A stretch of 64,000 nucleotides of DNA from Candidatus Omnitrophota bacterium (GCA_043805415.1 JAZDHZ010000045.1:26490-90489); one strand, 5' to 3'. Numbered from the stretch's first letter, positions 1-64,000 are shown. Notes: a model not told the origin generated them from the sequence alone. A program made the numbers and translations.

Positions 1-879
1 ATCAATCAGTTAAAAGCAAAAGCCGCTAAACCTTTTATTGTAGAAACAAATGTGCTTTATCAAGGCAAAAGAGTTAATGCCGTGGACCATCTTATGCTTG
101 GGGCTGAACATGGTTTTGATCTAGTTTCTTTAGGCGTTCCAGTGATTATCGCCGATGGGCTTTGGGGAGAAAATAACATGGATGTGCAGATAAATAAAAA
201 GCATTTTCAAGCGGTTAATATCGCAAAGCCGGTTATGTATTTTGATTCGATTATAAGCATTGCGCATGTAACCGGCCATTTACTCACTGGTTTTGCCGCG
301 TCAATTAAAAATATGGGTATGGGGCTTGCCTCACGCACAGGGAAATTAAGACAGCATTCAAATATTAAACCAAAAATAATCGCGGATAAATGTACTTTTT
401 GTAAGCGTTGTATCAAACAGTGCGCTGTTGCGGCGATCATTGAACAGCAGGCAAAGGCATTTATTAATTCCGATATTTGTATTGGTTGCGGAGAATGCAT
501 TGCTGCGTGCAAATTCGCGGCTATTGCCGATAGCTATGGTGAAGATGCTAAAATTCTAAGCGAAAAAATGGTTGAGTACGCATACGGGGTATTGCTCAAT
601 ATAAAGCAAAAGGTATTTTTTAATTTTGCGATACATATTACCAAAAACTGTGATTGCATGGCAAAGGATGAGCCCGCAATAGTAAATGATATTGGTATAT
701 TTGCTTCAACGGATCCTGTTGCTTGCGATAAAGCTGCAGCGGATATGATTGTGCAAAGTGCTGGTGGAGATGTATTTAAGAAAGTATTTCCAACAGCTGA
801 TTGTTACGTGAATCAGCTAATTTATGCTCAGGAAATCGGATTGGGAAACATGAACTATGATTTGGTGCGTATTAAATGA
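1..879 (+). CDS. DUF362-type Fe-S protein with two 4Fe-4S ferredoxin motifs; 5' end lies outside the window
   Basis: Reading frame is open from nt 1. Two CxxCxxCxxxC motifs (CTFCKRCIKQC, CIGCGECIAAC) sit inside a DUF362-like sequence. Stop overlaps the next start (ATGA). Confidence 0.6.
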   Translation: MNQLKAKAAKPFIVETNVLYQGKRVNAVDHLMLGAEHGFDLVSLGVPVIIADGLWGENNMDVQINKKHFQAVNIAKPVMYFDSIISIAHVTGHLLTGFAASIKNMGMGLASRTGKLRQHSNIKPKIIADKCTFCKRCIKQCAVAAIIEQQAKAFINSDICIGCGECIAACKFAAIADSYGEDAKILSEKMVEYAYGVLLNIKQKVFFNFAIHITKNCDCMAKDEPAIVNDIGIFASTDPVACDKAAADMIVQSAGGDVFKKVFPTADCYVNQLIYAQEIGLGNMNYDLVRIK

Positions 880-1628
880 ATAAAATTGAAGAAAATAAAT
901 TCAGTAAATTGTTTGGAATAAAATATCAAGAAGTGGGAGATTTTGTAGTTATTAGTCCTTTTTTCAACGCGAAATTATTTGCTGTACAACTTAAGGATGT
1001 AAAATTTTTTAAAGGAATGATATTCCATGGTTTAAATGGAACATACAAAGATAAAAAGATTACATTTATTCATACTGGTATGGGGCAATCATTAGTTGCG
1101 GACTGTGTTATGGCTCAAGATAATCAAAAAGTAAAAACCATAGTTTTTCTAGGAGCGGTAGGCGCGGTTAGAGATTTAGACATAGCTGATAATCTGGTTA
1201 TTGAAAAAGCATTTTTTGATACAGAATATTATAATAAATTCGGCATTAAATTAGGTGAAAGCACAACAAAAGAATTTTTTCCCGATAATGAACTTGTGGA
1301 ACGCTGCCTAATTATGGCTAAAGCCCAATATTTTGTGCTGAAAAAAGCTAATGCAATCAGTATTCATACTTTTCTTGATCAAGGTCCTGAAATCGCTAAA
1401 AAATTATCTCTTTTAGGGATTCAATCAGTTGATTTGGAATGCGCGCTATTTTATGCTGCAGCAAGCAGGATGAAAATAAAGGCAATAGCTTTTTGTTTTG
1501 TAAGTGACAATCTTCTCAGTAAGCCTTTTTGGGGCGACTTTTCTTTACTGGATCAAGTAAATATTAAAAACCAAATGCCTAAACTTGTTAAATTTTCCCT
1601 AGAATTTGCAAAAGATGTCCTACCATAG
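876..1628 (+). CDS. nucleoside phosphorylase family-1 protein (MTA/SAH nucleosidase or futalosine hydrolase-like)
   Basis: PNP/UDP-phosphorylase-like glycine-rich blocks (HTGMGQSLVA, FLGAVGAV); 250 aa; translationally coupled to the upstream gene. Confidence 0.5.
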   Translation: MNKIEENKFSKLFGIKYQEVGDFVVISPFFNAKLFAVQLKDVKFFKGMIFHGLNGTYKDKKITFIHTGMGQSLVADCVMAQDNQKVKTIVFLGAVGAVRDLDIADNLVIEKAFFDTEYYNKFGIKLGESTTKEFFPDNELVERCLIMAKAQYFVLKKANAISIHTFLDQGPEIAKKLSLLGIQSVDLECALFYAAASRMKIKAIAFCFVSDNLLSKPFWGDFSLLDQVNIKNQMPKLVKFSLEFAKDVLP

Positions 1629-1648
1629 AGCAGAATTTATAATCTATA

Positions 1649-1670
1649 CAGATACAATATATTGTATCTG
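1649..1670. repeat. perfect 22-nt palindrome CAGATACAATATATTGTATCTG, 21 nt after the stop of the preceding gene
   Basis: Exact reverse-complement symmetry read directly from the sequence. No U-tract follows. Related ACAATA/TATTGT inverted repeats occur at 1684-1692/1737-1745 and 2042-2055. Confidence 0.6.
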
Positions 1671-1803
1671 AAAGTATGCTCAGCTACAATAAATCACGAC
1701 ATATTTTCTGTTTAAAATATATTAACTATCCTATATATTGTAGCTATCTCCTAAGCAATCTGCTAAATGTTGTATAAAATGCTTTAAAAAAGTCAATTTT
1801 TGC

Positions 1804-1832
1804 TTGACTTTTTTGCTAATAAACGACATAAT
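1804..1832 (+). promoter_or_regulatory. sigma70-like promoter (TTGACT, 17 nt spacer, CATAAT)
   Basis: -35 at 1804-1809 and -10 at 1827-1832 with a 17-nt spacer. A 5-nt inverted repeat GTCAA/TTGAC overlaps the -35. Confidence 0.45.
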
Positions 1833-2070
1833 TATACTAAGATTAAAAAGTTTAGCTAAAAGGCGGGAATTACAATAGGTTAACCTTAGTAATTAACTAG
1901 AGCCGGGGGAGTAGGGGCTATAATTATAAACACCCGAATTTCTGCTGTAAAAGCTAGGTATTCCGGTTTTAATGCTAAGATTTTTATGTGTTTGATTTTT
2001 AAAATCTGAAAATAAAACAGATTGTTAGGTTTAATGCGAAAACAATTAAATTGTCAAGTTTTTTTAACAA

Positions 2071-2114
2071 AACCGAGATGGTTTCTTTGAGAGAAACTGT
2101 GTTCGGTTTTTTTG
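2071..2114 (+). terminator. terminator-like two-tier hairpin plus T7 tract, immediately upstream of the coiled-coil gene start
   Basis: AACCGA...GTTTCT-TTGAG-AGAAAC...TCGGTT followed by TTTTTTT. It lies about 270 nt downstream of the 1804 promoter and ends at the TTG/ATG start region. Confidence 0.45.
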
Positions 2115-2153
2115 CTAGAAAATTATAATTTAATTCAAAACGGAAAGATAAAT

Positions 2154-5100
2154 ATGCCAAACCAAATAACTGCCGAAATAAAAAGCTTAGGAAAAAAAAT
2201 AGTAATTACATTTCTAGTGGCGATTATTAATATTATGTTTTTATGCTCTTATGTATATGCGCAGACTGCTGATTCCGTGACTTCACAGAAAAAACAGGAT
2301 TCTTATTACTTTAAAAAGATACTGGATAATGAAATAGCATTTCTTAAGAAAAAAATAAAGCAGCAAGAAGCAGAACATGCGATTGCTTTACAGAATCAAA
2401 GGGATCTTTATGATAAGCTTTTAAAACAACAGGAAGATCAAAAAACAACACAAATAGATAGTAATCAGCAGCAACAAATAGAACAGCTTAATCAGCAGCT
2501 AATTAAAGCTCAGAAACAATCGTTAGAAGATGAAAAACAAATACAACTGCAAAAGCAGGAAAACGATGTTTTGCTTAAAAAACAGAGTGAGCGTGATAGT
2601 CAAAGCAAAGAAACTAGTAAGGCTCAAAGCGTAGAGCTCTTACAGCTAAAAGAGCAACTGGCTGAGGCTCAAGGCCAAATACAGTCATATATCCAACAGT
2701 TAGAACAACAAAATCAAATAAAAGATAACTTCTTAAAAGATCAGTCGGGGTTGAATCAAGAAAAGATAAAAATTGATGAAAATCAAAGAAAAGAAATTGC
2801 TCAATTAAAAGAGGAGTTGTCTAAAATTCAAAGGCAAAATGAAACCGATAGCAATGACTTGATTGAACTTAAAAAAACAAACGCAGGTTTACGGGATATC
2901 CAGAATCAAATCAAAAGGGAAAAAGAAAAAACATATCAGGATGCGCAGGTTTCTATAGAAGAACTCAGAGCCAAACTAAAGATATCTGAGCAGCAACGCG
3001 ATGAAGAGAGTAAAGATTACGAACAAGCGTTAATTCAAAAAGAGCTCGAGCATGGCATAAAACTTAAAACTCTATCTGATCAATTTGAAAAAGTCGTAAA
3101 TGTGGCAAAGAAAATAAAGACCACAGCAGATATGCCTAGCGGGAACAATCAGATGCAAGGGCTTAAAGAGCAAGTGAAATTGCTTAATGAAAAGCTGGAA
3201 ATGCAAGAAAAAGCGCAAGCAGAGCTTCTTGCCGCAAAAGAAAAACAATACAATGAACAGCTTCAAAAAATAGGGGAAGGTAAAGTAAAAGAGAGTTTTA
3301 ATCGCGAACAGGAAATTGGTGATATTAAAAACGCCGTTTCTCAGCGGGACAGCCAAATTATGGCACTCATGCAACAGGTGAAAGATTTAACGGAAAAGCA
3401 TGAAAAACAGCAAGCTATTTTCGATCAAATCCTTGCGCGTAAAGACAAGGAGCTTAAAGAACAATTAGATAAGCTTGCGCAGCAGGGCAAAGAAGAATCT
3501 TTAAAAGCGGAAGACGCTTTTGAAAGTAAGCTGATTGATAAATATAAGCAACTCGATAGAGTGATGCGCGAAAAAGAAGAAATGCAAACTAAAATATTAG
3601 CAGATAAAGATGAAGAGGTTAAAGAAATTAAAGCTCAAGCTTTAGAACGTGAAAAAACGTTAAGACAGTTCAACGCAACGAAAGAGATGGAATTTAATAG
3701 AGAAATTGAAAAGCAAAAAGATGAAGCAGAACAACAAATAAAAGCACTGAAAAAATCTTTAGAGCAATTAAAAATTTATCAGATCAAGTTAAAAGAAGAA
3801 TTAAAAACACAGGAAATAGTGCTTAAAGAGAAAGATAATAGGCTTACTAATTTAAATAAAAAGTTATCGCTTTATTCAGGAGAAGAAATAGCAAGTCAGC
3901 AAAAAATCACTCAGGTCTTGCAAGATGATTTGAGTAATACGCAGCTAGAAAATCAGCGTTTGTCAAAAGAAGTGCAACAGTTAAGCCAAGAACTTAAAGC
4001 ACAGCAAGCTGTGTTTGAGCAGGAATTATCTCTTAAAAAGGCAACAATTGAAGAATATAAGAAGAGTTTTGCTTCTCAGCAGGATGTAACAGATCAAAGT
4101 CTAGCCAAAAGGCAGCAGACGATCAAAGATTTTGAACAACAAATTGCTGATCAAAAAAAAGAGATTGAATCTTATCAGAAAAAAGGAGCAGATTCTGTTC
4201 GGGATTTAAATAGTGAAATAAAACAACTAAAAAAAGAACACGAAGAATTAATTGTTAAAAAAACCCAAGCTATTAATGACCTTGAGAATGCACTTGCTCA
4301 GCAGAAAAAGAATTTTGGAGATGATTTAGTAGGTCAGAAAAAAACAATGGAAATTCTTGAAGCGGATTTAACAGAGCAAAAGATGGTATTTACTGCTGAT
4401 CTAGAAAAAAGTAGAAAAGTGATTCAAGACTTAGAGCAGAAAAATATGCTATTAGAATCGCAGCATAGCGAAGCTTTAGCAAAAAAAGACGAGACGATCG
4501 AAAGGCTTAATCAGCAAATCCAAGAACAAAAAAATATTGCGACCCAAAACCTAGACTCTAAAGGGGGGGCCATAGAGGAAGCAAAAAATCAGCTCCAGGA
4601 CCAGAAAACTAAATATGAGGATTTACTTGCTAAAGAGAAAAAGCAAAGCGCAGATCTGAATAAAAGCTTATTGGATCAAAAGGCTATCTTTGAGAATCGC
4701 TTGGCTAAACAGAAAAAAAGCATGGTAGATCTGGAAAATAAATACGAAGAGAAACTGATTAATAATTCTGAAGAATGGGAAAAGAAAATAAAGCTGTTAG
4801 AAGCTAAATATATAACCAATCTTCATGAGGAAGAAGACAGTAAGTTAAAAGCAGAACAAGAATACAAGAAGCGCTTAGAAGAAGTCTCGGTCAAACTTAA
4901 AGATAAAGTTATTGAAGACAGTGAACTTAAAACAAAGATGGATGATTTTCGTCAAAACCAAGTAGAATTGCTTGAAGAAATGCTTATGAGTAAAGCTACG
5001 ATGATGCAGAATTTAACGTTAGATTTTAAAGGAAAAGAAAAAGAACGCGCGCAGATTTATTTTCAAAGAGCAATGACTGCTATTTTAAAGAAAAATTATG

Positions 5101-5207
5101 CGCGTGCAAAATATGAGTTAGAACAAGTATTAACGATTGAACCAGAAGATCAAATAACGGTTGACATTTTAGGGAGTCTTGAGTTTTTGCTTGAGAGGAC
5201 GCAATAG
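2154..5207 (+). CDS. giant membrane-anchored coiled-coil protein (about 1017 aa, Q/K/E-rich) with a C-terminal TPR-like region
   Basis: ATG at 2154 gives an N-terminal hydrophobic segment (IVITFLVAIINIMFLCSYVYA). The ORF track alternatively starts at TTG 2112. About 900 aa have heptad-like low-complexity composition. The C-terminal approximately 70 aa are TPR-like. Confidence 0.6.
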   Translation: MPNQITAEIKSLGKKIVITFLVAIINIMFLCSYVYAQTADSVTSQKKQDSYYFKKILDNEIAFLKKKIKQQEAEHAIALQNQRDLYDKLLKQQEDQKTTQIDSNQQQQIEQLNQQLIKAQKQSLEDEKQIQLQKQENDVLLKKQSERDSQSKETSKAQSVELLQLKEQLAEAQGQIQSYIQQLEQQNQIKDNFLKDQSGLNQEKIKIDENQRKEIAQLKEELSKIQRQNETDSNDLIELKKTNAGLRDIQNQIKREKEKTYQDAQVSIEELRAKLKISEQQRDEESKDYEQALIQKELEHGIKLKTLSDQFEKVVNVAKKIKTTADMPSGNNQMQGLKEQVKLLNEKLEMQEKAQAELLAAKEKQYNEQLQKIGEGKVKESFNREQEIGDIKNAVSQRDSQIMALMQQVKDLTEKHEKQQAIFDQILARKDKELKEQLDKLAQQGKEESLKAEDAFESKLIDKYKQLDRVMREKEEMQTKILADKDEEVKEIKAQALEREKTLRQFNATKEMEFNREIEKQKDEAEQQIKALKKSLEQLKIYQIKLKEELKTQEIVLKEKDNRLTNLNKKLSLYSGEEIASQQKITQVLQDDLSNTQLENQRLSKEVQQLSQELKAQQAVFEQELSLKKATIEEYKKSFASQQDVTDQSLAKRQQTIKDFEQQIADQKKEIESYQKKGADSVRDLNSEIKQLKKEHEELIVKKTQAINDLENALAQQKKNFGDDLVGQKKTMEILEADLTEQKMVFTADLEKSRKVIQDLEQKNMLLESQHSEALAKKDETIERLNQQIQEQKNIATQNLDSKGGAIEEAKNQLQDQKTKYEDLLAKEKKQSADLNKSLLDQKAIFENRLAKQKKSMVDLENKYEEKLINNSEEWEKKIKLLEAKYITNLHEEEDSKLKAEQEYKKRLEEVSVKLKDKVIEDSELKTKMDDFRQNQVELLEEMLMSKATMMQNLTLDFKGKEKERAQIYFQRAMTAILKKNYARAKYELEQVLTIEPEDQITVDILGSLEFLLERTQ

Positions 5208-5249
5208 GGCGAGTATTTTAATTCGTTTTTAGAGAGGAGGAAGGTATTT

Positions 5250-5726
5250 ATGAAAACTTCAGTAGCGCAAGTAGAAAGGTCTGCAAGAGACCAGGCAACA
5301 TCAATGTTTTTTCCCGAAGGGATAATTGGCTTTAGTGAGCACAAAGAGTTTAGTATTATTGATAATAAATCAAAAGAACCTTTTGTTTGGATGGAGTCAG
5401 CGCAGGATAATAACCTGTCATTTATAATAATTAATCCCAAAGAATTTAAGCAAGGATATGAGCCGATCCTAAGCGCAGCCGATAAAACGGCTTTAAAAAT
5501 TAATGATTTATCGGAATGTTTAATTTATGCTCTTGTGTGTGTTCCTAAAGATTCAGATGAAATCAGCGCTAATTTGCTTGCGCCCATTATTATAAACAAA
5601 AATAGTAATATTGGAAGGCAGGTAATTTTACACGATCAGGATTATTCAGTGCAACATTTAATTTTAGAAGAGATGCTAAGAAAGATAGAGGATACGGATG
5701 TTAGTTCTTTCGCGCAAGCCAAATGA
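5250..5726 (+). CDS. fliW: flagellar assembly factor FliW
   Basis: FliW-like N-terminal motif (FPEGIIGF...FSII). Strong SD GAGGAGG 8 nt upstream. Overlaps csrA by 29 nt, the canonical fliW-csrA pairing. Confidence 0.7.
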
Positions 5727-5946
5727 AAGTATAATCATTGGAGATAATATAGAAATCAAGGTCGTTGAAGTTCGAGGAGAGCAGGTAAAACTGGGAATAA
5801 CTGCACCTCGAGAGGTTCCTGTACACAGGAAAGAGATTTATAATTCTATCCATGACCAAAATATTAATTCATCCAAAAATAAACATGCAAATTTGGACAA
5901 ACTTTCGCAGTTATTTAAAAAGAAAAGAGAACCATCATCAGAGTAA
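5698..5946 (+). CDS. csrA: carbon storage regulator CsrA (RNA-binding)
   Basis: [48 protein letters not shown] is a near-canonical CsrA sequence. Confidence 0.9.
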
Positions 5947-5952
5947 GCGAAT

Positions 5953-5990
5953 GTTTGTATTATTACAAACAAAGTTTATCGTTTTTTGAT
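5953..5990 (+). terminator. possible terminator hairpin after csrA
   Basis: GTTTGTA-TTAT-TACAAAC stem-loop, then a T-rich tract (GTTTTTTG) about 12 nt downstream. AT-rich and weak. Confidence 0.3.
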
Positions 5991-6086
5991 TTCTTTTTAT
6001 AGTTTCAATGGGCAAACAAATAGATAAAAAATTATTCCTAGATGATTTATAAAAGATTAACATGCGTAGATTTAAGCAGAACAGGT

Positions 6087-6308
6087 TTAGTTTAAATGAA
6101 TTCGAGCTATTTTTGTTTTTATAATTTTACGCTGTATATTATTAAACAAAAAAGAAGCACGTTTTATGTCTGCATCACTTACATGCGCAGCAATTGAATT
6201 TTCAAAAATAACCACCTTTAGAGCAGTAGCATGGCTTTTCTTAACACCACTCTTATGAAGCTTTTTTTTGTAGTTTTTATGGTAAGGTTGGGAATTGCTA
6301 TTAGGCAT
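6087..6308 (-). CDS. small basic protein (73 aa) of unknown function with strong expression signals
   Basis: Minus-strand ORF preceded by a perfect AGGAGG SD (plus-strand coordinates 6320-6325) and a TTGACA-17-TAAACT promoter. No family recognised. Confidence 0.45.
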   Translation of the reverse strand: MPNSNSQPYHKNYKKKLHKSGVKKSHATALKVVIFENSIAAHVSDADIKRASFLFNNIQRKIIKTKIARIHLN

Positions 6309-6357
6309 CTGGTTATTTACCTCCTTGTAAATGTAGGATGACTCCGTTCAACAAAAT

Positions 6358-6387
6358 AAGTTTAACACGCCTGTCTTTTTTTGTCAA
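6358..6387 (-). promoter_or_regulatory. sigma70-like promoter for the small basic ORF (TTGACA, 17 nt spacer, TAAACT, on the minus strand)
   Basis: Plus-strand TGTCAA at 6382-6387 and AGTTTA at 6359-6364. Confidence 0.45.
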
Positions 6388-6591
6388 GTCTTTTATTTGT
6401 AGATAGTAATGAGTTTGGAAACAAATTTTTATGGTTTTACACTAAAAGAATAATTCTAATAGTTTAATATTTTAGGATGCTAATCGCTTAATTAGGATCA
6501 ATCAAATTAGTTATCTTCCAGGATTGTGTGGTAATAAGTAAGTTATTTAGAATAAGTTACATCAAGGAATGCTTTCTGGATTATGTTTTCT

Positions 6592-6620
6592 TGGATAAAT
6601 CAGGATAATTTAGTATAATA
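6592..6620 (+). promoter_or_regulatory. sigma70-like promoter (TTGGAT, 17 nt spacer, TATAAT) upstream of the SecY-like gene
   Basis: Consensus -10 TATAAT at 6615-6620 with 17-nt spacing to TTGGAT at 6592-6597. Confidence 0.5.
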
Positions 6621-6689
6621 ATTTTAATAAAAGCACGATAAGGGATAGCAGGCGCGTTCTTATTTGAAGACTTTACTAAAAATCGGAAG

Positions 6690-8162
6690 ATGTTTGTAAA
6701 CCAGCGGGGGGCAGTAATGGCTAAACCTAATAAGAATCAATCCAGTAGTTACGTAATTTTCAAAAGAGTGCTGGTTAGTTTTGCAGCGATAATTTTTTTG
6801 AGATTGATTTACTTTATCCCGTTGCCTGGAGTCAGGCTGGATGCTTTGATTGACTTTTATCAGCATCATATTGTTGCTCAAGGGGGAGGATTTTTCGATT
6901 TAATGGCTTTGCTGCATTTTGGTAAATTGAGAAATCTTTCTTTGTTTACGTTAGGAATCATGCCGTTTATTAATGCCTGCATTCTTGTTCAAATAATAGG
7001 GTTTCTTGTCCCCGGTCTAAATAAAAAATTTTTCCAAGTTAAAGATACTTCAGAAATAACTATGTTTGTTACAATTGTTGCGGCAATTTTTTTAAGCGCC
7101 TTTCACGCCTATTTTATAGCTCAGGATATTGAATTGCTGAATAGTTTTCCCGGCTTTAATATAATTAGTTTTGAAGGATTTTTGTTTCAAATCACTACGA
7201 TTTTGTCAATTATTGGCGCGGTGATTATTTTTATAATATTAGCTGAAGTAATAAATAGGTTTGGAATAGGCAATGGTGTCGCAGTAATTTTTGCTTCTGA
7301 GATATTAATCCGATTTGTTTTTGCCTTAGACCAAGTATCTATTTTTTACGGAAGAAAATTAATTGACCTGGCACAACTCATGTTATTTGGGTTTGTATGT
7401 TTTTTGTTTATATGTTTTGCTCGATATGTTACTTTATTCTGTCAGAAAATTGAGTTTTGCACATCTGATGATGAAAAATTCATTATTAAGATTAGGCCGA
7501 TTTGGATTAGTGTTTGGCCGCTTATTATTACGCAAGCTATTCTATCTTTTTTTGAAATTTCTTTGAATCTATTCTCATTTTTAGCTATTTTGTTTATATG
7601 CGCTTTTGTTAGTTTTTTGTACGCAAAAGTTATTTATCAACCAAGGCGTTTTTATGAGGTGCTTTTGGCGCGGAAATGTAAGGCGCATAAAAGTCAGAAA
7701 AAAATGATTGAGGATAGTTTGAATCACGCGATGATTTACAGCGTTTGTTTAAGCCTGTTACTATTTATGGTAATGTATTATTTACCTATAATTTTACCTT
7801 TTGGACTTAAAATTTCTTTTTTAAGCTCAGGAATGTTCGGGGCATTTGGAGTAATTATTCTGGTTGGATTGTTTTATAATATTAGTGACCAAATAAAATT
7901 TTTCAAGAGGATCTATAGCTTTCCCGAGACAGACTGGCAACTCCTAACTATTTCTTATGATGAGGTCCACGCTGAGGTGGAAAAAGCATGTTTGCGTAGT
8001 CATGGGATCATGGCTGAGATTAAGCCTTCGCATTTTAACTGGGGGCTGCCGATTCAAACAGTTGCTTCCGGGTATTCAATATATGTTTCTAATCAAGACA
8101 AATCAAAGGCTTTATCAATAATCAAAAGACTAAAAACAGATTGGCAAGCAAAGGCTATTTAG
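6690..8162 (+). CDS. SecY-like translocon-family membrane protein with a divergent C-terminal half and an added C-terminal DUF2007-like domain
   Basis: The N-terminal half aligns by eye to SecY TM1-TM5: FIPLPGV, the plug/TM2 motif LGIMPFINACILVQII (compare LGIMPYISASIIIQLL) and GIGNGVAVIF (compare GIGNGISIII). The conserved C5-loop FxPGIRPG motif is absent. The last approximately 90 aa (LLTISYDEVHAEVEKACLRSHGIMAEI...GYSIYVSNQDKSKALSIIKRL) resemble the DUF2007 fold. A more likely start is ATG 6717. Confidence 0.6.
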   Translation: MFVNQRGAVMAKPNKNQSSSYVIFKRVLVSFAAIIFLRLIYFIPLPGVRLDALIDFYQHHIVAQGGGFFDLMALLHFGKLRNLSLFTLGIMPFINACILVQIIGFLVPGLNKKFFQVKDTSEITMFVTIVAAIFLSAFHAYFIAQDIELLNSFPGFNIISFEGFLFQITTILSIIGAVIIFIILAEVINRFGIGNGVAVIFASEILIRFVFALDQVSIFYGRKLIDLAQLMLFGFVCFLFICFARYVTLFCQKIEFCTSDDEKFIIKIRPIWISVWPLIITQAILSFFEISLNLFSFLAILFICAFVSFLYAKVIYQPRRFYEVLLARKCKAHKSQKKMIEDSLNHAMIYSVCLSLLLFMVMYYLPIILPFGLKISFLSSGMFGAFGVIILVGLFYNISDQIKFFKRIYSFPETDWQLLTISYDEVHAEVEKACLRSHGIMAEIKPSHFNWGLPIQTVASGYSIYVSNQDKSKALSIIKRLKTDWQAKAI

Positions 8163-8895
8163 TTTTTGGTTTAAGTGTTTCTATTACGCGTTTTAAGTCT
8201 TCTTCTGTATCGACGCTTATGGTACTATGTTTTGTCTCAATCACCTTAATTTGATAGCCATGTTCTAAGGCGCGGAGTTGTTCGAGCGATTCTGCCTCTT
8301 CAAGTTTGGAAGTTTTTAATCCTTTGAAGGTTAGTAAAAAGTCTTTAGTGTATGCATAAATTCCTAAGTGTTTATAAAAGTCTGGGACGTTTTTACTATT
8401 TTTTCGTAATATATTAGGAATTGGAGAACGAGAGAAATAAAGAGCAAAATTGTCTTTTGTTGTGACAACCTTAACAACATTAGGATTAGTATAGTCTTCA
8501 GCATCTGTTATCCGATGCTTAAGTGTGGACATTACTAGATTTTTATTTTCAAGCAGAGCATAAACAACATCATTTATCATTGAAGGTTGAATCAAGGGTT
8601 CATCTCCTTGGATGTTGACAACTATTTTAACATCCAGATCAAATACTACCTCGGTTAAGCGTTCAGTTCCAGAGGAGTGTTCTTTGGATGTTAATACAAC
8701 TTTGCCTCCAAATTTATCAACAGCTTCTTTGATTCTAACATCGTCAGTAGCTATAATAACATCATCCAATACGGAAGCTTCTTTAGCTCTTTCATAGATA
8801 TGCTGGATCATTGGCTTTCCCCATATATCAGCTAAAGCTTTAGCGTGAAGGCGGGTTGAGCCGTATCGTGCTGGTATTACACCGATAACTTCCAT
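8155..8895 (-). CDS. kdsB: 3-deoxy-manno-octulosonate cytidylyltransferase (CMP-KDO synthetase)
   Basis: IPARYGSTRLHAKALADIWGKPMIQH N-terminal signature; 246 aa; convergent with and overlapping the SecY-like gene's 3' end. Confidence 0.85.
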   Translation of the reverse strand: MEVIGVIPARYGSTRLHAKALADIWGKPMIQHIYERAKEASVLDDVIIATDDVRIKEAVDKFGGKVVLTSKEHSSGTERLTEVVFDLDVKIVVNIQGDEPLIQPSMINDVVYALLENKNLVMSTLKHRITDAEDYTNPNVVKVVTTKDNFALYFSRSPIPNILRKNSKNVPDFYKHLGIYAYTKDFLLTFKGLKTSKLEEAESLEQLRALEHGYQIKVIETKHSTISVDTEEDLKRVIETLKPKTK

Positions 8896-8934
8896 AATCT
8901 TTTCCTTTAAAATGGTTAGAATCCTTAAATTGAG

Positions 8935-9495
8935 CTAAATATTAAAATCTTTAATAGTAAAAATAGACTCTAATGTGCACCCAGCTTTTTTTATATTTTC
9001 CTGAGCCCCTTCACATCGATCAACAATGGCAATAACGCGAACAATTTCACATCCGATACTCTGTACGGCTTCAATTGCTTGGATTGTTGATGATCCAGTT
9101 GTAACAACGTCATCAATTATAAGGACTTTGCTTGATTTTTTAAGCTTAGGTCCTTCAATAAGTTTTCGCATTCCATGTTTTTTTTCATTTTTGCGAACAA
9201 TAAAACCATTGATTGGAGTGTTTCTTTTATAGCTGAGCGCTACTGTTGCGCCAATAATGGGGTCAGCGCCTAGGGTTAATCCGCCAATAGCATTGATTTT
9301 ATCTTTTTTTATCATATCAAGTATGATTTTAGCCATTAAATATGAACCTTGGCTTGAAAGACTGCTAATCCTGCCGTCAAAATAATAGTTGCTAATTTTT
9401 CCGCTGGCTAAAACGACACGTTTTCGTTTAAAAGATAAGTGTTTGAGTAGTGTAAGAAGCTGCTTTTTATCCTTATTATAGTTCGGTTTTTTCAT
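8935..9495 (-). CDS. pyrE: orotate phosphoribosyltransferase
   Basis: PRTase PRPP-binding motif VLIIDDVVTTGSS; 186 aa. Confidence 0.85.
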   Translation of the reverse strand: MKKPNYNKDKKQLLTLLKHLSFKRKRVVLASGKISNYYFDGRISSLSSQGSYLMAKIILDMIKKDKINAIGGLTLGADPIIGATVALSYKRNTPINGFIVRKNEKKHGMRKLIEGPKLKKSSKVLIIDDVVTTGSSTIQAIEAVQSIGCEIVRVIAIVDRCEGAQENIKKAGCTLESIFTIKDFNI

Positions 9496-9557
9496 ATTTT
9501 CCCTAGGGGTTGAATGGTTATTTGTGAATATTATACAATATTAACAAAAATTATAGC

Positions 9558-9586
9558 TTGATAACCCAAATTCGTCAATATAATAA
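9558..9586 (+). promoter_or_regulatory. sigma70-like promoter (TTGATA ... TATAAT/TAATAA) in the pyrE/yjbQ divergent region
   Basis: TTGATA at 9558-9563 and an A/T-rich -10 about 16-17 nt downstream. Confidence 0.4.
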
Positions 9587-9645
9587 TAAAGCAATATAGG
9601 AGAATAGCTTGTTAAAATTATTTTTAATTTTTACTAAAACATGAT

Positions 9646-10125
9646 ATGATAAAGAAGGATAAAAGTAAATTGAACAGATTAATCGATAATAGCTTAGGTA
9701 AAATAATGCAAGTGTTAACAAGGCGGTTACACATTGAAACAAAGGGGCCCAATGATCTGGTGAATATTACAGATCTGGTTAAAGATGTTTTAGCGCAAGT
9801 ATCGATGGAAGATGGATTAGTTAATATCTTTGTTGTTGGTTCAACGGCCGCGATCACATCCTTTGAATATGAATCTGGAATGATAGCTGATATGCAGGAA
9901 TTTTATGAAAAAATTGCTTCGCAGCAAGCACATTATATGCATGATGAGACATGGAATGATGCAAATGGCTTTAGCCATGTTAGAGCGGCAATACAGGGCC
10001 CATCAATTATCGTCCCTTTTGAAAAAGCCACTATTCTTTTAGGAGTTTGGCAGCAAATTGTGCTTGTTGAATTTGACACGCGTCCAAGACAGAGAGAAAT
10101 AATTCTAACCTTTATAGGCATATGA
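9646..10125 (+). CDS. yjbQ: YjbQ/UPF0047 family protein (secondary thiamine-phosphate synthase-like)
   Basis: Characteristic UPF0047 length (159 aa) and motifs (TAAITSFEYESG, NGFSHVRAAIQGPS). Confidence 0.7.
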   Translation: MIKKDKSKLNRLIDNSLGKIMQVLTRRLHIETKGPNDLVNITDLVKDVLAQVSMEDGLVNIFVVGSTAAITSFEYESGMIADMQEFYEKIASQQAHYMHDETWNDANGFSHVRAAIQGPSIIVPFEKATILLGVWQQIVLVEFDTRPRQREIILTFIGI

Positions 10126-10943
10126 AAGATAAAAATAGAAAAATATTAAACTGGACAAGAAAGATATTTTGCCTGATGGGCGCTTTTCTTATATTGTTAT
10201 GTCCGCATTTATATGCTGTCCAAACAGGGCTTACTGCCAAATCGGCAATTATTATGGATGCGTCTAATGGAACAATCCTATATCAAAAAAACGCCAATAT
10301 GCGTATGCCTGCGGCTAGCACAGTTAAAGTCTTAACTGCTATTATGTCGGCAAGCAGTCTTGATTTAAATGGGGTTGTGACAGTTAGCAGAAGAGCGGCA
10401 GGGATTGCTCCCAGTAAAGTATATCTGACTGAAAAAGCTCAATACAAAGTTATTGATCTTATAAAATGCTTGTTAATGAGTTCAGCAAATGATGCGGGGG
10501 TAGTTTTAGCTGAAGCAATGGCCTTGACAGAGTTTCAGTTTTCTTTGTTGATGAATGAAAAAGCAAAGCAAATAGGAGCAAAAAACAGTTTTTTTCTAAA
10601 TGCTACAGGTCTTCCCGAACATAAAAAAGGACAGTATTCCACTGCCTATGATCTAGCTTTATTCATGAAAGAATGTATGCAAAATCCCCGATTAGTCAAG
10701 ATAATGCAAACCAAAATGACCACAATTGCCGGGAGTGATGAAAAGCCGATTAATGTTAAAAACCACAATAAGTTTCTTTGGCGTGATTCTAATGACTTAA
10801 TTGGGAAAACTGGTTATACAAAACAAGCAGGGCATTGTTTTTTAGGCGCTTTTACTTGTGGTAAGCGTAAATTAATTGTAGCTATTCAGGGTAGTCGTAA
10901 GCCTTGGGATGACCTTAATTATTTAATAAATAGACAGTACTAA
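10122..10943 (+). CDS. D-alanyl-D-alanine carboxypeptidase (PBP5/S11 family)
   Basis: SxxK (ASTVK), SxN (SAND) and KTG motifs (KTGYT); N-terminal signal peptide; ATGA overlap with yjbQ. Confidence 0.75.
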   Translation: MKDKNRKILNWTRKIFCLMGAFLILLCPHLYAVQTGLTAKSAIIMDASNGTILYQKNANMRMPAASTVKVLTAIMSASSLDLNGVVTVSRRAAGIAPSKVYLTEKAQYKVIDLIKCLLMSSANDAGVVLAEAMALTEFQFSLLMNEKAKQIGAKNSFFLNATGLPEHKKGQYSTAYDLALFMKECMQNPRLVKIMQTKMTTIAGSDEKPINVKNHNKFLWRDSNDLIGKTGYTKQAGHCFLGAFTCGKRKLIVAIQGSRKPWDDLNYLINRQY

Positions 10944-10987
10944 TATGGCGGGTAGGAATTTTGTGTGCATTTAAGTGTGTGTAAAAA

Positions 10988-11022
10988 TTGAGGGCTATTG
11001 GATTAGCCCTCAATTTTTATTG
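10988..11022. terminator. bidirectional intrinsic terminator between convergent dacA-like and ferredoxin genes
   Basis: TTGAGGGCT-ATTGGATT-AGCCCTCAA (9-bp stem) followed by TTTTTATT on the + strand and preceded by AAAAAT. The stem encodes the last residues (IKIEG) of the minus-strand ferredoxin. Confidence 0.55.
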
Positions 11023-11191
11023 CTTCAACTGGACAGCTGCTAGCAGCTTCCTTAGCAGACTCAAGTACATCAGCAGCGATAGAATTACCGATAACAATGG
11101 CTTTATCATCTTGCATTTGATATACTTCAGAACACATGTTTGCGCAAAGTCCGCAACCTACACAAGCTTCCGCGTCAATTATTGCTTTCAT
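11003..11191 (-). CDS. small single-cluster 4Fe-4S ferredoxin
   Basis: 62 aa with CVGCGLCANMC plus a distal SCP motif; GGAGG SD upstream on the minus strand. Confidence 0.7.
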   Translation of the reverse strand: MKAIIDAEACVGCGLCANMCSEVYQMQDDKAIVIGNSIAADVLESAKEAASSCPVEAIKIEG

Positions 11192-11298
11192 CTAAAACCT
11201 CCTTATGTAATAATTTCATATTATTATAAGGTGAAATTATAATTATTGCAAATATTTTTTTAAGAATCCTTTAGATTGCATAGGATATTGTATTAAAA

Positions 11299-11955
11299 AT
11301 GAAAAATATGCAAAAAAAGACAAAAGCCGAAATAGCGGAGATTATATTAAAAAAATTAATCAAGCAATATCCTAAAGCAAAGATTGCGCTAAAATTTTCC
11401 ACAAATATGGAATTGCTTACCGCAACCATATTATCTGCGCAATGTACTGATGATAGAGTCAATAAAGTCACTCTAAAACTATTTTCGAAATATAAAACAG
11501 TATATGATTACGCCAATGCTGATGCAAAGACTTTTGAAAATGAAATACGCTCACTGGGATTGTTTCGCAATAAGGCAAAAAATATTATTCGAACAGCACA
11601 GATAATTTATCAAGAACACGAGGCAAAGATACCTGGGCAAATGCAAGAGCTAGTTAAATTGCCAGGGGTTGGAAGAAAAACAGCCAATGTTTTTTTGTCT
11701 AATGCTTTTGGAAAAAATGAGGGAATAGCTGTGGATACGCATGTAAAGCGACTAAGTCATCGGATAGGACTTAGTCAAAATAGCGATCCTATTCAAATCG
11801 AACAGGATTTAATGAAATTGTTCCCTAAAAAACAATGGGGGCAGATTAATAATATATTTATTGCCCATGGGCGAAGTGTATGCACTGCGCAAAAACCAAA
11901 ATGCCGAATGTGTAATATAAATAGAGTTTGTCTGTTTAAGGAAAAGAATGTTTAA
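11299..11955 (+). CDS. nth: endonuclease III (DNA glycosylase/AP lyase)
   Basis: HhH-GPD motif LPGVGRKTANVFL and C-terminal Fe-S Cys cluster (CTAQKPKCRMCNINRVC). Confidence 0.85.
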   Translation: MKNMQKKTKAEIAEIILKKLIKQYPKAKIALKFSTNMELLTATILSAQCTDDRVNKVTLKLFSKYKTVYDYANADAKTFENEIRSLGLFRNKAKNIIRTAQIIYQEHEAKIPGQMQELVKLPGVGRKTANVFLSNAFGKNEGIAVDTHVKRLSHRIGLSQNSDPIQIEQDLMKLFPKKQWGQINNIFIAHGRSVCTAQKPKCRMCNINRVCLFKEKNV

Positions 11956-11988
11956 AATAAGTTTTTTATTTATAAAGCAAGGAACAAA

Positions 11989-13176
11989 ATGATTTTAAAA
12001 AGAATACTTCTCATATTAGTTGGCATAGGCTTATGTTTTTGTTTGGAGCTTATAGCTCGCTTAGTGTTGCCGGAAAATAAGCTTAACTTGATGGAATCTA
12101 TTCATACTGTTTGCCGGGAAGATAATGAGCTTTTATGGAGACAGAAAAGTAATTTAAACACAATGTTTCAAGGTAAGCATGTAATTACTAATTCCCTGGG
12201 ATTAAGAAATGATGAAATCATGCAGCACGAAAAAGAGAATATGTACAGGTTGATCTGCTTAGGGGGATCTTCAACTTTTGGCTGGGGCGTGGATAGGGAA
12301 AAGACATATCCCTTGCATTTAGAGAATTTGATAAACAAGTGTTTTGATCAGAAGATTGCGGAAGTAATAAATGCAGGTCAAATAGGATATACTTCTTATC
12401 AGGGAAAGAAATTTTTTAAAAAGTATTTACTTGAATATAGTCCGGATATTATTACGGTTTCCTATGTGTTAAATGATATTGATAAAGTTCGTTTTTTTAA
12501 AAATGAGAAATTGTCAGACAGCCAGATCTCTTTTTCGGGATCAGAAATAGTGGAATGGAAAAGCCGTATTATTGATAAACGGATTTACTTTTTAGCCAAA
12601 AGATTTACCTTGTGGCTGATGCGAAAAAATTCAAAACTCACAGCTGCTGTTTATAAAAATCAATATGAAAATTCAAAGATACGCGTATCAGCGGGCGAGT
12701 ATCGAGAAAATCTGCAAGATATTATTGCGACATGCAAATCCAGAAATATTAAGCTGATTTTTATTATCATGCCAATTAATTTAGCTTTGCCGGAGATTAG
12801 CGGGAAAACTAATGGCAGTCAGCTAAGCAATTATTATTATCAAAAAGCTGTAAAATGTGAAAAGATAAAAGACTATAAAAATGCGGAATTATTTTTTAAA
12901 AAAGCGTTAGAGCATCAGGTTTTTATTTGCAAGAAAAATGGAGTTTTATATCAAAACATTATGATGCAAGTGGCTCAAGAAAACAAAATACCTTTTGTGA
13001 ATGCTGAGGAATTATTCAGTAGTGGCTTGTATGGGCAAATGGTCGATTTGTTTAATGGCTCCGATGACAGGATACACCCAAATGATGCGGGACATAGATT
13101 AATAGCAAATGCATTATATGAATGTATTATAAATAATGCAATGCTGGTTCCTAATAAAGAAATGAAGAGAAAATAA
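11989..13176 (+). CDS. membrane-anchored SGNH/GDSL-like hydrolase (paralog 1 of 3)
   Basis: N-terminal TM helix; block I CLGGSSTFGWG; block V DRIHPNDAGH near the C-terminus. Confidence 0.5.
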   Translation: MILKRILLILVGIGLCFCLELIARLVLPENKLNLMESIHTVCREDNELLWRQKSNLNTMFQGKHVITNSLGLRNDEIMQHEKENMYRLICLGGSSTFGWGVDREKTYPLHLENLINKCFDQKIAEVINAGQIGYTSYQGKKFFKKYLLEYSPDIITVSYVLNDIDKVRFFKNEKLSDSQISFSGSEIVEWKSRIIDKRIYFLAKRFTLWLMRKNSKLTAAVYKNQYENSKIRVSAGEYRENLQDIIATCKSRNIKLIFIIMPINLALPEISGKTNGSQLSNYYYQKAVKCEKIKDYKNAELFFKKALEHQVFICKKNGVLYQNIMMQVAQENKIPFVNAEELFSSGLYGQMVDLFNGSDDRIHPNDAGHRLIANALYECIINNAMLVPNKEMKRK

Positions 13177-13178
13177 GT

Positions 13179-14594
13179 ATGCAGATTAATCGAGCGGCTA
13201 AAAAGACATTGCTTATGTTTTTTGGGATAATATTTGGGCTTGTTCTTGTGGAATCATGTTTAAATGCAGTAGATTTTATTTATTCCAGCTGGTTTCATAA
13301 AAGTAATCAAGAGTTTTTTAAATATGATGCCGGTGCTTGTAGAATTATTTGCCTAGGAGATTCCTGGACATTGGGTATGGGCGCTGTCGCGCAGCAGGAT
13401 TATCCCGCACAACTCCAGGTGATATTGAATGAATCGCAAATGGGATGCAAATTTAAAGTATACAATTTAGGGTACCCGAATTTTACGTCAGCCATGGCAA
13501 TTAAAAAATTTAAGGAGATATGTCCCCGTCTGAAGCCGCATATTGTTATAGCTATGATTGGAAGAAGCGATCAATGGAGTTCGGAAAATGCTAATGCTAA
13601 AAGCAAAGTTTTTCAGATAACTAAGCAGCGGTTGTTGGATACAAAAATTGGCAAACTAATAAAAATCAGTATTTATAACTTGCACTATAATGGTTTTAAA
13701 AAACAGACTATTGACTCATTGAATAATGAAAAAGCTATGCGTGATGCAATGGTTTGGATTAAATTGGGGAATGAGCATAGATCTAATCGAACGTTTGTTG
13801 CAGCAGAGGCCTGTTATAATAATGCTCTTGAAATAGCCCCGGATTTAATGTTCGCTTTTATTGAAAAAAGCCGTTGTTATAAAATACAAGGGCAATATGA
13901 AAAAGCCGCAAGTGTTTTAACTGAAGCTTTTATATCAGATATATCGAATAAAGAGATTGCTCAAGAGCTAATCGATATTTTTATTCGTTGGAATGAACCG
14001 CAAAAAACAGTGGATTTTTACTATCAAATTTTCCAGAAAAAGCCAGATAGCGATCTGTTGAAAAGTAAGCTAGTCAATGCGTATATTATTTTAGCGGACA
14101 CATTATTTACTAATAAGCAATATGATAAAACAATAGAAATCTATAATAAAGCTTTGAGTCTTGATCCGGAAAATAAAAGATTATACATTAGTATTGCGTA
14201 CAATCAGTCGATGCTTTACAGTAAAGGTAAACTAGGCTATCAGCACCCTAAACATATACAAACCGCTAAGATTAATAGCACAAATTCAATTGAAAAAAGC
14301 CTTACCGTCAATTTAAATCTGCTTGCAAGGTTTTGCAAAAAGCAGGGAATAACACTTATCTTATCCGGGTATCCTCTGGAAATGTTAAAACCTATACAGG
14401 AAGTTGCTGCGGAGAATAAAATCCCCCTGGTTGACCATAGGCAATCTTTTCAAGGAGCAGAAAGAAGCTTTTTTGCAAAAGACGGACATTGTAATAGTCT
14501 GGGGTATAAACTTGTTGCAGAGAACATTGCGGAACAGATATATCTGATAATTAATAACCCAGTGTTTTACAATAAACAAAAAGAAAAACAATAA
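13179..14594 (+). CDS. SGNH/GDSL-like hydrolase with internal TPR repeats (paralog 2 of 3)
   Basis: CLGDSWTLGMGA block I. Central TPR-like repeats (YNNALEIAPD..., YNKALSLDPEN). C-terminal DGHCNSLGYKLVAENIAEQI block shared with paralog 3. Confidence 0.5.
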   Translation: MQINRAAKKTLLMFFGIIFGLVLVESCLNAVDFIYSSWFHKSNQEFFKYDAGACRIICLGDSWTLGMGAVAQQDYPAQLQVILNESQMGCKFKVYNLGYPNFTSAMAIKKFKEICPRLKPHIVIAMIGRSDQWSSENANAKSKVFQITKQRLLDTKIGKLIKISIYNLHYNGFKKQTIDSLNNEKAMRDAMVWIKLGNEHRSNRTFVAAEACYNNALEIAPDLMFAFIEKSRCYKIQGQYEKAASVLTEAFISDISNKEIAQELIDIFIRWNEPQKTVDFYYQIFQKKPDSDLLKSKLVNAYIILADTLFTNKQYDKTIEIYNKALSLDPENKRLYISIAYNQSMLYSKGKLGYQHPKHIQTAKINSTNSIEKSLTVNLNLLARFCKKQGITLILSGYPLEMLKPIQEVAAENKIPLVDHRQSFQGAERSFFAKDGHCNSLGYKLVAENIAEQIYLIINNPVFYNKQKEKQ

Positions 14595-14595
14595 T

Positions 14596-15978
14596 ATGCC
14601 AGTTAAAAAAAAGCTATTACTAGTAACTTTCGGAGTGCTCAGCGCATTGCTCGTAATGGAAGTTATATTGTTTTGTTTTAGTTTCTGGGCGCCACATTTA
14701 TCCGAAAACCCCATAATCAAGCAAGGCCAGGAAAAAGCCTTAAAAGTCCTTTGCTTAGGAGATTCGTTTACATATGGGATTGGAGCTGAGTTCAATCAAA
14801 GTTATCCGGCTCAGTTAGAGCAGATTCTTCAGCGCGGGATTAATAAGGAAGTTATGGTTATAAATGGAGGAATCTCCAGCGCGAATTCCGCAATTGTGTT
14901 GGAAAAAATGAAAACCTTTTTAAAATATATAGAGCCGGATATTATTATTGTTACAACAGGGAAGAATGATATCTGGAACTATAAGCAACTAAAACATTAC
15001 GGCGATTGGAAAGTTCAGGTAAAGGCATTTTTTTCGCAATCACGCGTGTATAATTTACTATTTATCGCACAGATTAATATAAAAAATACAATTAGGGGAA
15101 TAAAATTAAAGCAGCAGTCAAAGAGGAAAAAAGATTCTAAAGGCAGCTCAAATTTTGATGAGGAAGGGCTGGATAAGGCTAATGACCTAAGAAGTGCAAA
15201 GTTATTTGATAGCGCGATAAGTATGTATAAACAGATTCTTAAAAAATATCCAACCAATGTAGCTGTTTTATTAGAAATGGGGCGATGTTATAGGCTTGAT
15301 GGGCAAGATAATCAAGCAGTAACAATGTTAAGGCGAGCTTTAATATTGGATGAATCTAATCAGGATATTTTAAACGAGCTGATAGCAATTTTTGTTAATA
15401 AAAAATCATTAAAACAAAAAAAAGAGTTTTTTTATAAGTTATCTTTGCTTTTGCCAGAGAATAAAGAAATAAAAAAACAGTTAATAAGCGCAAACATGCA
15501 ATTAGCAGATATGTATTATAAGAGCGGAGATAATTATAATGCGATTGTTTATTATAATAAAGCAATATGTTTAGATCCCTATAATGCCCAAATATACAAT
15601 AGGGTATATTATAATAAGGCAATTGGATTAGAACACAAACAAGACATATTGACCGCAACTGGAATTAAATGGCAGGGACAAACTATTTGGCAAATCACCT
15701 TTGATAATATCTCTCAGATTGCTGAGATTTGTAAGCGCAAAGGAATAGTGCTGATATTCTCTGGGTATCCGGAAGAAATGTATGATCCAGTAAATACCGC
15801 GGCAAGAAAATATGATGTTATTCTGGTGGATCACAGAAAGCTTTTTGCGGGAAAAAAGGCAATGGGACAAAGAAGCAAATATTTTGTGTCAGATGGCCAC
15901 TGTACCCGATATGGGTATCAACTTATGGCGGAAAATATAGCAACCCAAATACTTAAGTATTTGGAAAATAAACTTTAG
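14596..15978 (+). CDS. SGNH/GDSL-like hydrolase with internal TPR repeats (paralog 3 of 3)
   Basis: CLGDSFTYGIGA block I; TPR-like centre; C-terminal DGHCTRYGYQLMAENIATQI. Starts 2 nt after paralog 2. Confidence 0.5.
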   Translation: MPVKKKLLLVTFGVLSALLVMEVILFCFSFWAPHLSENPIIKQGQEKALKVLCLGDSFTYGIGAEFNQSYPAQLEQILQRGINKEVMVINGGISSANSAIVLEKMKTFLKYIEPDIIIVTTGKNDIWNYKQLKHYGDWKVQVKAFFSQSRVYNLLFIAQINIKNTIRGIKLKQQSKRKKDSKGSSNFDEEGLDKANDLRSAKLFDSAISMYKQILKKYPTNVAVLLEMGRCYRLDGQDNQAVTMLRRALILDESNQDILNELIAIFVNKKSLKQKKEFFYKLSLLLPENKEIKKQLISANMQLADMYYKSGDNYNAIVYYNKAICLDPYNAQIYNRVYYNKAIGLEHKQDILTATGIKWQGQTIWQITFDNISQIAEICKRKGIVLIFSGYPEEMYDPVNTAARKYDVILVDHRKLFAGKKAMGQRSKYFVSDGHCTRYGYQLMAENIATQILKYLENKL

Positions 15979-16832
15979 CTTTGCGTAAAAACATAACTGT
16001 TCAAGCTCACCCCTAAGCTTTTTGCTACTGGAGCGCATTTGGCCATTAAAAGATGAAATACCTTAGTCTTATATTCTGGTAGCTCTGTAAAGGTTTCATA
16101 ATACCCCATTCCTTTGGCAATAATAATGTCAGCTTGCTTTATTTTTGAGGATAGTGCAGGAGTGATAGTGGATAATTCAATTCCGACAGCATCATTCCCA
16201 GAAGGAATAATATTATTGGCAAAATTTAAATTATCAGTCAGATTTTTAAGATCAACAATAGTAAGGTCATTTTGAATGGAAGAGGATTTTACTACATAAT
16301 ATACTTTGTTTGTTAGTGTAAGGAATGAGATTAAAGGCTGGTCAAAAAACCACTCACCGGCATTATCCGCAAAAAAAACAATATTTTTGGATTTTTTCAG
16401 TTTTTTTGCAAACAAGTCAAAGTGATTAAGGGCAAAACTGATTTTCTTTTTCATATCTTTTTCTGATTCTTGAATGGTTTTAAAAAAATCCAGAGAATTT
16501 CCCTTAGCAGAAAGTAAAACGAGTTCTTCCAAAGAAAGACTGTTGTTTTCAAGCAATTTAGTTGAAATAATTTTTGCGCTATTCAGTTCTTGTTGTTTCC
16601 TTTGAGCAAATGCATCCTCAATGCCGCTAAGCTTTTTGATTTTTCTGTTTATTTTTGTAAAAACTTCAGCAGGGACTTTTTTAAGGCAAAATTGTAGATT
16701 TAGTTCTTTTAAAAGAGAGATTTTTATATCCTGGTTTATCTTAGCGCTGATTTTGCTTTGTAAAAATGACAGCTCTATAGTCATCTTGACCAGGTTTTTT
16801 AGACATTTTAAGCACTGTTTTTGAGCAAGCAT
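15975..16832 (-). CDS. DUF89 (ARMT1-like damage-control phosphatase) family protein
   Basis: FADNAGEWFFD (D-N-x-G-E metal-binding motif typical of DUF89); 285 aa. Confidence 0.5.
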   Translation of the reverse strand: MLAQKQCLKCLKNLVKMTIELSFLQSKISAKINQDIKISLLKELNLQFCLKKVPAEVFTKINRKIKKLSGIEDAFAQRKQQELNSAKIISTKLLENNSLSLEELVLLSAKGNSLDFFKTIQESEKDMKKKISFALNHFDLFAKKLKKSKNIVFFADNAGEWFFDQPLISFLTLTNKVYYVVKSSSIQNDLTIVDLKNLTDNLNFANNIIPSGNDAVGIELSTITPALSSKIKQADIIIAKGMGYYETFTELPEYKTKVFHLLMAKCAPVAKSLGVSLNSYVFTQS

Positions 16833-17081
16833 AGATTTTCCCTAATATTTATTAATTATAAAAGACAAATGATTATAGCAATAAAGCAAGCTCATGGCAA
16901 TTATAAAAAGCAGTAACTAAAGCATAACATATTTAACAACAACATGTTATGTTTTAGGAGAAAGGATCTTTTCAATATTGATACACGCGCTTATCCTTGC
17001 CTGGGGGCAAATTGTGTTGCAGAAAACCCGATGATTTGATAAAATATACCTCTAAGCTAAGGATTAATAAGGAGTTTCATA

Positions 17082-17750
17082 TTGATACCGCTGCGAGATA
17101 AGTTAAGATCAAAGCGTATTCCTATAATAACAATTACTCTGATCTTATTTAATATATATGTTTTTATTAAAGAGATACTTTCAGGCCCTGGTTTAGGCAC
17201 GGTTATTGATAAATATGCTTTAGTGCCTGCACACTTTCTATCTTTAGATGCAGTGACACTGTCAAATTTAATAACTAAAAGTATTTCTTTATTCAGTTCT
17301 CTTTTTCTCCATGCTGGGTGGCTGCATCTTATTGGGAACATGTGGTACTTGTGGATATTTGGAGATAATGTAGAGTATCGATTTGGACATTTTAGATACT
17401 TGTTTTTCTATATATCATGCGGAATCATAGGCAATCTGACGCATGTTATTATGAATGTAAATTCAACTATGCCTACGATGGGGGCTAGCGGCTGTATCGC
17501 AGGGGTTTTGGGCGCGTATTTTCTGTTTTCTCCCAAAGCTAAAATTGTCACAGTATTGCCGATTTTTGTTTTCTGGACCATTGCAGATGTTCCGGCATTC
17601 TTTTTTTTAGGAATATGGTTTTTGATTCAGTTCTTAAGCGGGAATTATTATATAAGTGGAGCTCACGCGAGCATTGCTTGGTGGGCACATATTGGTGGTT
17701 TTATCGGAGGAGCAGTTTTGAAAATGCTCTTTACTAAAAACAGAGGCTAA
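17082..17750 (+). CDS. rhomboid family intramembrane serine protease
   Basis: GASGCIAGVLGAY (GxSG) and AHIGGFIGG (catalytic His) in TM segments. TTG start preceded by AAGGAG. Confidence 0.75.
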   Translation: MIPLRDKLRSKRIPIITITLILFNIYVFIKEILSGPGLGTVIDKYALVPAHFLSLDAVTLSNLITKSISLFSSLFLHAGWLHLIGNMWYLWIFGDNVEYRFGHFRYLFFYISCGIIGNLTHVIMNVNSTMPTMGASGCIAGVLGAYFLFSPKAKIVTVLPIFVFWTIADVPAFFFLGIWFLIQFLSGNYYISGAHASIAWWAHIGGFIGGAVLKMLFTKNRG

Positions 17751-17771
17751 AAATCAGGGGTTTGTTGTATT

Positions 17772-18440
17772 ATGCAATTATCGCCGGATAATATTTCAAT
17801 ATTTACATATATCGCGGTATTTTTCTTTGGGATGCTAATATGTTTTACTCCCTGCGTATATCCGATAATGCCGGTAATTGTTAGTTGTATCGGGACTTCT
17901 GAACTGAAAAATAAAACAGAGATTTTGCTTAGATCTTTAAGTTATGTGCTGGGTTTAGCCTTGGTTTATTCCGCGCTGGGCGCTGTAGCTGCGCTTAGCG
18001 GAGAATTATTTGGCAGTTTTCAACATAGTTTTTGGATAAGGTTCACAATTGCTAATATTTTTATCTTAATGGGCCTTTTCATGCTGGAAGTATTCAAAAT
18101 GCCGCAGGTTTCCTTTGCGGGAAAAATTAGAAACCTAGATAAGTCCGGGATGGCTGGGGTATTTTTAACAGGAGCATTATCAGGTTTAGTTGTCGGACCT
18201 TGTTCAACGCCTGTTTTGGGAGGTATCCTTACTTATGTTGCGAGCAAGCAAAATATTGCTGTAGGCATAAGCTTGTTATTTACCTATGCTTTAGGCATGG
18301 GATTGCCTTTACTGGTTCTTGGGCTATTTGTCGGATTATTGAAAAAAATGCCTCGCTCAGGGGAGTGGATGGAAAAAATAAACAAATTATTCGGATTAAT
18401 ATTAATCGGAGTTGGGGAATATTTCCTGCTGGGTGGATGA
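17772..18440 (+). CDS. ccdA: cytochrome c-type biogenesis thiol-disulfide transporter CcdA/DsbD-beta family
   Basis: Two TM-embedded Cys motifs (FTPCVYP, GPCSTPVLG); 6 TM helices; 222 aa. Confidence 0.7.
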   Translation: MQLSPDNISIFTYIAVFFFGMLICFTPCVYPIMPVIVSCIGTSELKNKTEILLRSLSYVLGLALVYSALGAVAALSGELFGSFQHSFWIRFTIANIFILMGLFMLEVFKMPQVSFAGKIRNLDKSGMAGVFLTGALSGLVVGPCSTPVLGGILTYVASKQNIAVGISLLFTYALGMGLPLLVLGLFVGLLKKMPRSGEWMEKINKLFGLILIGVGEYFLLGG

Positions 18441-18522
18441 TAGGATAAGATAGGAAAAGTCTATCCATTGCGACAAAGAACATAACAATAAATATTAATA
18501 TATTGTTTAGAAAACAGAGAGA

Positions 18523-18948
18523 ATGGTTATGAAAAAAAACAAAAGATCTAATAATAAAAATACATTGGCATATTTTGAAATAGAGTTTTATGAAAAGCTA
18601 CTAAAAGACAATCCAGATTATGTAGATGCTCTTATCCCTCTTGCCGAGGCGTATACAAAAGCAGGTCAATACAGTAATGGATTATTAGTTGATAAACAGT
18701 TAGCTAAGTTAAAACCAGAGGATGCGATAGTTCAATATAATTTATCATGCAGTTATTGTTTACTTCAGCAGTTAGATGAAGCTTTTGTTGCACTCAAAAG
18801 CGCGATAACTTTGGGTTACAATGATTTTCACCACTTAGATAGTGATCCGGATTTATTTTATCTTCGGGAGGACCGTCGCTACAAGGAAATGATTTCTGAT
18901 TTTGTAAAGCAAAAAGGAGTAAAAAATGGAATGGGTAGAGCAACTTGA
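18523..18948 (+). CDS. TPR-repeat protein
   Basis: TPR-like helical repeats; overlaps the next gene by 23 nt. Confidence 0.45.
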   Translation: MVMKKNKRSNNKNTLAYFEIEFYEKLLKDNPDYVDALIPLAEAYTKAGQYSNGLLVDKQLAKLKPEDAIVQYNLSCSYCLLQQLDEAFVALKSAITLGYNDFHHLDSDPDLFYLREDRRYKEMISDFVKQKGVKNGMGRAT

Positions 18949-19543
18949 TGAGATCCAGAGCTCGGCACTAAAAGAAATGGCCAATATCGGCATAAGTCAT
19001 GTAGCAACAGCTATCGGAGAGATATCCAAGGAAAAAATTGATATTTCCCTGCCGGCACTTAATGCATTTTCTAAAGACCAATTATTATACAGCGAAAATC
19101 AAAATGGAGGTATTGTAGTAGCCTACCTAACGGTGGATGCTATTTCAGCGCTTACCGAGATATTGATTATTTTATCGCGTAAAGATGCTATCGCGCTTAT
19201 GAATAAGTTTGTCAATGCGGATGATTTAGAGAAAATTGATACAGAAGATTTGACGATGGAAGAGCAAAAAAGTATTTTTTCGGAACTTTCTACCGTGATT
19301 GCCGCAACATATTTTTCAGCGGTTGACGATATGTTTAATGTGAAAACACGTTGCGGAGTGCCTAAAGTAAGTTTTGATCATGCGGAAGCTAGTGATTTTC
19401 TCAAAGACACTATTCGTCATAATGAGGGGATAAGCATTAATGTTTCATTTACTAGTGATCCATCCAGTTTATCGGGTAAGTTTTTGCTTATTCCTGATCC
19501 AAAGACATTAGGAGTATTGTTTGAGACAATTGGCATAGGATAA
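18926..19543 (+). CDS. CheC/CheX/FliY-family chemotaxis phosphatase-like protein
   Basis: Two CheC-like repeats (ALKEMANIGISHVATAIGEIS and a second repeat around SELSTVIAATYFSAV); 205 aa. Confidence 0.5.
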   Translation: MEWVEQLDEIQSSALKEMANIGISHVATAIGEISKEKIDISLPALNAFSKDQLLYSENQNGGIVVAYLTVDAISALTEILIILSRKDAIALMNKFVNADDLEKIDTEDLTMEEQKSIFSELSTVIAATYFSAVDDMFNVKTRCGVPKVSFDHAEASDFLKDTIRHNEGISINVSFTSDPSSLSGKFLLIPDPKTLGVLFETIGIG

Positions 19544-19581
19544 TTTAAAGGATTATTTCGAGAGATAGGAAAGGGATTGCG

Positions 19582-19989
19582 ATGGTTCAAGTAGAGCTTT
19601 TTAAAATTATCATGCATGAAAATAAGCATGACCAGATAATCATTCTCAAAGAAAAAGACGGACAAAGGCAAATGCCGATAATTATAGGCATTGCGGAAGC
19701 AGCAGCAATAAAAATGAAAGTAAGTAATTTGCGATGCCCGCGTCCATTAACTCACGATCTTTTAAGTAATTTAATTGAACAAATTGGCGCTAAGCTTGAA
19801 CAAGTTATTATAAACAAGCTTGAAGGAAATACTTTCTATGCTCGTTTAATGATAAGACGTAAACATGATAATATTTTATTGGATATTGATGCGCGCCCAA
19901 GCGACAGCATTGCCCTGGCATTACGTTTAAATGCTCCGGTATTTGTTGAAGAGGAAGTTTTTGAAAAACTCCAATTTTTAAATGGCTAA
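19582..19989 (+). CDS. bifunctional nuclease (DUF151/BFN domain) protein
   Basis: DUF151-like pattern (IIILKEKDGQRQMPIIIGIAEAAAI ... FYARLMI); 135 aa; overlaps cca by 8 nt. Confidence 0.55.
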   Translation: MVQVELFKIIMHENKHDQIIILKEKDGQRQMPIIIGIAEAAAIKMKVSNLRCPRPLTHDLLSNLIEQIGAKLEQVIINKLEGNTFYARLMIRRKHDNILLDIDARPSDSIALALRLNAPVFVEEEVFEKLQFLNG

Positions 19990-21475
19990 AACTATTAATC
20001 AATCTTTTAAGAAATTAAAAAAGTTCAGAAACAACAAGCTTTTGCAAGCAATACAAGAAATTTCTGAATTGCAAAAACAACAGGTTTATTTAGTTGGCGG
20101 GGCTTTGCGTGATTTGTTTTTTAAACAAAAAAAGCAAAAAAAAACAATTGATTGGGATTTTACGATTAAATCAGGAGCGCTTGATTTTGCAAAAAAACTA
20201 GCGCGCAGGCTAGACGCGAATTATGTTCTTTTAGATGAAAAACATAAGACAGCCAGAGTTATTTGTTATGAAAACAATCAGGAATTCAGGCTTGATTTTA
20301 CAGATTTTAGAGCAAAAACTCTTAGAGGCGATCTGAAAAAGCGTGATTTTACGATTAATAGTCTTTATGCTGATGTGAAGGACTTATTGAATGGTAAGGC
20401 TAAAATAATTGATTGTTTTAATGCAAAAGAAGACATAAAAGATAAGATATTAAGAATTACAAACAAGAATAATTTTAAAGACGATCCTTTGCGTATACTG
20501 CGAGGGTATGCTTTTAGTTGTCAATTGGGTTTTTCTTTTGATCAAGCAACATCAGCACTAGTTAAAAATAATGTATTTAGACTCGCGGATGTGTCTCCAG
20601 AGAGAATATCAGAGGAATTAGCTAAAATCTTCGGGGCAAAGTGTATTTATAAGCATATTCTTAAAATGGATAGCTTTGGTGTTTTAGATCTGATTTTCCC
20701 GGAAATCAAGGCTTTGAGAGGAGTTGAACAAGGTTTATTTCACCATCTTGATGTTTGGAATCATTCGCTTGAAAGTTTAGCTCAATTAGAAAAGCTATTG
20801 CGGGTTTTGCCTAAGAAAATACCAGCTAACTGTGTGGAGCAGGTTAATGCCTATTTGGAAGAAGAGCTGTGGGGCAATAGATCAAGGCTTTGGATTTTAA
20901 AGATGGCTTGCTTGATGCACGATATTGCTAAGCCTCAGACCAGGTCTGTCGGGGAGGATAAAAAAGTACATTTTTATACTCATGAAAAGCAAGGCGCGCA
21001 GATAGTTAGAAGAGTTGGAAAAAGATTAAAATTATCCAGAAAAGAAATTGCTGTTTTAAGCGATATAGTCTTGTATCATCTCAGGGCCGGACAGCTTGTA
21101 AACCGTATGCCGAGTAAAAGATCGAAATTTCGTTTTCTAAGGGACACAGCAGATAATGCAGTGCTTATTTTACTTTTTACAATTTCTGACCGATGGGCGA
21201 TGAGAGGAAGTTTTAGTAAGAGTAAAAAGTTTATTTTTTATGAACAAGAACTTTTTAAAATGATAGTCGGGTTTTTTAAAGATCAAAACACGGTAAATAA
21301 AAATCCGCGTTTGCTTAATGGTAATGAGGTTATGAGCCTTTTAGGGGTATCCAAAGGCCCATTGATTGGTAAGATTCTGGCTCAAATAGAAGAAGCACAG
21401 GCAATAAAATCAATCAGGAATAAACAACAAGCAGAGAATTTGGCTAGCCGGCTTTATGCTAAGATGAGGCAGTAG
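19982..21475 (+). CDS. cca: CCA-adding tRNA nucleotidyltransferase / poly(A) polymerase family with C-terminal HD domain
   Basis: Pol-beta-type head (LVGGALRDLFF, DWDF) and HD motif (LMHDIAKP). Confidence 0.75.
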   Translation: MAKTINQSFKKLKKFRNNKLLQAIQEISELQKQQVYLVGGALRDLFFKQKKQKKTIDWDFTIKSGALDFAKKLARRLDANYVLLDEKHKTARVICYENNQEFRLDFTDFRAKTLRGDLKKRDFTINSLYADVKDLLNGKAKIIDCFNAKEDIKDKILRITNKNNFKDDPLRILRGYAFSCQLGFSFDQATSALVKNNVFRLADVSPERISEELAKIFGAKCIYKHILKMDSFGVLDLIFPEIKALRGVEQGLFHHLDVWNHSLESLAQLEKLLRVLPKKIPANCVEQVNAYLEEELWGNRSRLWILKMACLMHDIAKPQTRSVGEDKKVHFYTHEKQGAQIVRRVGKRLKLSRKEIAVLSDIVLYHLRAGQLVNRMPSKRSKFRFLRDTADNAVLILLFTISDRWAMRGSFSKSKKFIFYEQELFKMIVGFFKDQNTVNKNPRLLNGNEVMSLLGVSKGPLIGKILAQIEEAQAIKSIRNKQQAENLASRLYAKMRQ

Positions 21476-22452
21476 TGTGTATGGCAAATGGATATAAATC
21501 TAGATATCTTGACTTAGCAGATGTGCTTTTTCAGGATAAAATAAACCGATCAAAACAAATGCTTGCTCAGTGCTGTCTGTGTCCCAGACAATGCCAAGCT
21601 GATAGATTAGCCGGAGAAGTTGGCTATTGTAATGCCGGAAATCAGGCGGAAGTTTCGCATTGGCAGCGCCATTATTGTGAAGAGCCTCCGTTTTCTCAAA
21701 ATGGCGGGGCGGGAACTATATTTTTTGCTCATTGTAATCTGCGCTGTGTGTATTGTCAAAACCATCAGATATCTCAGCAGCAAGGCCATAAAAACAGGAT
21801 TAGCGTTAAAGAACTAACTGATATTATGCTTAAATTACAAGAGGAGCAAGCGGAAAATATTGATCTGGTTAGTCCGACGCATTTTATGCCGATGATAATA
21901 GAAGCTATTTATACAGCAAAACAGCAAGGATTAATAATCCCGATAATTTATAATACAAATGGTTATGAAGATGAAAAGATCCTTCACTTGCTTGAGGGGA
22001 TCGTGGATATTTATATGCCGGATTTAAAGTATGATAGTGAGGATGCTGGACTATGCTATTCCGGGGTTTCTGATTATGTTTACCATGCAAAAAAAGCAAT
22101 TGAGCTTATGTATAAGCAGGTAGGCGGTTTTAAGTTGAGTGAAAATGGCCAGGCAGTTGGCGGTCTTTTTATCAGGCATTTAGTCTTGCCTAATAATATC
22201 GCAGCAAGTAAACAAGTCCTTGATTTTTTACATTCGGAAATCGGGTCGGATATTGGTTTGAGTTTAATGAGCCAATATGCTCCGTGTTATCTGGCGGATC
22301 GGTTTAAACCGATAAACCGGTCTTTAAACAGGCAGGAATATGACCAAGTGGTTGAATATGCTCAACAGTTAGGTTTTGAAAAATGTTGGACGCAGGAGCT
22401 TAAAAGTAATGATGTATATTTTCCGGATTTTGAAAAACCGGATGTATTTTGA
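21475..22452 (+). CDS. radical SAM enzyme, AmmeMemoRadiSam/PflA-like
   Basis: N-terminal CCLCPRQC...GYCNAG motif plus CNLRCVYC (CxxxCxxC) radical SAM cluster site. No AMMECR1 or MEMO1 partner genes adjacent. Confidence 0.7.
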   Translation: MCMANGYKSRYLDLADVLFQDKINRSKQMLAQCCLCPRQCQADRLAGEVGYCNAGNQAEVSHWQRHYCEEPPFSQNGGAGTIFFAHCNLRCVYCQNHQISQQQGHKNRISVKELTDIMLKLQEEQAENIDLVSPTHFMPMIIEAIYTAKQQGLIIPIIYNTNGYEDEKILHLLEGIVDIYMPDLKYDSEDAGLCYSGVSDYVYHAKKAIELMYKQVGGFKLSENGQAVGGLFIRHLVLPNNIAASKQVLDFLHSEIGSDIGLSLMSQYAPCYLADRFKPINRSLNRQEYDQVVEYAQQLGFEKCWTQELKSNDVYFPDFEKPDVF

Positions 22453-22497
22453 TTTAAATTTTTAATCAGGAATTGATTATTTTTATAAACGGAAGGA

Positions 22498-24081
22498 ATG
22501 AGTCTAGTGGTCAGGATTAAAAGAGCATTGATTAGTGTTTCCGATAAAACCGGATTGGATGATTTGGTAAAAACTCTCAATGAATTTGATGTTGAGATAA
22601 TTTCTACGGGTGGTACCGCAAAGCGGATCGCGCAATTAGGAATACCGGTAAGATCTGTGAGTGATGTTACTCAATTTCCGGAAATGCTTGATGGCCGGGT
22701 AAAAACATTGCACCCTAAAATCCATGGGGGGCTGCTTGCTTTGCGCGATAATCAAGAACATTTAAAGCAAGTAAAAGATTTTGATATAGAATTAATAGAT
22801 ATGGTGGTTGTTAATCTTTATCCGTTTGAAAATACAGTTTCAGATCCAAATGTAGTTTTTGAACAAGCCATCGAAAATATTGATATTGGCGGGCCGTCAA
22901 TGCTTAGATCCGCGGCAAAAAACGCGAGAAGTGTTGCCGTTATCTGTAACCCTAAGCGCTATAAGGACATTATCTCAGAATTAAAAGCAAATCATGGCGC
23001 TTTAAGTGCTCAAACCCGGACTAAGCTTGCTGCCGAGGTATTCAAGCGTACATATGAATATGACCGAGCAATTGCTTTTTATTTGCAAAATAAAATAGAG
23101 CAGCAAAACTTAAAAGAACAATTTCCTGAAATACTAGAATTGCGGTTTGAAAAAGTCCAAGATCTTCGCTATGGCGAAAATCCTCAGCAAAAAGCGGCTT
23201 TTTACAAAGAAAACAATTCAATTATGACAAGCATTGCTAATGCGCGCCAGCTTCACGGCAAAGAATTATCGTTTAATAATATAATCGATTTAAACGCGGC
23301 ACTTAATATTGTGAAAGATTTTCAAGACCCAACAGCGAGTATTGTTAAGCACACAAACCCTTGCGGCGCTGCAAGCGCGGATAACCTTTCTTTAGCTTAT
23401 AAAAATGCTTTAGAGTGTGATCCAATGTCTGCTTTTGGCAGCATTGTTGGTTTTAACCGGAAAGTCGAGGCTGCTACCGCGCGGGAAATACTTTCCGCTG
23501 ATTTTGTGGAATGTATTATTGGGCCAGGATTTTCAGTAGAGGCATTAGAAATGTTAAAAAAGAAAAAAAATCTCAGAATCATGGATGTAAATAATTTTGT
23601 TGGCCTTGATTTTGGTAGTTTGCCAGAGCTTGACTATAAAAGAGTGAGCGGAGGATTGCTTATTCAGCAGAATAATATTAAGATTATTGATCAAGATAAA
23701 TTAAAAGTTGTTACAACAAGAATCCCAACTCCCGAGCAAATGAAAGCATTGCTGTTTAGCTGGACAATTGTTAAACATGTTAAGTCGAATGCGATTGTTT
23801 TAGGCCAAGGCACTAAAACAGTTGGAGTTGGCGCAGGCCAAATGAGCAGGGTTGATAGCGTTATGATCGCGATTAGAAAAGCAGGTATTCGCTGCCCCGG
23901 GGCTGTTTTAGCTAGCGATGCTTTTTTCCCAAAAGCGGATTCAATTGAGCAGGCAGCAAAAGCCGGGATTAGAGCGATCATTCAGCCGGGTGGTTCTATT
24001 CGAGATCAGGAAGTTATTGATGCTGCTGAAAAAGCACAAATAGCAATGGTGTTCACAGGCATGAGACATTTTTGTCATTAA
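22498..24081 (+). CDS. purH: bifunctional AICAR transformylase / IMP cyclohydrolase
   Basis: MGS-like N-terminus (RALISVSDKTGL) and AICARFT domain; 527 aa. Confidence 0.9.
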   Translation: MSLVVRIKRALISVSDKTGLDDLVKTLNEFDVEIISTGGTAKRIAQLGIPVRSVSDVTQFPEMLDGRVKTLHPKIHGGLLALRDNQEHLKQVKDFDIELIDMVVVNLYPFENTVSDPNVVFEQAIENIDIGGPSMLRSAAKNARSVAVICNPKRYKDIISELKANHGALSAQTRTKLAAEVFKRTYEYDRAIAFYLQNKIEQQNLKEQFPEILELRFEKVQDLRYGENPQQKAAFYKENNSIMTSIANARQLHGKELSFNNIIDLNAALNIVKDFQDPTASIVKHTNPCGAASADNLSLAYKNALECDPMSAFGSIVGFNRKVEAATAREILSADFVECIIGPGFSVEALEMLKKKKNLRIMDVNNFVGLDFGSLPELDYKRVSGGLLIQQNNIKIIDQDKLKVVTTRIPTPEQMKALLFSWTIVKHVKSNAIVLGQGTKTVGVGAGQMSRVDSVMIAIRKAGIRCPGAVLASDAFFPKADSIEQAAKAGIRAIIQPGGSIRDQEVIDAAEKAQIAMVFTGMRHFCH

Positions 24082-24099
24082 AAGAAAAGCAAGGAAATT

Positions 24100-25449
24100 A
24101 TGATTTACCAGGAAGCCGTGGAATATTTGAATTCATTTTTTGATTATGAAAAGGATTCTAATTACAGTTACAGCGATATGAAGCTTGACCGAGTTAAACA
24201 GCTGCTTGCTAAACTCGACAATCCTCAGGATAAATTTAAATCCATACATATTGCCGGAACAAAAGGCAAGGGATCAACTTGCGCGTTTATTTTTACTATT
24301 TTAAAAGAAGCTGGTTATAAGGCTGGATTATATACATCGCCGCATCTTATTGATTTTAAAGAAAGAATCAAAATTAGTTATCATGATTCTATGGAAGAAA
24401 CAAGAGAGCGGTTGATTGAGCAGAATGAAGTCAGCGCCCTTATTGAACAGATAAAGCCGCATGCTGATAATATCGCTGGATTGACTTTTTTTTAAATTTA
24501 TACAGTGCTTGCGTTCATGTTTTTTGCTGCTCAGAAAATCGAGTTTGCTGTTTTAGAAACTGGTTTGGGCGGAAGGCTTGATGCGACTAATGTGGTTAAA
24601 CCTTTAATTTGCGGATTTTCCGCGATTAGCTTAGAGCATACGCAGATACTTGGCAATTCAATTGAAAAAATTGCCCGAGAAAAAGCTGGAATAATAAAGA
24701 AAGATACATTGGTTGTTACTGTATCTCAATTGCCTCAAGCATGGGATGAAATTAATCTTGCCTGTAAAAACAATAATGCCAAGCTTTATCAGGTTGGAAA
24801 AGATTTTCTTTATGATGTAGTCGGAAATAATCTTGATGGAAGCATTTTTGATTTTAAAAGCAAAGATGTGGACTATCTTGGACTACATATTAGCCTTGCT
24901 GGCCAATTTCAAGTAGTTAATGCTGCTTTAGCTTTGGGCGTAATTCATCTTTTAAGATTGCATGAGATTGTTGTTTCTTCGATAGCAATCCGCAGAGGAC
25001 TTGAGGCTACTCATTGGCCTGGCAGGATGCATGTTGTGCATAAAAATCCGTTTCTTGTTTTGGATGGAGCGCAAAATCCGGCTTCGGCTCAGGTCTTGCG
25101 CGCGGCAGTTAATATGATTTTTATTCCTAAAAAATCAATTTTAGTATTTGGGGTTTGCAAGGATAAAGATGCTCGGGGGATGATGCAGTATTTAGGCCGG
25201 CAACAGAATATGATTATCTTAACTCAATCGCAAAATCCTAGAGCAATGGATGTCGATGAGCTAGAAAAGATTTTATTACCTTTTAAACGGATCATAAAGA
25301 AAACACGCTCAGTTCAGGAAGCAATGAAACTTGCTTTTGAAAATAGTGATAGCAAGGATGACCTTATTTTGGTTGCCGGGAGTTTATATATTGTGGGAGA
25401 AGCTTTTACGGCATTAAAAACAATAAAACTGCCAAAATATTTGGATTAA
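24100..25449 (+). pseudogene. folC: folylpolyglutamate synthase / dihydrofolate synthase interrupted by a single in-frame TAA at 24493-24495
   Basis: ORFs 24100-24495 and 24505-25449 are in the same frame. The translation [37 protein letters not shown] aligns to the conserved FolC block (PTEFEF.TALAF...ETGLGGRLD), with the stop at a conserved Glu (GAA to TAA would need one change). The Mur-ligase P-loop GTKGKGST lies upstream. Confidence 0.6.
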
Positions 25450-25462
25450 TAGCAAAATTAAA

Positions 25463-26887
25463 ATGATATCAACACATATTGACAGTAAAGATACAATTGC
25501 GGCGATTTCAACTCCTCTGGGGCAAGGGGGGATAGGGATTGTACGTTTAAGCGGAAATAAAGCGTTTAAAATTGGCGACAAGATTTTTAAGAGTAAGAAT
25601 GCGAAGAAAAAAGCGTCTCAATTGCCCAGTTTTAGCGTGCATTATGGATATATAATTGATAAGGCTGGTTTAAAATCTAAAAAGCAAACAGAAGAAATTA
25701 TTGATGAAGTTATTATTACTGTAATGCGCGCGCCGCTTACATATACAAAAGAAGATGTTTTAGAAATAAATTGCCACGGAGGCATTGTCGCGGTACGAAA
25801 AATTCTCGGGCTGTGCATTGCCAATGGCGCACGGCTTGCTCAGCCAGGGGAATTTACCCAAAGAGCTTTTCAAAACGGCAGAATTGATCTTATTCAAGCA
25901 GAGTCTGTATTAAATGTGATTAATGCCAAAACAGATTTAGCTTTAGAGCCGGCAATGTATCAATTGCAGGGAAAACTCTCAGGGCTTATAAAGAATTTAA
26001 TGGCAAAACTAGTTGAAATAGTTGCTCCGCTTGAGGCAAGTATTGATTTTCCTGATGATACAATTAAGCGGGTGACCAAGAAAAACATGTTAAAAAGTTT
26101 AAATGCCGTAGCTGTAGAGATTAGGAAATTGATCGATAGTGCTGATAAAGGAATAATGCTGGCTAATGGGTTAAATATAGCTCTTGCCGGAGCGGCTAAT
26201 GTGGGAAAGTCAAGCATAATGAACGCATTACTTGAGTATGAGCGAGTGATTGTAACCAATATTTCAGGCACAACGCGTGATGTAGTAGAAGAAGTTTTGA
26301 ATATACAGGGGGTGCCTGTAAAAATTTCTGATACTGCCGGCATTATGGATAGTTCATGTGTAATTACCCAAGAAAGCATGAATCGCAGCCTGGCTTGTTT
26401 GGAAAAATCGGATCTTGTTTTATTTGTTTTAGATGGCTCGCATAAGATTCAAAAAGCAGATTTAGCTGTTGCTAAAAAATTACAAGGCAGAAGAGCGATA
26501 ATCGTAGTGAATAAAAATGACTTAGCGCCAAAGATTGATCTGAGCTTAATTAGAAAAATAATGCCGAATGCTGTAATTGTTAAAATATCAGCACTTAAAA
26601 AACAAGGGTTAGGGGGGCTTGAAAACACTATTATAAAGATGTTTTTTAAAGGACAAATAGTGCGGTCAGATGAGTTTATAATAAGTAATCTTCGCCAAAA
26701 AGAAGCTTTAGAGCATTGTTATAAAAATATTAAAGCTGCTCTTGGGGTAGTTGACGCAAAAGGATATGAAGAATGTCTTGTGTTTGAAATAAGACAAGCC
26801 CTTGATTTTCTAGGGCAGGTAGTGGGAGATAATATAAGCGAAGATATATTAAACAATATTTTTTCGCGTTTCTGCGTGGGCAAATAA
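25463..26887 (+). CDS. mnmE: tRNA modification GTPase MnmE (TrmE)
   Basis: G-domain motifs (GAANVGKSS, DTAG) and C-terminal CVGK tetrapeptide. Confidence 0.9.
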   Translation: MISTHIDSKDTIAAISTPLGQGGIGIVRLSGNKAFKIGDKIFKSKNAKKKASQLPSFSVHYGYIIDKAGLKSKKQTEEIIDEVIITVMRAPLTYTKEDVLEINCHGGIVAVRKILGLCIANGARLAQPGEFTQRAFQNGRIDLIQAESVLNVINAKTDLALEPAMYQLQGKLSGLIKNLMAKLVEIVAPLEASIDFPDDTIKRVTKKNMLKSLNAVAVEIRKLIDSADKGIMLANGLNIALAGAANVGKSSIMNALLEYERVIVTNISGTTRDVVEEVLNIQGVPVKISDTAGIMDSSCVITQESMNRSLACLEKSDLVLFVLDGSHKIQKADLAVAKKLQGRRAIIVVNKNDLAPKIDLSLIRKIMPNAVIVKISALKKQGLGGLENTIIKMFFKGQIVRSDEFIISNLRQKEALEHCYKNIKAALGVVDAKGYEECLVFEIRQALDFLGQVVGDNISEDILNNIFSRFCVGK

Positions 26888-26926
26888 TAGTCCAAGGGCC
26901 AATATATTTTTAAGGAGGATTTTGCT

Positions 26927-27448
26927 GTGAACAATATCGCATTGGTTGGCTTTATGGGAACAGGGAAAACAACCATAGCGCGCATGCTAGCGGAAAAATT
27001 CCATGCGGAGTATGTTGATATTGATGAACTGATTGAAATAAGGCAGAAGATGAGCATTGTTGATATTTTCGCTAAACATGGAGAACAATTTTTTCGTAAG
27101 CTGGAAAAAGAAGTTGTTACTGAGATTGCCGGTAGCCAGAATAAAATTATTGCCTGCGGAGGCGGTGTTGTTTTGGACGCGGATAATATTGCTAATTTAA
27201 AGAAAAATGGTATATTGATTTGTTTGCAGGCAAAGCCGGAGGTGATTATTGAACGCACCAAGGATTATTTGCATCGGCCACTGTTGAATGTTCCAAATCC
27301 TAAGGAGAAAATCAGAGAGCTTCTAAATATAAGAGAAATTTATTATGCCAAAGCTGACTACACTGTGGACACTTCAAGTCTTAATAAAACGCAAGTAGTT
27401 GATAAAATAGTATCCTGGTTAAAAATAAAAAATCTAATAGTGAGTTAG
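26927..27448 (+). CDS. aroK: shikimate kinase
   Basis: Walker A GFMGTGKTT; 173 aa. Confidence 0.85.
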   Translation: MNNIALVGFMGTGKTTIARMLAEKFHAEYVDIDELIEIRQKMSIVDIFAKHGEQFFRKLEKEVVTEIAGSQNKIIACGGGVVLDADNIANLKKNGILICLQAKPEVIIERTKDYLHRPLLNVPNPKEKIRELLNIREIYYAKADYTVDTSSLNKTQVVDKIVSWLKIKNLIVS

Positions 27449-27449
27449 T

Positions 27450-28331
27450 ATGCAGGAAAGAGAGTATTATATAGCTTTAAATATGGTTTCTGGCTTAGGA
27501 AGTATTTTGATTTCTAGGTTGATGCATAAATTTTATACAGCGCAAAATATTTTTCAAGCAGATATACATGAACTAGTCCAATTATCAGGCATAAGTATAG
27601 ACATAGCTAAAAGGATAAAACAAATATTATCCACAGAAGAGTTCGCGAAAGAATTAGAACAGATCGCGTTAAACAATATTGAAATAATAACAATTCAAGA
27701 TCAACGGTATCCGGCTCTTTTAAAAGAGATTTATGATCCGCCGATTGTGCTTTATCTAAAAGGGGATGTGTCGGTTTTTAAAAATAAAATGCTTGCGGTA
27801 ATTGGTTGCCGCAGGGCAAGTGCATATGGCTTGAAACAATCAGACCAGATAGCTCAAGCGCTTGCAAAACTTAGTATTTGCATTGTTTCCGGAATGGCCC
27901 GGGGTATTGATACGGCAGCGCATAAAGGAGCATTGTTAGTACACGGAAAAACCATTGCCGTACTGGGCAGTGGTTTTAACAATATTTATCCGCTTGAAAA
28001 TAAGGCCTTGTTCAATGAGATTGCTAACAATGGCGCGGTTGTTTCAGAATTTGCTTTAAATACTTTGCCTTTGCGGGGAAATTTCCCAAGACGGAATAGA
28101 ATTATTAGCGGGCTGTGCCGGGCAATTGTAGTAGTTGAGGCGGCTCAGAGAAGCGGTTCTTTGATCACAGCTGATTTGGCTTTAAACCAGGGCAGGGAGG
28201 TATTTGCCGTCCCTGGATCAGCGAACTCTTTTAATGCCCAAGGGACAAATAAACTAATTAAAGAAGGCGCGAAACTGGTCGAGAACGCGCAAGACATTAT
28301 TGACGGCCTCTATGTTTTATGGGATTTTTAG
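27450..28331 (+). CDS. dprA: DNA processing protein DprA (Smf)
   Basis: GCRRASAYG...SGMARGIDTAAHKGAL Rossmann-like DprA core. Confidence 0.8.
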   Translation: MQEREYYIALNMVSGLGSILISRLMHKFYTAQNIFQADIHELVQLSGISIDIAKRIKQILSTEEFAKELEQIALNNIEIITIQDQRYPALLKEIYDPPIVLYLKGDVSVFKNKMLAVIGCRRASAYGLKQSDQIAQALAKLSICIVSGMARGIDTAAHKGALLVHGKTIAVLGSGFNNIYPLENKALFNEIANNGAVVSEFALNTLPLRGNFPRRNRIISGLCRAIVVVEAAQRSGSLITADLALNQGREVFAVPGSANSFNAQGTNKLIKEGAKLVENAQDIIDGLYVLWDF

Positions 28332-28412
28332 TCAGGGCAATATAAAAGGATGTTTTCCTATTGGAAAAATATCTTAAAATTATTTAACTTTACTTAAAAG
28401 GAGGGTAAGAAG

Positions 28413-28673
28413 ATGGAATTAAAGAATTATATGGAAATAGTCGTGGAAGACGCTGTAGATAAGGAACTTGCTGGGATTAATGAAGATTGGGCAAAAAGCC
28501 ATAAATGCAAGCTAGATATTATGGCGCTGGTGCTAAACCGCCTGCCGGCAAGGTATCTAGTAACAGATAAAGGCAGGATTATGACTAAAATAACGGAAAC
28601 AGAAGTACAGTTTCAGGCCGACATTTTAAGAGAAGTGATAAAAGCGATAAAACTGGTTAAAAAAAATCCTTAA
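28413..28673 (+). CDS. ComFB-family (late competence development) small protein
   Basis: 86 aa; pattern NYMEIVVEDAVD...HKCKLDIMALVLNRLPARY resembles ComFB; AAGGAGGG SD upstream. Confidence 0.45.
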   Translation: MELKNYMEIVVEDAVDKELAGINEDWAKSHKCKLDIMALVLNRLPARYLVTDKGRIMTKITETEVQFQADILREVIKAIKLVKKNP

Positions 28674-28727
28674 AAGTAAATAAAAGCAGAAGCGTATTAT
28701 AATTTTAAGCTAAAAGGTAATATTTTT

Positions 28728-29591
28728 ATGTCAAATATAGAATCAAAAGATTTTATACATTATGATGATTTGCCAAAAGAAGAACTGCGGGCATTTAATA
28801 AAATAATTAACAATATTTATCGCCTGCACGGCGTTGATTTTCGGCAATATCGTTCTAAGTGTTTGCGGAGAAGAATTGTTGTCGGCATGCATGATGCTAG
28901 AGTTAATTCCTTTGTTGATTATTTGAATTTTTTAATAAAACATCCCGATGAATATGACAGTCTTTTAGATAGGATTACGATAAATGTATCAGAGTTTTTT
29001 AGAAATCCTGAAACATTCAGTGCTGTGCGTAGAAATGTTATTCCGTCAATTATTCAGGCAAAGAAAGAAATAAACGCGTCTTCTATTCGGGTGTGGAGCT
29101 CTGGATGCGCGACCGGAGAAGAGCCTTACTCTTTGGCAATCCTGTTAAGCGAAGTATTGGCAGAACTTAAAGAGAACCTTAAAATAAGGATATATGCGAC
29201 CGATATTGATAAAGCAGCGCTTAAGCGGGCAGAAGAGGGTATATATAAAGAAAAAGCATTGAAAGAATTAAAAAACTATCAGGTGAACTCTTATTTTCAG
29301 AAAAACGAACAAGGTTTATACGCGATAAAACCTGAGTTTAAAACAATGATCAAGTTTATGTATCACAATATGATTAGTGATCAACCGCTGCAGAGGATGG
29401 ATCTTATTTTTTGTCGAAATGTAATAATATATTTTAGTAAAGAGTTGCAGAAATTAGTTTATGATAATTTTTATAAAGCACTAGCTCCCAAGGGATATCT
29501 TGTCGCTGGAAAGACTGAAAGCTTAATGGATATAAATGAATCATATTTTGAAAGAATTAACCTCCAAGAGCGAGTTTTAAGAAAAAAATAA
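28728..29591 (+). CDS. cheR: chemotaxis protein methyltransferase CheR
   Basis: VSEFFRNPETF and VWSSGCATGEEPYSLAILL SAM-MTase motifs. Confidence 0.8.
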   Translation: MSNIESKDFIHYDDLPKEELRAFNKIINNIYRLHGVDFRQYRSKCLRRRIVVGMHDARVNSFVDYLNFLIKHPDEYDSLLDRITINVSEFFRNPETFSAVRRNVIPSIIQAKKEINASSIRVWSSGCATGEEPYSLAILLSEVLAELKENLKIRIYATDIDKAALKRAEEGIYKEKALKELKNYQVNSYFQKNEQGLYAIKPEFKTMIKFMYHNMISDQPLQRMDLIFCRNVIIYFSKELQKLVYDNFYKALAPKGYLVAGKTESLMDINESYFERINLQERVLRKK

Positions 29592-29614
29592 ACAGTGAGG
29601 TTAAACAAATAACA

Positions 29615-30652
29615 ATGAAGTTTATAAAACAATTAGGTTCTTTGCGGCTTACGTTTATCCTGCTTTTAATCTTAGCTGTTGTATCTATTTTAGGCACAGT
29701 TATAGCTCAAGGAGAAAATGCGCAGTTTTATCTAAAAAACTATGGAGATTTTTTTGGCACAACACTGTTGTTTATTAATGCCAATGATTTATACAATGGG
29801 TGGTTTTATCAGAGCATGTTGTTTGTTCTGGGGATGAACCTTTTAATTTGCACTATTAATAGCTGTAACCATAACTTATTCAAAAATAAGAAAAAACTAG
29901 CTTTATTTTTAATCCACTGCAGCATAATGCTGATTTTTACCGGTTCGGTAGTGAGTAAGGTGAAAAAGTATTCAGAATATGTGACTCTTTTGCCTGGCCA
30001 AACAATAGAGCTTAAACAAGAAAATGCTAAAATAATTTTTAATCAATTTGGGATAGATTATTACAAAGATACAAAACAGCCAAAAGAATATCGCAGTAAT
30101 ATCACGCTGCAGGAAAATAATGGTATTAGCCAAGAACATACCATCATGGTTAATCATCCTTTTCAGTACAAAGGATATGGTTTTTATCAATCAAGCTTTG
30201 AGGTTTTTGCGGATTTAGATCTGGTTATTAGCCATATGGGGCATGTGGTGTGGCAGGGAAACTGGAAGCAGGGAGATTCTTTGCTTTTGCCGGGAGACGA
30301 TAACTTGAGGCTTGAGATCACACACTTTCTTCCTGATGCTGATATTGATCAGGATGGAAAGATAACTCTGCGCGCATATGAATTAGGCAATAGCGCGCTA
30401 TTAATCACCATGTATCGGGATGATGAAGTAGTGGGCAGAGAGTGGATTTTTATTGATGAAAAAACCAACGATATGATTGCTCAGAAAATTCAGGTTTTTG
30501 ATTTCAAAATCAAGCGGTTAGACGTGTTTTATGCTACAATAATTCAAGTTATTAAAGACCCTGGGCTTACGTTTGTTTGGGCCGGGTTTTTGATGTTTTT
30601 TGTGGGCATGATATTATTTCTGTTTCAGAAAGATAATATAAGGAGTGTGTAA
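29615..30652 (+). CDS. ccsB: cytochrome c biogenesis protein ResB/CcsB (system II), short form
   Basis: ResB-like N-terminus (SLRLTFILLLILAVVSILGTVIAQ) and C-terminal TM segment; 345 aa. Confidence 0.55.
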   Translation: MKFIKQLGSLRLTFILLLILAVVSILGTVIAQGENAQFYLKNYGDFFGTTLLFINANDLYNGWFYQSMLFVLGMNLLICTINSCNHNLFKNKKKLALFLIHCSIMLIFTGSVVSKVKKYSEYVTLLPGQTIELKQENAKIIFNQFGIDYYKDTKQPKEYRSNITLQENNGISQEHTIMVNHPFQYKGYGFYQSSFEVFADLDLVISHMGHVVWQGNWKQGDSLLLPGDDNLRLEITHFLPDADIDQDGKITLRAYELGNSALLITMYRDDEVVGREWIFIDEKTNDMIAQKIQVFDFKIKRLDVFYATIIQVIKDPGLTFVWAGFLMFFVGMILFLFQKDNIRSV

Positions 30653-31200
30653 TGTTTCGATTAAGTATGTCCTTGTTTGCAGTTGCCTTAGTTTGCGCGT
30701 TAACTCTAGCGCTTATATATCAAAAGACAGCTCCGGTAATAGAGCGGCAAAAACAAATGCTTTTAGAAAGATCGCTGCAATCTGTATTGGCAGCAGAGAG
30801 CTATCAAAAACATGAAGGGGACATTTTGTATTATGAGGCAAAAAATGATAAAGATAAGCTAATTGGCTGGGCTTTGCCGCTTTCTGGAAAAGGGTATGGC
30901 GGAAATATTCAACTATTAGTCGGGGTTGATATTAAGGAAAATATTACTGGGATACGAGTTCTTGAACATAAGGAAACTCCGGGTTTAGGGTCCAAGATAA
31001 ATGAGATTGAGTACAAACAGACAGAACCAAAATTTTTAAAACAATTTCAAGCTAAGAATATACAAGACATAGTATTGGTAAAAGGAAAAACTGATAAAAA
31101 TATTCAGGCAATAACCGGAGCAACAATTTCATCAAAAGCTGTTGTTGAGGGAGTTAGGCTGGGCGTAGAGAAGTTTTTGAAAACCCGGCAAGTAAAATGA
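30652..31200 (+). CDS. FMN-binding domain (FMN_bind, RnfG/NqrC-like) periplasmic protein
   Basis: Signal peptide/anchor plus ITGATISSKAVVEGV flavinylation-type motif; overlaps neighbours (TAATG, ATGA). Confidence 0.5.
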   Translation: MFRLSMSLFAVALVCALTLALIYQKTAPVIERQKQMLLERSLQSVLAAESYQKHEGDILYYEAKNDKDKLIGWALPLSGKGYGGNIQLLVGVDIKENITGIRVLEHKETPGLGSKINEIEYKQTEPKFLKQFQAKNIQDIVLVKGKTDKNIQAITGATISSKAVVEGVRLGVEKFLKTRQVK

Positions 31201-31823
31201 AACTATATCCAATATGCTTAAAATTAGATAATATTGCTTGTTGTGTTGTGGGAGGTGGAAGCATTGCTCTAAGAAAAGTTAGAACTTTGCTTAAAAGCTC
31301 GAACAATATAACGGTTGTTAGTCCTGATCTTTGCGATCAGCTGAGGCAGCTGCATAAAAAAAAGGCATTTTATTACCAAAAGTCTGAGTATAGAAAAATT
31401 TTTATTAAGAATGCCTTTTTAATAATTGCAGCGACAAATGATCAAAACGTTAACAAAAAAATTGTTGCGGATGCGAATAAAATGGGCAAACTGATTAATG
31501 TTGTGGATGTACCGCAGCAATGTAATTTTTATCTGCCGGCAGTTATTGATAAAAAGGGAATTTTATTATCAATATCAACTCAAGGCGCTTTTCCCGGGCT
31601 GGCAAAGAAAATACGCCAGACTATGGCAGGGATGATAAAAAAATACGCGGATAATATTAGCGTATTAGCTAAGCTGCGGGATGCTATTAAAAATAATTGC
31701 AAAGATGAAAAAATGAAAAAAATGCTGATAGGAAAATTACTTAATGATGTTGTTTTAGATTTAGTTGAAAAAAAGAAGATTCGCAATCTTGAGGATCTTA
31801 AGCTGTATTTGAACATTTTGTAA
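31197..31823 (+). CDS. sirC: precorrin-2 dehydrogenase / sirohydrochlorin ferrochelatase (CysG N-domain-like)
   Basis: NAD-binding CCVVGGGSIALRKVRTLL resembles the siroheme synthase N-terminus. Confidence 0.6.
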   Translation: MKLYPICLKLDNIACCVVGGGSIALRKVRTLLKSSNNITVVSPDLCDQLRQLHKKKAFYYQKSEYRKIFIKNAFLIIAATNDQNVNKKIVADANKMGKLINVVDVPQQCNFYLPAVIDKKGILLSISTQGAFPGLAKKIRQTMAGMIKKYADNISVLAKLRDAIKNNCKDEKMKKMLIGKLLNDVVLDLVEKKKIRNLEDLKLYLNIL

Positions 31824-31846
31824 AATAGATTATTTCCGGAGGGGAT

Positions 31847-32662
31847 ATGTATACGATATTATTCATAGGGGTTTTAATTGCCTATTTAATTAGCGCGGTG
31901 AGTTTTGTAATCTTTGCGATGAATAAAAATGCTTTTTTGGCTAAAATCGCGATGTTTTTTGCTATTTTTGGTTTTGTTGACCATAGCATCACTCTGATAA
32001 TAAGATGGCTTATCTCAGGGTTTCCCCCCATGTCCAATCTCTATGAATCCATGTCATTATTTGCCTGGGCAATCATATTAATATTTCTTATTTTAGAGTT
32101 TAAATTTAAATTCCAGATAATCGGCACCTTTATTATGCCGTTTGCGTATTTAGTGATAGGTTACGCATCATTGCTGGATAGTTCGGTAAAGCCGCTTATG
32201 CCTGCCTTACAAAGCTACTGGCTGTTTATTCATGTGATTACTTGTTTTCTTAGTTATGCGTGTTTTGCCTGCGCTTTTTTTCTCGGGATAATGTATCTTA
32301 TGCAGGAAAGGCAAGTGAAGTCAAAACATATTGGAAAACTTTTTGAACGTTTGCCTGCCTTAGATGTTATGGATAAAATAAATTACAATATGGTGCTTTT
32401 TGGTTTTGTTTTACTGACTGCCGGCATTGCGACAGGTTCTATTTGGGCTCAGCAGGCATGGGGGAACTGGTGGAGTTGGGATCCAAAGGAAACATGGTCT
32501 TTTATCACCTGGTTGGTATATGCGGCTTATTTGCACGCGCGGTTTAATGCCGGTTGGCGGGGTAAAAGAGCAGCTCTGCTTTCAATAATCGGGTTTATTT
32601 CAGTTTTATTTACTTATCTGGGTGTAAGTTTTCTTTTGCCTGGATTACATTCTTATTTATAA
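31847..32662 (+). CDS. ccsA: cytochrome c assembly protein CcsA/ResC (heme exporter, system II)
   Basis: WWSWDPKETWSFITWLVYAAYLHAR contains the W-rich WWD motif and the conserved histidines. Confidence 0.8.
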   Translation: MYTILFIGVLIAYLISAVSFVIFAMNKNAFLAKIAMFFAIFGFVDHSITLIIRWLISGFPPMSNLYESMSLFAWAIILIFLILEFKFKFQIIGTFIMPFAYLVIGYASLLDSSVKPLMPALQSYWLFIHVITCFLSYACFACAFFLGIMYLMQERQVKSKHIGKLFERLPALDVMDKINYNMVLFGFVLLTAGIATGSIWAQQAWGNWWSWDPKETWSFITWLVYAAYLHARFNAGWRGKRAALLSIIGFISVLFTYLGVSFLLPGLHSYL

Positions 32663-32665
32663 TTT

Positions 32666-33715
32666 ATGAATATAAAAATTATTGGTTTTAATCATAAAAC
32701 AGCGCCTATTGGGATAAGAGAAAAGCTATCTTTTCCTAAGGCTGCTTTAGGAAATGCCCTAAGTACGCTTAAGCAGAACTCTGATATTCAGGAAGGTGTT
32801 ATTCTTTCTACCTGTAATCGTGTAGAGATTTATGCTTTAGCCAAAAATGATAAAAAAATAAATGGAGCTCTTTGCGGTTTTTTAGAAAAGTTTCATAATA
32901 TAGATATAAAAGATTTTAAAAATCACTTATATGAATTTGAAGATATTGAGGCAATAAGACATTTATTTAGAGTGAGCAGTTCTCTTGATTCTCAAATCCT
33001 TGGAGAAAACCAAATACTAGGCCAAGTTAAAGAAGCTTTTTTTAGCGCGCGTCAGATTGGCGCGGTTTCGCGGATATTTTCTTTTTTGTTTGAAGAAGCG
33101 ATCAAGGTTGGGAAACGCGCTAGAACCCAGACACAAATAGGCTATGGAGCGGTTTCAATCAGCACGGCAGCAGTAGAAATGGCACGTAAGATTTTCGAAG
33201 ATTTATCGAATAAAAAGATTCTAATAATTGGCGCGGGTAAAATTGGCGAGCTCTCAGCTAATCATTTACGCGGCAGGGGGGCAGAAATGGTCCTAGTTGC
33301 AAATAGAACATTTTCTAAAGCCCAAGAGCTAGCTAAGAAATTTGACGGACAAGCAGTAGAATTTGATAAATTTCCGCAAGCCTTAATCCAAGCAGACATT
33401 GTGATTAGTTCAGTCAGCGCTCCGCATGTTCTGGTTAAGAAAGAAATGATGAGCGAGATTATGATAAAGCGAAAAAACCGCCCAATATTTTTCATAGATC
33501 TTGGCTTGCCCAGAAATATTGATCCAGCAGTAAACACAATATACAATGCATATGTGTATAATTTAGATGATCTGGAAAAGGTAAAAGACGCAAACTTAAA
33601 AGAAAGACTTAAAGAAGCTGATAAGATTGAAGATTTAATCGAGGCGCATTTAATAAAAGTACAAGCCAAATTAAGCCATTTATTAGAAAAAGATGATTCT
33701 AAAAAGTTTAAGTAG
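32666..33715 (+). CDS. hemA: glutamyl-tRNA reductase
   Basis: LSTCNRVEIY active-site motif and GAGKIG NADPH-binding motif; shortened C-terminal dimerisation region. Confidence 0.85.
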   Translation: MNIKIIGFNHKTAPIGIREKLSFPKAALGNALSTLKQNSDIQEGVILSTCNRVEIYALAKNDKKINGALCGFLEKFHNIDIKDFKNHLYEFEDIEAIRHLFRVSSSLDSQILGENQILGQVKEAFFSARQIGAVSRIFSFLFEEAIKVGKRARTQTQIGYGAVSISTAAVEMARKIFEDLSNKKILIIGAGKIGELSANHLRGRGAEMVLVANRTFSKAQELAKKFDGQAVEFDKFPQALIQADIVISSVSAPHVLVKKEMMSEIMIKRKNRPIFFIDLGLPRNIDPAVNTIYNAYVYNLDDLEKVKDANLKERLKEADKIEDLIEAHLIKVQAKLSHLLEKDDSKKFK

Positions 33716-33744
33716 AGGTTATTTTTAGGAGTAATATTAAAGCA

Positions 33745-34671
33745 ATGGGTAAAACAGATATAATTACAATCGGAAGCCGGAAAAGTCTTTTGGCTATGAC
33801 TCAGGCATATTTGGTAGCTAATAGTTTAAAAAAAACATTTCCCAATAATACATTCGTTATAAAAAAAATTATTACCAGCGGTGATCGATTAAAGAAATGG
33901 CCAAAAGAACAGATAAAAGGATTGTTTGTCAAAGAAATAGAGCAGGCTTTGATCAAGGAAACAATTGATATCGCTGTTCATAGCATGAAAGATTTACCTG
34001 TTGATATGCCCGAGGGTTTGGAAATTGCCGCAGTAACCAAAAGAGCTGACGCGAGAGATGTTTTAATTTCCAATTCCGGTAAAGGTTTAGATGCTTTAGC
34101 TAAGCAAAGCTGTATTGGGACTTCAAGCCCCAGGCGCAGGGCACAAATCCTTTTACATCGGCCGGATCTTAAAGTAATAGATATTCGGGGCAATTTAGAT
34201 ACAAGGTTAAAAAAGCTAAAAGATAAGCAATGCGACGCGATTATTGTCGCGGCCGCGGGGATTATTCGTCTTGGCTGGCAGAAGCTAATTACAGAATATA
34301 TTTCTGATGCTGTTATTTTGCCTGCTCCAGGCCAAGGAGTCTTAGGTGTTCAAGTAAGAAAGCAGGATAAAAAGATTAAGGCCATTGTAAACAGTCTTAA
34401 TCATGTGCCATCAAGAATAGCTGTAACAGCGGAGAGAGAATTTCTCAGGAGCATGGGCGGTGGATGTCGTGTACCCATAGGAGCTGTTGCTAAGATAAGA
34501 GCGGGTATTTTAAAATTGGAAGGAATTGTTGCCTCTGATCAAACAAAAGCAGCAAGGGCATTTGTTAAAACAGATAAAAAATACCCTTTGCTCGCGGGAA
34601 GAAAACTGGCTCGAAAAATCAAGAAGCTTTTAAAAACTAAAACAGGCACAAAGGAAAGTATGACCCTATGA
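33745..34671 (+). CDS. hemC: porphobilinogen deaminase (hydroxymethylbilane synthase)
   Basis: IGSRKSLLAMTQA N-terminus and the conserved cofactor Cys in EREFLRSMGGGCRVPIGA. Confidence 0.85.
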   Translation: MGKTDIITIGSRKSLLAMTQAYLVANSLKKTFPNNTFVIKKIITSGDRLKKWPKEQIKGLFVKEIEQALIKETIDIAVHSMKDLPVDMPEGLEIAAVTKRADARDVLISNSGKGLDALAKQSCIGTSSPRRRAQILLHRPDLKVIDIRGNLDTRLKKLKDKQCDAIIVAAAGIIRLGWQKLITEYISDAVILPAPGQGVLGVQVRKQDKKIKAIVNSLNHVPSRIAVTAEREFLRSMGGGCRVPIGAVAKIRAGILKLEGIVASDQTKAARAFVKTDKKYPLLAGRKLARKIKKLLKTKTGTKESMTL

Positions 34672-36131
34672 TAAAAAAGTCTAATCCTTCAGTATTGATT
34701 ATCGATGATGAGGTTATTGTAGCCAAGACCTTAACCGCAGTTCTTCAGGAGAAAGGGTTTGATGTCCGAAGCACTTCATTTGGCAATCAAGGGCTTGAAT
34801 GGCTGGATGAAGGGTTTGATCTGGTGCTTTTAGATTTAAAACTGCCGGATATCGATGGTCTGGATGTGCTGAAAGCCATAAAACGCAGACATCCTTTTGT
34901 CGCGGTTATTGTGATGACTGGATTTGCCAGCGTAGAAACAGCAGTTGCGATCATGAAAGAGGGCGCATATTCATACATAATGAAACCGTTCGAGGTTGAT
35001 CAATTATTAGATTCAATCGCAAAAGCAACAGAAATAAAGCGCAAAGAAAGTGACAAAGATAAGCTTTTAACTAATCTGTCTTTACTTTATCAGGTTAGCA
35101 AAGAAATGGAAGGAGTTCTCGAACTTCAAGGGATTTCTTTAATGGCGGCGCGTTATCTTAGAGAAATATCAAAACTCAATGTTTGCGCGATATTAATCAG
35201 AGTAAAAAATAAAAGCGAATTCTGGTTCGGAGCTTTAGATGGTGTTGACCCGAGAATAACAGATCTTGCGTGCAAGAGTTTTAAACTCGACAAAAATATG
35301 TACGAGCGATTAATAAAAGAAAAAAATGCGGTTTTTTTTCCAGAATTAAAAACAAAATTAGAGATTCTGTCATATATTCCATTGAAAGATCCAAAATCCC
35401 TGTTTATTTTTCCGCTCAATACAGAGAGCAAAGTTGTGGGACTGGCAATGTTTGTCGGAGCGCAAAAGTTTACATTAAACGAAGATACTTTAGAAACAAT
35501 TACCACTATTGGCGGTGAAGTAGCATTATGTATAGAAAATGCGAATCGTTATTTAAAACTAAAAGACAACTATCTGGAAACAGTGAAGGCGCTTGTAAAA
35601 ACAATAGAAGATAAGGATGAATTTAATAAAGGCTATTCAGACGCGGTTGCGGGACTCGCGGTAATTGTTGCTCAAAATATGAAATTGCCGGCTGAAGAAG
35701 TGGAGTGTATTCGGCTTGCTGGATTTTTGCATGATATTGGCCAAATCGCGATTAGCGATAAAATTCTTTTTAAAAAAGATAAATTATCCCCGGAAGAATA
35801 TTTAAAAGTAAAGATGCATAGTCTTGCCTCAACAAATATTATTCGCAATCTTGATGAAGAAAAAAAACTGGTTCCGATTATTTTATATCATCATGAGCGT
35901 TATGATGGCAGTGGATATCCTGAAGGGCTAAGAGGTGAAAGAATACCCATCGGGGCTAGGATACTGGCAGTTTGTGATGCGTATAAAGCGATTATATCAC
36001 ATCGCCCCTATCGCAGAGGATTTACTTCGTATGAAGCTGTTAAAGAACTTGAACGTTGCTCGGGGCAGCAATTTGATCCGTATGTTGTAAAAGTGTTTTT
36101 AGATGCTTTTTATAAAGGGCAGTTAGCATAA
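34668..36131 (+). CDS. response regulator receiver-GAF-HD-GYP domain protein (putative c-di-GMP phosphodiesterase)
   Basis: REC domain (LIIDDE...D...LLDLKLPD), a central GAF-like region, and HD (FLHDIGQ) plus GYP (HHERYDGSGYPEGL) motifs. Confidence 0.7.
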   Translation: MIKKSNPSVLIIDDEVIVAKTLTAVLQEKGFDVRSTSFGNQGLEWLDEGFDLVLLDLKLPDIDGLDVLKAIKRRHPFVAVIVMTGFASVETAVAIMKEGAYSYIMKPFEVDQLLDSIAKATEIKRKESDKDKLLTNLSLLYQVSKEMEGVLELQGISLMAARYLREISKLNVCAILIRVKNKSEFWFGALDGVDPRITDLACKSFKLDKNMYERLIKEKNAVFFPELKTKLEILSYIPLKDPKSLFIFPLNTESKVVGLAMFVGAQKFTLNEDTLETITTIGGEVALCIENANRYLKLKDNYLETVKALVKTIEDKDEFNKGYSDAVAGLAVIVAQNMKLPAEEVECIRLAGFLHDIGQIAISDKILFKKDKLSPEEYLKVKMHSLASTNIIRNLDEEKKLVPIILYHHERYDGSGYPEGLRGERIPIGARILAVCDAYKAIISHRPYRRGFTSYEAVKELERCSGQQFDPYVVKVFLDAFYKGQLA

Positions 36132-36143
36132 GGCAGGGAATTA

Positions 36144-37673
36144 ATGTTAAAGAGAAAAAACCCAAAAGTGTTTCTTGTGGGAGTTGGTCCGGGCAATGAG
36201 CAATTGATCACCCAGGCAGCTTTAGAGTGTATAAAAAATGCTGATGTTATTATTTATGATCATTTAATGTCCGAAGCGCTTCTGGATAATAGAAAGCCTC
36301 AGGCAAAAGTCATTTATGCTGGCAAATTTCCGGGCTCACACACCCTTCCCCAAAAGAGCATAAATGCTTTATTGCTTAAGCACGCAAAAGAGAGCAATAT
36401 TGTTGTACGCTTAAAAGGCGGAGATCCTTTTCTTTTTGGCCGGGGTTCAGAGGAAGCCTTGGTTTTAAAAAAAGCTAGAATTCCTTTTGAAATTGTCCCA
36501 GGAGTAAGTTCAGGCTTTGCGGTTGCTGCTTACAGCGGAATACCGCTGACGCATAGAGGGATATCTTCATATGTTACTTTTGTTACTGGGCATGAAGATC
36601 CAACCAAGCTAGAATCAAGCGTTGATTGGAAAAAATTAGCAGCGCTTGATGGAACTCTGGTTATTTTTATGGGCATGGCAAATTTAAAGCTTATAACCAG
36701 CTTATTGATCAAATATGCTAAACAAAAAAATACGCCGGTATGTATTACTCAATGGGGGACATTGCCTATCCAGCGGTCAGTAATTGGAACGCTTGAAAAT
36801 ATATCAAGCAAGGCAAAAACTGCGGGGATTGATCACCCGGCAATCATTATTATCGGCAATGTAGTTAAATTGCGTAAAGATCTTAACTGGTTTGAGAAAA
36901 AGCCTTTGTTCGGCAAAAAAATATTAATTACCCGGCCTTTATCTTTAGCAAAAGAATTAAGCCAAGAATTGGAAAGGAATGGAGCGCAAACTATTAGTTA
37001 TCCTTTGATTGAAGTAGTTAAGGAAAAAGGCTTACAAGATTATCAGGTGATTGATAAGTTTAAACAAGCTGACTGGGTTTTATTTACCAGCAGAAACGCG
37101 GTTCAAATATGTTTTGATATTCTAGATAAGCAGAATAAAGATGTTCGGTTTTTAAAAGATGTAAAATTTGCTGTGCTGGGATCGCAAACTCAGAATATGC
37201 TTAGAGCCCGGGGAATTATTGCGGATATTGTTCCGAAGAAGTTTTATATGGAAAGCCTGATCAGCGAATTTAAGAACATTGATATAAAAAAGAAAAGAAT
37301 TTTTATCCCGCATTCAAAGCAAGGCAGGCCGATATTAGTTGAAGAGCTGTCCAAACAAGGAGCGATTATTGATGAGCTTTTTGTTTATCATGTTGCTCCG
37401 CCTAAAAGTGCATCAAAACAGCAATTAATGAAATTATTAAAACAGGAGAATTTTGATATTATTACATTTACCAGTTCAAGCTGTGTCCATCAGTTTATGC
37501 GCTTTGCTGATCAGGATAAACAATTACTAGAAAAACAGGTATTTGCCGTTATTGGTCCGATTACAAAAAAAACACTCGAAGGATACGGGTTTCAGGCAGC
37601 AATTGACGCAAAAGTATATACTGCTTCTGGCTTAGTCCGGTCAATACAACAATATAAAGGTGGAAATAAATGA
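36144..37673 (+). CDS. cobA-hemD: uroporphyrinogen-III C-methyltransferase / uroporphyrinogen-III synthase fusion
   Basis: N-terminal SUMT motifs (VFLVGVGPGNEQLIT, GGDPFLFGRG) with a C-terminal HemD-like domain; 509 aa. Confidence 0.75.
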   Translation: MLKRKNPKVFLVGVGPGNEQLITQAALECIKNADVIIYDHLMSEALLDNRKPQAKVIYAGKFPGSHTLPQKSINALLLKHAKESNIVVRLKGGDPFLFGRGSEEALVLKKARIPFEIVPGVSSGFAVAAYSGIPLTHRGISSYVTFVTGHEDPTKLESSVDWKKLAALDGTLVIFMGMANLKLITSLLIKYAKQKNTPVCITQWGTLPIQRSVIGTLENISSKAKTAGIDHPAIIIIGNVVKLRKDLNWFEKKPLFGKKILITRPLSLAKELSQELERNGAQTISYPLIEVVKEKGLQDYQVIDKFKQADWVLFTSRNAVQICFDILDKQNKDVRFLKDVKFAVLGSQTQNMLRARGIIADIVPKKFYMESLISEFKNIDIKKKRIFIPHSKQGRPILVEELSKQGAIIDELFVYHVAPPKSASKQQLMKLLKQENFDIITFTSSSCVHQFMRFADQDKQLLEKQVFAVIGPITKKTLEGYGFQAAIDAKVYTASGLVRSIQQYKGGNK

Positions 37674-38863
37674 TTAATTTTACTAAGCTTCTAGGCGGAA
37701 CACCAAGTATTTCTCAGGCATTAAAAGATGTGAGCAAAAAAGGTAAATCGCCTTTATTTAAGGCATGTAATGCTTCCAGTCCGCTTGTTGTGTTTAACAT
37801 AACAAGAAGATGCAATCTTGATTGTTTGCATTGTTATTTAGAATCAAAAAACAAAAAATACGCGGGTGAATTAACTCTGGAGCAGATCAAAAACACAATA
37901 AATTCGTTGGCGAAAATTAATATTCCGATATTGCTCTTGTCCGGCGGCGAGCCTTTGGCGCATAAAGATATTTTTGAAATAATCAATTACGCCAAAAATA
38001 AAGGGATCCGGGTCGGACTTTCTACAAACGGTACGCTGATTACAAAAACCATTGCTAAAAAACTTAAACAAACAAACATAGATTATGTCGGCGTGAGCAT
38101 CGATGGCGCTAAAAAACTGCACGACAAATTCCGCAATTTAAGCGGTGCTTATAGTATGGCGATTAGAGGTATTCGTAATGCCCAGCAAGCTGGGCTTAAA
38201 ACAGGGGTTAGGTTTACAATAAGTAAAGTCAATGCCCCGGATTTGCCGGCAGTTTTAGATATGTGCGTAAAAGAGAAAATCAGGCGTTTTTGTATGTATC
38301 ATTTGGTGTATTCCGGCAGAGGTCAAGAGCTGGTTAAGCAGGATATTGATAATACCCAAAGAAGGGAAGTAATTGATTTTCTAATTCAAAGCACATTAGA
38401 ATATAAGCGAAAGAAAGTTGATCTTGAAATTTTAACTGTGGATAATCATGCGGATGGGATACATATATATAATTATCTAAAAAAAGACAATCCAAACGCG
38501 GCTAAAGAAGTATTAAAACTGCTTAAATTTCATGGAGGCTGTTCAGCGGGCAGTAAGATTGTTGATATTTCTCCAACCGGAGATGTGTTTGCTTGCCAGT
38601 TCTGGCAGCACGAGACGCTGGGTAATGTTAAGCTAACCGAGTTTAACCAAATATGGCTCAATAAAAAAGACAAACAGTTGTGCAGGCTGCGCTGCAAAGC
38701 TGAGCATTTAAAAGGCAAGTGCGGCCTTTGTCAGTATAAATCGTATTGCGGCGGATGTCGAATCAGGGCTGAGGTTGTGTATAATGATCCTTGGCAGGAA
38801 GATCCGTGCTGTTATTTAACGGAAGAAGAGATTAAAAACAAAAAACTTAAAAAAGCTAAATAA
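37670..38863 (+). CDS. radical SAM/SPASM-domain protein, AhbC/AhbD/NirJ-like (siroheme-dependent heme synthesis inferred from context)
   Basis: CNLDCLHCY radical SAM motif; C-terminal Cys-rich SPASM region (CGLCQYKSYCGGCRIRA); ATGA-coupled to cobA-hemD. Confidence 0.55.
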   Translation: MINFTKLLGGTPSISQALKDVSKKGKSPLFKACNASSPLVVFNITRRCNLDCLHCYLESKNKKYAGELTLEQIKNTINSLAKINIPILLLSGGEPLAHKDIFEIINYAKNKGIRVGLSTNGTLITKTIAKKLKQTNIDYVGVSIDGAKKLHDKFRNLSGAYSMAIRGIRNAQQAGLKTGVRFTISKVNAPDLPAVLDMCVKEKIRRFCMYHLVYSGRGQELVKQDIDNTQRREVIDFLIQSTLEYKRKKVDLEILTVDNHADGIHIYNYLKKDNPNAAKEVLKLLKFHGGCSAGSKIVDISPTGDVFACQFWQHETLGNVKLTEFNQIWLNKKDKQLCRLRCKAEHLKGKCGLCQYKSYCGGCRIRAEVVYNDPWQEDPCCYLTEEEIKNKKLKKAK

Positions 38864-38922
38864 ACTGATACAATAAAGGCTGGGGTCTGAAAAGCGAATA
38901 GTTTATAAATGGAGGGATTAAT

Positions 38923-39609
38923 ATGCGTCAAGTTGCTGTATTTGGATTGGGCAGCTTTGGATCAACTGTTGCCAAAACTCTGACTGAACAGGGAGTGGAA
39001 GTGATAGCGGTTGATTCTGATAAAGAAAAAGTAGAAAATATTAAAGATTATGTTGCCATAGCTGTGGCTTTGAATTCAACGGATGAAAAAGCCCTGCGTT
39101 CTATAGGCATAGAGCAAGTCGACGCTGCGATTGTTTGTATTGGTGAAAATGTGGAAGCAAATCTTTTGACCACAACATTGCTTAAGAAGATGGGGATAAA
39201 AAATATTTACGGCAGATCGGTAAACCCTTTACAGGAAGAAATTCTCAAATCACTAGATATTACTAAAATTCTTAATTTGGAAAAAGAAATGGGCGAATCT
39301 GTGGGTAAAAGTTTAACCAGTCCGAATATTCAGGTATGCATGAAACTTTCCAGCGGGCATACGATGGCAGAAATAAAAATACCGAAAGATTTTTGCGGAC
39401 GCTCACTCAAAGAGCTTAATCTTAGAAAACGCTATGATGTGAACGTTGTCGCGATTAAAAAACAAATCGCCGCGATTGATGAACGCGGGCAAAGAATTTT
39501 AAACGATGAAATGAATGATTTACCTCAGGCTGAAGATATTCTTGAAGAAGGAGATTGCTTGATTGTTGTCGGCAAACAAGAGAGTATTAATCTTCTTTCT
39601 AAACACTAA
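38923..39609 (+). CDS. TrkA/KtrA-type K+ transport regulatory protein (TrkA-N + TrkA-C)
   Basis: VAVFGLGSFGSTVAKTL Rossmann motif and a C-terminal TrkA-C-like domain. Confidence 0.7.
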   Translation: MRQVAVFGLGSFGSTVAKTLTEQGVEVIAVDSDKEKVENIKDYVAIAVALNSTDEKALRSIGIEQVDAAIVCIGENVEANLLTTTLLKKMGIKNIYGRSVNPLQEEILKSLDITKILNLEKEMGESVGKSLTSPNIQVCMKLSSGHTMAEIKIPKDFCGRSLKELNLRKRYDVNVVAIKKQIAAIDERGQRILNDEMNDLPQAEDILEEGDCLIVVGKQESINLLSKH

Positions 39610-39621
39610 AAGGGATTTGTC

Positions 39622-40296
39622 ATGAAAAGGAAACTTAATATTATATTCGGGATTATTATTGCTGTTTTTGCGGAGATTTGGTATTTGGGCACTAACAATA
39701 TGCCTCCTTTTTACAGCGATAGCATTGTGATTCTCTGTGGCATGGGAATTGTTGGCGCGTTGTTTGTTCTGAATCGGTTTATTATTTTTCGTAAAAAAAT
39801 GGATTTAGCGATAGCTCATATTTTAGAAAATAACTTTCGTACTGGTATCTCTATGGATGGAGACGATGAAATATCATTTTTAGCTAAAAGGTTCAATGCT
39901 GCTTTAGACAGAATAAATGAGTATGATCGATTAAGAGAGCAAAGAATTGATTATTTAAACAGGATGATTACGATTTTGAACCGCAATATTCAAAACGGGG
40001 TTATGATTCTGGACATGGTATCTTCAAAAATAAAAATTAATAAAGCGGCGCAGGATATATTTGGCGTCAACCAGGATGAATTGAGCATTGATTCCGTAGT
40101 TAAACTTGAGGCAAATGATCAGTTTAATAAAATGTATCAGGAAATTATTGGACGCAGAGCAAATACTATTGCCGCTGATTTAGAACTATTTCTACCAATT
40201 TTAAAGGCAAAAGCAGCAGTTAGCCTAAAAATGTTTGCAATCAAAGATAAAGAAGAAAAACTAAACTCTATTCTCTGTATTTTTCGGGTAGTATAA
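39622..40296 (+). CDS. membrane protein with two TM helices and a HAMP-like linker; no kinase or output domain
   Basis: TM1/TM2 followed by a HAMP-like segment (LAIAHILENNFRTGISMDGDDEISFLAKRFNAALDRI); 224 aa. Confidence 0.4.
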   Translation: MKRKLNIIFGIIIAVFAEIWYLGTNNMPPFYSDSIVILCGMGIVGALFVLNRFIIFRKKMDLAIAHILENNFRTGISMDGDDEISFLAKRFNAALDRINEYDRLREQRIDYLNRMITILNRNIQNGVMILDMVSSKIKINKAAQDIFGVNQDELSIDSVVKLEANDQFNKMYQEIIGRRANTIAADLELFLPILKAKAAVSLKMFAIKDKEEKLNSILCIFRVV

Positions 40297-40359
40297 ATAT
40301 GTGTTTTAAAATACATATTTCCGAAACATAGTCTTTAAGGCGAAAGATCTTTCAATAAT

Positions 40360-42426
40360 ATGCTCAATCTTAGTTTTAAAAAAATATCAACTATATTATT
40401 ATTTTCACTGTGTGTTATGATTTGTGCTGCTGTGTGTTTCGCGGACACGCAAGATGATTATCTGCAGTATTTATATCGGGGGCGGGTTTTCTTTAACCAG
40501 GGCCTTTATGATCAAGCGCTTTTAGAATATGAAAAAGCAAGTATCCTATTTCCTGATTCAAAACAAGCGCTTTTAAATCAAGCGATTATCTATAAAGATA
40601 TAGCGGATTATCCAAGCGCGATCAATATCTATAAAAAGCTATTAAAAATATCTCCGGATAAAATAATATATAAGAATCTAGGCGAAATCTATTATTTGAA
40701 CTCACAGCCCGACCATGCGATTACTGCTTTTGCTAAATCAATAAAAATGGGCAGTAAAAATAGTTTAATTTATTTTTGGATCGCCAAGGCTTATGAGGAT
40801 AAACAAGATGCGGATAATGCGATTTGGGCGTATGAACAGGCATTAGCGCTTGATCAAGAATTTGCCCTTGCGCATTTTGGCTTGGGCATGATTTATAAAC
40901 AAAAGAATGTCTGGCAAAAAGCGCAGGAAGAGTTTGATAAAGCAAAAGAGCTTGATCCAAGTATTAAGGAAATCAATTCTTATTTAGGGCTAATGTATCT
41001 TGCTCAGGATAATTATGATCAGGCGCTAACTTTATATAAAAAGGCATTGGCTGCTGATCCGGAGAATAAAGACATTCAAAAACAGATTGATATTATTTTA
41101 AAAAAGGCAGGCAAGGATTTAAGCCAAAAGCTTGGAAAAAGACAAGAGGATAGATTGTCAGCGAGTTTAGCTAAAATAGTTAGCGCGAAACAAGTACCTG
41201 CTGCTCCAATTGTCCGGGTAAAGATAGGGGATGTTAAGAGGATACGTTTTAAATCCGCGGTAGATTTTAAAATCAAAACAGCAGCGGCAAGCGAACATGA
41301 GGATTATCAGGGATACAAGGATACACTTTATACAATTGAAAAGGACTCCAATGCGATTGGTGTTTTAAGAGATGATAAAAAGATTACAGAGTTTACACAA
41401 GATATTGTAATAGATAATGCTAATGATAAGGCAACAATCCTTATTTTTGATGTAGAGGCAGGCGCGGGTAATTATTGGGCAAGTAAGACAGATCGGATTT
41501 ATCGCGGTAAAGTGGAAGTTGGTTTAAATGATACAATTTATTTAAGTCTAATAAACATTATAAATATGGAAGACTATCTTTACGGTGTTTTACCTAGTGA
41601 AATGCCTGATGATTGGCCAATGGAAGCGCTTAAAGCACAGGCCATAGCAGCGCGAAGTGAAGCATATCGAAAAATGGGACGGCATAAGGATCAGGGTTTT
41701 GATTTTTGTTCTGAAGTCCATTGTCAATCCTATAGCGGTGCTAAGGTTGAGACAGCGAGGACAAACTCCGCGGTAGATGCGACAATCGGCATGGTAGCAA
41801 CATACAATGGTAGACCAATAGATGCGGTGTATTCTAATAGCTGCGGCGGACATACTCAGGGCAATATATTTGGCGACCGCACGTTTATTGACTACTGGCA
41901 GCCCAAACAGGATTCTTTTGAGCCAACAGGCTTTTATTTTCCAATTTCTCCCTTAGAGCTTGAGGACTGGTTATGGTCTTATCAAATTCCGGTTTTTTGT
42001 AATAATGAAAAATTTTCCCGAAGAAGTAATTTTCGCTGGATGCGGCAATATACTCACAAGCAAGTAGAAGATTTAATTAATAAAAAAATGAATATTGGTA
42101 AATTATTGGAAATTATTATTTTAGAGCGCAATCCCTCTTCACATGTTCATAAAATTAAAATTATTGGTACTAAAGGTGAGTTTATTGTTGAAAAGGAGCT
42201 TAATATTCGTAATTTGCTGGGTAATCTACGCAGCGCTATGTTTAATATCAATGTGAAATTAGACAAAAAAGCTAAGCCAGAAGAGTTTATTTTTTATGGG
42301 GGAGGCTGGGGGCATGGAGTTGGTCTGTGCCAGGTGGGAGCAGCTTCCATGGCAGATCAAGGTGTTAACTATGACCAAATTCTAAAGTTTTATTTTAGCG
42401 GTATTGAAATAGAAAAATTATATTAA
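40360..42426 (+). CDS. TPR-repeat protein fused to a SpoIID/LytB-domain (amidase-enhancer-like) C-terminal domain
   Basis: Signal peptide and multiple TPRs in the N-terminal half. The C-terminal half has SpoIID-like motifs (YLYGVLPSEMP, SNSCGGHTQG). Confidence 0.65.
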   Translation: MLNLSFKKISTILLFSLCVMICAAVCFADTQDDYLQYLYRGRVFFNQGLYDQALLEYEKASILFPDSKQALLNQAIIYKDIADYPSAINIYKKLLKISPDKIIYKNLGEIYYLNSQPDHAITAFAKSIKMGSKNSLIYFWIAKAYEDKQDADNAIWAYEQALALDQEFALAHFGLGMIYKQKNVWQKAQEEFDKAKELDPSIKEINSYLGLMYLAQDNYDQALTLYKKALAADPENKDIQKQIDIILKKAGKDLSQKLGKRQEDRLSASLAKIVSAKQVPAAPIVRVKIGDVKRIRFKSAVDFKIKTAAASEHEDYQGYKDTLYTIEKDSNAIGVLRDDKKITEFTQDIVIDNANDKATILIFDVEAGAGNYWASKTDRIYRGKVEVGLNDTIYLSLINIINMEDYLYGVLPSEMPDDWPMEALKAQAIAARSEAYRKMGRHKDQGFDFCSEVHCQSYSGAKVETARTNSAVDATIGMVATYNGRPIDAVYSNSCGGHTQGNIFGDRTFIDYWQPKQDSFEPTGFYFPISPLELEDWLWSYQIPVFCNNEKFSRRSNFRWMRQYTHKQVEDLINKKMNIGKLLEIIILERNPSSHVHKIKIIGTKGEFIVEKELNIRNLLGNLRSAMFNINVKLDKKAKPEEFIFYGGGWGHGVGLCQVGAASMADQGVNYDQILKFYFSGIEIEKLY

Positions 42427-42479
42427 AAATGCATAAAATGCAGCTATTTGGATTTTGCAGTGATTGTGCTCAGGCAGCA

Positions 42480-42505
42480 AATAAAAATGATAATGCTTGA
42501 TCCTG
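42480..42505 (+). promoter_or_regulatory. Fur-box-like sequence upstream of feoA
   Basis: AAAAATGATAATGCTTGATCCTG contains TGATAAT/TTGATC hexamer repeats resembling GATAATGATAATCATTATC; about 30 nt upstream of feoA. Confidence 0.35.
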
Positions 42506-42532
42506 TGAGGTTGAATATCGCATTAGGAGAAT

Positions 42533-42772
42533 ATGAAAAAAATTAATTTAATTAAAATGAAAAAAGGACAAAAGGGAATAATCGCGCATATTGACGGAGG
42601 CAGCGGTTTAGAAAAACGCCTGGCTGTCATGGGGATAAGCATGGAAAAGACAATTACCAAATTAAGTGCTTTTGTTATGCAAGGGCCTGTGGCGATTAAA
42701 TCCGGCAGAACAGTCATTGCTTTGGGTCATGGGATGGCATCAAGAATATGGATAAACTTAATCGAACAATAA
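42533..42772 (+). CDS. feoA: ferrous iron transport protein A
   Basis: Small SH3-like FeoA (KMKKGQKGIIAHI...GLEKRLAVMGI); overlaps feoB by 25 nt. Confidence 0.75.
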   Translation: MKKINLIKMKKGQKGIIAHIDGGSGLEKRLAVMGISMEKTITKLSAFVMQGPVAIKSGRTVIALGHGMASRIWINLIEQ

Positions 42773-44481
42773 AAAAAGTTGCTTTGATCGGCAATCCGAA
42801 TGTAGGCAAAAGTGTATTGTTTTCCCGGCTTACAGGTGTGCGGGTTATTGTGTCTAATTATCCCGGGACAACAGTGGAATTTCTTGAAGGAAAAATGGCT
42901 GTTGCTAGCGGCTTTGTGGAAGTAATTGATCTTCCTGGTACTTATAGTCTTGAACCATCTGTTCCCGCGGAAGAAGTAGCAATCAAAATGCTTAAAGACG
43001 CAGATATTATTATTAATGTTCTGGACTCGACTAATCTTGAACGTAACTTATATCTGACAATGGAGCTGCTGGAAACAAAACATCCGATGATTATTGCTTT
43101 GAATATGCACGATGAATTAAAACATCATGGAATCAGCATTAACGCGAAAGAATTAGAAAATCTCTTAAAAGTAAAAGTTATTCCAACTAGCGGGGTAACC
43201 GGGCTGGGGATTAGAGAATTAAAACAGTCTTTAGCTGAGGCAAATCCAGGGAATGTGAAACCGCGGACACATCAGCAGCGCTGGGAGCAGATTGGAACAG
43301 TTATTGATAAAGTTCAACATCTGACACACAGACATCATACTTTTTTTGAAATCCTGGAAGATGCTTCAGTCAATCACTGGTGGGGAACGGTTATTGCGCT
43401 GGGAGTTCTTATTACTTGTTTTGAAATTGTCAGGTTTATTGGAGAGGGATTGATAAATCATGTAATGAATCCGATCTTTAAATCAGTTTATGAGCCATGG
43501 CTTATGTCATTAAGTGCCGCGCTTGGCGCTAATGGATTTTTACATAATATCTTAATCGGACGGTTGATTGACGGGCAAATTGATTTTCAGCAATCAATGG
43601 GTATTTTAACCACAGCGCCTTATGTGGAGTTGGTGATGGTTTTGCCGTATGTGCTGTCCTTTTATTTATTGCTCAGTTTTTTAGAAGATAGCGGATATAT
43701 TCCGCGTTTAGCGCTTTTGCTGGATAATATTATGCATAAAATAGGCTTGCATGGATTTGCTATAATCCCGGTTTTGCTCGGCTTTGGCTGCAATGTTCCT
43801 GGGATATTAGCAACCCGGGTATTAGAAAGTAAGCGGGAAAGGTTTATTGCTTCTACTTTGATTTCGATTGGGGTGCCTTGCGCGGCATTACAGGCAATGA
43901 TTATTGGGATTCTCGGCGGATATGGAGGCAAATATGTTGTTTTTGTTTACGGAGTGCTGTTTATTGTCCTGATGTTTATTGGAGCGGCAATGAACTATTT
44001 TTTAAAAGGATATAGCCCTGAGCTGTTTATTGAAATACCGCCATATCGCTTGCCTTCGCTTAAGCTGTTAATAAAGAAAGTGATATTAAGGATCAAAGGT
44101 TTTCTTGTTGAAGCAATGCCGGTTGTTTTAGCCAGTGTGTTTGTGCTTAATTTACTTCAGCAAATGAAGCTGTTTGAGATTATCTCTAAGTTATTTGAAC
44201 CGGTATTAAGTTTTATTTTCGGATTGCCTAAAGAGGCAGTGTGGGTGCTGATTATTGGTTTATTGCGCAAAGATATCGCGGCAGGCATGTTGGTGCCATT
44301 GGGGCTGAGCTTAAAACAATTAATAATTGCCTGCATAGTTCTTTCTATTTCTTTTCCCTGCATTGCTACTTTTGCTATTTTTTTAAAAGAATTAGGACTT
44401 AAACGTTTAATCCAAGCAACAATGATTATGCTCGGGATTACAGTATTAGTTGGTGGTTCTCTTAATCTGATTTTACATTAG
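42748..44481 (+). CDS. feoB: ferrous iron transport protein B
   Basis: N-terminal G-domain (VALIGNPNVGKSVLFSRLTG) followed by a polytopic membrane domain; 577 aa. Confidence 0.85.
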   Translation: MDKLNRTIKKVALIGNPNVGKSVLFSRLTGVRVIVSNYPGTTVEFLEGKMAVASGFVEVIDLPGTYSLEPSVPAEEVAIKMLKDADIIINVLDSTNLERNLYLTMELLETKHPMIIALNMHDELKHHGISINAKELENLLKVKVIPTSGVTGLGIRELKQSLAEANPGNVKPRTHQQRWEQIGTVIDKVQHLTHRHHTFFEILEDASVNHWWGTVIALGVLITCFEIVRFIGEGLINHVMNPIFKSVYEPWLMSLSAALGANGFLHNILIGRLIDGQIDFQQSMGILTTAPYVELVMVLPYVLSFYLLLSFLEDSGYIPRLALLLDNIMHKIGLHGFAIIPVLLGFGCNVPGILATRVLESKRERFIASTLISIGVPCAALQAMIIGILGGYGGKYVVFVYGVLFIVLMFIGAAMNYFLKGYSPELFIEIPPYRLPSLKLLIKKVILRIKGFLVEAMPVVLASVFVLNLLQQMKLFEIISKLFEPVLSFIFGLPKEAVWVLIIGLLRKDIAAGMLVPLGLSLKQLIIACIVLSISFPCIATFAIFLKELGLKRLIQATMIMLGITVLVGGSLNLILH

Positions 44482-44482
44482 G

Positions 44483-45097
44483 ATGGGTATAAAAATGGAG
44501 AAAAAATACTTTACCATGTTTAGTTTGAAAAATGTTATGCTTGTTTTGTTCACTGCATGCGCGCTGTTTAGCATAGTTACTTTGCTTATCTCAAAGGTTT
44601 ATCTGAATTCATACAAGCTTTTGCTGGAAAGAGAGCTGGTCGCGATTGTCGAATGTGATAAAACCCCTAAAGCTAATACACCTATTTTAAATATAGAGTT
44701 TTATGCAAATACTGATAAAGCTAAAAAACAAACATTTGATTTTAATGCTGATGAATGGGTTATTGAAAGTAGAATTATAAAATGGAAACCTCTGCTTGGA
44801 TTGTTTGGTATGCAGCGTTATTATAAACTTGAAAGAATAAGCAGTCGTTATCTTGATATTGAAAAAGAAAGAACTTTGCCGCGTTTAGTTTATGATATTT
44901 CTGAAAAGCCGGATAGGTTCTGGCTTTTTCTTTACAAGTATCAGAAATATTTTCCTTTTATTGAAGCTGTTTACGGAAATAGCGCGTTTATTCAATATGT
45001 GCCAAATGCGAGATATCATGTTTATATGACAGCTACAGGATTAATGATAAAGAATGTAACTTTGCAAAAGACGAAAAACTGGTGGTTTACAGGGTAG
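44483..45097 (+). CDS. membrane-anchored hypothetical protein co-transcribed with feoAB
   Basis: Starts 2 nt after the feoB stop; one N-terminal TM helix; no recognisable family. Confidence 0.4.
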   Translation: MGIKMEKKYFTMFSLKNVMLVLFTACALFSIVTLLISKVYLNSYKLLLERELVAIVECDKTPKANTPILNIEFYANTDKAKKQTFDFNADEWVIESRIIKWKPLLGLFGMQRYYKLERISSRYLDIEKERTLPRLVYDISEKPDRFWLFLYKYQKYFPFIEAVYGNSAFIQYVPNARYHVYMTATGLMIKNVTLQKTKNWWFTG

Positions 45098-45140
45098 TTT
45101 ATTATTTTTACAGTTTTCATTATAATTAGAGAGGTTTTAG

Positions 45141-45458
45141 ATGAAAAAGTCTTTAATCCGAGTTTGGCAGTTATTTGACAGTGAGCAGGTAAAAAAGCAA
45201 TTACTTTTAGCCGGTGAGCTTACGGCAAATTGTGAAAATTGCCAAAATTTGGGCATAGACTTTGTCTTGACAAAGAAATGTCCGCAGTGTCAAACTGAGT
45301 TTAAATATATTGGATTTAGAAATAAAAGTAATAAAGCAGAAGAACTTTCCGCGATCAAACGATTATCTGAAAAAAGACCGGATTTGATAATTATTGATTA
45401 TGAAGATATAAAACGCGCCTGCGGTAAGTCACAGGCGCGTAATTTATTAGATATTTAA
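45141..45458 (+). CDS. hypothetical zinc-ribbon protein (CxxC-x16-CxxC)
   Basis: CENCQN...CPQCQ motif; 105 aa; last gene of the feo-linked + strand run. Confidence 0.4.
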   Translation: MKKSLIRVWQLFDSEQVKKQLLLAGELTANCENCQNLGIDFVLTKKCPQCQTEFKYIGFRNKSNKAEELSAIKRLSEKRPDLIIIDYEDIKRACGKSQARNLLDI

Positions 45459-45460
45459 GT

Positions 45461-45706
45461 TTAAGAAGCTTTAGTAATTTTTCCAGAGCGGATGCAGGAA
45501 GTACATACTTTGGCAGTTTTGCTTGCTCCTTTGACCGCAATCTTGATATTCTGCAGATTAGGCCGAAATACACGCTTTGTAATTCCAGTGGTTTTTCTGC
45601 CAACTCCGCCTTTTTTCTTTGCCATACCTCTTTGGGTAATTGATCGACCTGCTACCGGACCTTTACCGCATATTTCACAAACTCTAGACACTTTAGAATC
45701 CTCCAT
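45461..45706 (-). CDS. rpmB: 50S ribosomal protein L28
   Basis: SRVCEICGKGPVAGRSITQRG...VCTSCIRSGKI is typical L28 with a Zn-ribbon. Confidence 0.85.
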   Translation of the reverse strand: MEDSKVSRVCEICGKGPVAGRSITQRGMAKKKGGVGRKTTGITKRVFRPNLQNIKIAVKGASKTAKVCTSCIRSGKITKAS

Positions 45707-45756
45707 TTTATTTAAATAATCAAAGCTTAAATTTTTTGTTTAAGTAGTAACTTGTA

Positions 45757-45785
45757 AATATAGCATAATGAACCGGGTTTGTCAA
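45757..45785 (-). promoter_or_regulatory. sigma70-like promoter for rpmB (TTGACA, 17 nt spacer, TATATT on the minus strand)
   Basis: Plus-strand TGTCAA at 45780-45785 and AATATA at 45757-45762. Confidence 0.5.
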
Positions 45786-45918
45786 TTTTATTTGAAAACC
45801 AGGTTTTAAGACTGAGTATAAGCATTGTATCTTGGGTAGTATTATTTATAAGTCAAGGGGCTCTTTTAATTTCATTTGAATAGCATTTTGTGCGACACAA
45901 TTTGCGCATAGAATAAAA

Positions 45919-45947
45919 TTGCGAAATCTAAAAAAGTGTGGTATACT
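45919..45947 (+). promoter_or_regulatory. sigma70-like promoter with extended -10 (TTGCGA, 17 nt spacer, TGgTATACT)
   Basis: TG at 45939-45940 immediately upstream of TATACT at 45942-45947; about 50 nt upstream of the GT35-like gene. Confidence 0.5.
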
Positions 45948-45996
45948 TTCTTACCTTTTTAGAATAAGAGCTGGCGATAAAAAATAAGGAGAAGCG

Positions 45997-48723
45997 ATGA
46001 GACGAGCAAGGCTTAAAGTTATCAGCATAAGTATTATACATGTTTTGTTTATTACGTTCTGCTTGCCGAGTGGTAATTGTGAAAACATGCGTGCGGAAAA
46101 TTATACTCAAAGTGCCGCTGCATGCACAAATATGCTTTCCCCTCGACTGTTGATTCAAAACGATATTCTTCTTAAGGGTTTGGGCCAGCAATCTTCAGCG
46201 CTGCTTCTTTTGCCGGAAATAGAAAAGATTACACCCCCCTCAGGGCAGACATGGTTACAACAGCATTTTCCGACCTTTCATGCTCTTTTTAACAAACGTC
46301 CGCTTATGACGGTTTCCATGGAAGGATTTCATGAAAAATATTCCACGCAGGCATTAAATGCAAATTCAAAAGGCGGTTTAGGGGCATTTTTTGGGTGTTT
46401 GATTAGAGGGCTTAAAAAAATTGGAGTCAAGACCATTGCTTTTCAGCCGGATTTTTCAAAACGGAGGCGTCAGACTATCAGATTAAAACACGATTATGTT
46501 GTCGATCATGTCAAATCAGTTTTATCTAATCTGCATTCGCGCAATTTTCAGGACAGTGCGTATCCTGTTACTGAGTTGATCCTGCGGTTGTCTGAGAAAA
46601 ACATGCTTTCAAAGAAAAATTTTGAACAAGCGGTTATGAAAGACCTGGGATTAAAAAATGGGATTTACGCTAATGCTTTAGAACCGGACGGAAAAGAAGC
46701 TGATATTGGCAAAGAAAACATTGCTTATGTGTATACCGCGGCATTGAGTGTGTTGATTGATCATGCTACGCATGGGAATAAGATTGAGGTGGCGGAGAGG
46801 GCTGTGTCCAAGATATACAAAACGATGCATGCTAACGGCGCAATAAACGGGAAAATCGTTAACCATACATTAGTGATATTACAGTCTCTTTCACGGGAAA
46901 AACAGATAACTCTGGAACATTTTCAATTGGCAATAAAAAACGATACTTTTCTTGATGATTTTCTTACCAAAAGCGGGGTGAAATATGAGATTTTGTATTC
47001 CGCGCTGTTAAATTATTTAGCAAGAACAGCGGTAACAAAAGAACAGATAATTGTCGAAGAGCCGGTTTCGTATGATAATGAGCCTGGTGAATATTTTCGG
47101 GATGAAAGGGGAAACGAGTTTGTTGTTACTGTGGGAGGATTAGACGTTAACGATCCGGCAAAAACTCAGTACTATGATGTAAAGTTTAAACGTTATTTTG
47201 ACGGCAATGTTACTCGGATACAAATGGTCTGTCCGGAGTTATACGGCTTATTGTATAAGTCGGACGTGTTTCCCTCAGGGAAGCGTCAGCGTTTTAATGA
47301 ATACATGGTGAGTTCCTGGGCAATGTACGCGTTTCTTAAACATTTTCCTAAGTTTAATCCAGGGATTGTGCATTTCAACGAGTCTCCATTTATTCTGTTG
47401 GCCGCGCTTATGCAAGCTGATTCGCAGTTTAAAACCATTCCCTCAATTTATACAAATCATACTGTTGTCCAGGCAGGTTTGCCGACATATGATGGATCAA
47501 CCGCATCAATGGAGCGCATGTTCGAAATTATGTCCGGCGGTTATATGATTAAGGGTGATAAAGTGTCTTTCTCAATAAAAGGCGACCTTGGAGAAAAAAC
47601 AATTGAAAAAATGCGAGAAACATTCACACATAATGGGCGTATTGATTTATCGAATGCGGCAGTAAATCTGGCAGACGCGCCTAATGGGGTAAGTCCGGAA
47701 CATGCTTTGGTGACAAAGGCGCTTTTCCGTACAGCCAAAAAAATTATTGGTGTACTTAACGGGTCCAGTGATTACTGGAAAAATGAAGCATTGATTTCCT
47801 TGGAAGAACAAAAAGGCAAAGAGAATATTACGGCAGAAGAGTTAGGGAATATCCATCAGACTAATGGAAAAGATCAATTAATCAGGGACATTGAACAACG
47901 TACTGGAGTACTCCTGAATAAGAATAAACAGATTGTTTCCCTGATTCGGCGCATCTCGAATTATAAAAGCCAGTTTCCTATTCTAAAGGACATTGTCAGG
48001 GTTATATGCGCTGATCGCGGTACTAAAGTAAGAACGCGCTGGGGTGATTTGGAAGGATTAGGCCAGCAGGTTATCGTGGGAGGTTTTGCCTATTCTGGAT
48101 CTGAAGAGTCAAAATGGATTGAAGCTTTCTTGGGATGGATGAATGACCCGGATTTAAAGGACCGCTTTGTGTTTGTTCCTGATTCAGATGTGGAATTACT
48201 GAAATTGCAGGCTATTGGCTCTGATATTTGTATTAATTGTCCGTTGCCGTTTGAAGAAGCTTGCGGCACTTCGGATCAGCGTGATGCTGAAAATGGCGGA
48301 CTTAATGTTGTTATCTATGAATCCGGCGGCGGAAAAGAGTACCTTAGTCAGGTTGATAGAAAAAAAAGAACTGGAAGTGGCTGGATGATCGGAGTACCAG
48401 AGCAACCAGGAAAGCCGATGTACGAAAACGCTTGGGCCTTTTATGATCATGCGCCTAAAGCGATTTATGACGCACTCTCAGAAGCAAGTGACATTTATTA
48501 CAATGATCCTCTTCTCTGGCAACAGCTTATGCTTAATGCCTATCGAGCTTCTGAAAAAGTAACCGCTGAAGCCATGGCAATGCGCTATGTTAAAGATACT
48601 TTCGGTTTTGCCGTAGACGCGGCTCAAATACGTACGGCGATGATTATGCTTAAAGACGCGGAATTGGAATCATTTCTAAGTGATAAGAGGATTTCTTTAA
48701 CACCTATTGAACAGTCTATTTAA
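45997..48723 (+). CDS. highly divergent GT35-family (alpha-glucan/glycogen phosphorylase-like) protein
   Basis: GGLGAFFGCL resembles GGLGRLAACFLDS. IYTNHTVVQAGLPTYD resembles the AYTNHT block. EEACGTSDQRDAENGGLN resembles EASGTSNMKFALNG, with Arg at the PLP-Lys position. 908 aa; N-terminal start uncertain. Confidence 0.5.
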   Translation: MRRARLKVISISIIHVLFITFCLPSGNCENMRAENYTQSAAACTNMLSPRLLIQNDILLKGLGQQSSALLLLPEIEKITPPSGQTWLQQHFPTFHALFNKRPLMTVSMEGFHEKYSTQALNANSKGGLGAFFGCLIRGLKKIGVKTIAFQPDFSKRRRQTIRLKHDYVVDHVKSVLSNLHSRNFQDSAYPVTELILRLSEKNMLSKKNFEQAVMKDLGLKNGIYANALEPDGKEADIGKENIAYVYTAALSVLIDHATHGNKIEVAERAVSKIYKTMHANGAINGKIVNHTLVILQSLSREKQITLEHFQLAIKNDTFLDDFLTKSGVKYEILYSALLNYLARTAVTKEQIIVEEPVSYDNEPGEYFRDERGNEFVVTVGGLDVNDPAKTQYYDVKFKRYFDGNVTRIQMVCPELYGLLYKSDVFPSGKRQRFNEYMVSSWAMYAFLKHFPKFNPGIVHFNESPFILLAALMQADSQFKTIPSIYTNHTVVQAGLPTYDGSTASMERMFEIMSGGYMIKGDKVSFSIKGDLGEKTIEKMRETFTHNGRIDLSNAAVNLADAPNGVSPEHALVTKALFRTAKKIIGVLNGSSDYWKNEALISLEEQKGKENITAEELGNIHQTNGKDQLIRDIEQRTGVLLNKNKQIVSLIRRISNYKSQFPILKDIVRVICADRGTKVRTRWGDLEGLGQQVIVGGFAYSGSEESKWIEAFLGWMNDPDLKDRFVFVPDSDVELLKLQAIGSDICINCPLPFEEACGTSDQRDAENGGLNVVIYESGGGKEYLSQVDRKKRTGSGWMIGVPEQPGKPMYENAWAFYDHAPKAIYDALSEASDIYYNDPLLWQQLMLNAYRASEKVTAEAMAMRYVKDTFGFAVDAAQIRTAMIMLKDAELESFLSDKRISLTPIEQSI

Positions 48724-48853
48724 AAGTAATATAAGTTTATAAGTGTGGTGAAATAGCTTATTCTCGTTTCTTTCCTATTATTTATTTAAACCCAATGAAT
48801 ACTACTGCTTTTTAGCAAATAATACAATAATGATTATTATTTAAAAGTAATTA

Positions 48854-48882
48854 TTGACAACCTGCTCATATTATTATAAAAT
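48854..48882 (+). promoter_or_regulatory. sigma70-like promoter (TTGACA, 17 nt spacer, TAAAAT) ending 7 nt before the regulator ATG, implying a leaderless transcript
   Basis: TTGACA at 48854-48859 and TAAAAT at 48877-48882; ATG at 48890; no SD possible. Confidence 0.5.
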
Positions 48883-48889
48883 TAAAATC

Positions 48890-49303
48890 ATGGAAAAAGC
48901 TGTAGCTATACTCAAGCAACATAATATTCGGATTACTCCGCAAAGAATGGGAGTTTATAATATTTTATCCGCGAAAAATAAGCACTTGACTGCAGAAGAT
49001 ATATACAGGAAAATAAAGATTAACTTTCCCGCGATTTCTTTTGCTACTGTTTATACTATTTTAGAATTATATAGTAAAAAGAATCTGCTTAAGGAAATTA
49101 GGATTGATTTTAATAAGTCATGTTTTGATAGCCGAACTGATACGCATCATCATTTTTATTGTAAAAAGTGTTTAAAGATTTATGATATTAATCTGCATCC
49201 TTGTCCGGCATTAAGCGCTAAAGAAGTGGACGGGCATTTAATTCAGGAGCTGCAGGGATATTTTTACGGCATATGTTCTGAATGTAAAGGCGGCAAAATA
49301 TGA
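48890..49303 (+). CDS. Fur-family metalloregulator (PerR/Fur-like)
   Basis: ITPQRMGVYNIL DNA-binding helix, HHHF..C..C and C-terminal CSEC metal-site motifs. Context (peroxide/oxygen detoxification genes downstream) suggests PerR. Confidence 0.7.
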   Translation: MEKAVAILKQHNIRITPQRMGVYNILSAKNKHLTAEDIYRKIKINFPAISFATVYTILELYSKKNLLKEIRIDFNKSCFDSRTDTHHHFYCKKCLKIYDINLHPCPALSAKEVDGHLIQELQGYFYGICSECKGGKI

Positions 49304-50010
49304 AGTTAATCCAGGGCGTACTAACAGTAAAAATTAAGCGAACATCTACTGTGCAAAGTTTTCGTTTTAAATTAGAGGAAAAGCTTGTTTTTGAGCCAGG
49401 TCAATTTTTAAAGATTATTTTTGACCAAAATGATCTGAATAATAAAAAGTTAAATAAGTATCTTTCTTTTTCAGCTTCGCCGGAAAATGATTATATTGAG
49501 GTGACAAAAAGGCTTAGTGAAAGCGATTTTTCTAATGCGCTTAAAGCTTTAAATCCAGGGCACAAGGTGATGATGCAGGGGCCAATGGGCAATTGTGTAT
49601 TTAAGGATGATTATGCGAAAATTGGTTTTTTGGTTGGCGGTATTGGGATAACACCAGTTATTTCAATTATTGAGTATATTGTTCAACGAAAAATAAGTAC
49701 TGATATTGTATTGGTCTATTCAAACCGACACTATGGGGAAATTGCTTTTAAGAAGGAATTAGATAATTGGAAAAAGGAACATAAAGCTTTGAATATTATC
49801 TACACTTTAACTGATTGCTTACCTGAGGATAATTTGTGTATTCATGGACAGATAGATAAAAAATTAATCCAAGCGCGGGTAAAAGATCTCACGGACAGAA
49901 GACTGTTTATTTACGGACCGCCAGTAATGGTTGAGTCTATGAAACAAATATGTATTGAATCTGGATGCGTCCAAGAGCTGGTCAAAGCGGAAAATTTTGT
50001 AGGGTATTAA
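49300..50010 (+). CDS. FNR-like FAD/NAD(P)-binding oxidoreductase module
   Basis: KYLSFSAS (RxYS-type FAD site) and GGIGITP nucleotide-binding motif; no Fe-S domain; ATGA-coupled to the regulator gene. Confidence 0.55.
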   Translation: MKLIQGVLTVKIKRTSTVQSFRFKLEEKLVFEPGQFLKIIFDQNDLNNKKLNKYLSFSASPENDYIEVTKRLSESDFSNALKALNPGHKVMMQGPMGNCVFKDDYAKIGFLVGGIGITPVISIIEYIVQRKISTDIVLVYSNRHYGEIAFKKELDNWKKEHKALNIIYTLTDCLPEDNLCIHGQIDKKLIQARVKDLTDRRLFIYGPPVMVESMKQICIESGCVQELVKAENFVGY

Positions 50011-50073
50011 ATTTAAGTGAAGAAAATAATAATCGTCTTGGAATAAGGCACAAATGATCTAGGAGGGGTAATT

Positions 50074-50580
50074 ATGCATGATATGACAGAGCAGAATTTA
50101 AAGGCAGCATTTGCCGGAGAATCAATGGCGCATATGAAATATTTGGTATTTGCTGATAAAGCAAAAAAAGAAGGCAAACCTAATGTCGCGCGTTTATTCC
50201 AAGCGATTGCTTATGCGGAACGTGTGCACGCGACAAATCATTTAAAAGTACTCTCAGGTATTGGAACAACTGAAGAAAATCTTCAGAAAGCGCAAGACGG
50301 CGAACATTTTGAGGTTGAAGAAATGTATCCTGCTTATAATGATGAGGCGGAAAGGCAGGGAGAAAAAGAAGCAGCTAGATCAACGCGCTATGCGCTAGAA
50401 GCAGAAAAGATTCATGAACAGATGTATAAAAATGCAAAAAAGACAGTTTCTACAGGCAAGGACATTGAATTAGCAGATGTTTTGATTTGTTCTATTTGCG
50501 GTTATACGGTTGAAGGGGAATCTTTGGATTTTTGTCCGATTTGCGGTGCGAAAAAAGAAGTATTTAAAAAATTTGCTTAA
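50074..50580 (+). CDS. rbr: rubrerythrin
   Basis: N-terminal diiron four-helix bundle (E..H motifs) and C-terminal rubredoxin-like CSICGY...CPICGA. Confidence 0.85.
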   Translation: MHDMTEQNLKAAFAGESMAHMKYLVFADKAKKEGKPNVARLFQAIAYAERVHATNHLKVLSGIGTTEENLQKAQDGEHFEVEEMYPAYNDEAERQGEKEAARSTRYALEAEKIHEQMYKNAKKTVSTGKDIELADVLICSICGYTVEGESLDFCPICGAKKEVFKKFA

Positions 50581-50623
50581 TAAGCTAAGAATAGTTAGAA
50601 TATAAATTAAATAAGGAGTTATT

Positions 50624-50800
50624 ATGAGTCCTGTAGAAGCTTTGCAATTGGCTTTAGGAAGAGAAACTGAAGCGCATGATCTTTATCTCAGACTTGCGCG
50701 GGAACATCCTAATTTAAAAGATTTGTTTGAGTCTTTGGTGATCGAAGAAGATAAACATAAAAAGCTGTTAGAAAAGAAAATTCTTGAACTTACGACTTGA
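50624..50800 (+). CDS. small (58 aa) ferritin/rubrerythrin-like helical protein
   Basis: ORF below the six-frame track cutoff: MSPVEALQLALGRETEAHDLYLRLAREHPNLKDLFESLVIEEDKHKKLLEKKILELTT, with AAGGAG SD 7 nt upstream. E..H-type half-motifs present. Confidence 0.4.
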   Translation: MSPVEALQLALGRETEAHDLYLRLAREHPNLKDLFESLVIEEDKHKKLLEKKILELTT

Positions 50801-50819
50801 ATTGTTATGAGGAGGATAT

Positions 50820-51137
50820 ATGGCTTTACAGTTAAATTCAGATAATTTTGAGCAAGAAGTATTAAACTCAGATTTGCCGGTTATGGTTGATTTTTGGGCG
50901 CAGTGGTGTGCTCCTTGCCGAATGCTGACTCCAACCATAGAGGCTTTGGCAAAAGAATATCAAGGGAAAATTAAAGTTTGCAAGCTTAATGTTGATGATG
51001 CGCAGGATATTGCCGCTAAATATCAGGTTATGAGCATTCCGACAATACTTTTATTTAATAAAGGTAAAGTTGTCAGCCAGACAGTTGGCGCTGTGCCCAA
51101 AGAAACTCTCGCAGCAGTAATGAAACCGTATATTTAA
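50820..51137 (+). CDS. trxA: thioredoxin
   Basis: WCAPC active site; 105 aa. Confidence 0.85.
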   Translation: MALQLNSDNFEQEVLNSDLPVMVDFWAQWCAPCRMLTPTIEALAKEYQGKIKVCKLNVDDAQDIAAKYQVMSIPTILLFNKGKVVSQTVGAVPKETLAAVMKPYI

Positions 51138-51164
51138 GATATAACTTTAAGGAGGATATAGAAA

Positions 51165-51302
51165 ATGAAAAAATATAGATGTATTGTGTGCGGTTATGTG
51201 TATGACCCAGCTGAGAATAATAATGTTGCTTTTGCTGATCTCGCAGATGATTGGGTTTGTCCTGATTGCGGAGTAGGCAAAGATCAATTTGAAGAAGCTT
51301 GA
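51165..51302 (+). CDS. rub: rubredoxin
   Basis: 45-aa ORF below the track cutoff: [10 protein letters not shown]...DWVCPDCG, with AAGGAGG SD upstream. Confidence 0.8.
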
Positions 51303-51349
51303 TTAAGACAATAAGAACAAAAAAGTATCAACTATATTAGGACAAGACA

Positions 51350-52546
51350 ATGCATAAGATCAGAGATGATATATATTGGACAGGGTATATTGACTGGGAT
51401 TTGAGAAATTTTCATGGTTATTCTACGCCGTCTGGTTCTACTTATAATGCTTATTTGATTATGGACGAAAAACCAACCTTAATCGATACAGTTAAGCATT
51501 ACGGCTATAATGAGATGCTTTCGCGGATTAAGCAAATAATTGATCCAGCGAAGATTCAATATATTATTTCAAATCACACGGAAATGGACCACTCCGGAAC
51601 AATCGGGGAGCTGCTTAAAATTTGCCCGAATGCGCAAATTGTTTGTTCGCCAAAAGGAGCCGAGGGCCTGAAAAGGCATTTTCTCAATTCCGGACATTCT
51701 GATATTGAATGGAAATTTAAAGTAGTAAATACCGGAGATGAACTCAATATTGGAAAAAGAAAGCTGAAATTTCTGCTCATGCCTATGGTTCATTGGCCTG
51801 ACTCAATGGCAACTTATTCAATCAATGATAAAATCCTGTTTCCAAATGATGCCTTTGGCCAGCATCTTGCCAGTCATGAGCGTTTTGTTGATCAGGTTGG
51901 GGTTGATATTGTATTAAAAGAAGCGGCAAAGTATTATGCGAATATTGTTATGCCTTATGGCGCGCAGGTAGTTAAAGTATTAGAGGCTGTGGCGGCTTTA
52001 AAAATAGATATGATTTGTCCGTCACATGGTTTGATCTGGAGAACAGCGCAAGACATTGCTAAAATCATTAGTTATTACAAAAAATGGGCAGCTTATGAAT
52101 CGAATAAACAGGTTGTGATTGTTTATGATACTATGTGGCATTCAACCGAAAAAATGGCTTTAAAATTATATGAACTGATTGATCAGGCTCAAATACCGGT
52201 AAAAATTATTAATTTAAAAATAACCGATTATTCCGACGCGGTTACTGATATTATGAATTCTAAAATAGTTATTCTCGGCAGCGCGATTTTAAATAATCAG
52301 ATCCTGCCCAGTCTCGGCGGTTTTTTGACTTATTTAAAAGGCTTGAAACCAAAGAACAGGTTTGGAGTAACCTTTGGATCATATGGCTGGTCAAAAGTTG
52401 GGTTTAAATCCTTGGAAGATGCTTTGGACGAATGCGGGATAAAAAGCATCACAGAAGGCCGATATCTGCAATTTGTGCCTTCTGATAATGAGCTTGCAAG
52501 TTTAGAACAGATTGTTGAGCCAATTAAAAAAGCTTTGGGAATATAA
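51350..52546 (+). CDS. flavodiiron protein (rubredoxin:oxygen/NO oxidoreductase, FprA/ROO type)
   Basis: Metallo-beta-lactamase-like N-domain with HxExDH-type motif (HTEMDHSG) and a C-terminal flavodoxin-like domain; 398 aa. Confidence 0.8.
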   Translation: MHKIRDDIYWTGYIDWDLRNFHGYSTPSGSTYNAYLIMDEKPTLIDTVKHYGYNEMLSRIKQIIDPAKIQYIISNHTEMDHSGTIGELLKICPNAQIVCSPKGAEGLKRHFLNSGHSDIEWKFKVVNTGDELNIGKRKLKFLLMPMVHWPDSMATYSINDKILFPNDAFGQHLASHERFVDQVGVDIVLKEAAKYYANIVMPYGAQVVKVLEAVAALKIDMICPSHGLIWRTAQDIAKIISYYKKWAAYESNKQVVIVYDTMWHSTEKMALKLYELIDQAQIPVKIINLKITDYSDAVTDIMNSKIVILGSAILNNQILPSLGGFLTYLKGLKPKNRFGVTFGSYGWSKVGFKSLEDALDECGIKSITEGRYLQFVPSDNELASLEQIVEPIKKALGI

Positions 52547-52555
52547 GGAGTTTTT

Positions 52556-53041
52556 ATGGAAGCAAAGTGGAGTCCTCAGGAAATTTTAAAAATCGCGATA
52601 AAAGTAGAACTTAATGGACAGCAGTTATACTCATGTTTAGAATCAGATAGTGAAGATATAAAAATAAAGCAGATCTGGAATTTCTTAAAGCAGCAGGAAA
52701 TAGTTCATCGTCAGATATTTGAAGATATGCTGGCTAAAGACGGCAGCTTGATAGTTCATGAATTCGGCACAGGCGAATATGACGCTTATATGAAGGCTAT
52801 TGCTTCAGAATATATTATTACGCTGAAAATAATAGAGGAGAAACTTAAGACAAAGTTCGCGTCTGATTTAGCAGCAGTTGATTTTGCTCTGAGCATAGAA
52901 AAAGAATCAGTTTTAGTTTATACTGCTTTGAAAAACTATGTAACTGAAGATAAACAGCATATTTTAGACAAGATCATTGATGAAGAAAAAAAACATATAG
53001 TTCAGTTGATAAAGCTGAAACGGCTTGTAAAAAAGCAATAG
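52556..53041 (+). CDS. erythrin/rubrerythrin-like diiron four-helix-bundle protein without a rubredoxin domain
   Basis: Two E-x-x-H motifs (EIVHRQ, EEKKHIV) in a ferritin-like helical context; 161 aa. Confidence 0.45.
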   Translation: MEAKWSPQEILKIAIKVELNGQQLYSCLESDSEDIKIKQIWNFLKQQEIVHRQIFEDMLAKDGSLIVHEFGTGEYDAYMKAIASEYIITLKIIEEKLKTKFASDLAAVDFALSIEKESVLVYTALKNYVTEDKQHILDKIIDEEKKHIVQLIKLKRLVKKQ

Positions 53042-53083
53042 AATTTATATCAAAAAACAGTATTTTAGAAAAGGAGTAAGTAC

Positions 53084-53311
53084 ATGGAAATAAAAATTTA
53101 TTCTACTCCGACATGTCCGTATTGCACAATGGCAAAGCAGTACATTTCTTCTAAGGGTTTATCATATCAAAATATAGATGTTTCAGCTGATCAGGCTAAA
53201 ACTCAGGAGATGATCAAGCTGAGCGGTCAGATGGGAGTTCCGGTAATAGTAATAAATGGAACTGTGATTACTGGTTTTGATAAACCTAAAATCGACGCTT
53301 TAACAAAATGA
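53084..53311 (+). CDS. glutaredoxin-like protein (NrdH/Grx family)
   Basis: CPYC active site in a 75-aa thioredoxin fold (IYSTPTCPYCTMAKQY). Confidence 0.65.
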   Translation: MEIKIYSTPTCPYCTMAKQYISSKGLSYQNIDVSADQAKTQEMIKLSGQMGVPVIVINGTVITGFDKPKIDALTK

Positions 53312-53409
53312 GAACAAAAGATAAAAATATTTTATTGATAAATTAAATTAGAATATTGTAATACTTTAATATGTTTCACTGTTTATTTTTAATAATATAG
53401 GCAGGTTAT

Positions 53410-53718
53410 ATGACGCTTTCTATGTATGAAAAAATCGCGGGAATGCTTAAAATTATTGCTCACCCTTGCCGCTTGCGGATTATTGATATTTTAAAAAAAG
53501 GGGAAATGGGCGTTTCCCGGATCCAGTCTCAGCTTAACTGCAAACAGTCAGTGACGTCGCAGCATTTAAATAAAATGAAAAATAGAGGGGTTTTGCAGGC
53601 ACGCCGCAGCGGAAATGAAGTATTTTATGCTATTGCCAATTTTGAAGTTTTAAGGATCATGAAGTGTTTAAAGGATTGTCCGCATTCTAAAAGGAGGGAT
53701 AAATGTTTAAAAAGCTGA
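53410..53718 (+). CDS. ArsR/SmtB-family transcriptional regulator
   Basis: Winged-HTH signature (HPCRLRIIDILKKGEMGVSRIQSQLNCKQSVTSQHLNKM); overlaps the MMPL gene by 16 nt. Confidence 0.7.
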   Translation: MTLSMYEKIAGMLKIIAHPCRLRIIDILKKGEMGVSRIQSQLNCKQSVTSQHLNKMKNRGVLQARRSGNEVFYAIANFEVLRIMKCLKDCPHSKRRDKCLKS

Positions 53719-56231
53719 TAGAGTTTTCTTTTCATAAGCCGAAGATAATAATGTCGCTGGTATTGTTAATGGTAGTTCTATCGTTAATTCAGTTTCCCCG
53801 GATAAAAGTCGATACTGATCCTGAGAATATGCTTTCGGAAAATGAGTTTGTCCGGACTTTTAATCATCAGGTTAAAAAGGAATTCGCGATATATGATTTT
53901 ATTGTTTTGGGGGTTGTAAATGACCAAAACGAAAACGGGGTATTTAATGTTGAAACGCTCAATAAAATATACGGGATTACAGAAAAAATCAAAGCGATTG
54001 ACGGGGTGATTGGCAGGGAGATTATTGCTCTTTCCACCAAAGATAATATCCGCCAGGGAGGGGTTGGTACAGTTGTTTTTGAATGGCTGATGAAAGAACC
54101 GATTACTGCGCAAGATCAGGCGAATTTTATTCGCGATGAAGCCCGGGATAATCCGATGTTTAATGGAACAATTGTTTCCGAAGATGGAAAAGCTGTATGT
54201 GTGTATATACCAATCGCCCGAAAGGATATTAGTTATCGAGTATCGCGGGAAATATTCAGGATTACAAAAGATCTTAAAGGAAAGGAGAACTATTATATAA
54301 CCGGTTTGCCGGTTGCCGAAGATACTTTTGGCATTGAAATGTTTAAACAAATGGCTATGTCCGCTCCTTTAGCTGGTCTGGTTATATTTCTTCTGATGTG
54401 GATGTTTTTTAAAAGCATACGCTTAATTATTTCTCCGATGCTGCTTGCCATCGCAACTGTGCTTAGCACAATGGGATTATTAATCGGCTTTGGTTTTCCT
54501 GTTCATATTATGAGCTCAATGATTCCCATATTCTTAATGCCGATTGCCGTGCTTGATTCCGTGCATATTCTAAGTGAGTTTTTTGATAAGTACAAAATTA
54601 TCGGCAATAAACAAGAAACAATGTTTGCGGTTATGGATGAACTGTTTACGCCCATGCTATATACATCTTTGACCTCAGCAGTAGGATTTTTCTCGCTTTC
54701 TTTTTCTCCGATTCCACCAGTACAGGCATTTGGCGTGTTTGTTGCCTGCGGGGTAATGATTGCTTGGGTATTAACAATTACTTTTATCCCTGCGTATATT
54801 TCCCTGATGGATGAAAAGTTTTTTGTTAAGATTGGCTCAGGAGATGCTCTAAAAAAAGAAGAAGTCCATCACGGACTTATTGATGTGATTCTTACTAAAA
54901 TACAGAAAATTTCAATTTTTCATTGCAAAACGGTATTAATGTTAAGTATTATTGTGGTTATTTTATCGATTTATGGAATTTCTAAAATTAGTGTAAATGA
55001 TAATCCTGTACGCTGGTTTGATAAGAATCACAATATTAGAGTTTCTGATAGAATATTGAACAAGCATTTTGCCGGAACCTATACCGCCTATCTTGTATTA
55101 GATGCGCGCAATAAAGATGATCAGGTATTTATTGAACCGGAAATGCTTAAATATGTTGAAGGCTTGCAGAAATATCTTTTAGCCAAAGGCATGGTTGGTA
55201 AATCCACAGCCTTGCCTGATGTTGTTAAAAAAGTATACAGTGAACTTTTAGGCGGAGATAAAACAAATTATGTGATTCCAGAGACTAAACGGGCAATAGC
55301 TCAGTGCTTAATATCTTATGAGAATTCGCATAAGCCTGATGATCTATGGCATATGACAACACCTGATTATAGTAAAGTCAATATCTGGATACAGTTAAAA
55401 AGCGGAGATAATAAGGACATGTCAGTTGTGCTTAAGCAGGTAGACGAGTATATAAAAAGCACAACGCCGCCTTTTAAGATGGAATATAATTGGGCAGGCT
55501 TAACCTATATTAATGTTATCTGGCAGAACAAAATGGTTAGCGGAATGCTGATAAACTTTTTAGGGAGTTTCATCATTGTATTTTTTATGATGACTTTTTT
55601 GTTTGGCTCGCCTGTATTAGGCATGATTTCCATGATTCCTTTAACAATAACAATATTGCTGATTTATAGTTTGCTTGGATTTATGGGAAAAGATTATGAT
55701 ATGCCGGTGGCAGTGTTGTCGGCTTTAACCCTTGGCTTATCAATTGATTTCGCGATTCATTTTATTCAAAGAGCAAGAGATATTTTTGCCGAAAATAACA
55801 GTTGGCCTGAAACTTCCAAGGAAATGTTTCAAGGTCCGGCAAGGGCAATCAGTCGCAATGCCTTGGTTATTGCGCTTGGATTTTTACCATTGCTTTTCGC
55901 GCCGCTTATTCCTTATCGCACAGTAGGGTTTTTTATGTTTGCCATAATGCTTGTTTCCAGCATAGCAACGCTTTTTATCTTACCGGCGATTATGAGTTTA
56001 TTTAAAGAAGTATTGTTTGTAGAACAAAAGAGAAGTTTGATTTGCAACTGTAGATATTGTGTTATTATTAGCATGGCAGCTTCAGTGACAGTTATCTATA
56101 TATTACGCGGATATACTTTGATTAGCTGGGGTCCGACAATATTTATTGCGATTGCCGTTATGGCAATCATGTCAGCGGTTTGTTCACAAGTTGGTAAACA
56201 TAAATTCTGTATTATTGATAAAGGGAAATAA
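53703..56231 (+). CDS. MMPL/RND-superfamily transporter (HpnN-like)
   Basis: 842 aa; two 6-TM bundles, each followed by a large periplasmic loop; sterol-sensing-like TM motifs. Confidence 0.7.
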   Translation: MFKKLIEFSFHKPKIIMSLVLLMVVLSLIQFPRIKVDTDPENMLSENEFVRTFNHQVKKEFAIYDFIVLGVVNDQNENGVFNVETLNKIYGITEKIKAIDGVIGREIIALSTKDNIRQGGVGTVVFEWLMKEPITAQDQANFIRDEARDNPMFNGTIVSEDGKAVCVYIPIARKDISYRVSREIFRITKDLKGKENYYITGLPVAEDTFGIEMFKQMAMSAPLAGLVIFLLMWMFFKSIRLIISPMLLAIATVLSTMGLLIGFGFPVHIMSSMIPIFLMPIAVLDSVHILSEFFDKYKIIGNKQETMFAVMDELFTPMLYTSLTSAVGFFSLSFSPIPPVQAFGVFVACGVMIAWVLTITFIPAYISLMDEKFFVKIGSGDALKKEEVHHGLIDVILTKIQKISIFHCKTVLMLSIIVVILSIYGISKISVNDNPVRWFDKNHNIRVSDRILNKHFAGTYTAYLVLDARNKDDQVFIEPEMLKYVEGLQKYLLAKGMVGKSTALPDVVKKVYSELLGGDKTNYVIPETKRAIAQCLISYENSHKPDDLWHMTTPDYSKVNIWIQLKSGDNKDMSVVLKQVDEYIKSTTPPFKMEYNWAGLTYINVIWQNKMVSGMLINFLGSFIIVFFMMTFLFGSPVLGMISMIPLTITILLIYSLLGFMGKDYDMPVAVLSALTLGLSIDFAIHFIQRARDIFAENNSWPETSKEMFQGPARAISRNALVIALGFLPLLFAPLIPYRTVGFFMFAIMLVSSIATLFILPAIMSLFKEVLFVEQKRSLICNCRYCVIISMAASVTVIYILRGYTLISWGPTIFIAIAVMAIMSAVCSQVGKHKFCIIDKGK

Positions 56232-56246
56232 TGAGGAGGGGAAGCA

Positions 56247-57035
56247 ATGAAGAAGTATATGATATGTTTAATGGTTGCCAGCGCGGTTTTTTTATTCAGC
56301 CAGAATGTTTCGGCACAAACCGTAGACGAAATCATTACCAAAGCTAATCTGGCCGCGTATTATTCCGGCAACGACGGGCGCTCTCAAGTAACAATGACCA
56401 TTACTGATGCTCAAAACAGAATGCGCAAGCGTGTTTTTCAGATCCTGCGCCTGGATGTTGAGGATGGTGGCCAGCAAAAATATTATGTTTATTTTAGCCA
56501 GCCGGCTGATGTCCAGGATATGGTTTACATGGTATGGAAATATATTGATAAAGATGATGACCGCTGGATGTATCTGCCGGCACTTGATTTAGTGCGCAGA
56601 ATAGCTGCTACTGATAAGCGCTCAAGTTTTGTAGGTAGCAATTTTGTTTATGAAGATATATCAGGCAGAAATCTTGATCTGGATGTGCATGAACTATTAG
56701 ATAGTCCGGCTGATGTGTATATTATTAAAAACACGCCAAAAGATGCAAATGCAGTTGAATTTTCCTACTACATGATATCAATAAGAAAGGATAACTTTTT
56801 ACCAGTAAAAGCCGAGTATTTCAATAAACAGGGCAAGGTAAGCCGGATTGTGGAAGCATTAGAAATCAAGGAAATCCAAGGACATCCTAGTGTGACTAAA
56901 TCAAAGGCAGTTGATTTAGAAAACAATTCAAATACAGTAATAGAATTTTCTGGAATTACTTATGATATTGGTTTGGAAGATAGTATTTTTTCCGAAAGAT
57001 ACTTAAGGAGGCCTCCGCGTAAATGGTTAGATTAA
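56247..57035 (+). CDS. outer-membrane lipoprotein-sorting (LolA-like) family protein
   Basis: Signal peptide; 262 aa; typical partner of MMPL transporters; overlaps the next gene by 13 nt. Confidence 0.45.
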   Translation: MKKYMICLMVASAVFLFSQNVSAQTVDEIITKANLAAYYSGNDGRSQVTMTITDAQNRMRKRVFQILRLDVEDGGQQKYYVYFSQPADVQDMVYMVWKYIDKDDDRWMYLPALDLVRRIAATDKRSSFVGSNFVYEDISGRNLDLDVHELLDSPADVYIIKNTPKDANAVEFSYYMISIRKDNFLPVKAEYFNKQGKVSRIVEALEIKEIQGHPSVTKSKAVDLENNSNTVIEFSGITYDIGLEDSIFSERYLRRPPRKWLD

Positions 57036-58324
57036 TATCAATTATTATTATTGCTGGATTGCTTTGTTTGCTTGGAGTAGGTTCTAGTTTTGCCGCAGTT
57101 CAATTAGGACAAAATGGTTTGACGATAAATGGATTTATTGAGAATGATTTTGGCTTAAAAATCAGCAATGATCAGACTAAAAGGGATAATTTTAATTTTT
57201 TTGAACAAAGGCTGCAGCTTAAAACAAAAACTTATCCTGAATGGATTCCTTTGTTTGAGCAGTGGATGGCAAGTGTTGAGGCAAAAGCAGATTTTACTAT
57301 AGATGAATATTACAATGGTAGGACAGGTGCTGATCTTAGAGTCCTCAGTCTCGGTCTTGCGCCTGCAGATTGGGTGGATCTAAAAATCGGCCGTCAGGTT
57401 TTTACCTGGGGCACTGGTGATTATTTATTTGTTAATGACTTATTTCCTAAAGATTATGTTTCTTTTTATATTGGACGGGAAGATGAATATCTAAAGAAAC
57501 CAAATGACGGAATAAAGGCTTCTCTGTATTCAGATATGGGGAATACTGATTTTATTTTAATTCCAGTATTTGAGCCAAATACCTTGTTTAATGGCCAAAG
57601 GATATCTTTTTTTGATTCTTTTCAAGGCGGTATAGCTGGAACTAATTCCGACCGGCAGCTTATTAGTCCAACAAAAAATCCGGAAAATTCAGAATACGCA
57701 TTTAGATTTTATCGTAATTTTGAAAGCTATGAAGCGGCAGCATATATTTTTAGAGGCCATTATCCTTCGCCGCGGGGGTATCTAAATGAAATAAACCGAG
57801 AGCTTTTTTATCCCAGGCTTGATGTTTATGGTCTGAGTCTTCGCGGTCCAGGAGCAGGAGGAATAGTTAACGCGGAGACGGGTTACTATAATTCTCGGCA
57901 AGACGCAAAAGGCGATAACCGCTTAATCGAAAATCCAATGTTTAAGTTCTTAGCCGGATATTCAAAAGACTTGGGCAATGATCTAAGCCTGGGAGTGCAG
58001 TATTTGTTCGAGCAAACCCTGGAATATGATAATTACAGCAATGCATTGCTGCCTGCTGACTTTGTCTGGGATCAATATCGACATTTAAACACATTGCGCA
58101 TAACCAAGCTGTATAAAAGCCAGACACTAAGAGCTAATCTGTTTGTTTTCTTTTCGCCTTCAGATTTAGATGGATATATCAGGCCTTCGATTGATTACGA
58201 TATGAGTGATGGTTTAAAATTAACCCTTGGGGCAAATCTTCCCTGGGGAGAGGATATACAGACAGAATTTGGGCAAACCAAGCATAATAAAAATATTTAT
58301 ACTAGGATAAGATATAGTTTTTAA
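57023..58324 (+). CDS. putative outer-membrane beta-barrel protein (DUF1302-like)
   Basis: Signal peptide, alternating beta-strand pattern, and a C-terminal aromatic residue (…IRYSF). Confidence 0.4.
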   Translation: MVRLISIIIIAGLLCLLGVGSSFAAVQLGQNGLTINGFIENDFGLKISNDQTKRDNFNFFEQRLQLKTKTYPEWIPLFEQWMASVEAKADFTIDEYYNGRTGADLRVLSLGLAPADWVDLKIGRQVFTWGTGDYLFVNDLFPKDYVSFYIGREDEYLKKPNDGIKASLYSDMGNTDFILIPVFEPNTLFNGQRISFFDSFQGGIAGTNSDRQLISPTKNPENSEYAFRFYRNFESYEAAAYIFRGHYPSPRGYLNEINRELFYPRLDVYGLSLRGPGAGGIVNAETGYYNSRQDAKGDNRLIENPMFKFLAGYSKDLGNDLSLGVQYLFEQTLEYDNYSNALLPADFVWDQYRHLNTLRITKLYKSQTLRANLFVFFSPSDLDGYIRPSIDYDMSDGLKLTLGANLPWGEDIQTEFGQTKHNKNIYTRIRYSF

Positions 58325-58338
58325 AAAGGGAGGAAATT

Positions 58339-58539
58339 ATGAAGCAGTTAAGAATAGAAGAAGCGGTTAGGATGTTTGCCGGGAGTATGGTTTTAATATC
58401 AGCAGCTTTAGTTTTTTTTGTAAGTAAATGGTGGCTGCTATTAACAGTTTTTATTGGAGTTAATCTTATTCAGTCGGCTTTAACTGGTTTTTGTCTGCCT
58501 GAAATAGTTTTTAAGAAGATGGGATTAAACTATAAATAA
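58339..58539 (+). CDS. DUF2892 (YgaP-like) small membrane protein
   Basis: 66 aa with hydrophobic helices and a GxCxP-type motif (LTGFCLPEIV). Confidence 0.5.
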   Translation: MKQLRIEEAVRMFAGSMVLISAALVFFVSKWWLLLTVFIGVNLIQSALTGFCLPEIVFKKMGLNYK

Positions 58540-58588
58540 AATAGAGCAAAGCTTAGATTTAAAATGGAATTGCTTTGAAATTTTAATA

Positions 58589-58945
58589 TTATCGCATACT
58601 GCCATCAGGCATTAAATTTTCCGGCGGCGTTGTTTTAGTTTTGCGCAACCTAAATCGAGCGCAATTAGCAAACTTGTTCGATAGACACCAATCATTTGTG
58701 ATTTTAATAAAATTTTCAAAATCAGTATTCTTGAAATATTTGCACATATCGCAACTAATAAAGCCTGGGCAATATTGTTTAGGATTGTCTGAAAATTTAA
58801 AAAAAGGACAATTAACATGATTCGCGGACACGCAGAAGCGTACAGTAGTGTTTATTTCCCTGGAGACATTGCCAAATACTTCCGCACACTCTCTAACATA
58901 GTCAACATACATAGGGCAAAATTCTTCTTTTTCTAAATTTTCCAT
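58589..58945 (-). CDS. cysteine-rich hypothetical protein (118 aa, 11 Cys)
   Basis: ORF begins immediately after the stop of the truncated carbonic anhydrase remnant; no family recognised. Confidence 0.4.
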   Translation of the reverse strand: MENLEKEEFCPMYVDYVRECAEVFGNVSREINTTVRFCVSANHVNCPFFKFSDNPKQYCPGFISCDMCKYFKNTDFENFIKITNDWCLSNKFANCARFRLRKTKTTPPENLMPDGSMR

Positions 58946-58979
58946 TTTTTCCTTGTTTGAATTATTAATAATATTATTA

Positions 58980-59213
58980 TCAGCAGTTTAGATCTGTATG
59001 AATGACCAAATTAGCAATATTCCAGTGAACAAATACTTTTCCTGGAGGTAAATCTATAATCTGATTAGCCGGCACACGGCTATCTGAACAGCCAATCCAG
59101 AGGTATTCAGGGTTTTGCTGTAAGGAAAGATTTGCAAAAAAATCAGGGGCAGAGGCTTTTAATTTATTGGCCCATTGCTTATTTTTCTCTAAAAGATGTT
59201 TTAAAACGCGCAC
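58980..59213 (-). pseudogene. can: beta-class carbonic anhydrase 5' remnant (N-terminal 77 codons only)
   Basis: EYLWIGCSDSRVPANQI...[19 protein letters not shown] closely matches the beta-CA N-terminus (E. coli Can ...[21 protein letters not shown]...). It then hits TGA TAA and AT-rich non-coding sequence. The HxxCGG zinc-ligand block is missing. Confidence 0.65.
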
Positions 59214-59349
59214 AGATATCCTTTTGAAGTTTTTACATATAAAATTTTAACCTGAATGCAATATAAAAGCAGACAGTGAGCTTATTTTTTATATTCTAAA
59301 GGGTTTGAGCTTAAATGTCGAGTGAAAATTGTGAAGGCATTTTAAACAG

Positions 59350-59378
59350 TTGATTTCTTTTTAAAACATAGATAGTAT
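59350..59378 (+). promoter_or_regulatory. sigma70-like promoter (TTGATT, 17 nt spacer, TAGTAT) for trxB
   Basis: -35 at 59350-59355 and -10 at 59373-59378; GGAGG SD at 59393-59397. Confidence 0.45.
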
Positions 59379-59407
59379 ATATATCAGATATCGGAGGAAA
59401 AAGAAAA

Positions 59408-60325
59408 ATGAACTTCCCGAGCTACGATCTTATTATTGTCGGCGCTGGCCCCAGCGGAATGACAGCAGCTGTGTATGCAGCACGCAAAAAAATGAATTTT
59501 ATTCTCATGTCAATTGATATCGGCGGCCAGGCAGCCTGGAGCGGAGATATTGAAAATTACACAAGTTATCAGTTTATTTCCGGCCCGGAACTTTCTTTAA
59601 AATTTCATGAACATATCAGCGCCTTTGGCATAGAAGTTCTGATGCCTGAGGCAGTAAGAGATATAATTAAACAGCAAAACCTAATACAGGTTAAAACAGC
59701 TAAATCTGAATATACAGCCAAAAGCATTATTATTGCTACTGGTAAGCGGCCAAAACAATTGAATGTTGAAGGCGAGAATAAATACAAAAATAAAGGTCTT
59801 ACTTATTGTGCTACATGTGACGGACCTATCTTTAAAGGTAAAAAAGTTGCGGTTATCGGCGGCGGTAATTCAGCGCTTGATGCGGTAATGCAGCTTAATA
59901 AAATCTCTCCAAAAGTGTATCTTATCAGCAATAATAGAAAACTTACGGGTGATCCAATCATGGTAGAAAAAATAAATTCATTTTCAAATGTGGAAATAAT
60001 CTATAATTCCAGACCAACAAAAATAAGCGGCGAGACATTTGTCAAATCTTTATCAGTTAAGCAGCAGGATAAAGAATTTGATATAGATGTCGAAGGAATA
60101 TTTGTTGAAATCGGACTTATTCCTAATTCAGAATGCGCCTCAATCCTCGCGAAGAATAAAAAAGGAGAGATAATCGTTGACTCCCATAATCAGACCAATG
60201 TCGAAGGTATATTTGCCGCGGGGGATGTGACTGATATTCCTGAGAAGCAAATTATTATTGCCTGTGGGGAAGGGGCTAAAGCCTGTTTGTCCTGTTTCCA
60301 TTATTTATCAACTCATAATTTTTAG
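59408..60325 (+). CDS. trxB: thioredoxin reductase (FAD/NAD(P) pyridine nucleotide-disulfide oxidoreductase)
   Basis: GAGPSG FAD motif, CATCDG redox-active disulfide, and GGGNSA NADPH motif. Confidence 0.75.
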   Translation: MNFPSYDLIIVGAGPSGMTAAVYAARKKMNFILMSIDIGGQAAWSGDIENYTSYQFISGPELSLKFHEHISAFGIEVLMPEAVRDIIKQQNLIQVKTAKSEYTAKSIIIATGKRPKQLNVEGENKYKNKGLTYCATCDGPIFKGKKVAVIGGGNSALDAVMQLNKISPKVYLISNNRKLTGDPIMVEKINSFSNVEIIYNSRPTKISGETFVKSLSVKQQDKEFDIDVEGIFVEIGLIPNSECASILAKNKKGEIIVDSHNQTNVEGIFAAGDVTDIPEKQIIIACGEGAKACLSCFHYLSTHNF

Positions 60326-60347
60326 AAAATTTAAATATTTATTAAGC

Positions 60348-60376
60348 TTGACATAATGACACCAATATGGTATCAT
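60348..60376 (+). promoter_or_regulatory. near-consensus sigma70 promoter (TTGACA, 17 nt spacer, TATCAT) driving the nrdJ leader
   Basis: TTGACA at 60348-60353 and TATCAT at 60371-60376. Confidence 0.6.
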
Positions 60377-60438
60377 TTAAATAGTGAACAATGACTTTTA
60401 ACCGAAAGGTAGATTTACCAAACAAAGAGGAGGTATAT

Positions 60439-60519
60439 ATGTGTGTTCTAAAATATATGCTACGTCCGATTACACATTGTAAAGAGGGCTGTAGTATGGT
60501 GTCCTGGGCAAGACGCTAA
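60439..60519 (+). CDS. 26-codon upstream ORF (candidate leader peptide MCVLKYMLRPITHCKEGCSMVSWARR) in the nrdJ 5' leader
   Basis: Strongest SD in the region (AAAGAGGAGG, 60424-60433) 5 nt upstream of the ATG. The stop codon lies in the loop of the downstream terminator hairpin. Confidence 0.4.
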   Translation: MCVLKYMLRPITHCKEGCSMVSWARR

Positions 60520-60543
60520 ACTGCCCATTTTTATTTTATTTTG
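60505..60543 (+). terminator. intrinsic terminator/attenuator hairpin plus U-tract between the uORF and the nrdJ start
   Basis: TGGGCA-AGACGCTAAAC-TGCCCA stem-loop followed by TTTTTATTTTATTTTG. The 5' stem arm is inside the uORF coding sequence. Confidence 0.5.
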
Positions 60544-60582
60544 TTTGGGTGCCTATGGTTTATCATAAGAAAGGTAAGAATA

Positions 60583-62865
60583 ATGGATATTGCATTAAAT
60601 AAGGATGTTAATTCAAGCATTACGGATAATGCCAGGAAAGTTCTAGAAAAACGCTATCTTAAAAAAGATAACAATGGAAATCCTACGGAATCATTTTCTG
60701 ATCTTATAAATCGTGTGGCCACCACCTTAGCCCAAGCAGATAAATTGTATAATAACAAAGCAGATACTAAAAAAACCGCTGAAGAATTTTATGCGATTAT
60801 GCATAATTTAGAGTTTTTGCCTAATTCGCCTACGCTGATGAATGCGGGAAGGGATTTAGGGCAGTTGTCTGCCTGCTTTGTTCTTCCGATCGAAGACTCC
60901 ATGGAGTCAATATTTGAAACCATAAAAGACGCGGCGCTTATCCATAAAAGCGGAGGCGGTACTGGATTTAGCTTTTCCAGGATAAGGTCTAAAAATAGCG
61001 CAGTGAAAAGTACAGGCGGCATTGCTAGTGGCCCGATTTCTTTTTTAAAGGTTTTTGATTCTGCGACTCAGGCGGTAAAACAAGGAGGCACAAGACGCGG
61101 TGCGAATATGGGGATCCTGCGTGTAGACCATCCAGATATAATGGAATTTATCAGTTGCAAGGAAAACGATGCAGCGATTGCTAATTTTAATATTTCAGTT
61201 GGATTGACGGAAGAATTTATGAGCAAGGTAGAGAAAAAACAGGATTATTGGACTATTGATCCAAGAACAGAGGAAAAAATAGAAAAGTTAAGCGCGGAAA
61301 AAGTGTTTCATAAAATAACTGATATGGCCTATAAAAACGGTGAGCCAGGAATTGTTTTCTTAGATCGGATGAACCAGGATAATCCTACACCTTTGCAGGG
61401 AGAAATTGAATCAACAAATCCTTGCGGAGAACAACCTCTCCTGCCTTATGAAAGCTGCAACCTGGGGTCTGTAAACCTTGCTAAGATGGTTAAGAACCAA
61501 AAAATAGATTGGGAAAGAATCAGGCAGGTTGTGCATATTGGAGTACATTGTTTGGATAATGTAATTGATATTAATAAGTTTCCGCTGGAAAAAATAAAAC
61601 AGCAGACTCTTAAGAATCGAAAAATCGGGCTTGGGGTTATGGGCTTTGCTGATATGCTGATTGATCTTGGGATTGCTTATAATTCTGAGTTAGGTTTGCA
61701 AACAGCAGAAAATGTGATGAAGTTCATCCTTGATGAGGCAACAAAAGCATCTGAGGCTTTGGCTAAAGAACGCGGCACAGCTCCAGCATATGAGGAAAGT
61801 ATCTATAACAAACCAGGTAATCCTAAGCTTAGGAATCTCAGTTTAACGACCGTTGCGCCAACCGGAACATTAAGTATTATCGCAGATTGCTCCAGCGGGG
61901 TTGAACCTTTGTTTGCGCTTGCCTATTATCGAAAAGTAATGGATGATGATAATTTGCCTGAATTTAATAAGTGTCTTGAGCGAGTGGCAAAAGAAAAAGA
62001 GTTTTATTCTGAAAAATTAGTAAAAGAATTGGCTGAAAACGGTTCTTTGAAAGATATCAATGGAGTTCCAGAGCAGATTAAAAATATTTTTGTTACTTCG
62101 CATGATATTTCTCCAGAATGGCATATTAAAATGCAGGCAGCGTTTCAAAAATATACGAATAATGCGGTTTCCAAAACCATTAACTTTCCAGAGCAGGCTA
62201 CGCTAGAAGACATTCGCAGCGCGTATACGCTTGCTTATAAGCTGGGCTGCAAGGGGCTGACTATATACCGGAATAATAGCAGAAAAGAGCAGGTTTTGAA
62301 TTTATCAAGCAACAAAACTGAAGGGATTAAGGTATTGCCAGTTAAGATTGGGCCCAGACCAAGGCCAAAAGTTGTATTTGGCACAACGACAAAATTAAGT
62401 ACGGGTTGTGGCAATCTATATGTAACTATAAATGAAGATAATAAAGGCCGGCCTTTTGAAGTGTTTATGCAGATGGGCAAAGCCGGAGGATGCGCCATGA
62501 GTCAGCTTGAGGCAATAGGCCGCTTAGTGTCTCTTGCTCTGCGCAGTGAAGTTGATGTTAAGCTGATTCTTGAGCAGCTGCGCGGTATCAGGTGTCCGTC
62601 TCCTAGCTGGGGGCAGGGCGGTAGGATTCTTTCCTGCTCTGATGCGATTGCGCGGGCTATTGAGCAAAAGCTTTCAAGTGTAAAAGAATCTGCTCAAAAG
62701 CAAGAAAAACTAAATGAGGGTTTTGAGGATATGCAGGCAACTTTGAAAAAAAGTTCTTTGAGTATTTCGAATATTGTGGGGGTATGCCCTGACTGCGGAG
62801 CAGCCTTGCATCACGTAGAAGGTTGTAATGTCTGTACTGGCTGCGGGTATTCTAAATGCGGCTGA
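60583..62865 (+). CDS. nrdJ: adenosylcobalamin-dependent (class II) ribonucleotide reductase
   Basis: No N-terminal ATP cone; class II-type N-terminus (VLEKRYLKKDNNGNPTE...RVA). Conserved RNR core with active-site Cys (TNPCGEQPL). C-terminal CPDCGAALHHVEGCNVCTGCGYSKCG zinc ribbon. The track ORF starts at TTG 60541, but ATG 60583 with GAAAGG upstream is preferred. Confidence 0.85.
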   Translation: MDIALNKDVNSSITDNARKVLEKRYLKKDNNGNPTESFSDLINRVATTLAQADKLYNNKADTKKTAEEFYAIMHNLEFLPNSPTLMNAGRDLGQLSACFVLPIEDSMESIFETIKDAALIHKSGGGTGFSFSRIRSKNSAVKSTGGIASGPISFLKVFDSATQAVKQGGTRRGANMGILRVDHPDIMEFISCKENDAAIANFNISVGLTEEFMSKVEKKQDYWTIDPRTEEKIEKLSAEKVFHKITDMAYKNGEPGIVFLDRMNQDNPTPLQGEIESTNPCGEQPLLPYESCNLGSVNLAKMVKNQKIDWERIRQVVHIGVHCLDNVIDINKFPLEKIKQQTLKNRKIGLGVMGFADMLIDLGIAYNSELGLQTAENVMKFILDEATKASEALAKERGTAPAYEESIYNKPGNPKLRNLSLTTVAPTGTLSIIADCSSGVEPLFALAYYRKVMDDDNLPEFNKCLERVAKEKEFYSEKLVKELAENGSLKDINGVPEQIKNIFVTSHDISPEWHIKMQAAFQKYTNNAVSKTINFPEQATLEDIRSAYTLAYKLGCKGLTIYRNNSRKEQVLNLSSNKTEGIKVLPVKIGPRPRPKVVFGTTTKLSTGCGNLYVTINEDNKGRPFEVFMQMGKAGGCAMSQLEAIGRLVSLALRSEVDVKLILEQLRGIRCPSPSWGQGGRILSCSDAIARAIEQKLSSVKESAQKQEKLNEGFEDMQATLKKSSLSISNIVGVCPDCGAALHHVEGCNVCTGCGYSKCG

Positions 62866-62894
62866 GAATTTTAATAAACTAATTAGCAAAAGGA

Positions 62895-63323
62895 TTGGCC
62901 ATGAAACTTATTACCAAACACACTGATTATGCTATTCGGGCCTTGGGATGTATTGCCAAAAACAAAGACGAATTAATTACGGTTTTTGGTTTATCGGAAA
63001 AATTAGATATGCCTCAGTCTTTTTTAAGAAAAATACTGCAGCGGCTGAATAAAAAAGGCATATTAAAATCATACAAAGGCAAAGGCGGAGGTTTTTTACT
63101 TAATGTTAATCCTCGGAAAATTACAGTTTTTCAACTTATGGAGATATTTCAAGGAGAATTTAAAATAAACGAACATGTTTTTAAAGGTAAAGTTTGCCCG
63201 GTAATAAAAATCTGTTATTTTAAAAAAAAACTGGATATAATAGAAAGCAATTTGAAAAAGCAGCTAGAGTCAATCACAATTGAAAAAATAACAAAACAAG
63301 ATGATTATTTGAGGAAAAAATAA
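62895..63323 (+). CDS. Rrf2-family transcriptional regulator
   Basis: N-terminal Rrf2 wHTH (LITKHTDYAIRALGCIAKNKDELITVFGLSEKLDMPQSFLRKILQRL...GGF). Confidence 0.75.
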   Translation: MAMKLITKHTDYAIRALGCIAKNKDELITVFGLSEKLDMPQSFLRKILQRLNKKGILKSYKGKGGGFLLNVNPRKITVFQLMEIFQGEFKINEHVFKGKVCPVIKICYFKKKLDIIESNLKKQLESITIEKITKQDDYLRKK

Positions 63324-63324
63324 G

Positions 63325-63792
63325 ATGAAAAATAAACTATCAAATTCAATTATAAGTTTAATGAAAAAACAGGGTTTTGTTATTGTCAGCTCGCTTGATG
63401 AACAGGGCAAAATTCATTGTTCAGCAAAAGGCCTTGTGGGAATTGAGCAAGAAAGAGTATTTATAATTGATCTATATAAAGCTGGAACTTATAATAATCT
63501 ATCTAAAAATCCAACGGTTACAATTTCCTTTGTTGATGAGCATAGATTTGAAGGATATGCTTTACAGGGCAAGGCGAAGATTGTTGAAAAAGAGAATATT
63601 AAAGACAGCATAATTGCTGAATGGGAAGATAAAGTGCTGCAAAGAATATCCCAAAGAGTAATTCAGAATTTAAAACAAGGTAAGCCTGGCGCGCATCATC
63701 CTGAGGCTTCATTTCCGCATCCTAAATATCTGATTGAAATTGATATGAAAAAGTTATTGATCTTGCTCCTTCAGTTAGAAAATAAACTCTAG
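63325..63792 (+). CDS. pyridoxamine 5'-phosphate oxidase-like FMN-binding split-barrel protein
   Basis: 155 aa; PNPOx-like pattern (GFVIVSSLDEQGKIHCSAKGL...TISFVD); starts 2 nt after the rrf2 stop. Confidence 0.45.
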   Translation: MKNKLSNSIISLMKKQGFVIVSSLDEQGKIHCSAKGLVGIEQERVFIIDLYKAGTYNNLSKNPTVTISFVDEHRFEGYALQGKAKIVEKENIKDSIIAEWEDKVLQRISQRVIQNLKQGKPGAHHPEASFPHPKYLIEIDMKKLLILLLQLENKL

Positions 63793-63871
63793 AGGAGATA
63801 GAACTAATCTTAATTAAAGGTTGGAATGCAAAAAAGGTTATTGAGAAAAATTTCAGGGTGGATGTTTAAAT

Positions 63872-64000
63872 GGTAGATCTATTTTTGAATTTTATAAATG
63901 AAAGTATTAATCTTTGGATAGAGATGGCGCCTTATCTGCTTTTTGGTATGAGCATGGCAGGCTTATTGCATATTTTTCTGGGTAAGGAACTTATTACCGA
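63872..64000 (+). CDS. predicted permease (DUF318/ArsP-like), 5' portion only; runs off the window
   Basis: MVDLFLNFINESINLWIEMAPYLLFGMSMAGLLHIFLGKEL is a typical N-terminus of the two-repeat permease family. Confidence 0.4.

Follow-up and report, generated by a model that had tools for sequence, protein, structure and literature searches.

The window analysed here is a stretch of 64,000 nt from a Candidatus Omnitrophota bacterium (GCA_043805415.1 JAZDHZ010000045.1:26490-90489). It contains a gene for a class II ribonucleotide reductase (RNR), nrdJ, which is flanked upstream by a gene for a pyridine-nucleotide disulfide oxidoreductase and downstream by a gene for an Rrf2-family regulator. An earlier reading of the sequence alone (hereafter the sequence-only reading) had proposed a promoter, a ribosome-binding site, a 26-codon upstream ORF (uORF, or small ORF), a hairpin and a U-tract ahead of nrdJ. 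All of these are present, with coordinates that differ by at most one base. The features of the locus are as follows:

59408-60325, + strand: gene for a TrxR/AhpF-like pyridine-nucleotide disulfide oxidoreductase ("trxB-like"; Pfam Pyr_redox_2), syntenic in L084-L088
60348-60376, + strand: sigma-70-type promoter TTGACA-17-TATCAT, 11/12 match
60355-60377, no strand assigned: palindromic operator AATGACAC-N7-GTATCATT (ATGAYAC-N7-GTRTCAT at 60356-60376), overlapping the promoter spacer and the -10 box; putative Rrf2 site
60408-60419, + strand: small hairpin of the 5' UTR, GGUA-GAUU-UACC
60429-60433, + strand: Shine-Dalgarno sequence GGAGG of the uORF, 5 nt ahead of its AUG (60439)
60439-60519, + strand: translated 26-codon small ORF MCVLKYMLRPITHCKEGCSMVSWARR; stop codon UAA at 60517-60519
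60456-60498, + strand: predicted hairpin C within the uORF (60456-60467 pairs with 60486-60498; apical mini-hairpin 60470-60473/60479-60482)
60486-60527, + strand: predicted terminator hairpin in two forms with a common 3' arm, GCCC
60505-60510/60522-60527, + strand: form A of this hairpin, UGGGCA/UGCCCA, 6 bp, with an 11-nt loop that holds the uORF stop codon
60486-60503/60512-60526, + strand: extended form B of this hairpin
60528-60546, + strand: U-rich tract UUUUUAUUUUAUUUUGUUU, which completes the predicted intrinsic terminator
60570-60574, + strand: nrdJ ribosome-binding site AAAGG
60583-62865, + strand: nrdJ, class II (adenosylcobalamin-dependent) RNR (Pfam Ribonuc_red_lgN, Ribonuc_red_lgC, TSCPD)
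62895-63323, + strand: gene for an Rrf2-family transcriptional regulator (Pfam Rrf2), the candidate operator binder

The assignment of NrdJ is supported by a score of 1176 bits against NCBIfam NF006417 (cut-off 961). The trxB-like product reaches 300.6 bits against TRX_reduct, under the cut-off of 343, and the Rrf2 protein passes rrf2_super only, with no equivalog model passed and just one C-x5-C pair. The rrf2 gene is probably co-transcribed with nrdJ. Redox, Fe-S and thiol functions recur among the neighbouring genes. For comparison, we employed seven distinct relatives whose NrdJ is 78-93% identical (L001/L081, L082, L084, L085/L086, L087 and L088), hereafter the clade, in which the gene order is trxB-like, leader, nrdJ, rrf2, PNPOx-like and arsP. 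Promoter, spacing of the ribosome-binding site, ORF, hairpin and T-run are kept in all seven, the alignment shows no frame disruption, and the uORF start lies 136-145 nt from nrdJ throughout; its stop codon is 64 nt from nrdJ. Conservation of the uORF in relatives had been named as a check by the sequence-only reading. As judged from this conservation in seven distinct relatives, the leader unit upstream of nrdJ is more than a chance arrangement.

The promoter comprises a -35 box TTGACA (60348-60353), a 17-nt spacer and a -10 box TATCAT (60371-60376) with an extended -10 TG at 60368-60369. It is the top-scoring promoter-like site across the 4.5 kb from 58900 to 63400 and is invariant or nearly so in the eight sequences aligned. 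The invariance includes the spacer, because the palindrome ATGAYAC-N7-GTRTCAT sits there. No conserved promoter-like site was found in the interval between the terminator and nrdJ, either in the window or in the clade relatives; a candidate secondary nrdJ promoter in L001 (TTGAGA-16-TATAAA) was rejected as it fails the -10 T6 rule and is unconserved. In four more distant loci (L089-L092; NrdJ 68% identical), thyX lies upstream of nrdJ and the leader has no uORF, and the same operator-promoter stands directly before nrdJ, which identifies TTGACA-17-TATCAT as the promoter of nrdJ. Since nrdJ thus has no recognisable promoter of its own beyond the leader, RNA polymerase must read through the leader terminator to reach it. 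Moreover, no separate terminator for the trxB-like gene precedes the nrdJ promoter, so transcripts from trxB-like must also end at or pass the leader.

The lack of a separate trxB-like terminator could be taken to mean that the hairpin merely terminates trxB-like and that the promoter was called wrongly. This simpler explanation is at odds with the recurrence of the invariant promoter at loci without an adjacent trxB-like gene, i.e., in L089, where thyX lies upstream, and in L082, where trxB-like is deleted and the leader promoter is still present. In a related version of this alternative, the leader is an untranslated structured RNA, such as a riboswitch or an sRNA, with a coincidental ORF. 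Its very high nucleotide conservation, the stable hairpin C and a 3' hairpin with a conserved loop would fit such an RNA. The pattern of variation argues otherwise: most changes fall on third codon positions and include synonymous switches that need several steps, and the ORF keeps its Shine-Dalgarno sequence, AUG and frame across an N-terminus that varies but has neither indels nor stops. An Rfam scan of the whole window returned no match at gathering thresholds, in line with the earlier claim that no B12 riboswitch is present, and within 60250-60650 at E <= 10 only chance-level matches to unrelated families appeared (E >= 1.5), with no cobalamin riboswitch (RF00174). Altogether, we consider either version of this alternative very improbable.

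We then turn to the small ORF itself, which is 24-26 codons long in the clade. GGAGG and its spacing to the AUG are invariant in all relatives. Within the clade core Y6-S19, seven sites vary; six of them are third positions with synonymous changes, and at the remaining one Ile and Val are exchanged. A comparison of 13 DNA copies of the core K5-C18 is more telling still: all 14 third positions vary with the residues kept. Leu8 is encoded by five codons (CTA, CTG, CTT, TTA and TTG), Arg9 by CGT, CGC, CGA or AGG, Pro10 by three codons and Gly17 by all four. As third positions vary while residues are kept, the small ORF is translated and its amino-acid sequence is under selection, a conclusion for which we regard the codon evidence as decisive and which agrees with the earlier proposal of a real, translated uORF.

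The sequence-only reading had also suggested that the supply of Cys or Met could be sensed, the peptide containing Cys, Met and Trp. In such a classical amino-acid-starvation attenuator, stalling at Cys, Met or Trp codons would couple nrdJ to Cys/Met supply. This suggestion found no support. While the close family has invariant C14 and C18 and an almost invariant M7, the residues C2 (C/V/W), M20 (M/I/T) and W23 (W/R) are not conserved in relatives, and in the small ORF codons for Cys, Met or Trp never stand in tandem, nor are there runs of regulatory codons. Its R, P, H, K, E and G residues are as invariant as Cys in the peptide core, which codon-supply sensing would leave unexplained; selection acts on the whole 14-residue core. 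The pattern of synonymous variation likewise argues against simple codon-supply sensing. A thiol/redox neighbourhood and the control of Cys metabolism by some Rrf2 regulators (CymR) speak for a starvation response, against which stand downstream genes that are not Cys/Met biosynthetic and a leader that offers no antiterminator alternative (see below). Hence, we hold starvation attenuation to be highly unlikely.

The leader is constrained at the RNA level as well. Identical codons are used at conserved residues in 73-82% of cases in the uORF versus 44-67% in nrdJ. The earlier claim that the uORF stop codon lies in the hairpin loop, with the 5' arm inside the uORF, was confirmed in the window, and hairpin and U-tract are conserved, a T-run following the hairpin in seven of seven clade sequences. 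In L087 and L088 the uORF stops two codons earlier, at a UGA, and TAAACTGCC and the T-run are still invariant, indicating that the 3' arm is conserved as RNA. Relative to the 5' arm, the stop codon is thus found in the loop (window), 1 nt after the arm (L087 and L088) or up to about 9 nt before it (short members of the peptide family described below). The element UCCYGGGCA-NGAC-NY-UAAAC-UGCC is kept even past the stop codon (L087, L088 and L097) or in another frame, and this conservation of the hairpin UGGGCA..GAC..UAAAC..UGCCCA beyond the stop and in other frames marks it as an RNA-level element.

The structures that we assign to the leader RNA are predictions and are put forward as such. Hairpin C is part of the RNAalifold consensus, with folding energies between -15.7 and -19.9 kcal/mol throughout the clade; it is also kept in the loci L097, L083 and L101, where some of the changes are synonymous and compensatory. 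On its own, hairpin A has little stability (-8.4 kcal/mol, z = -1.16 versus shuffles), and it is not called by the terminator scan, for which its loop is too long. Hairpin B is more stable, with -20.5 kcal/mol and z = -2.54, and two of 200 shuffles fold as well. Across seven sequences, 100% of the cells are paired in A and 88.8% in B, and the pair 60486/60526 runs through G-C, G-U and A-U. In the small hairpin of the 5' UTR, the fourth pair, A-U in the window, is U-A in L001 and G-C in L082, with three informative sequences only. Covariation tests of helices C, A and B and of a pairing between the Shine-Dalgarno sequence and an anti-Shine-Dalgarno strand gave results that are compatible with, and not significant for, these helices with the sequences available. 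Since helix C and the extended hairpin B have one strand in common, 3' in C and 5' in B, the combination C+A and hairpin B are mutually exclusive. Folding had been recommended as a way to find an alternative antiterminator pairing, and it did not reveal one: no classical antiterminator that sequesters the 5' arm of the terminator was found, and both C+A and B keep the GCCC arm and the U-tract, leaving a terminator either way.

How is the leader promoter controlled? Known regulators of RNR genes are NrdR, B12 riboswitches and a few global regulators. An NrdR site consists of two 16-bp boxes, 15-16 bp apart, with the key positions C4, A6, A8, T9, T11 and G13 (PMC13584703). Employing these six positions and the 15-16-bp linker, we scanned 60200-60600 and found no credible box pair, in agreement with the sequence-only reading; one isolated 16-mer scored 5/6 (60400, in the 5' UTR) and all others at most 4/6. 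The same scan detected NrdR box pairs at 11 of 13 loci of more distant NrdJ relatives, which served as positive controls, with 5/6 to 6/6 per box and a distance of 31-32 bp. Canonical NrdR box pairs are thus present at nrdJ genes of other Omnitrophota and missing from those of this clade. NrdR-like boxes elsewhere in the window, at 1652-1775, have no RNR gene downstream of them and were discarded.

An absence of other regulators at this promoter is not supported, as a conserved palindromic operator overlaps it. ATGAYAC-N7-GTRTCAT occurs only once in the 64-kb window and recurs at the nrdJ promoters of the relatives, including the uORF-less loci L089-L092, in which rrf2 is not adjacent. We also found it with no mismatch at the promoter of an operon in L097 that comprises nifU, FMN reductase, the small ORF, a ferredoxin-like gene, ferritin, rrf2 and an FNR-like gene, and whose Rrf2 is 53% identical to that of the window. 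This co-occurrence of operator and related Rrf2 in another, unrelated operon leads us to read the palindrome as an Rrf2 site, and it is probably the operator of the Rrf2 encoded just after nrdJ. As expected of an autoregulated Rrf2 operon, the palindrome overlaps the promoter of an operon that encodes an Rrf2 protein. Comparing these promoters, we take the missing NrdR boxes to reflect replacement by a different operator and not a lack of promoter control.

The arrangement resembles both NrdR and Rrf2 systems in part. As with NrdR at RNR operons, a palindromic DNA site lies at or overlaps the RNR promoter, and sister lineages do use NrdR boxes at nrdJ; NrdR's own sites, however, are AT-rich and made of two 16-bp boxes, whereas the nrdJ site is a single palindrome of 21-23 bp with an unconserved 7-bp centre that does not match the key positions C4/A6/A8/T9/T11/G13 (PMC13584703). 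Operons of Rrf2 regulators of the IscR/RirA/NsrR/CymR/HypR-like type share with our locus a palindrome of about 21-27 bp over the -10 box of the operon encoding Rrf2, as well as redox, Fe-S and thiol neighbours, from which the window regulator departs in passing the superfamily model only and in having just the C-x5-C pair. We know of no Rrf2 site that matches the nrdJ operator sequence. Likewise, neither an RNR target nor a small-ORF cassette as first cistron is, to our knowledge, a feature of characterised Rrf2 regulons.

With these elements at hand, we propose that the region is a two-layer control unit of nrdJ in one Omnitrophota clade, namely a ribosome-occlusion attenuator under an Rrf2-type operator, a proposal that we regard as evenly balanced between right and wrong. 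In the first layer, the promoter would be overlapped and controlled through ATGAYAC-N7-GTRTCAT, most likely bound by the downstream-encoded Rrf2. In the second layer, the transcript would open with a strongly translated small ORF whose final third overlaps the putative intrinsic terminator. A ribosome at about codon 19 or beyond, or at the stop codon, would cover the 5' arm(s) and block the hairpin, allowing nrdJ to be transcribed. Without a ribosome, the short hairpin A would form behind helix C and transcription would terminate. A ribosome lagging at codons 6-12 would open helix C, freeing its 3' strand to form the stronger hairpin B, again with termination as the outcome. Because the uORF contains the 5' arm(s), the terminator is conserved and no later promoter follows, the position of the ribosome should affect termination, and read-through into nrdJ probably hinges on translation of the small ORF. 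The ribosome-mediated attenuation suggested by the sequence-only reading is thereby retained in its geometry and in the expectation that ribosome position matters; a classical antiterminator is not supported.

The timing of such an event deserves attention. An E. coli study offers an experimental precedent: when a stop codon was brought closer to a terminator, from a distance of 28 bp to one of 5 bp, termination is reported to drop from about 90% to under 10% in a translation-dependent manner. The study also describes terminators in the initial 100 bp of a coding region as efficient, as the ribosome has not yet caught up (PMC4824070). Given this efficiency of early terminators in E. coli, the 81-nt uORF would need a pause of RNA polymerase, perhaps at hairpin C as a candidate pause hairpin. 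Besides this efficiency, we count against the occlusion attenuator that hairpin A is weak, that covariation is not significant and that a true antiterminator is absent.

Several known leaders offer parallels to the proposed attenuator. The pyrBI and pyrE (rph-pyrE) attenuators of E. coli are cases of ribosome-occlusion transcription attenuation, in which a short leader ORF runs into or near an intrinsic terminator, a close ribosome blocks the hairpin and no antiterminator helix is required. In the same way, the leader ORFs described here overlap the hairpin or stop within about 10 nt of it. The nrdJ leader differs from the pyr leaders in that no U-rich NTP-sensing pause sites are evident, that the target is an RNR, that the unit is also under a palindromic operator and that the peptide sequence is strongly conserved, while it is unimportant in pyrBI. 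With trp, his and pheL, the nrdJ leader shares the order of promoter, leader peptide, terminator and structural gene, and the hairpin within the ORF could mimic the 1:2 pause hairpin. Unlike these attenuators, it has neither regulatory-codon runs nor a 2:3 antiterminator, its target is not amino-acid biosynthesis, and completed translation would favour read-through instead of termination.

A third comparison concerns the leader peptides TnaC, SpeFL, SecM and those of the ApdA type. As in these, a leader peptide of 20-30 amino acids is conserved in sequence rather than in codon composition, with variable flanks, and a termination signal further downstream would be governed by where the ribosome stands close to the stop codon. 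The small-ORF peptide is only a candidate for this class, as it has no sequence similarity to known arrest peptides and its stop position varies. TnaC and SpeFL, moreover, act on Rho-dependent termination, while the nrdJ leader has a predicted intrinsic terminator.

A peptide specific to nrdJ is not supported by the search for its homologs. A word-indexed protein search with the window's 42-aa ORF gave no candidates. An exhaustive HMMER (phmmer) search with the same ORF retrieved 13 small proteins, and a profile search extended these to about 80 clusters with E < 1e-3 and lengths of 23-84 amino acids; overall, the family comprises about 80-95 clusters. One peptide cluster included a 708-aa protein (P0225), which proved to be an unrelated McrB-like protein and thus a clustering artefact. 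The family core reads [KR]YMLRP[VI][AT]HCKEGC, or in a looser form [KR][YF]MLRP[VI][AT][HR]C[KRS]xGC. A likeness of the core THCKEGCSMV to the C-terminal zinc-finger HHVEGCNVC of NrdJ was dropped as too short to evaluate. The few members with an organism name belong to Omnitrophota, apart from one from Thermodesulfobacteriota. Searches of Pfam, NCBIfam and PDB gave no match to the peptide, which shows no homology to described arrest peptides, and its motif HCKEGC was not found in the literature searched. This large small-ORF family is undescribed so far.

Neither tblastn nor a regex search detected the peptide in a further 79 loci of NrdJ relatives, of which about two dozen are Omnitrophota, so that nrdJ genes do not carry the cassette in general. 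Its other contexts are diverse. In the L097 operon described above, the cassette is operon-internal and the U-tract is absent. Small ORFs are also present on the phage-like contigs L083 and L101, where EGC or EGA are the last residues of the peptide, and L102 has three copies next to IS and RT genes. L101 was the one match in scans of viral contigs, and collections of cultured phages and plasmids contained no match to the peptide.

Across the family, the Shine-Dalgarno sequence is visible as an in-frame "KEV/KEG/KGG" upstream of the start. In at least 12 members, an in-frame translation of the promoter/operator (LTNDTxMVSL) is seen 8-20 codons ahead of the ORF start. As the operator is found ahead of the small ORF in these members, operator-promoter and small ORF form a recurrent cassette, and together with the terminator this cassette recurs as a unit in the family. 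The stop codon lies directly after C18 or up to six residues further on in 15 members, several peptides ending exactly at C18, and at or in the hairpin in another group of 15. Reading through the hairpin gives ...RRKTAH... in eleven members and, in a different frame, ...GTTLNY... in three. Nevertheless, the stop codon falls within a ribosome footprint of the hairpin 5' arm in nearly all members. We count the widely varying position of the stop codon in the family against the attenuator.

These contexts bring us to the main rival of the attenuator. Here, the small ORF would be a stand-alone gene of an Rrf2-type regulon that encodes a soluble, trans-acting microprotein of about 18-26 amino acids; the terminator would be leaky and nrdJ would be expressed by constitutive read-through. 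With its His-Cys-x3-Cys motif, the microprotein could be, for example, metal-binding or thiol/redox-active, and an effect of its translation on termination would be incidental. The size of the family and its presence in the L097 operon without a U-tract, on phage-like contigs and as copies in L102 speak for this explanation, and we count these contexts against the attenuator, as they fit a microprotein gene at least as well. So do the recurrence of operator-promoter, small ORF and terminator as a unit, the selection at the amino-acid level as in a functional protein, the redox, Fe-S and thiol theme among the neighbours and the peptides that terminate exactly at C18. Three observations weigh the other way. 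A soluble peptide of 18-26 amino acids has no fold precedent here, considering the lack of matches in Pfam, NCBIfam and PDB. Its synonymous sites are more conserved than those of nrdJ, and the hairpin is conserved out of frame, both of which point to an RNA role beyond that of a generic terminator. Finally, in all clade members an essential-type gene, nrdJ, lacks its own promoter 64 nt past the stop codon. Thus, we give the microprotein a real but minor chance of being the better description, and it does not exclude the attenuator, as both could be true of the same ORF.

Returning to the attenuator, the conservation of the peptide across differing downstream genes leads us to infer that the nascent peptide sets the movement or pausing of the ribosome on the leader, so that it would act as a sequence-specific regulatory leader peptide. 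That its amino-acid sequence is conserved irrespective of codon choice and of the downstream gene is what would be expected of an arrest peptide. A broader and more tentative proposal, which we consider possible although rather unlikely, is that the small ORF, the internal hairpin and the 3' hairpin constitute a new portable peptide-plus-RNA cassette of Omnitrophota and neighbouring uncultured lineages. Its nascent peptide would serve as a sequence-specific sensor or arrest element that controls either intrinsic termination or the translation of the following gene in an Rrf2-type redox/Fe-S regulon, and the cassette would have replaced NrdR at nrdJ in the clade.

Leader-peptide or terminator control of an RNR was not found in a full-text literature search. 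In our overall assessment, the unit would represent leader-peptide attenuation of a class II RNR through an undescribed small-ORF family and an undescribed operator. At the nrdJ genes of this clade, an Rrf2-type operator and a translated, terminator-ending leader stand where sister lineages have NrdR boxes. Operator and cassette provide a first cis-regulatory motif for an Omnitrophota regulon. We also count in favour of the attenuator that other Omnitrophota nrdJ leaders, too, carry hairpin-plus-U-run elements, which are non-homologous to the one described here. The peptide family shows an unusually clear dual constraint on peptide and RNA. In a phylum without cultured models, it offers a candidate, amenable to testing, for either a novel regulatory nascent peptide or a novel microprotein.

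The small-ORF family of the nrdJ leader is also found outside nrdJ, in a second operon type (L097) that carries the same operator-promoter as the nrdJ unit; here the small ORF is one of the internal cistrons.

L097 operon: ERZ24794656 NODE_1015, 2662-5673

Its gene order is nifU, FMN reductase, small ORF, 4Fe-4S protein, a 97-aa ORF, ferritin, rrf2, an FNR-like gene and HAD. The L097 small ORF has kept the conserved 3' hairpin, without a U-tract after it.

Among the close relatives that share the nrdJ leader, L082 retains the promoter-uORF-terminator cassette whole and 90% identical, while its trxB-like gene and nrdJ have suffered large internal deletions of about 870, 690 and 1200 nt. The L082 contig and that of a second relative, L081, originate from one common sample, and L082 may represent a strain in decay or else a product of faulty assembly.

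L082 locus: Ga0180007_10001286, 2764-3360

Short and divergent versions of the peptide were identified as well. Two short small ORFs, both lacking the 3' hairpin, directly abut the next gene, which in L083 encodes a DUF1360 protein. A divergent subfamily, MMI.IWTKKYMLRPVAHCRSGCV, is present in three copies within 10 kb of the 2.28-Mb genome of L102, where ~50 nt of upstream sequence are conserved at each copy and the neighbours are IS3 fragments, an RVT_1 reverse transcriptase and hicAB.

L083, 943-1011: short peptide MRRLIVVIKFAMRPITHCKEGC*, phage-like contig with PHROG matches
L101, 2510-2566: short peptide MTIIRYMLRPIAHCKEGA*, phage-like IMG/VR contig
L102, 5050-5190, 5790-5860 and 9096-9170: divergent copies

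Two proteins from the homologue search, P0122 and P0123 (177 aa and 138 aa), contain five tandem 14-aa units, MLNPITHCSDGSKA, similar to the small-ORF core; possibly, these units are a translated tandem DNA repeat.

Two other Omnitrophota nrdJ leaders, L002 and L096, contain stable hairpins followed by U-runs, which are non-homologous and lie 3' of canonical NrdR boxes. Termination within the leader may be more widespread among the nrdJ genes of Omnitrophota.

L002, 2907-2955: hairpin and U-run
L096, 1245-1290 and 1396-1470: hairpin and U-run

Within the window's own 5' UTR (60400-60419), a 4-bp hairpin (60408-60419) shows a compensatory change of its closing pair in the relatives L001 and L082. 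A conserved UUUUAAC-GAAAGG segment in the same stretch is similar to the RBS region of L097 nifU.

Away from nrdJ, three 16-mers (window 1652-1775) match the NrdR box at all six key positions, the latter two being spaced by 32 bp.

1652: NrdR-box-like, ATACAATATATTGTAT, 6/6
1728: NrdR-box-like, ATCCTATATATTGTAG, 6/6
1760: NrdR-box-like, CTGCTAAATGTTGTAT, 6/6

They precede a promoter-like site and an ORF (2112-5207) whose 1031-aa coiled-coil product yielded zero matches in Pfam and PDB. As fliW comes next after this ORF, the locus is not that of an RNR.

Near the window's trxB-like gene, a Cys-rich 118-aa ORF (58589-58945, - strand; zero Pfam matches) adjoins a beta-carbonic anhydrase cut down to its first 77 codons (58980-59213, - strand); in relatives (L085), this position is occupied by a 209-aa gene.
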